Shown here: positions 1 to 64,000 of the stretch, piece by piece
Layout: the number at the start of each line of letters is the position of its first letter
Numbering within the stretch: the stretch's first letter is position 1
Assembly (NCBI RefSeq): GCF_003334315.1
Contig: NZ_QOWR01000003.1
Length of the DNA stretch: 64,000 nucleotides
Source: Escherichia coli
GTDB lineage: Bacteria > Pseudomonadota > Gammaproteobacteria > Enterobacterales > Enterobacteriaceae
Reading direction: 5' to 3' (one strand)
The notes under the pieces: model-generated
What the model saw: the letters and a program-made list of their open reading frames with translations, nothing else
Databases searched by the model: none
Told to the model about the DNA's origin: nothing
Position numbers and translations under genes: made by a program

Positions 1-77
1 ACACCTGCCGAACCCTGGACAATGGGACCGCCATACTGAGTCATATCTCCCTGACGCGCCGCTGGTTTTCCGCTCAT
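1..77 (-). CDS. rhsD: Rhs-family protein, 5' end only (runs off window start)
   Basis: Minus-strand ATG at 75-77 followed by codons for MSGKPAARQGDMTQYGGPIVQGSAGV, the conserved Rhs N-terminus; lies directly downstream of ybbP as in E. coli K-12. Confidence 0.7.
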   Translation of the reverse strand, partial: MSGKPAARQGDMTQYGGPIVQGSAG

Positions 78-508
78 ATAAAGTGCCCTTTTAGTTATTG
101 TTCATATCCCTGTGTTAGCAACAAAAAAAAAATAAAATGACACACAAGACCAGCTAATGTATTTATATATTTTTCACATAAACTTATTTGTTCTCAATCA
201 ACAACAACTGTTATTACAGGTCACTTTCAATATTTTATTAAACTAACATTTTTAGCACAGATGAATTCATCATCAACAAATTCACTATATGGATAATATC
301 CATTCAACGCATATGATTTATGATTTTATTAGTCTGAGTTATTTTTGTAGGGCTATATTTAAAATCAATAAACTCCACCGATTCAGATTAATATCAGCAA
401 TAGAAAGATAGGAAATCACCAATTCAATAACATCATCAATGAAACATATTGTAGAATTAATTTAAACAAGGCGTTCCATTCAACCAGAACGCCCCTTATT
501 TACTCTCA

Positions 509-2923
509 TCACCCCGCAAACTGCCTGAACAGCGCCTTACCCTTAACCAGTCGCGCACCCAGCCAGCCGCCGAAAAGCGACAGCAGCAGCGCTCCGCTGC
601 ACGGCAGAACAATCCACAATCGCCAGTCTGGCTCCCACGGAAAATCAAACACTTTCGCCTGCAACACTGCCAGCGCCGTTTCCGCACCAATTGCGGCCAC
701 CAGGCCGGAAACAAACCCAAGCATGGCGAACTCACACCACAACGTGGTACGCAGCAGTTTTTTCCCCGCACCGAGTGTGCGCCACACCACCAGCTCCTGA
801 TGACGCTGACGCATTCCCACCTGCACCTGTGCCAGCAACAGCAACATACCGCAGGCGGTGACCAGTACCACCATCACTTCCAGCGTCCGACTTACCTGCT
901 CCAGCACCTGACCGACCTGTTTTAAAATCGCGCCAATATCTAACAGGCTAATGGTCGGGAACTGGCGGTTGAGTTGTGTCAACATGCCGTTGCCATTCTC
1001 CCAGCGGAAACTGGTAAGCCAGCTCTGCGGTTGCCCGTCTAATGCCCCTTCAGGGAAAATAAAATAGAAATTAGGCCGCAGACTTTCCCAGTCCACTTTG
1101 CGCAGGCTGGTCACTTTAGCGCGGAACTCCTGGGTATCGCCCATAAAAGTCACGGTATCACCGAGGGCAACGTTTAAGCGTTTCGCCAGCCCCTCTTCCA
1201 TCGACACTTCATCGGCTTTTGGCGGCCAGTTACCGGCGACAATCGGATTATGATCGGGCCGCGTATTTTGCCAGGTAAGATTGAGTTCGCGGTTAAGCGC
1301 CTCATCTTCATTACCTTCTGTCGGCTTATCGTTAATCGCCGTCAGCCGCGCCCGCACCACCGGATAAAACGATTCCGGGACTATCTGATGTTCCGCGAGG
1401 AACGCTTTTAGCGGTGCTACCTGTTCTGTGGCGATGTTAATTAAAAAGTAGTTCGGGCTTTCTGGAGGTAGCTGCTGCTGCCAGCGGTCGAGCAGATCGC
1501 CACGCAACACCAGCAGCAGTGCCAGCAGCATAAAGGAGAGCGAAAATGCCGAAAGCTGACTTAACGTTGACCACGGCTGACGTAACAGGCGGCTAACCGC
1601 CAGGCGCAGAGGCAGCGATTTCAGCGTCATGCGGCGAAGTACATTCAGCAGCATCCAGCCCAGCACACCGCACAGCAAAGCCAGTACTACCGCGCCCGCC
1701 AGCACCGCCCAAAGCAGCATGCTGCCACCCATTAATCCGGCGAGCAGCAGCACAACCACCACACTGACAATCGGCAGATAAAACTTCAGCGGCCAGACGT
1801 TCGCTACCACATCATTACGTAATACGCGTAAAGGCTGCGTTGCCAGCAACAAGCGATATGGTCGTAGCCCCACCAGCAGCGAGATGACCGTCATGGTGCC
1901 AAGCGCCCACAGCCACGGCCAGAGGCTGGCTGGCGGTAGTGCAGCAGGCAGAACGGGCTTGAGCAGCACCATCAACACGTTTTCGAACAACAGGCCTATG
2001 GCCCCACCGGTAACGGCTGAAAGCGTCAGCACCATCAACCACTGACCGACGATTAGCTTACGCAGTTGCGCTCGCCCTGCCCCCAGCGTTTTGAGGATCG
2101 CCACCAGATCGTAGCGACTGCGACAGTAATGATTCATCGCTACCGCCACCGCTGCCACTGCCAGCAGCAAGGTCAGAAGCGCCGAAAGCAGCAGGAACTG
2201 TTGCGAGCGTTCCATCGATCGCCCCAGCGCGCCTTCGTCCTGTTCCAGACCGTACCAGCGTTGTTCGGGTTTAAGCTGAGGTAACAACCATTTCTCATAG
2301 CCGTCGAGCTGGTTCTCGTTGCCGCCGAATTTATAACGCCAGGTGACCCGACTCCCCGGCTGCACGGCTCCGGTTTTATCGACATCCGCCAGATTCATCA
2401 TCAGACGCGGAGCCATCTGGAAGGGGTTAAAACCGGAATCCGGTTCCTGAATCACTTCTCCGGCAATCCGCAAGGTGGCATCGCCCACGTCAATGGTGTC
2501 GCCCGTTTTCAGGTTAAGCAGTGCCATCAGGCGTGGGGCCAGCAATACGCTGCCCGCCTGCGGTTTCAGGCCAGGGGGATTAGTTTGCAGATCGCCATAC
2601 ATCGGGTAGATATCATCCACCGCTTTGACGTTCGCCAGCTGCGGTGTGTCGCCTGCAAAGGTCATTGTGGCGAAAGTCAGCTGCTTGCCGACTTTCAGGC
2701 CGCGCTTTTGCGCTTCCTCCAGCCACGCTTGCGGCACTTCGCGTGAACTGCGCAACGCCCGATCGCCCGCCATAAACTCACGGCTTTGCTGGCTTAAGCC
2801 CTTCTCCATGCGATCGCTGATATTGCCCAGCGCCAGCACGCAGGCCACCGCCAGGCTTAGCGCCAGCCAGACAATTAATAGCGACGGCGAACGCCATTCG
2901 CGCCAGAACCAACGTGCAATCAT
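509..2923 (-). CDS. ybbP: ABC transporter permease (FtsX-like)
   Basis: ORF track 804 aa, multi-TM protein; 4-nt overlap with upstream ybbA; length matches YbbP. Confidence 0.9.
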   Translation of the reverse strand: MIARWFWREWRSPSLLIVWLALSLAVACVLALGNISDRMEKGLSQQSREFMAGDRALRSSREVPQAWLEEAQKRGLKVGKQLTFATMTFAGDTPQLANVKAVDDIYPMYGDLQTNPPGLKPQAGSVLLAPRLMALLNLKTGDTIDVGDATLRIAGEVIQEPDSGFNPFQMAPRLMMNLADVDKTGAVQPGSRVTWRYKFGGNENQLDGYEKWLLPQLKPEQRWYGLEQDEGALGRSMERSQQFLLLSALLTLLLAVAAVAVAMNHYCRSRYDLVAILKTLGAGRAQLRKLIVGQWLMVLTLSAVTGGAIGLLFENVLMVLLKPVLPAALPPASLWPWLWALGTMTVISLLVGLRPYRLLLATQPLRVLRNDVVANVWPLKFYLPIVSVVVVLLLAGLMGGSMLLWAVLAGAVVLALLCGVLGWMLLNVLRRMTLKSLPLRLAVSRLLRQPWSTLSQLSAFSLSFMLLALLLVLRGDLLDRWQQQLPPESPNYFLINIATEQVAPLKAFLAEHQIVPESFYPVVRARLTAINDKPTEGNEDEALNRELNLTWQNTRPDHNPIVAGNWPPKADEVSMEEGLAKRLNVALGDTVTFMGDTQEFRAKVTSLRKVDWESLRPNFYFIFPEGALDGQPQSWLTSFRWENGNGMLTQLNRQFPTISLLDIGAILKQVGQVLEQVSRTLEVMVVLVTACGMLLLLAQVQVGMRQRHQELVVWRTLGAGKKLLRTTLWCEFAMLGFVSGLVAAIGAETALAVLQAKVFDFPWEPDWRLWIVLPCSGALLLSLFGGWLGARLVKGKALFRQFAG

Positions 2924-3606
2924 GCTTCCTCCTGCAACTGCCCGTTCACCAGCCGTAAGCAGCGGTCGCAGCGTGCCGCCAGTTGCAGGTCGTGGGTCAC
3001 CATAATCAACGTGGTGCCATGTTCACGGTTGAGGGAAAACAGCAGGTCGGCAATTTTATCGCCCGTCTGGCGGTCAAGGTTGCCGGTGGGTTCGTCGGCA
3101 AACAGCACATCAGGTCGACCATTAAAGGCTCGTGCCAGCGCCACTCGTTGCTGTTCACCGCCGGAAAGCTGTGCCGGAAGATGATCCAGACGTTTACCCA
3201 GCCCTAACTGTTCGAGCAACGCTTTCGCCCCGTTACGACTTTCCGCGCTACTCTCACCGCGCAGCAGAGCCGGAAGCTCGACGTTTTCCAGCGCGTTAAG
3301 GGTAGGAATTAACATAAATGACTGAAAAACAAAGCCGACGTGCTTCGCGCGCAACTTTGCCCGCGCTTCTTCGTCCATATTATGTAGCGGTTGTCCCACC
3401 AGACTCACTTCGCCACTGCTGCCGTCATCAAGCCCGGCGAGGATCGCCAGCAAGGTTGACTTACCCGATCCCGACTCGCCCACCAGTGCGATGGTCTCGC
3501 CACGTTTGACAACCAGCTCAACTCCGGTGAGGATGGAGAGTTCATGCTCCCCCTGACCGACGGACTTCTTAAGATGATGAACTTCAACAATGTTTTCCGC
3601 TGGCAT
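2920..3606 (-). CDS. ybbA: ABC transporter ATP-binding protein
   Basis: 228 aa; Walker A GESGSGKST and ABC signature LSGGEQQR visible in translation. Confidence 0.9.
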   Translation of the reverse strand: MPAENIVEVHHLKKSVGQGEHELSILTGVELVVKRGETIALVGESGSGKSTLLAILAGLDDGSSGEVSLVGQPLHNMDEEARAKLRAKHVGFVFQSFMLIPTLNALENVELPALLRGESSAESRNGAKALLEQLGLGKRLDHLPAQLSGGEQQRVALARAFNGRPDVLFADEPTGNLDRQTGDKIADLLFSLNREHGTTLIMVTHDLQLAARCDRCLRLVNGQLQEEA

Positions 3607-4200
3607 TTGCCCTTCCTGTTCCTGGTCCTGTTAACCTTCCGTGCCGCCGCAGCGGACACGTTATTGATTCTGGGTGATAGCCTGAGCGCCGGGTATCGAA
3701 TGTCTGCCAGCGCGGCCTGGCCTGCCTTGTTGAATGATAAGTGGCAGAGTAAAACGTCGGTAGTTAATGCCAGCATCAGCGGCGACACCTCGCAACAAGG
3801 ACTGGCGCGCCTTCCGGCTCTGCTGAAACAGCATCAGCCGCGTTGGGTGCTGGTTGAACTGGGCGGCAATGACGGTTTGCGTGGTTTTCAGCCACAGCAA
3901 ACCGAGCAAACGCTGCGCCAGATTTTGCAGGATGTCAAAGCCGCCAACGCTGAACCATTGTTAATGCAAATACGTCTGCCTGCAAACTATGGTCGCCGTT
4001 ATAATGAAGCCTTTAGCGCCATTTACCCCAAACTCGCCAAAGAGTTTGATGTTCCGCTGCTGCCCTTTTTTATGGAAGAGGTCTACCTCAAGCCACAATG
4101 GATGCAGGATGACGGTATTCATCCCAACCGCGACGCCCAGCCGTTTATTGCCGACTGGATGGCGAAGCAGTTGCAGCCTTTAGTAAATCATGACTCATAA
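3574..4200 (+). CDS. tesA: Acyl-CoA thioesterase I / lysophospholipase L1 (SGNH hydrolase)
   Basis: GDSLS motif and signal peptide in translation; start set at MMNFNN (ORF track starts 30 nt upstream at 3544). Confidence 0.85.
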   Translation: MMNFNNVFRWHLPFLFLVLLTFRAAAADTLLILGDSLSAGYRMSASAAWPALLNDKWQSKTSVVNASISGDTSQQGLARLPALLKQHQPRWVLVELGGNDGLRGFQPQQTEQTLRQILQDVKAANAEPLLMQIRLPANYGRRYNEAFSAIYPKLAKEFDVPLLPFFMEEVYLKPQWMQDDGIHPNRDAQPFIADWMAKQLQPLVNHDS

Positions 4201-4999
4201 AGCAACGGAGATCCTGACAGGTAAAGTTATGCAAAAATCGGTCTTAATTACCGGATGTTCCAGTGGAATTGGCCTGGAAAGCGCGCTCGAATTAAAACGC
4301 CAGGGTTTTCATGTGCTGGCAGGTTGCCGGAAACCGGATGATGTTGAGCGCATGAACAGCATGGGATTTACCGGCGTGTTGATCGATCTGGATTCACCAG
4401 AAAGTGTTGATCGCGCAGCCGACGAGGTGATCGCCCTGACCGATAATTGTCTGTATGGGATCTTTAACAATGCCGGATTCGGCATGTATGGCCCCCTTTC
4501 CACCATCAGCCGTGCGCAGATGGAACAGCAGTTTTCCGCCAACTTTTTCGGCGCACACCAGCTCACCATGCGCCTGTTACCCGCGATGTTACCGCACGGT
4601 GAAGGGCGTATTGTGATGACATCATCGGTGATGGGATTAATCTCCACGCCGGGTCGTGGCGCTTACGCGGCCAGTAAATATGCGCTGGAGGCGTGGTCAG
4701 ACGCACTGCGCATGGAGCTGCGCCACAGCGGAATTAAAGTCAGCCTGATCGAACCCGGTCCCATTCGTACTCGCTTCACCGACAACGTCAACCAGACGCA
4801 AAGTGATAAACCAGTCGAAAATCCCGGCATCGCCGCCCGCTTTACGTTGGGACCGGAAGCGGTGGTGGACAAAGTACGCCATGCTTTTATTAGCGAGAAG
4901 CCGAAGATGCGCTATCCGGTGACGCTGGTGACCTGGGCGGTAATGGTGCTTAAGCGCCTGCTGCCGGGGCGCGTGATGGACAAAATATTGCAGGGGTGA
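4190..4999 (+). CDS. ybbO: Short-chain dehydrogenase/reductase
   Basis: 269 aa; Rossmann motif TGCSSGIG; overlaps tesA stop. Confidence 0.85.
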   Translation: MTHKATEILTGKVMQKSVLITGCSSGIGLESALELKRQGFHVLAGCRKPDDVERMNSMGFTGVLIDLDSPESVDRAADEVIALTDNCLYGIFNNAGFGMYGPLSTISRAQMEQQFSANFFGAHQLTMRLLPAMLPHGEGRIVMTSSVMGLISTPGRGAYAASKYALEAWSDALRMELRHSGIKVSLIEPGPIRTRFTDNVNQTQSDKPVENPGIAARFTLGPEAVVDKVRHAFISEKPKMRYPVTLVTWAVMVLKRLLPGRVMDKILQG

Positions 5000-5017
5000 G
5001 TTGAAGCGCGCGCTTAA

Positions 5018-5914
<897 letters not shown>

Positions 5915-5976
5915 TATTCCGTTGATCGGCACATGAACCACAACGCCGGATGCGATGCTGCGCATCCGGCATCGCA

Positions 5977-6756
5977 TCATTTCTTCTTCAATTGCGTCAC
6001 CACCAACTGGTGGCGCGAATTATAAAACTTACGATAGGTTAAATAGCAGGCAATAATGGTCGACAAGCTGGCGGTTGAGAGCAGCATAAAGGTCACCATA
6101 ATCTGATATTTAATCGCCTTCACCGGATCAATCCCGGCAAATATCAGCCCGGACATCATTCCTGGTAAACTCACTAAGCCAACCGTTTTTGCTGAATCGA
6201 CCGTCGGAATTAAAGCCGCGCGAATACTGTCGCGAATCAATATCGCTGAAGCCTGCTTCGGCGTCGCACCAAGACTCAGTTTCTCCTGAATCTGTTGCTG
6301 TTCGCTAATGACCCGTTGCCCTAAATTGTTGTAACACAACCCCACCGCTACCATGGCGTTACCGGCAATCATCCCGGCGATAGGGATCACCTGCATCGGG
6401 ATAAATTCAATCGACCCTGAGAGAATCAGCACCGCCAGGGTAATTCCCGCCCCGACCGTAATGGCAATAAACGATGAGATAAAAGCTTTAGCAATATATT
6501 TACTGCGTTTTTGCGCGTTCCACGCCGCATTAAAGCAGATAAATAACACCATCAATAATGTCAGGCTGGCATCATCCACGCTGAAAATATACTTCAGCAC
6601 ATAGCCGACAATAATCAGCTGAATTATCGCTCGCCCGACGCTCCAGAGAATATCTTTCTCCAGCGCCAGTTTTTCTTTATGGCTAATTAAGATTGCCACC
6701 ACCACCAGCATTAATGCCAGTGCTAATGATTCGTTAGTAATATTATGCGAGTTCAT
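5977..6756 (-). CDS. fetB: Iron export ABC transporter permease
   Basis: Multi-TM protein; start trimmed to MNSHNITNESL (259 aa); 14-nt overlap with fetA. Confidence 0.8.
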   Translation of the reverse strand: MNSHNITNESLALALMLVVVAILISHKEKLALEKDILWSVGRAIIQLIIVGYVLKYIFSVDDASLTLLMVLFICFNAAWNAQKRSKYIAKAFISSFIAITVGAGITLAVLILSGSIEFIPMQVIPIAGMIAGNAMVAVGLCYNNLGQRVISEQQQIQEKLSLGATPKQASAILIRDSIRAALIPTVDSAKTVGLVSLPGMMSGLIFAGIDPVKAIKYQIMVTFMLLSTASLSTIIACYLTYRKFYNSRHQLVVTQLKKK

Positions 6757-7420
6757 AGCGTGCTTCCTGCATTTCTCCGGCATGCGGTTGCAGTGTAATC
6801 ACTTTATCCGCATGATTAATTTCGTCTTTATCGTGTGTCACCCACAGCACGGCAATATTTTGCTCGCGCACATAACGATGGATCATCTCATTGACGTTAT
6901 GTTTATTACTTTCATCCAGCGCACTGGTTATTTCATCCAGCAATAAAACCTTCGGCATAAATTGCAGGTTACGAATCAATGAGATGCGTTGTTTTTCACC
7001 ACCAGATAGCTCGGCGATATTCTTCGTCAAAATGCTGTCCGGCAAGGCGAAGCGTTCGAGAAAATCGAGAAAAATGGCTGGGTCAGGCTGCCGGTTACGG
7101 ATCTGCCAGGGAAAGATCAGATTATCGTATACCGTATCGCCAAACAGCGTCGGTGTCTGGGCGCAGTAAGAGACTTGTTGGCGGTAGATTTCTGGCTTTA
7201 GTGTGCTGACATCCTCACCTTCAAACAGTAACGTTCCGCTGGTTGGGCTGATCAATGAAGCAACTATTTTTAGCAGCGTACTTTTGCCACAACCAGAAGG
7301 ACCGGTAATTAACTTAAATTCGCCAGCACGCAGCGAAAAATTGATGTTATTAAGAATCTTCGCATCACCCGCCAGATATCCTACGTTTTGTAGCTGAAGC
7401 AAAGGACTATTTTCCTGCAT
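6743..7420 (-). CDS. fetA: Iron export ABC transporter ATP-binding protein
   Basis: 225 aa; Walker A GPSGCGKST, signature LSGGEKQR. Confidence 0.9.
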   Translation of the reverse strand: MQENSPLLQLQNVGYLAGDAKILNNINFSLRAGEFKLITGPSGCGKSTLLKIVASLISPTSGTLLFEGEDVSTLKPEIYRQQVSYCAQTPTLFGDTVYDNLIFPWQIRNRQPDPAIFLDFLERFALPDSILTKNIAELSGGEKQRISLIRNLQFMPKVLLLDEITSALDESNKHNVNEMIHRYVREQNIAVLWVTHDKDEINHADKVITLQPHAGEMQEARYELA

Positions 7421-7565
7421 CGCTGTTCCCTTTTTCTGATTTTTACTAAAAACAGTTTATCCTTCGCAGGAATAAGGGGGAACTCTCTTTCAGTAATCAG
7501 GTATAATTTGTTTAATCAAGCAGCAATTTTGCTGATTATGGACGGTACAACAGGAGGTTTTTCCG

Positions 7566-8483
7566 ATGCTTATCTTTATCCCGATTCTCATTTTTGTCGC
7601 GCTGGTCATTGTCGGCGCGGGTGTCAAAATCGTACCGCAGGGCTATCAGTGGACAGTAGAACGCTTTGGTCGCTATACCAAAACGTTACAGCCGGGGCTC
7701 AGTCTGGTGGTGCCGTTTATGGATCGCATTGGTCGCAAGATCAATATGATGGAGCAAGTGCTCGATATCCCTTCCCAGGAAGTTATCTCGAAAGATAACG
7801 CCAACGTTACCATCGACGCCGTGTGCTTTATTCAGGTGATTGACGCGCCGCGCGCGGCTTATGAAGTCAGCAATCTGGAGCTGGCGATCATCAACCTGAC
7901 CATGACTAACATCCGTACCGTGCTGGGTTCAATGGAACTTGACGAAATGCTCTCTCAGCGCGACAGCATCAACTCACGCCTGCTGCGTATTGTCGATGAA
8001 GCCACCAACCCGTGGGGGATTAAAGTCACCCGTATTGAAATTCGCGACGTGCGCCCACCGGCAGAGCTTATCTCTTCAATGAACGCGCAGATGAAAGCGG
8101 AACGTACCAAACGCGCTTACATTCTTGAAGCGGAAGGGATCCGTCAGGCGGAAATCCTCAAAGCCGAAGGTGAAAAACAGTCGCAAATCCTGAAAGCGGA
8201 AGGCGAACGTCAGTCGGCGTTTTTACAGGCTGAAGCGCGTGAACGTTCCGCCGAAGCAGAAGCCCGCGCCACCAAAATGGTGTCTGAAGCTATCGCCTCC
8301 GGTGATATTCAGGCGGTGAACTACTTCGTAGCGCAGAAATACACCGAAGCGTTACAGCAGATCGGTTCCTCCAGTAACAGCAAAGTAGTGATGATGCCAT
8401 TAGAGGCCAGCAGCCTGATGGGGTCGATTGCCGGGATTGCCGAGCTGGTGAAAGACAGCGCCAACAAACGGACTCAGCCATGA
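7566..8483 (+). CDS. qmcA: SPFH/band-7 membrane protein
   Basis: 305 aa, N-terminal TM helix then SPFH domain. Confidence 0.85.
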
Positions 8484-8938
8484 TGGAGTTAATGGTCGTT
8501 CATCCACATATTTTCTGGCTCAGTCTCGGCGGTTTGCTGCTGGCAGCCGAGATTCTGGGCGGAAATGGTTATTTGTTGTGGAGCGGCGTGGCAGCGGTGA
8601 TTACCGGCCTGGTGGTCTGGCTGGTGCCGCTGGGTTGGGAGTGGCAAGGGGTAATGTTTGCCATCCTGACGCTGCTCGCCGCCTGGCTGTGGTGGAAATG
8701 GTTGTCGCGGCGGGTGCGCGAACAAAAGCACAGCGATAGTCATTTAAACCAGCGCGGGCAGCAGCTGATTGGCCGACGTTTTGTGCTGGAATCTCCGCTG
8801 GTCAACGGGCGCGGTCATATGCGCGTCGGTGACAGTTCATGGCCTGTCAGCGCCAGCGAGGATCTCGGTGCAGGTACGCATGTTGAAGTCATTGCGATAG
8901 AAGGGATAACCCTACATATCCGAGCCGTCTCGTCTTAA
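8480..8938 (+). CDS. ybbJ: NfeD-like inner membrane protein
   Basis: 152 aa; 4-nt overlap with qmcA stop, the usual SPFH/NfeD operon pairing. Confidence 0.85.
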
Positions 8939-9346
8939 TCACCCTGCCCGATGATGACAGCAGCCGGAGAGATTTTCGATAATCGGGCAGTCGGCGCTGT
9001 CATCGCCAGGGCAGGCATTCGCCAGTGCCAGCAGCTGGTCGCGCATGGATTGCAGCTCCTCAATGTGTCGTTCGATCTCCGCCACCTTCTCCAGCGTGCG
9101 CCGTTTGACGTCGGCGCTGTGCCGCTGCGGGTCGTTAAACAGATTCACCAGCTCGCCGCTCTCTTCCAGGTTAAAGCCCACCTGCCGTGCCTGGCGCAGT
9201 AAGGTCAGTTCGTTGAGATGCTGCTGCGTGTAGGTGCGATAACCGTTTTCGCTGCGCATCGGCGGCGTCACCAGCCCCTTCTCTTCATAGAAGCGAATGG
9301 CTTTGCTGGTCAGGCCGGTAATTTTTGCTACATCGCTGATGTTCAT
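8939..9346 (-). CDS. cueR: MerR-family Cu(I)-responsive transcriptional regulator
   Basis: 135 aa; N-terminal MerR HTH, C-terminal metal-binding Cys pair (CPGDDSADC). Confidence 0.9.
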
Positions 9347-9470
9347 CGTTCGCGCAACGCCTCCTGTGCTTTGTTAAAGGGTTTCAACAGATATTCAAGC
9401 ACGTTTTTTTGCCAGTGCGAATATCGACCGCCACCACAATAATACAGGAAGTACTGCGCACAGAGAGATG

Positions 9471-10763
9471 TTATACGGTTTTATTGCGCTTCATGACCAT
9501 TGCCACAATAAGGCTGAGTAAGAGTGAGCCAATAATCCATATCAACGCACGGCTACCCTGGGACCACAGACTGTAGATAAAGCCAACGATCACCAACAAC
9601 ATCACCAACGTACCAACGATAAGAATCGGCAACGAGGCGTGAATATCATGACGCAGGCGGATCGCCACCACAAACACCGCCAGGTAGCAAATCAAAAAGG
9701 TGGCGCTGGCAACGCTGGCGAGTGAGCCTAAATTCAGTGCCGCCGTCATCAGCATAATCAACACCACGACAATAATGTTGCCCCAGGTACTCTGCCGCCA
9801 CAGGGATTTATTCATTAGCTTCGGCAGTTCGCGTTCGCTGCCCATGTTGTCCATGATGTTAAACACGGCGAACAGGTTCGCGTTAATGGCTGAAGCCGTC
9901 GCCAGTAAAGCGCCGATGACGACGATCACATAACCCACATGCCCGAGCAGCGGAGAAGCAGCCTGCGCTACGGCGGTATCGGCATATTTTTCTAACTCTA
10001 ATGCCGATACATCGCTAAGCAAAACCAGTGCCAGCGAGATATAAAGCAACGTGGTAACGCCAATCGCCACCAGAAACGCCCGTGGCATAATGACCTGCGG
10101 ATCTTTCACTTTATCCGCCGCGTTCGCCATCATGCCAAAGCCCGCATAGGCAAGGAAAGTTATCCCAATACAGGAGAAGAACGCACCGGAGCTGGGGGGC
10201 GCAGAGACGGAAATATGCGCCGGTTGCAGCGACCAGACACCGGCAATAATCAGCAATAACAGGATCATCATTTTAATGCCGACGAGGATCACTTCCAGCC
10301 GCCCTACCGCATGGTTGCTTAAGGAGTTGAAAAGCGTCATCACCGCAATGATCCCCAACGCGTAGAGCAAAATAAGGTGCTCCTCCTGGCTGCCTTCATG
10401 CAAAAACTGCACGGCATAAGCGCCAAAAGCACGGGCGACCATGGCGATGCTCACCGCCAGCGTCAACAGGTACAGTAACGAGAGCGCCAGCGAAAAGACG
10501 CCGTTGCCTAATCCGCGACGAAAGAAGTCGATAATGCCGCCATTGCTGGGATAGCTCGCCCCCAGACGCGCATAGGCATAACCGGAAAACATCGCCACAA
10601 TACCGCCAAAAGCAAAGGCGACCCAGGTCGAGGCTTCCATTAGCAATGCAGCCTGCCCCAGCAGCGCGAAGATCCCCGCCCCCACCATTGCCCCAATGCC
10701 GATGGAAACGACGTTCCATAGACCGAGAGGTTTGTTACCGTTATTACCTTCCGTGTTCATCAT
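9471..10763 (-). CDS. ybaT: APC-family amino acid transporter
   Basis: 430 aa polytopic membrane protein; adjacent to glutaminase gene. Confidence 0.85.
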   Translation of the reverse strand: MMNTEGNNGNKPLGLWNVVSIGIGAMVGAGIFALLGQAALLMEASTWVAFAFGGIVAMFSGYAYARLGASYPSNGGIIDFFRRGLGNGVFSLALSLLYLLTLAVSIAMVARAFGAYAVQFLHEGSQEEHLILLYALGIIAVMTLFNSLSNHAVGRLEVILVGIKMMILLLLIIAGVWSLQPAHISVSAPPSSGAFFSCIGITFLAYAGFGMMANAADKVKDPQVIMPRAFLVAIGVTTLLYISLALVLLSDVSALELEKYADTAVAQAASPLLGHVGYVIVVIGALLATASAINANLFAVFNIMDNMGSERELPKLMNKSLWRQSTWGNIIVVVLIMLMTAALNLGSLASVASATFLICYLAVFVVAIRLRHDIHASLPILIVGTLVMLLVIVGFIYSLWSQGSRALIWIIGSLLLSLIVAMVMKRNKTV

Positions 10764-10765
10764 GA

Positions 10766-64000: not shown

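Follow-up and report, generated by a model that had tools for sequence, protein, structure and literature searches.

The start of rhsD beside ybbP in Escherichia coli and its AT-rich, probably H-NS-silenced leader

The stretch of DNA analyzed here (the window, 64,000 nt from Escherichia coli) begins inside a gene that is read on the minus strand. The ATG at positions 77-75 opens MSGKPAARQGDMTQYGGPIVQGSAG (translation), which comprises 25 full codons and is followed by GT at the edge of the window. As GTN encodes Val for any third base, codon 26 can be read as well, and the 26 codons counted in an earlier reading of the letters alone (the sequence-only reading) are a fair description of what is in view. 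The 25 visible residues all match residues 1-25 of K-12 RhsD (b0497), and likewise those of RhsD from strain 14EC007, and the conserved Rhs N-terminal region (MSGKPAARQGD...) is present among them. In K-12, the first 40 residues of RhsA, RhsB and RhsC are the same as those of RhsD except at position 18, which is Ser in these three proteins and Pro in the visible peptide. Position also separates rhsD from its paralogues: ybbP adjoins, 431 nt away from the rhsD start, as is the case at the K-12 rhsD locus. Taking into account both the peptide and the ybbP neighbor, the gene is therefore rhsD specifically, and not another of the K-12 rhs genes. That the minus strand opens a conserved Rhs N-terminus at position 77 had been claimed from the letters, and both the identity with K-12 and 14EC007 RhsD and the ybbP neighbor bear this out. 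The features of the locus, together with three RNA features found elsewhere in the window, are collected in Table 1. To place on it the equivalent of a promoter island mapped in K-12, coordinates were converted with an offset between U00096.2 and U00096.3 that we take to be 776 bp.

Table 1. Positions of the features considered, numbered along the window
Feature	Positions	Strand	Remarks
rhsD 5' end	1..77	minus	codons 1-25 and two bases of codon 26 (MSGKPAARQGDMTQYGGPIVQGSAG[V])
ybbP-rhsD intergenic leader	78..508	minus	431 nt at 28.3% GC; belongs to the RhsD accessory element
Shine-Dalgarno-like AAGGG	86..90	minus	read from the sequence, 8 nt before the ATG
Homopolymer T-run	123..132	minus	alignment of 7 strains
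Approximate equivalent of promoter island 522099_304	161..464		converted via the K-12 locus and the 776-bp offset; limits approximate
Sigma-70 promoter candidate TTAATA-17-TGTAAT, towards rhsD	213..241	minus	listed for the spacer in PMC3946193
Terminator-like hairpin with T-rich tail	468..495	minus	scan match, 11-pair stem, directly after the ybbP stop codon
ybbP (ABC transporter permease)	509..2923	minus	804-aa ORF; core gene bounding the variable segment
sroB sRNA	15951-16034	minus	expected K-12 RNA feature, intact
dnaX frameshift element	29818-29882	minus	expected K-12 RNA feature, intact
4.5S (SRP) RNA	46686-46782	minus	expected K-12 RNA feature, intact

When positions 1-1200 of the window were compared by megablast with complete E. 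coli genomes, 5,421 of 5,426 gave a match, and 2,880 of the 5,426 cover the full 1,200-nt query at an identity of at least 98%. The full-length matches listed are all annotated as ybbP and as rhsD or RHS element core protein, and every listed match that covers the 804-aa ORF carries the ybbP annotation. With so many complete E. coli genomes (2,880) sharing this 1,200-nt segment, the feature is not a chance pattern. Relative to the K-12 MG1655 map of the locus, the window is shown in reverse complement; in K-12, the gene order is ybbA, ybbP, a 430-nt gap, rhsD (b0497), ybbC, ylbH, ybbD, ylbI, ylbG and selU/mnmH. Window 1-77 is the start of rhsD, an Rhs polymorphic-toxin gene that lies beside ybbP in about half of E. 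coli strains. The observation of an rhsD start with an AT-rich leader is thus a correct one, and the feature is already known.

For the part of the gene that lies beyond position 1 of the window, RhsD of strain 14EC007 was used as a stand-in. This strain shows 99.9% identity over window 1-1200, with an identical leader, and its rhsD ORF runs on to 1,426 aa. The protein scores 2,790 bits against the NCBIfam model NF041261 'RHS element core protein' (cut-off 2,000) over residues 1-1258, and it includes DUF6531 (Pfam) at residues 46-123, YD repeats, and Rhs_assc_core at residues 1181-1258. In Rhs core proteins, a YD-repeat shell and core domain of this kind end in the motif PxxxxDPxGL. For a PAAR domain at the RhsD N-terminus there is no significant match: the letters P-A-A-R are present, but the partial matches to Pfam PAAR_motif (PF05488) stay below threshold both at residues 2-20 (E 0.079) and at residues 9-29 (E 0.74).

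The cargo carried behind position 1 had been described as not assessable from the window, with respect to toxin and immunity genes alike, and the comparison of close relatives agrees with this, as they differ. In K-12 and in 14EC007, rhsD is intact, ends in a DUF4329 C-terminal tip (Pfam) and is followed by ybbC; in 14EC007 the gene order up to mnmH is as in K-12, with rhsD, ybbC, an orphan Rhs tip and ylbG. O157 carries a different RhsD tip. Several E. coli genomes are identical to the window over 25 kb (window 1-25000), and in one of them, ET490 (L011, 5964-11019), rhsD is split by IS1A, the DUF4329 portion is a separate fragment, and an IS3 lies near ylbG. As ET490 rhsD is split in this way, an intact rhsD beyond the window edge cannot be assumed.

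The DNA between the two genes is strikingly poor in GC when compared with the whole window (28.3% in 78-508 vs 52.2% across the 64 kb). No 431-nt stretch of the 64 kb is lower in GC than this one, the runner-up being 42018-42448 with 33.9%, and 100-nt windows within the block range from 23 to 32%. The claim that positions 78-508 are very AT-rich therefore stands, and the end of the block at 508 is exact, the ybbP stop codon occupying positions 509-511. It had further been stated that the block lacks any ORF, and indeed there is no credible one. The longest ATG/GTG/TTG ORF inside it is of 40 aa; each reading frame holds between 7 and 17 stops, and the longest stop-free run in any frame is of 51 codons. 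The small ORFs, of 21-40 aa, were submitted to an NCBIfam search, and none of the six matches a family at E<=1. An Rfam search of window 1-3000 gave no match at E<=1, and when the minus strand of window 210-60, presumed to be the 5' UTR, was folded as RNA, the result was no better than for shuffled sequences (z = 0.23). No annotation lies under the block in the 40 RefSeq records listed, and a repeat search of the block returned only short two-copy matches, as expected in AT-rich DNA.

Reading the leader on its minus strand, from ybbP towards rhsD, the first element is the terminator-like hairpin. It is retained in an IS1 deletion derivative without rhsD, in which 34 nt are left beside ybbP, and genomes of the Hcp-ET type and of the short-spacer type (see below) have other sequences at its position. 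The promoter candidate comes next: TTAATA-17-TGTAAT occurs exactly once in the window, at 241-213, with 0.01 occurrences expected by chance, and lies about 135 nt before the rhsD ATG. It is unchanged in the seven strains aligned, which belong to different lineages and share 99% identity across the leader region. The AAGGG at 90-86 is likewise unchanged in the seven, and from its sequence and spacing would be a modest Shine-Dalgarno element. The T-run is the main length polymorphism of the leader: it is T10 in the window, T9 in K-12, T8 in REL606, O157, 99E2750 and Combat11I9, and T7 in WP4-W18-ESBL-09. One strain has, in addition, a single-base deletion elsewhere.

We then considered how the leader is distributed. 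In sensitive blastn with window 78-500 as query, 2,907 of the 5,426 complete E. coli genomes (~53%) carry the block, at 97.9-100% identity and, with few exceptions, in one copy per genome; across the E. coli genomes the search found neither a second family of block copies nor similarity to other rhs leaders. In genomes lacking rhsD, similarity to the window ends at the ybbP stop codon (window ~499-508), and each of the alternative states has its own sequence directly after that stop. As every state departs from the ybbP stop onwards, the whole 431-nt block is therefore DNA of the Rhs element. The variable segment thus begins at the stop codon of ybbP and extends to the vicinity of mnmH, and the leader is not core-genome spacer. 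That the leader, including the hairpin that follows ybbP, is accessory-element DNA may be a useful by-product of the analysis. The sequence-only reading mentioned neither that the AT-rich block is itself accessory Rhs DNA nor that it has been published as a promoter island bound by H-NS.

Between ybbP and mnmH, the 5,426 complete E. coli genomes show no fewer than three alleles: the RhsD element, a short spacer and an Hcp-ET cassette. The RhsD allele is found in about 2,880-2,907 genomes, the short spacer in about 1,321 (each covering at least 80% of that spacer) and the Hcp-ET allele in 574, counts that leave about 600 of the 5,426 outside the three. The short-spacer allele (L002) is of about 710 nt, contains REP-like sequences and shows no similarity to the block. 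It holds a 27-aa ORF, MKTFLDKVLIVLKALIALLELIRQFIE (L002 7706-7789), to which RefSeq gives the name 'damage-inducible type I toxin DinQ'. The canonical dinQ locus is far away, and the ORF may encode a type I toxin paralogous to DinQ. The Hcp-ET allele (L003) encodes a 668-aa extended Hcp/TssD together with four DUF2931 genes. It starts at exactly the same site, from the ybbP stop, and constitutes a T6SS-associated toxin with putative immunity genes; being unrelated to RhsD in sequence and built on another delivery scaffold, it is an alternative allele and not a relative. A fourth state (L005) is an IS1-mediated deletion in which only the 34-nt hairpin beside ybbP is left. The three-way polymorphism of the ybbP-mnmH junction, with Rhs, Hcp-ET and a short spacer holding a DinQ-like ORF, may be a further useful by-product.

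The block was also searched for outside these chromosomes. No match was found in 50,697 phage records. In a plasmid collection there are four matches, all of them rated non-mobilizable, of which two, at 1.3 and 4.8 Mb, have the size of chromosomes and another, of 19 kb, comes from Klebsiella oxytoca and shows 99.8% identity; these were rejected as a sign of mobility of the block, and are read instead as mislabelled or contaminating chromosomal DNA. Neither a 23-mer from the block center nor a 21-mer across the ATG has an exact match in 100,044 species-representative genomes, in a scan that would overlook relatives with a divergence of 10% or above, and in which the E. coli representative evidently lacks this allele. 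By exact matching, the block is therefore not seen outside E. coli. The element itself is, in 14EC007, a mosaic with respect to GC content: the leader is at about 28% (the value is 37% for the 400-nt bin over it, into which ybbP extends), whereas the core of rhsD is at 60-67%; values of 31-35% are seen for the tip, ybbC and the orphan remnants.

Three lineages were compared for divergence, namely K-12 together with the window, O157, and 99E2750. Between them 0.7-1.6% of the leader differs, whereas third codon positions of ybbP differ by 4.0-6.0%, a difference with Fisher p values from 1.3e-6 to 0.026 that is based on only 3-7 leader substitutions per pair. Counting all sites, ybbP differs by 1.5-2.5% and the first 3 kb of rhsD by about 5%. 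The least diverged bin is the promoter-proximal half of the leader (0.5-0.9%); of the flanking bins, the 3' end of ybbP differs by 1.2-3.2% and the first 300 nt of rhsD by 2.7-3.3%. A recent recombination tract shared by the lineages was rejected as the cause of the low leader divergence, as more diverged DNA lies on both flanks. One reading of these values is that purifying selection may act on a regulatory region, and conservation above that of neighboring synonymous sites would be in keeping with a regulatory role that is maintained. The low divergence could also be explained, at least in part, if AT-rich DNA mutates less. As conservation of the leader exceeds that of the synonymous sites on both of its sides, one might go further and regard it as a selectively maintained silencing or control module of the Rhs element, not passive AT-rich DNA, in which the T7-T10 run could tune expression between lineages; we look on this extended proposal as an unlikely one.

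The region has been described previously in K-12. The spacer ybbP(+)/rhsD(+), 522099_304, is one of 78 K-12 'promoter islands' (Panyukov and Ozoline 2013, PMC3661553, Table 1), a class of AT-rich regions in which potential start points are numerous and to which RNA polymerase binds, with little transcript as the outcome. The same study marks the ybbP/rhsD island as an H-NS target in every ChIP study that it compares, and ties it to predicted foreign or horizontally acquired genes (PMC3661553). The spacer between ybbP and rhsD was also obtained as a genomic-SELEX site of the RpoD holoenzyme in vitro and holds an H-NS site (Shimada et al. 2014, PMC3946193); the best promoter given for it is the TTAATA-17-TGTAAT referred to above (PMC3946193). 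As the leader in the window is one T-run base away from that of K-12, the K-12 binding results should transfer, and it would be expected to be occupied by H-NS, to bind RNA polymerase and to yield little transcript. The block shows traits of the class, namely its low GC content (28.3% vs 52.2%) and a presence/absence polymorphism whose boundary is the stop codon of ybbP.

As far as simple scans of the sequence alone can show, base composition accounts for how densely promoter-like sites occur. A strict promoter scan of the block gave 2 sites vs 1.8 expected. In a relaxed count, promoter-like sites amount to 18.6 per kb in the block vs 4.8 in the window, with hexamers 4-6 times denser than the window average, but Markov-1 sequences matched in composition have about 15 such sites per block vs 8 observed; these densities come from simple scans, the criterion that defines promoter islands as a class being the PlatProm score. 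The high-affinity H-NS motif TCGATAAATT, searched with two mismatches allowed, has only two weak matches in the block, a result that is uninformative.

Other rhs systems were used for comparison. The K-12 RhsD element (rhsD b0497, ybbC b0498 and the remnants ylbH/ybbD) has the same ybbP neighbor and the same 25 N-terminal residues, and in the visible part its sole difference from the window is the T9 of its leader, which thereby lies one base apart from the T10 leader of the window. The K-12 genes rhsA, rhsB and rhsC stand alone like rhsD, each behind an AT-rich leader and without a vgrG immediately before it; their leaders differ from that of rhsD in being shorter (202-242 nt) and less AT-rich (35-37% GC), and have no detectable similarity to it. 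Directly ahead of the ATG, the leaders of rhsA and rhsC are nearly identical over a long stretch (…GGCTTTCTTATAAATCTGTAGGGTTTCGCCTGTCAGCAGACAAATAACCCGATAAAACAAGGATGAG…), and those of rhsB and rhsD are each different. Leaders thus seem to define sub-lineages of Rhs elements. With respect to regulation, the ybbP/rhsD spacer is itself on the lists both of promoter islands and of H-NS-overlapping RpoD SELEX sites (PMC3661553, PMC3946193). In the Salmonella SPI-6 rhs/T6SS locus, as summarized in PMC7043789, the Rhs toxin gene is silenced by H-NS. The Salmonella rhs is part of a T6SS island, and internal promoters drive the expression of its toxin tips, whereas rhsD stands alone between housekeeping genes.

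Taking these data together, we are confident that the best explanation of the locus is an rhsD start preceded, in 78-508, by its foreign, AT-rich, probably H-NS-silenced leader and control region. The leader came, and is inherited, together with the RhsD accessory element, which takes the place of other cargo between ybbP and mnmH. Transcription of ybbP would end at the hairpin at 495-468. About 300 nt of very AT-rich DNA would follow, to which H-NS, and also RNA polymerase, could bind; the weak sigma-70 candidate at 241-213 would drive rhsD, through a presumed 5' UTR that is unstructured, with a variable T-run and a modest Shine-Dalgarno sequence. Xenogeneic silencing is the most likely working of the leader: H-NS would coat it and keep rhsD almost silent under laboratory conditions, the AT-rich toxin tip would probably be coated as well, and rhsD expression would need relief of H-NS. 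Silencing is, from the K-12 data, the function that we infer for the leader, and this fits the report on Salmonella SPI-6 rhs (PMC7043789). Beyond correct annotation the locus matters little, as the window edge cuts a textbook rhsD and the block is a published H-NS-bound promoter island.

The block might instead be filler without function, decayed DNA of the donor, with rhsD either not expressed from it at all or expressed by read-through from ybbAP. Its promoter-like sites are no denser than composition predicts, it holds no ORF, no Rfam family and no unusual fold, and K-12 promoter islands give very low transcript output (PMC3661553), all of which such filler would share. But the block is less diverged than the synonymous sites of ybbP and the first 300 nt of rhsD, a terminator-like hairpin stands between ybbP and the block, and in K-12 the RNA polymerase holoenzyme and H-NS both bind the spacer (PMC3661553, PMC3946193). 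We regard filler as improbable. Better conservation than that of neutral sites nearby could also be expected if the block hid a small gene, be it for a small protein, a type I toxin or an sRNA; ORFs of 21-40 aa do exist in it, and the short-spacer allele has an annotated type I toxin (27-aa, DinQ-type) at the same site. A hidden gene is nevertheless very improbable: at E<=1 neither do the six ORFs match an NCBIfam family nor does the block match Rfam, shuffled sequences fold as well as the leader RNA (z = 0.23), RefSeq annotates nothing there in the 40 records listed, and the block has no similarity to the short-spacer allele in which the DinQ-type ORF lies.

The T-run at 123-132 offers another way of controlling rhsD, namely a slipped-strand switch that would tune or phase-vary its expression. 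Such a switch would account for a run that varies from T7 to T10 among strains and is the main indel of the leader, but the run comes after the one promoter candidate that has support and before the Shine-Dalgarno sequence. As it sits between the two, its length alters neither the promoter spacer nor the reading frame. Furthermore, run lengths appear fixed by lineage (T9 in K-12; T8 in REL606, O157, 99E2750 and Combat11I9), and no promoter is recognized by eye beside the run. A switch of this kind is hardly credible. Silencing of an acquired leader by H-NS accordingly stays as the preferred reading of the block.

Some observations were made elsewhere in the 64-kb window. The stretches with the next-lowest GC content, 42018-42448 (33.9%) and 42775-43205 (38.1%), are found in the spacer of acrB and tomB and within tomB-hha, respectively; for the tomB/acrB spacer, too, an RpoD site that overlaps with H-NS has been listed (PMC3946193). 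The sroB sRNA, the dnaX frameshift element and the 4.5S RNA are in place (Table 1). The Rfam family naRNA4 (RF02564) matches above its gathering score at 14576-14653 and at 21714-21791, and the former match scores on both strands, as expected for palindromic repeats of the REP/BIME type.

Follow-up and report, generated by a model that had tools for sequence, protein, structure and literature searches.

The described systems that come closest to the pair of sequences considered here are sigma-70 promoters, promoter islands, dispersed intergenic repeats and transcription-factor operators. A sigma-70 promoter combines a -35 hexamer, a spacer of 16-19 nt and a -10 hexamer, and its classical signature in a comparison of genera is a variable block flanked by two conserved ones. 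Promoter islands, 78 of which have been listed (PMC3661553, Panyukov and Ozoline 2013), are defined by their density of predicted promoters and not by a motif. Repeats of the REP/BIME and ERIC/IRU types are short non-coding sequences recurring in intergenic regions, present in tens to hundreds of copies, GC-rich or palindromic, conserved in structure and alignable over their full length. Operator pairs feature two near-identical sequences of ~20 bp upstream of two genes, conserved in orthologous promoters and lying at comparable positions.

We examined a window of 64 kb (the whole stretch of DNA analysed, 64,000 nucleotides), which is the reverse complement of the Escherichia coli chromosome at approximately 459-523 kb of K-12, in a strain that differs from MG1655. 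The initial annotation had reported two near-identical 23-bp sites, ATTCAATAACATCATCAATGAAA (copy 1) and ATTCATAAACATCATCAATGAAA (copy 2), and its description proved accurate: both are on the + strand, agree at 21 of 23 positions and share the exact 16-mer AACATCATCAATGAAA at 429-444 and 19908-19923 (spacing 19,479 bp), copy 1 standing between ybbP and rhsD and copy 2 between fsr and ybaL, both in non-coding DNA (Table 1). Each copy has a GC content of 22%. The K-12 counterpart of copy 2, ATTCATGAAC, is likewise identical to copy 1 at 21 of 23 positions. The orientation of the motif is sense relative to ybaL and antisense relative to rhsD. Both copies also contain ATGAAA, which starts open reading frames of 8 and 4 codons; these were rejected as trivial, the ATG on the ybaL side lying upstream of the transcription start site.

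The 23-bp identity is real, but the shared functional motif that it implies most likely is not. Two explanations had been offered at the outset: chance in AT-rich DNA, which is supported by the match statistics, the sharp edges of the similarity and the lack of further copies, and a shared protein-binding site, which received no support. The data establish where the two copies lie, how the promoter maps, which bases are conserved, that copy 1 is accessory and how the match compares with chance. We put at about 88% the probability that the 21/23 identity is a coincidence of two unrelated AT-rich, promoter-like sequences. Compared with the systems above, copy 2 matches a sigma-70 promoter, of which it covers the -35 region and the spacer, with starts mapped in two genera and the classical block pattern recovered across genera; both ybaL hexamers are weak (4/6 each) and the spacer measures 18 nt. 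The DNA around copy 1 resembles a promoter island (PMC3661553) in being AT-rich, H-NS-bound, adjacent to a foreign gene and devoid of a productive rhsD start, and the 23-mer is not singled out within that island. The pair shares with REP/BIME and ERIC/IRU elements its recurrence as a short non-coding intergenic sequence but, unlike them, it numbers two copies, is AT-rich, lacks structure and has sharp edges. It also has the outward appearance of an operator pair; however, its core is unconserved at ybaL, and the positions and orientations of the two copies differ.

Table 1. Coordinates of the features discussed in the text (positions in the window unless a locus is named).
Feature	Position	Strand	Remarks
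Copy 1	422..444	+	ATTCAATAACATCATCAATGAAA; K-12 NC_000913.3 522895-522917
Copy 2	19901..19923	+	ATTCATAAACATCATCAATGAAA; K-12 NC_000913.3 503315-503337
ybbP terminator-like hairpin	468..495	-	
Promoter island 522099_304	161..464	.	PMC3661553; conversion assumes U00096.2 numbering; contains copy 1
rhsD SELEX promoter	213..241	-	PMC3946193; located in window; ~180 nt from copy 1
fsr terminator-like hairpin	19769..19795	+	Conserved across genera; separates fsr from the ybaL promoter
Conserved block TTCAACAATTATTCATAAAC	19891..19910	+	Upstream of and into the -35; cross-genus alignment
Putative ybaL -35-like hexamer TAAACA (K-12 TGAACA)	19906..19911	+	4/6 vs TTGACA; 18 nt upstream of the -10
Variable part of the ybaL spacer, ATCATCAATGAAA	19911..19923	+	13/16 bases of the shared exact core
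Putative ybaL -10 hexamer TAAACT	19930..19935	+	-12 to -7; 4/6 consensus; inside TTGTCATAAACTA
ybaL transcription start site	19942..19942	+	Kim et al. 2012, PMC3415461; coordinates mapped
TCATAAAC occurrences	16700, 19903, 19927, 27236, 40547, 50137, 50167		
~115-bp inverted repeat	L141:7696-7810 and L143:43657-43772	inverted	Came up while building the empirical null

At the ybaL locus, fsr ends at 19762 and the ybaL ATG stands at 20000, both genes being on the + strand, and copy 2 ends 77 nt upstream of this ATG. The start of ybaL transcription is already known from the start-site table of Kim et al. 2012 (PMC3415461), where 37 reads place it at NC_000913.2 502520, minus strand, giving a 5' UTR of 58 nt and the 51-mer TCAATAATTATTCATGAACATCATCAATGAAATTGTCATAAACTATTACCT upstream of the start. 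Once this published site is mapped onto the window, copy 2 extends from -41 to -19 of the ybaL promoter and takes in the -35 hexamer along with the greater part of the 18-nt spacer. For the ybaL ortholog of Klebsiella pneumoniae, the same table gives a start site with 150 reads and the upstream sequence CAAGAATTATTCATAAACAAAGTGAACGTTTTTGTCATAAACTATTACCCG (PMC3415461); this start aligns 1 nt further downstream than that of E. coli and belongs to the same -10 block. Around the published start, we infer the hexamers listed in Table 1. The locus displays a mapped start, hexamers at the positions and spacing of a sigma-70-type promoter, the -10 having A at -11 and T at -7, and conservation of these hexamers around a variable spacer. 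A consensus promoter scan at a threshold of 9/12 missed this promoter, and the RpoD SELEX paper on constitutive promoters (PMC3946193) does not mention it.

The fsr-ybaL spacer was aligned across nine genera (E. coli, Salmonella, C. rodentium, K. pneumoniae, Enterobacter, the K. oxytoca group, Atlantibacter, Pluralibacter and Cedecea), the ushA-fsr-ybaL-gsk synteny being preserved in most of the aligned loci. The block TTCAACAATTATTCATAAAC is strongly conserved in this alignment, AAC within the -35 is invariant in all nine genera and, directly downstream of the motif, TTGTCATAAACTA forms 13 consecutive invariant columns that cover the -10 block. The 13-nt stretch ATCATCAATGAAA contains not a single invariant column. 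This part of the shared core is unconserved in Salmonella, Citrobacter, Klebsiella, Enterobacter, Atlantibacter, Pluralibacter and Cedecea, and it already differs in Salmonella, in a Salmonella-like locus (L136) and in a close Escherichia-like relative (L135). In K. pneumoniae, AAAGTGAACGTTT stands at its position while the same promoter is used. Since the spacer varies and the -35 and -10 blocks are kept, promoter spacer that is free to vary accounts for 13 of the 16 bases in the shared core. Lack of conservation in orthologous intergenic regions had been named in the initial annotation, together with a chance frequency genome-wide, as what would refute a shared motif, and this lack is what the orthologous ybaL regions display. 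Both mismatches of copy 1 fall in a stretch that includes part of the bases conserved at ybaL, and copy 1 lacks the invariant downstream block TTGTCATAAACTA.

Two of the loci compared carry insertions. In a locus of the Klebsiella oxytoca group (L127:~1870-1990), ~125 bp are inserted downstream of the ybaL promoter and ahead of the ribosome-binding site, so that this lineage would have a longer ybaL 5' UTR; the insertion includes AATCCCCTGGAGCTTACTGAAGTAAGTGACTGGGGTGAGCG, which we take to resemble an ERIC/IRU element. A different insertion of ~43 nt occupies the same place in the Escherichia-like relative (L135).

As for the conserved block TTCAACAATTATTCATAAAC, it may serve as an activator site or an UP-like element, and conservation upstream of the -35 suggests that the ybaL promoter may depend on an activator. 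The 8-mer TCATAAAC at 19903-19910 recurs 24 nt downstream, at 19927-19934, within the invariant -10 block. It is found seven times in the window, where 1.7 occurrences are expected and none of 100 shuffles reaches seven, and a second close pair, at 50137 and 50167, lies within amtB on the antisense strand according to coordinate mapping.

Copy 1 belongs to a very different context, a spacer of 431 bp with 28% GC delimited by the stop codon of ybbP (509-511, - strand) and the ATG of rhsD (77-75, - strand). Its distance from the ybbP stop is 64 nt, which puts it just beyond the terminator hairpin of that gene, and it is ~344-345 nt upstream of the rhsD ATG. This spacer is accessory DNA: 2907 of 5426 E. 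coli genomes carry it, and ~2500 others cease to be homologous at the ybbP stop codon. Five diverse rhsD-bearing strains show no variation in copy 1, an observation without discriminating power because the whole spacer is ~99% identical in these strains. More broadly, ybbP and mnmH (ybbB) enclose a hot spot at which type VI secretion (T6SS) effector cargo varies. This slot may hold the rhsD element, an Hcp-family effector gene with three DUF2931 genes (OV24) or nothing at all (ST131 MS14385), and an IS1-associated deletion is found there in strain AL.H8; the ybbP stop codon is the exact point at which the slot types cease to be homologous (window 1-508; loci L002, L131 and L132).

The ybbP/rhsD spacer is itself already known from the literature as a promoter island associated with a foreign gene (entry 522099_304; PMC3661553, Panyukov and Ozoline 2013), assigned to H-NS category 'A', i.e., bound in all the H-NS studies compared (Table 1 of PMC3661553). 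Assuming U00096.2 numbering, copy 1 lies 20 nt inside the ybbP-proximal end of this island. SELEX with the RpoD holoenzyme yielded a "constitutive promoter" for rhsD, TTAATA-17-TGTAAT, which was flagged as an H-NS site (PMC3946193). The table of Kim et al. 2012 (PMC3415461) contains no start site for rhsD, and the Cappable-seq plus-strand sites, in the part of the list up to 1.09 Mb (PMC4782308), include none in the rhsD direction at 521.5-522.7 kb (U00096.2). Kim et al. 2012 (PMC3415461) do report a start site within rhsD, in its 3' end at K-12 NC_000913.2 526492, 313 nt upstream of ybbC; with a start there and none for rhsD, transcription of ybbC would not depend on the silent rhsD promoter. 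The context of copy 1 fits an H-NS-bound promoter island, AT-rich, accessory and with little productive transcription, H-NS binding being taken from the literature. Elsewhere in the spacer, at 259-283, GAATTCATCATCAACAAATTC partially echoes the core of the motif: it shares the 9-mer CATCATCAA with the 16-mer and is a low-complexity (CAT)n-like repeat.

The similarity between the two copies ends abruptly on both sides. An ungapped comparison detected no flanking similarity beyond the 23-mer, and gapped local alignment of the flanks reached a best score of 18, against a shuffle mean of 18.2. No third copy with up to 3 mismatches exists within the 64-kb window, and none with up to 2 mismatches in an additional 250 kb of K-12 (a count that covers ~7% of the genome), where seven sites differ at exactly 3 positions, most of them being coding. 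Of 5426 complete E. coli genomes, 5373 carry the 45-nt segment around copy 2, each of them once. A search of Rfam returned no match at either copy. Across 100,044 species genomes (298 Gb), the 16-mer was retrieved at no fewer than 120 loci, with ~140 expected by chance; none of the 120 matches listed belongs to Escherichia and all come from unrelated taxa, a result that fits random occurrence of the word and is uninformative for Enterobacteriaceae. All other long repeated words in the window correspond to REP/BIME elements, at 14498-14660, 21710-21797 and 33163-33310. Rfam naRNA4 matches cover 14576-14653 and 21714-21791, and sroB (ChiX RNA) lies at 15951-16034.

An important question concerns how surprising such a match is, and the answer depends on the DNA considered. 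Matches were scored without gaps at +2/-3, giving a score of 36 for this pair. At the scale of the whole window, Markov simulations predict, for 64 kb, 0.75-1.9 exact 16-mer pairs in direct and 1.3-1.7 in inverted orientation, and four block-wise dinucleotide shuffles yielded 1, 1, 1 and 3 matches scoring at least 36. The real window contains 15 such matches, 6 of them REP-related and 9 others including this pair, the eight remaining non-REP matches scoring equally or higher. When the comparison was restricted to non-coding DNA (43 annotated segments, 6.4 kb of the window), a score of 36 was reached in none of 509 shuffles (0/60 and 0/449; maximum 34), with p ~0.003 from a Gumbel fit.

To compare real intergenic DNA with itself, we also built an empirical null from the non-coding DNA of the window and of five other 50-kb K-12 pieces, totalling 192 segments and 31,280 nt. 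This pool gave 232 matches scoring at least 32, nearly all of REP/BIME type. The other non-repeat matches scored 34, 33, 32, 32 and 32, where the shuffle rate predicts ~1; the non-repeat tail of real non-coding DNA at 32 and above is ~3-5x heavier than that of the shuffles. Our pair is the top non-repeat match both in the non-coding DNA of the window and in the 31.3 kb of pooled E. coli non-coding DNA. Allowing for the heavier tail, our own extrapolation gives p ~0.01 per window, ~0.2-1 cases per genome of 72 windows, and tens to ~100 equally good pairs when all intergenic regions of a genome are compared. The pair is ordinary at the scale of the whole window and mildly unusual only given that both copies are non-coding. 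With 0/509 shuffles reaching its score and the pair standing as the best non-repeat match, the chance reading depends on multiple testing over many windows and genomes: when all curiosities of all windows are reported, such a pair should turn up by chance.

Two other matches emerged from these comparisons. The next-best non-repeat intergenic match of the window joins the terminator-like hairpins AAGGCCGCGTAAGCGGCCTTTT (42002-42023) and AAGGCCGCGAAAGCGACCTTTT (59386-59407), 20/22 identical, which probably reflects convergent terminator structure. The ~115-bp inverted repeat, which is not REP-like, is common to the K-12 ycbX-rlmL and cysP-ucpA spacers and consists of blocks of 55 and 60 bp.

The main alternative to coincidence is a shared site at which one DNA-binding protein (H-NS, Fis, IHF or low-specificity OmpR) acts at both loci and couples ybaL and rhsD in E. 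coli. We consider it unlikely, although the match is unusually good within non-coding DNA alone, both copies are equally poor in GC, copy 1 is embedded in DNA bound by H-NS in all studies compared (PMC3661553) and OmpR ChIP binding "at ybaL" has been reported, at the gene level and with species and position not given (PMC3945435); the available part of the OmpR ChIP supplementary data has no entry for ybaL, rhsD or ybbP. What the copies have in common is the unconserved spacer of the ybaL promoter, whereas copy 1 has mismatches at, or lacks, the conserved bases on either side of it. The geometry differs as well, from -41 to -19 in sense orientation at ybaL versus ~-345 from the ATG in antisense orientation at rhsD; additional copies are lacking both in the window (up to 3 mismatches) and in 250 kb more of K-12 (up to 2), and our literature search found no regulator targeting both ybaL and rhsD. 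Nucleoid proteins, moreover, bind AT-rich DNA without needing a 23-bp identity. OmpR or H-NS may still occupy both copies with low specificity, both proteins favouring AT-rich DNA. We know of no convincing match to the IHF, Fur, FNR, PhoP, PhoB, ArcA, CpxR or marbox consensus, although this comparison was made by eye and is given no weight. A narrower version, in which the 23-mer would be a recent E. coli-specific recognition or nucleation site (e.g., a high-affinity H-NS or OmpR-type site) in the ybaL spacer and at the edge of the rhsD island, appears quite improbable. If true, such a site would link expression of a K+/H+ antiporter to the silencing or de-silencing of an Rhs toxin locus, which even then would be a modest result: ybaL and rhsD would gain one small regulatory connection, specific to this lineage.

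Common descent of the two copies, through a short patch copied by gene conversion or illegitimate recombination or as remnants of one mobile element, has a very slim chance of being correct. The copies are direct repeats on the same strand, and the ybaL 16-mer is specific to the E. coli lineage just as the rhsD island is lineage-restricted, but the similarity ends at 23 bp with or without gaps, and neither copy is accompanied by a transposase, repeat termini or target duplications. The ybaL sequence is moreover present in 5373 genomes regardless of rhsD, itself found in 2907. Typical gene-conversion tracts are far longer than 23 bp, which also counts against a copied patch. The probability that the pair represents a dispersed repeat family akin to REP, ERIC or Box C is negligible: two copies are known and no further one was found in the ~320 kb examined, neither site shows a palindrome or hairpin or matches an Rfam family, and their flanks are unrelated. 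The window does contain real dispersed repeats, the REP/naRNA4 elements at 14.5, 21.7 and 33.2 kb, but these stand out clearly in the same data.

Under the preferred reading, coincidence, copy 2 would represent the -35 hexamer of a sigma-70-type ybaL promoter together with most of its 18-nt spacer; there, the position and length of the spacer would matter and the sequence of the shared core would not. Copy 1 would be part of horizontally acquired, H-NS-coated DNA upstream of rhsD, dense in promoter-like sequence and transcriptionally silent. No common protein, RNA or ancestry would connect the two, and we infer that no single factor reads both copies. A shared 16-mer or a 21/23 identity between two AT-rich non-coding regions is within chance once all windows are counted. 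The value of this work resides in a negative result and in the method, a cross-genus alignment combined with published start sites having sufficed to identify the shared bases as promoter spacer. As a by-product, the ybaL promoter is now precisely placed in the window, and the conserved block at 19891-19910 may deserve attention of its own.

Follow-up and report, generated by a model that had tools for sequence, protein, structure and literature searches.

Divergent tesA and ybbA overlap at their 5' coding ends in Escherichia coli and other Enterobacteriaceae, and the tesA promoter lies within ybbA

The proteins YbbA, YbbP and TesA act in one complex, YbbA2-YbbP-TesA, with a stoichiometry of 2:1:1, and the overlap of tesA with the ybbA operon has been stated as support for a functional link between them (PMC12646458, 2025). 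In the ExcludonFinder report (PMC12288877, 2025), tesA-ybbA is given as one of 16 divergent excludons of E. coli MG1655, and 40% of divergent excludons are described there as overlapping p19-captured dsRNA. A further described arrangement is the bidirectional back-to-back promoter, which has symmetric -10 elements, start sites that diverge and RNAs that do not overlap (10.1101/2020.01.31.928960). Divergent overlaps make up 457 of 42,055 gene overlaps (~1%), and those longer than 60 bp were all judged to be misannotations (Pallejà et al., 2008; PMC2478687). From the K-12 annotation and the two papers of 2025, the overlap of tesA and ybbA is already known. What is added here is the conserved start that gives 30 nt of overlap, the footprint of an embedded promoter, the rejection of both a 63-nt and a zero overlap, and the spacings found in distant lineages.

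In the window (the whole stretch of 64,000 nt analysed here) the gene order at the locus is rhsD, ybbP and ybbA on the minus strand, followed by tesA, ybbO and cnoX on the plus strand, and the stretch from 3200 to 4000 matches 5,417 of 5,426 complete E. coli genomes at 95-100% identity. A MacB/FtsX-type permease, an ABC ATPase and the SGNH hydrolase TesA are encoded together, in the order ybbP-ybbA/tesA, and the locus fits the YbbAP-TesA system, a Type VII ABC transporter with a lipid hydrolase. TesA scored 410 bits against its NCBIfam equivalog (cut-off 270) and YbbA 479 bits (cut-off 336), the latter with positions 1-228 of the 228 in the profile covered, and alignments to the profiles of the paralogues LolD, MacB and FtsE start from YbbA residues 5-7. 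PDB entries 9GE6-9GE8 contain a YbbA chain with the identical 228 residues, following a tag of 14 residues. With the equivalog matches, the solved structure of YbbA and orthologues in 80 species, both reading frames represent real, conserved proteins.

Other junctions between genes of the window show overlaps of more familiar kinds. On the same strand, tesA and ybbO overlap by 11 nt (4190-4200) and ybbA and ybbP by 4 nt (ATGA, 2920-2923); such short same-strand overlaps are the usual signature of translational coupling. The aes (+) and hemH (-) genes share 4 nt at their 3' ends (24322-24325), an overlap of the ordinary convergent type. The start of cnoX is ambiguous, as the longest ORF begins at 5024 (296 aa) and the PGAP and K-12 model at 5060 (284 aa).

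The coding features and candidate starts at the tesA/ybbA junction are listed below.

2920..3606, minus strand: ybbA coding sequence, encoding the ABC ATPase of YbbAP, with its start ATG at 3606.
3577..4200, plus strand: tesA coding sequence from the conserved ATG at 3577, 207 aa, the PGAP start.
3577..3606, both strands: dual-coding head-to-head overlap, TesA residues 1-10 (MNFNNVFRWH) against YbbA residues 1-10 (MPAENIVEVH).
3544..3546, plus strand: upstream in-frame ATG, from which TesA would have 218 aa and the overlap 63 nt; not accepted as the main start.
3607..3609, plus strand: in-frame TTG abutting the ybbA ATG, the start of a 197-aa TesA, rejected.

In K-12 MG1655, tesA is annotated at 519139..519765 on the minus strand and ybbA at 519733..520419 on the plus strand, an overlap of 33 nt that corresponds to window positions 3574..3606, exactly where it had been placed from the sequence by the initial annotation. 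The K-12 start of tesA is thus ATG 3574 (208 aa), and RefSeq/PGAP uses the second ATG, at 3577, which gives an overlap of 30 nt. The tesA ORF, which ends at 4200, contains in-frame ATGs at 3544, 3574 and 3577 and an in-frame TTG at 3607. Reading the ybbA ORF, its ATG (CAT at 3604-3606) is the earliest start following the upstream stop. Over the shared segment the first ten residues of TesA and the first ten of YbbA are encoded antiparallel, with the codon register in common.

To compare the start codons, the locus was taken from 80 species-level Enterobacteriaceae genomes, in which TesA is 86-100% identical, and counts were made for the 78 loci that aligned without gaps or stops over 3300-3900. 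Both the CAT that specifies the ybbA start and the tesA ATG at 3577 proved invariant (78/78 species each). Codon 3574 was ATG in 62 species and ACG in 16; codon 3544 was ATG in 42, GTG in 25, CTG in nine and TTG in two; and codon 3607 was TTG in 64, TGG in six, and CTG and GTG in four each. Since ATG 3577 is invariant and 3574 is ACG in 16 of the 78, the conserved overlap is that of 30 nt (3577..3606), and an overlap of 33 nt, from ATG 3574, is the possible form in E. coli. Thus, tesA is translated from ATG 3577, and possibly also from 3574, and ybbA from ATG 3606.

The geometry of the two N-termini points the same way. Taking the mature TesA N-terminus as Ala27 of the 208-aa form, its offset from ybbA Met1 was 46 nt in all but two of the 80 loci, which have a 6-nt duplication (L052) and a frameshift (L041). 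This distance amounts to 15 codons, and so a TesA signal peptide of more than 15 residues cannot be encoded unless the genes overlap. A downstream start for ybbA was ruled out, as the ORF has no further ATG, GTG or TTG from its ATG as far as codon 42, which immediately precedes the Walker A motif, and the CAT is present in 78/78. The same layout, ATGATG...GTTTTCCGCTGGCAT, was found in the more distant locus L082, where TesA identity is 70%. The TRAINSPOTTER supplements, which were searched for initiation-site evidence, have no entry for tesA or ybbA. Taken with the transcription start site described below, the comparison places the true starts of both tesA and ybbA inside the partner coding sequence, and the overlap is conserved among orthologues, being fixed in 78 of the 80 Enterobacteriaceae loci.

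A few of these loci have peculiarities of their own. In L052 (Leclercia sp. 29361) the 6-nt duplication is in tandem, with ATTCTG occurring twice at the equivalent of window ~3625-3636; the TesA signal peptide thereby gains two residues in its hydrophobic core, and none of the other 80 species-level loci has a change of length around the starts. The ybbA gene of L041 (Citrobacter amalonaticus AUH_CA_2023_1) has an extra C in a run of Cs at window ~3550, which shifts the frame, and that of L026 (Leclercia adecarboxylata NCTC13032) appears to be disrupted, with 57% identity and three in-frame stops; these two disruptions are either homopolymer errors of assembly or pseudogenes. The locus of L057, filed as Chryseobacterium sp. 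18061, is of enterobacterial type (identity to the E. coli proteins is 88% for TesA and 89% for YbbA) and nearly matches that of L062 (Citrobacter sp. 18056), a genome that came out of the same study; this suggests that the assembly is mislabelled or contaminated.

Thus, the 5' coding overlap of 33 nt originally described for this divergent pair agrees exactly with the K-12 annotation and has a conserved core of 30 nt, and none of the start codons compared in the 78 species does away with it. The arrangement had also been called unusual, and this holds both in general, with divergent overlaps accounting for ~1% of all overlaps (PMC2478687), and locally: the first 50 kb of the window contain 10 divergent pairs, of which tesA/ybbA, at -30 nt, is the only one to overlap, the other nine lying 69-261 nt apart.

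An overlap of this kind leaves the transcription signals of each gene to be accommodated within the other, and for tesA these could be located precisely.

3506..3511, plus strand: -35 element of the tesA promoter, TTGACA, inside ybbA codons 32-34 (V V K).
3529..3534, plus strand: -10 element of the tesA promoter, GAGGAT, inside ybbA codons 25-26.
3542..3576, plus strand: tesA 5' UTR, with the transcription start site (TSS) at T3542, antisense to ybbA codons 11-22.

The start site comes from Kim et al. (2012; PMC3415461), whose Table S1 records 45 reads for a tesA TSS at 519021(-) of NC_000913.2 and assigns it 32 nt of 5' UTR; the string of 51 nt given there as its upstream sequence ends at window position 3542. 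Coordinates were converted between versions.2 and.3 of the K-12 sequence with an offset of 776, in agreement with the gene coordinates. Kim et al. is the one dataset for this TSS, the Cappable-seq sites available for the region being those of the K-12 plus strand only. From T3542 it is 32 nt to ATG 3574 and 35 nt to ATG 3577, which puts the TSS 64 nt inside ybbA and 65 nt upstream of the TTG at 3607. The promoter itself, TTGACA-17-GAGGAT (3506-3534), falls wholly within ybbA, at about codons 22-34. Its -35 element, 17 bp 5' of the -10, was present in 78/78 species, including at three synonymous ybbA sites, and the -10 hexamer was AAGGAT in 53 species and GAGGAT in 25. The TSS and the conservation footprint together show that tesA is transcribed from a sigma-70-type promoter embedded in ybbA.

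A consensus promoter scan of 3200-4000 had given no match; the tesA promoter was missed because its weak -10 has three of six matches and the tool requires at least four of six. Predicted RNA structure in the tesA 5' region was not significant (z = +0.9), and we found no inverted repeats or operator-like palindromes between 3440 and 3720 and no Rfam families at E<=1 between 2800 and 4400. The SMRT-Cappable-seq supplements contain no entry for tesA or ybbA.

Synonymous codon entropy was calculated for 75 species that were free of indels across both genes. Codons 1-34 of ybbA averaged 0.35 bits compared with 1.14 for the rest (Mann-Whitney p=2.5e-11) and formed the lowest 34-codon window of the gene. 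The reduction was also evident for codons 11-34, outside the coding overlap (0.43 versus 1.09 bits; p=1.3e-7). Within the overlap, codons 1-10 had 0.02 bits in tesA and 0.14 bits in ybbA, the remainder of each gene being at ~1.0-1.1. The ybbA codons with zero entropy were 32-34, which cover the -35 element, 25 and 28-29 in the -10 region, and 10-13 and 17-18 in the proximal leader; those that varied were 30-31 in the spacer and 19-23 around the TSS, and values were normal from codon 35. In tesA, suppression extended over codons 1-10 and faded by about codon 19, in the region of the ybbA ribosome-binding site. Low synonymous variation at the 5' ends of genes has other causes, which usually span far fewer than 34 codons. 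Throughout the Enterobacteriaceae, then, promoter, 5' UTR and overlap alike are under purifying selection in addition to the coding constraint of ybbA.

For ybbA, a ribosome-binding site was evident and the candidate start sites were weak.

3610..3617, minus strand: Shine-Dalgarno-like AGGAAGGG of ybbA, inside the tesA signal-peptide codons P-F-L.
3761, minus strand: weak candidate ybbA TSS inside tesA, 5' UTR 155 nt (Kim 2012, 518802(+), 2 reads).
3948, minus strand: weak candidate ybbA TSS inside tesA, 5' UTR 342 nt (Cappable-seq, 518615(+), score 2.45; PMC4782308).
3993, minus strand: weak candidate ybbA TSS inside tesA, 5' UTR 387 nt (Kim 2012, 518570(+), 2 reads).

The Shine-Dalgarno region, ACAGGAA(G/A)GG, was kept across species, and the tesA codons that lie over it (11-19) had low synonymous entropy. 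The score of the Cappable-seq candidate is near the threshold, and among the plus-strand sites covered no other follows 518615(+) up to 523635. A search of tesA in the 75 species for the footprint of a ybbA promoter revealed none beyond the Shine-Dalgarno region, and none at the candidate TSS at 3761. Transcription of ybbA can begin solely at sites in tesA or farther off, and its promoter would have to be more than 594 nt from the ATG to lie outside tesA. The read counts of Kim et al., 45 for tesA versus 2 for ybbA, indicate that the two promoters are used unequally. Thus, the proposal that both promoters sit inside the partner coding sequence is upheld for tesA by the TSS at 3542, the -35 and -10 elements in ybbA and the conservation footprint, and for ybbA by candidate sites that all lie inside tesA. 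The longer overlap of 63 nt, which had been offered as an alternative should the Met at 3544 be used, was abandoned, the codon being variable and the TSS at 3542 leaving a leader of 2 nt.

A perfect TATAAT also occurs on the plus strand at 4000-4005, in tesA codons Tyr142-Asn143 (numbering of the 207-aa form), where both two-fold-degenerate codons are without synonymous variation in the 75 species. This may act as an internal promoter directed toward ybbO (ATG 4190), and it adjoins the weak minus-strand TSS at 3993.

Beyond the Enterobacteriaceae sample, we examined 10 TesA cluster representatives with 41-70% identity, checking the ORF boundaries by hand. An ABC ATPase gene was divergently adjacent to tesA in nine of the ten; the tenth was a short contig with a different context. 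The start-to-start distances, negative where the genes overlap, were as follows.

L082: -33/-30 nt.
L083 and L096: -2 nt, as CATG.
L086: 0.
L097: -17 to +13, ambiguous.
L092: +11 to +17.
L091: +25.
L089/L090 and L095: +52 to +55.

The 30-nt coding overlap was thus present in all the enterobacterial loci sampled, and the remaining lineages of the sample have shorter overlaps or small gaps. Near-zero spacing of tesA and ybbA is widespread across the sampled lineages.

These results favour the interpretation (probability about 0.6) that the overlap is a genuine and evolutionarily fixed one between the genes of complex partners, and that the tesA promoter is predicted to hamper ybbAP in cis in the manner of a divergent excludon. 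One mark of the class is 5' transcript overlap between divergent neighbours, and tesA/ybbA shows it by both the literature and the geometry of the locus: in the ExcludonFinder report, overlapping transcripts of the pair were detected in no fewer than 50% of 58 RNA-seq samples (PMC12288877). The two transcription units would run face-to-face and, provided that the TSS at 3761 is genuine, some 220 nt or more of their 5' regions would be complementary. A moderately used tesA promoter would then be both an obstacle in cis and an antisense partner to a weak ybbAP transcript: polymerase at or leaving the promoter would impede ybbAP transcription, and the complementary 5' regions could pair, with cleavage of the duplex by RNase III. 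The expected outcome would be that ybbAP expression is kept low relative to tesA and that the two outputs are linked inversely. Since the start sites face each other and the pair is listed as an excludon, the coupling predicted is antagonistic interference rather than co-induction. The coupled regulation of thioesterase and transporter proposed in the initial annotation is thereby a suggestion, whereas the functional link between the products is established. Mutually exclusive expression of partners in one complex would be counter-intuitive.

Whether there is an overlap at all depends on the choice of tesA start, and two other choices were considered. Were tesA to start at TTG 3607 (197 aa) or later, the overlap would be an artefact of annotation, and this might seem to be encouraged by the short TesA models of 197 (or 194) aa in many database entries, P0066 and P0070-P0120 among them, and by K. 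pneumoniae KPN_00472, whose 594 nt equal the length of the 197-aa model, as well as by the finding that divergent overlaps of more than 60 bp were all misannotations (PMC2478687). However, the 30-nt overlap falls below that size class, and in 10 of 78 species the codon at 3607 reads TGG or CTG, against an invariant ATG at 3577. Initiation at 3607 would also reduce the signal peptide to 15 residues, with the charged n-region missing, and the tesA TSS would lie far upstream, at the distance given above. Moreover, the gene caller Prodigal forbids overlap between the 5' ends of genes, and many of the 197-aa calls from TTG 3607 arise because of this ban. We consider an artefact very improbable. The same can be said of a start at ATG 3544, giving a precursor of 218 aa: E. 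coli does have a Shine-Dalgarno-like GGAGAG 6 nt upstream, no species has an in-frame stop between 3544 and 3577, and some databases list 218-aa products. But with transcription beginning at 3542, the codon would lie 2 nt from the 5' end of the mRNA and the GGAGAG would be outside the transcript, and in the species where the codon is CTG or TTG an ATG is absent altogether, making this start scarcely credible. The truncation of TesA is nonetheless of practical consequence, in that gene callers that ban 5'-5' overlaps shorten the protein systematically and the error propagates into databases. 'Leaderless' TesA is widely engineered. Truncated models could mislead studies of it and of TesA export.

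A more serious contender, although we think it rather unlikely, accepts the overlap as real and denies it any regulatory role, regarding it as something that start-codon drift and genome compaction produced and that then became frozen. In TesA the n-region, and in YbbA the residues before the first ABC beta-strand, would be permissive, so the N-termini could slide, and promoters once embedded in the partner gene would make the units inseparable. Spacings that range from -33 to +55 nt between lineages show that coding overlap itself is not required; the overlapped residues are the least constrained, with covariation of TesA N4/N5 and YbbA I6/V7; and the footprint and palindrome searches at the locus found no conserved ybbA promoter or regulator site. 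Yet drift alone sits uneasily with the tight head-to-head linkage in nine of ten lineages, at TesA identities down to 41-47%, with the invariance of the embedded tesA promoter in 78 species and with the transcript overlap in the RNA-seq data cited above (PMC12288877), and we infer that some interference in cis would be physically hard to escape with promoters that face each other. At the other extreme, the spacing of zero or less, which reaches out to TesA identities of 41-53%, may itself be a selected cis-device, in which the buried promoter and antisense RNA set the TesA:YbbAP ratio or act as a reciprocal switch. This is a speculative possibility, and we hold it to be distinctly unlikely. 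If true, it would mean that free periplasmic and transporter-bound hydrolase are made in different states, and that there is a conserved excludon between subunits of one complex. Should the face-to-face layout tune the TesA:YbbAP ratio, this would bear on the assembly of the newly described complex. Fixed overlap with predicted interference in cis remains our preferred reading.

Set beside the systems already described, the locus in the window shows no difference in kind from K-12 tesA (b0494) and ybbA (b0495), being the same locus with the same 33 nt. As with the divergent excludons of ExcludonFinder, transcription is face-to-face and the 5' regions are complementary, but in excludons it is the UTRs that overlap, the genes in E. 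coli lying 95 nt apart on average, whereas in tesA/ybbA the coding sequences overlap and there is no intergenic DNA. Bidirectional back-to-back promoters (10.1101/2020.01.31.928960) likewise give closely spaced divergent transcription; tesA/ybbA was rejected as an example because its start sites converge, 3542 (+) versus 3761 or beyond (-). The acrR-acrA pair, in this same window, is also divergent and its genes are functionally related; it represents the ordinary regulator/transporter type that shares an intergenic control region. The intergenic DNA between acrR and acrA carries both promoters and an operator. That interval is 141 nt, whereas for tesA/ybbA it is -30 nt and all the signals are within coding sequence. 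Thus, tesA/ybbA is among the few divergent coding overlaps to survive scrutiny, and the tesA promoter provides a clean natural case of a sigma-70 promoter selected inside a foreign coding sequence and visible at synonymous sites.

Follow-up and report, generated by a model that had tools for sequence, protein, structure and literature searches.

The convergent gene pairs ybbJ/cueR and aes/hemH of Escherichia coli meet tail to tail with no DNA between their coding sequences, in an arrangement that is real, conserved, and ordinary and that is already present in the reference annotation and in the literature. We analyzed both pairs in a 64,000-nucleotide stretch of the E. coli chromosome (contig NZ_QOWR01000003.1; hereafter the window), which corresponds to about 459 to 523 kb of MG1655 in reverse complement and includes a 2-kb stretch identical in several sequenced strains. 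Considered as a whole, the arrangement probably reflects ancestral tail-to-tail packing, with the signals that form the 3′ end of each transcript placed within the coding sequence of its partner.

The stop codons of both gene pairs abut or overlap

The original prediction, made from the sequence of the window, was that the stop codons of ybbJ and cueR are directly adjacent and that aes and hemH overlap by 4 nt. The raw sequence, the listing of open reading frames (ORFs), and the RefSeq annotation of MG1655 agreed on both points (Table 1), and the layout in MG1655 is identical (cueR 513993-514400 and ybbJ 514401-514859; hemH 498055-499017 and aes 499014-499973). Wrongly assigned stop codons, or a 3′ over-extension of one ORF per pair, would create the same appearance, and some convergent overlaps in databases are indeed 3′-extension errors (PMC2478687). 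Mis-assignment was checked and ruled out here, since the stops follow from unambiguous reading frames and the products of 135, 152, 319, and 320 amino acids have the RefSeq lengths. Homologues in other genera also terminate equivalently, with C-termini that align across many genera and include the functional C-terminal Cys/His motif of CueR. We therefore consider an annotation artefact very improbable.

Table 1. Features of the ybbJ/cueR and aes/hemH junctions, in window coordinates.
Feature	Position	Strand	Remarks
qmcA	7566-8483	+	First gene of the qmcA-ybbJ operon; ORF and RefSeq annotation
Published Rho region MG1655 514988	~8351	-	~588 nt past the cueR stop; position transferred from the cueR stop, gene lengths being identical
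ybbJ coding sequence	8480-8938	+	NfeD family, 152 aa; TAA stop at 8936-8938
rut-like tract, cueR-sense RNA	8505-8704	-	C up to 50%, C/G up to 2.8
Abutting ybbJ/cueR stops	8936-8941		TAATCA, 0-nt spacing
cueR coding sequence	8939-9346	-	135 aa; TGA stop at 8941-8939 (TCA on the plus strand)
Imperfect palindrome	8943-9015		73 nt, in the last 25 cueR codons; begins 5 nt past the ybbJ stop
aes coding sequence	23265-24224	+	319 aa; TAG stop at 24222-24224
C-rich, G-poor tract, hemH-sense RNA	23758-23960	-	Antisense to aes; C/G 2.0-2.7
Published Rho region MG1655 499332	~23906	-	~315 nt past the hemH stop, inside aes
hemH coding sequence	24221-25183	-	320 aa; TAA stop at 24223-24221 (TTA on the plus strand)
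aes/hemH coding-sequence overlap	24221-24224		4 nt, TTAG; TAG on the plus strand, TAA on the minus strand
Intrinsic-terminator-like element for aes	24257-24304	+	In hemH codons; begins 33 nt past the aes stop

Stop codons read as TTA, CTA, or TCA on the opposite strand, so that two facing ORFs can finish on the same few bases. Both pairs would be ordinary, ancestral cases of tail-to-tail packing in Enterobacteriaceae, in which these complements permit shared ends. Because no intergenic DNA is left, the 3′-end signals of each transcript fall within the coding sequence of the partner. The earlier claim that neither pair has room for a terminator thus held for intergenic DNA and failed for the partner genes, whose last 25 to 30 codons contain hairpin elements in both pairs.

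According to the MG1655 annotation, the window contains 11 convergent junctions between coding sequences, with gaps of 51, 48, 30, 41, 211, -4, 132, 36, 315, 0, and 62 nt. Two of these 11 gaps are zero or negative and the other nine range from 30 to 315 nt; the two form the short tail of a continuous, ordinary distribution of convergent gaps. Convergent overlaps are a recognized minority class, accounting for about 7% of overlaps across 338 genomes (PMC2478687).

Three further arrangements were seen in the window. The small RNA gene chiX, identified by an Rfam sroB match of 82 bits, converges on ybaP with a spacing of -2 (ybaP 15158-15952, plus strand; ChiX/sroB 15951-16034, minus strand; shared bases 15951-15952), and a Rho region has been published on the strand antisense to ybaP, past the end of chiX (MG1655 507468). 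The genes tesA (plus strand) and ybbA (minus strand) overlap head to head by 33 nt at 3574-3606 in the MG1655 annotation, and the pair has been given as a divergent excludon (PMC12288877). Rfam naRNA4 (REP/BIME-type) matches occur at 14576-14653 and 21714-21791, the latter beside the end of gsk within the 132-nt gsk/ybaL convergent spacer, where it illustrates the typical content of roomier convergent junctions.

Tight packing is conserved across genera

We surveyed one genome per species and obtained 80 cueR loci, in 74 of which ybbJ was found within the flank. The spacing was -4, 0, or +3 nt in 44 of these 74 Enterobacteriaceae species loci: -4 nt in 30 (Enterobacter, Klebsiella, Lelliottia, and others), +3 nt in 11 (Kluyvera, Kosakonia), and 0 nt, the same as in the window, in 3 (Trabulsiella). 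Spacings of -47, -14, -9, or +5 were found in 4 loci, and tight packing was thus present in 48 of 74. About 2.85 kb separates ybbJ from cueR in 22 loci, mostly from Citrobacter, Kosakonia, and Phytobacter. The content of this gap, read in a single Citrobacter locus of the 22 (L016, 3408-6238), consists of two added genes on the ybbJ strand that encode a PA5441-family protein of 714 aa and a 251-aa protein for which no NCBIfam match was found. The gene for the 251-aa protein, the last of the two, overlaps cueR by 4 nt.

The second pair behaved similarly. aes and hemH were contiguous in all 5425 matching E. coli genomes; they have a spacing of -4 in Citrobacter, and a further enterobacterial contig set has them at 0. 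The spacing is -26 (L008, 1349-1374) in a divergent E. coli allele, represented by 245 genomes in the 80-90% identity band of which one (GmF052) was inspected; aes is 9 nt longer in GmF052, giving a 26-nt overlap with hemH and placing the aes stop about 11 nt from the hairpin embedded in hemH. Such persistence of tight packing across genera whose synonymous sites are saturated is not due to chance.

The ybbJ/cueR junction is a hot spot of insertion and deletion

Of 5423 complete E. coli genomes, 3204 matched a 321-nt probe spanning the ybbJ/cueR junction without a break; in the others the match was interrupted at window positions 8932-8939. Approximately 41% of the 5423 genomes carry 0.8 to 2.6 kb or more of DNA inserted exactly at this point. 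The O157-like insert of about 2.6 kb contains a hypothetical gene, a YadA-family adhesin gene, a lipoprotein gene, and a 204-nt ORF whose end is 3 nt away from the cueR stop; on the upstream side of cueR, strains of this type also have a type I secretion cluster. The insert of strain SE15 comprises 829 nt with a frameshifted ORF that likewise abuts cueR, and one strain has an additional IS4 insertion at ybbJ/cueR. Some gene finishes 0-3 nt from the cueR stop in each variant. Insert-bearing strains also differ in their allele of the last ~10 ybbJ codons (LIIRAVIA versus LHIRAVSS before the stop), and REP-like repeats come next.

K-12-type strains, including the source of the window, have a remnant of the HlyD gene of the secretion cluster just upstream of cueR. 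A frameshifted 'hypothetical protein' with a truncated N-terminus, annotated by PGAP at window ~9343-9440 (minus strand), overlaps the cueR start and matches the 3′ end of the type I secretion gene of the HlyD family preceding cueR in O157-like strains, which marks it as the scar of a deleted secretion/adhesin island. Deletions have therefore happened at this locus, and the junction is a hot spot of both insertion and deletion. The resemblance of the YbbJ C-terminus of K-12-type strains (RAVSS) to that of the outgroups Salmonella and Citrobacter favors an abutment retained from the ancestor; the inserts in the other Escherichia sampled, together with the island remnant, favor an abutment restored by deletion.

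Transcripts of both pairs overlap and Rho regions lie within the partner genes

We compared the two junctions with published transcript data. In the ExcludonFinder list (NAR 2025), 165 convergent pairs have overlapping transcripts in at least 50% of 58 RNA-seq sets from MG1655, and both hemH-aes and cueR-ybbJ are among them (PMC12288877). Adams et al. (eLife 2021) compared untreated and bicyclomycin-treated cells by DirectRNA-seq to define Rho termination regions, and two of these regions fall downstream of cueR and hemH, on the MG1655 plus strand that carries both genes. The region at 514988(+), antisense to qmcA, has a Rho score of 15.4 (p = 2.7e-12), with upstream/downstream reads of 61/5 in untreated cells and 68/86 with bicyclomycin; the region at 499332(+), antisense to aes, has a Rho score of 4.07 (p = 6e-10), with reads of 79/24 and 422/522, respectively (PMC7815308, Supplementary file 2). 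Given the strand of cueR, its transcript runs through the whole of ybbJ and about 130 nt into qmcA up to the Rho stop. Of the two options in the original prediction, collision and termination inside the partner gene, the second is thereby borne out, by the Rho regions antisense to qmcA/ybbJ and aes and by the overlapping transcripts of both pairs.

Overlapping transcripts could also serve repression, with expression of either gene reducing that of its partner by transcriptional interference or by RNase III cleavage of the sense-antisense duplex. Consistent with such a regulatory excludon, both pairs belong to the published excludome, and the tail-to-tail junction is conserved whichever neighbor gene abuts cueR. 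However, at spacings of 0 and -4 nt any co-expression scores as an excludon by the definition of the method (PMC12288877), the literature on the two pairs yielded no reciprocal expression data, and no obvious functional link ties copper sensing to QmcA/YbbJ or haem synthesis to an esterase. Compaction and the stop-codon complement rule account for the spacing without regulation, and we regard a regulatory role as quite unlikely.

The composition of the antisense RNA was consistent with the action of Rho. Untranslated C-rich, G-poor tracts of the kind that characterizes Rho-dependent terminators were found on the minus strand downstream of cueR and hemH (Table 1), the first being antisense to the Trp/Gly-rich membrane segments of YbbJ. 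Only 0.25% of the 78-nt windows across the 64 kb reach a C/G ratio of at least 2.8. The three longest minus-strand runs in the window with C/G of at least 1.7 (25186-25361, 8505-8676, and 23758-23927) all coincide with a published Rho region of the same strand or directly precede one. The corresponding upstream tract was weaker for the aes-sense RNA (C/G 1.5-1.9) and marginal for the ybbJ-sense RNA (1.2-1.45). The rut-like composition and the bicyclomycin data thus agree.

The longest of the three runs (25186-25361, minus strand) falls in the spacer separating adk from hemH and closely precedes a Rho region located at the initial hemH codons (MG1655 498060, Rho score 4.0; PMC7815308). This suggests that Rho limits read-through from adk into hemH.

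For the opposite strand the published lists were silent. Supplementary file 2 of PMC7815308 contains no Rho regions for the ybbJ-sense or aes-sense transcripts, and its Supplementary file 1 contains no Term-seq 3′ ends at 498.8-499.3 kb or 514.3-514.6 kb, where low expression could mask them. No entries for mapped 3′ ends were found in the available material of SMRT-Cappable-seq (PMC6131387), Dar and Sorek 2018, a Nanopore paper, or ExcludonFinder. The roles of the hairpins embedded in cueR and hemH, described below, are therefore predictions.

A conserved hairpin is embedded in the last codons of cueR

The imperfect palindrome at the end of cueR folds at -41.2 kcal/mol on the ybbJ-sense RNA (z = -5.3; 0 of 200 shuffles equally stable) and at -39.1 kcal/mol on the cueR-sense RNA, and its 13-bp core is conserved across Enterobacteriaceae. 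No U-tract follows it on either strand, the ybbJ-sense side reading CAUUCGCCAGUGCC, and the hairpin is therefore not a canonical intrinsic terminator. A terminator scan found no canonical terminator within 360 nt of the ybbJ/cueR junction on either strand; the nearest plus-strand match, at 9303-9321, is weak (-13.3 kcal/mol, z = -1.5). The first 80 nt past the cueR and hemH stops on their own strands fold like shuffled sequence (z = -0.1 and -0.6, respectively), and Rfam families were absent from both junctions. A promoter-like site at 8954-8983 (plus strand) was rejected as being at chance level (2 found against 2.7 expected).

We compared the palindrome with 1000 synonymous recodings of the same codons. 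On the ybbJ-sense strand no recoding matched its stability (z = -3.8), on the cueR-sense strand one did (z = -3.2), and control segments of cueR gave z values from +0.3 to -2.3. The complementarity is thus partly derived from the protein sequence and partly not. In 80 distinct enterobacterial sequences of the conserved 60-nt core, the median recoding z was -2.65 on the ybbJ-sense strand (81% below -2) and -0.45 on the cueR-sense strand (17% below -2); the species compared are related, and these z-scores, like the codon counts that follow, are not independent observations.

Codon usage in the stem pointed to the same strand. Every stem pair joins the third position of a codon to the second position of one in the opposite arm, and the near-fixed codons are those that need a third-base C for pairing in the ybbJ-sense RNA. 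Compared to cueR codons 1-108, the preferred codon was enriched in the stem at Asp116 (GAC, 95% versus 26%), Ser117 (AGC, 96% versus 70%), Ala118 (GCC, 84% versus 22%), and Gly128 (GGC, 98% versus 41%), and Cys129 is TGC in 91%. In contrast, neighboring codons for the same amino acids that can pair with either T or C (as A-U or G.U) vary freely, with TGT/TGC counts of 39/41 at Cys130, a split of 53/27 at His131, and GAT/GAC counts of 70/10 at Asp115. The five constrained codons had a normalized synonymous entropy of 0.24, compared with 0.60 in the remaining 96 conserved codons (Mann-Whitney p = 0.002), and three of the nine least variable codons of cueR lie in the stem. Compensatory double changes were not found in the hairpin, and shuffles gave the observed covariation value; because every pair joins a third to a second codon position, such changes are impossible, which makes classical covariation measures flat and uninformative here.

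The hairpin is equally present where a gene other than ybbJ converges on cueR, as in the O157-type islands and in Citrobacter. Together, these comparisons raise the possibility, which we put forward tentatively, that the hairpin acts on the transcript arriving from the opposite direction, where it would pause the polymerase, protect a trimmed 3′ end, or do both, and that it keeps antisense transcription out of cueR. A broader and likewise tentative proposal is that the last ~25 codons of cueR could serve as a 3′-end-forming or insulating element for any converging gene, be it ybbJ in K-12-type E. coli, the Citrobacter gene for the 251-aa protein, or a gene of an O157-type island.

One strain departs from this pattern. 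In E. coli SCPM-O-B-8794 (L012, ~3400-3557), the CueR C-terminus past CCHH is replaced by KAECLKTYPDEAQKT followed by the stop, the ORF is 12 codons longer, the gap to ybbJ is 112 nt, and the embedded hairpin is lost at the 3′ end (-11.7 kcal/mol).

A hairpin with a U-run lies inside hemH on the aes-sense strand

The element inside hemH resembles an intrinsic terminator, with a G+C-rich hairpin followed by a U-tract. Its hairpin (24257-24294) has a 15-bp stem and an 8-nt loop, folds at -20.7 kcal/mol on the aes-sense RNA (z = -5.6; 0 of 200 shuffles equally stable), and is followed by CAUAUUUUUU. It was flagged in the terminator scan, which returned 6 matches against 3.9 expected, so that any single match can be due to chance. 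As a terminator it is a weak example, with an interrupted U-run and an A-U rich stem base. Three G.U pairs in the aes-sense stem become three A.C mismatches on the hemH-sense strand, and the structure is thus confined to one strand, as fits a terminator for aes. The hairpin is kept in four other lineages, including Citrobacter, a second enterobacterial lineage, and the divergent allele of E. coli, and the U-run is decayed or lost in Citrobacter. Comparison with synonymous recodings gave a marginal result (z = -1.9, p = 0.05). Its features make the hemH-embedded hairpin a plausible predicted terminator of aes.

Rho-dependent termination probably accounts for the data better than collision

Reportedly, Ju et al. 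2019 found overlapping bidirectional terminators of the collision type at convergent pairs. Applied to the present junctions, the model would have converging polymerases pause at a hairpin that forms on both strands and dislodge each other without Rho. The cueR palindrome, at the junction and stable on both strands, provides the structure that the model requires, but the hairpin of the aes/hemH pair is good on one strand only. Moreover, the class is described as Rho-independent and the model favors highly expressed pairs (Wang et al., bioRxiv 10.1101/2022.10.23.513370), whereas the cueR-sense and hemH-sense transcripts show strong bicyclomycin-dependent read-through, which implicates Rho, and the reads are low, 61 and 79 per 800 nt (PMC7815308). 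Collision is not needed to explain the data, and we consider it unlikely.

Under ancestral packing with signals in the partner gene, the reading that we prefer, the events on the two strands would differ. As the published reads document, the cueR-sense and hemH-sense transcripts continue past their stops into sequence antisense to ybbJ/qmcA and to aes, where the untranslated RNA crosses a strongly C-rich, G-poor tract and Rho terminates it ~300-600 nt downstream. A Rho stop inside the partner makes the mRNAs of each pair overlap, as in a convergent excludon. On the other strand, aes transcripts are predicted to finish at the hairpin and U-run within the last ~28 hemH codons, and qmcA-ybbJ transcripts would meet the very stable and evolutionarily maintained hairpin of the last ~25 cueR codons. 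The most likely role of the latter would be to pause the polymerase or to protect the 3′ end after downstream termination by Rho and exonuclease trimming, and it would limit antisense transcription into cueR.

Relation to known systems and significance

Both pairs resemble the short convergent overlaps described previously (Rogozin 2002; Johnson and Chisholm 2004; Palleja 2008, PMC2478687), which likewise share 0-4 nt and are conserved. Nothing material sets them apart from that class; ybbJ/cueR abuts here and overlaps by 4 nt in most other genera. As convergent excludons both pairs are named members (PMC12288877) and are candidates as to exclusive expression or dependence on RNase III. With Rho-dependent termination of untranslated and antisense RNA (Peters 2012; Adams 2021, PMC7815308) they share antisense, bicyclomycin-sensitive regions after C-rich, G-poor tracts and a typical distance of more than 50 nt from stop to termination, documented for one transcript per pair. 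A two-strand hairpin at a convergent junction is shared with the overlapping bidirectional terminators (Ju 2019; Wang 2022); unlike that class, the ybbJ/cueR hairpin lies wholly within one coding sequence and termination of the cueR-sense transcript is sensitive to Rho inhibition.

The layout, the overlapping transcripts, and the Rho regions within the partner genes have all been published and carry little weight as a discovery. The conserved hairpin in the 3′ codons of cueR is the sole element that we did not find described, and it is possibly new. If its proposed role is true, selection on an antisense structure would fix synonymous sites in cueR, and the hairpin could explain how a spacer-free junction doubles as an insertion point for islands. 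If confirmed, it would be a tidy case in which an RNA structure acting on the antisense transcript constrains synonymous sites. Together, the two pairs offer a clean textbook illustration that compact bacterial genomes can write 3′-end signals into the coding sequence of a neighbor.
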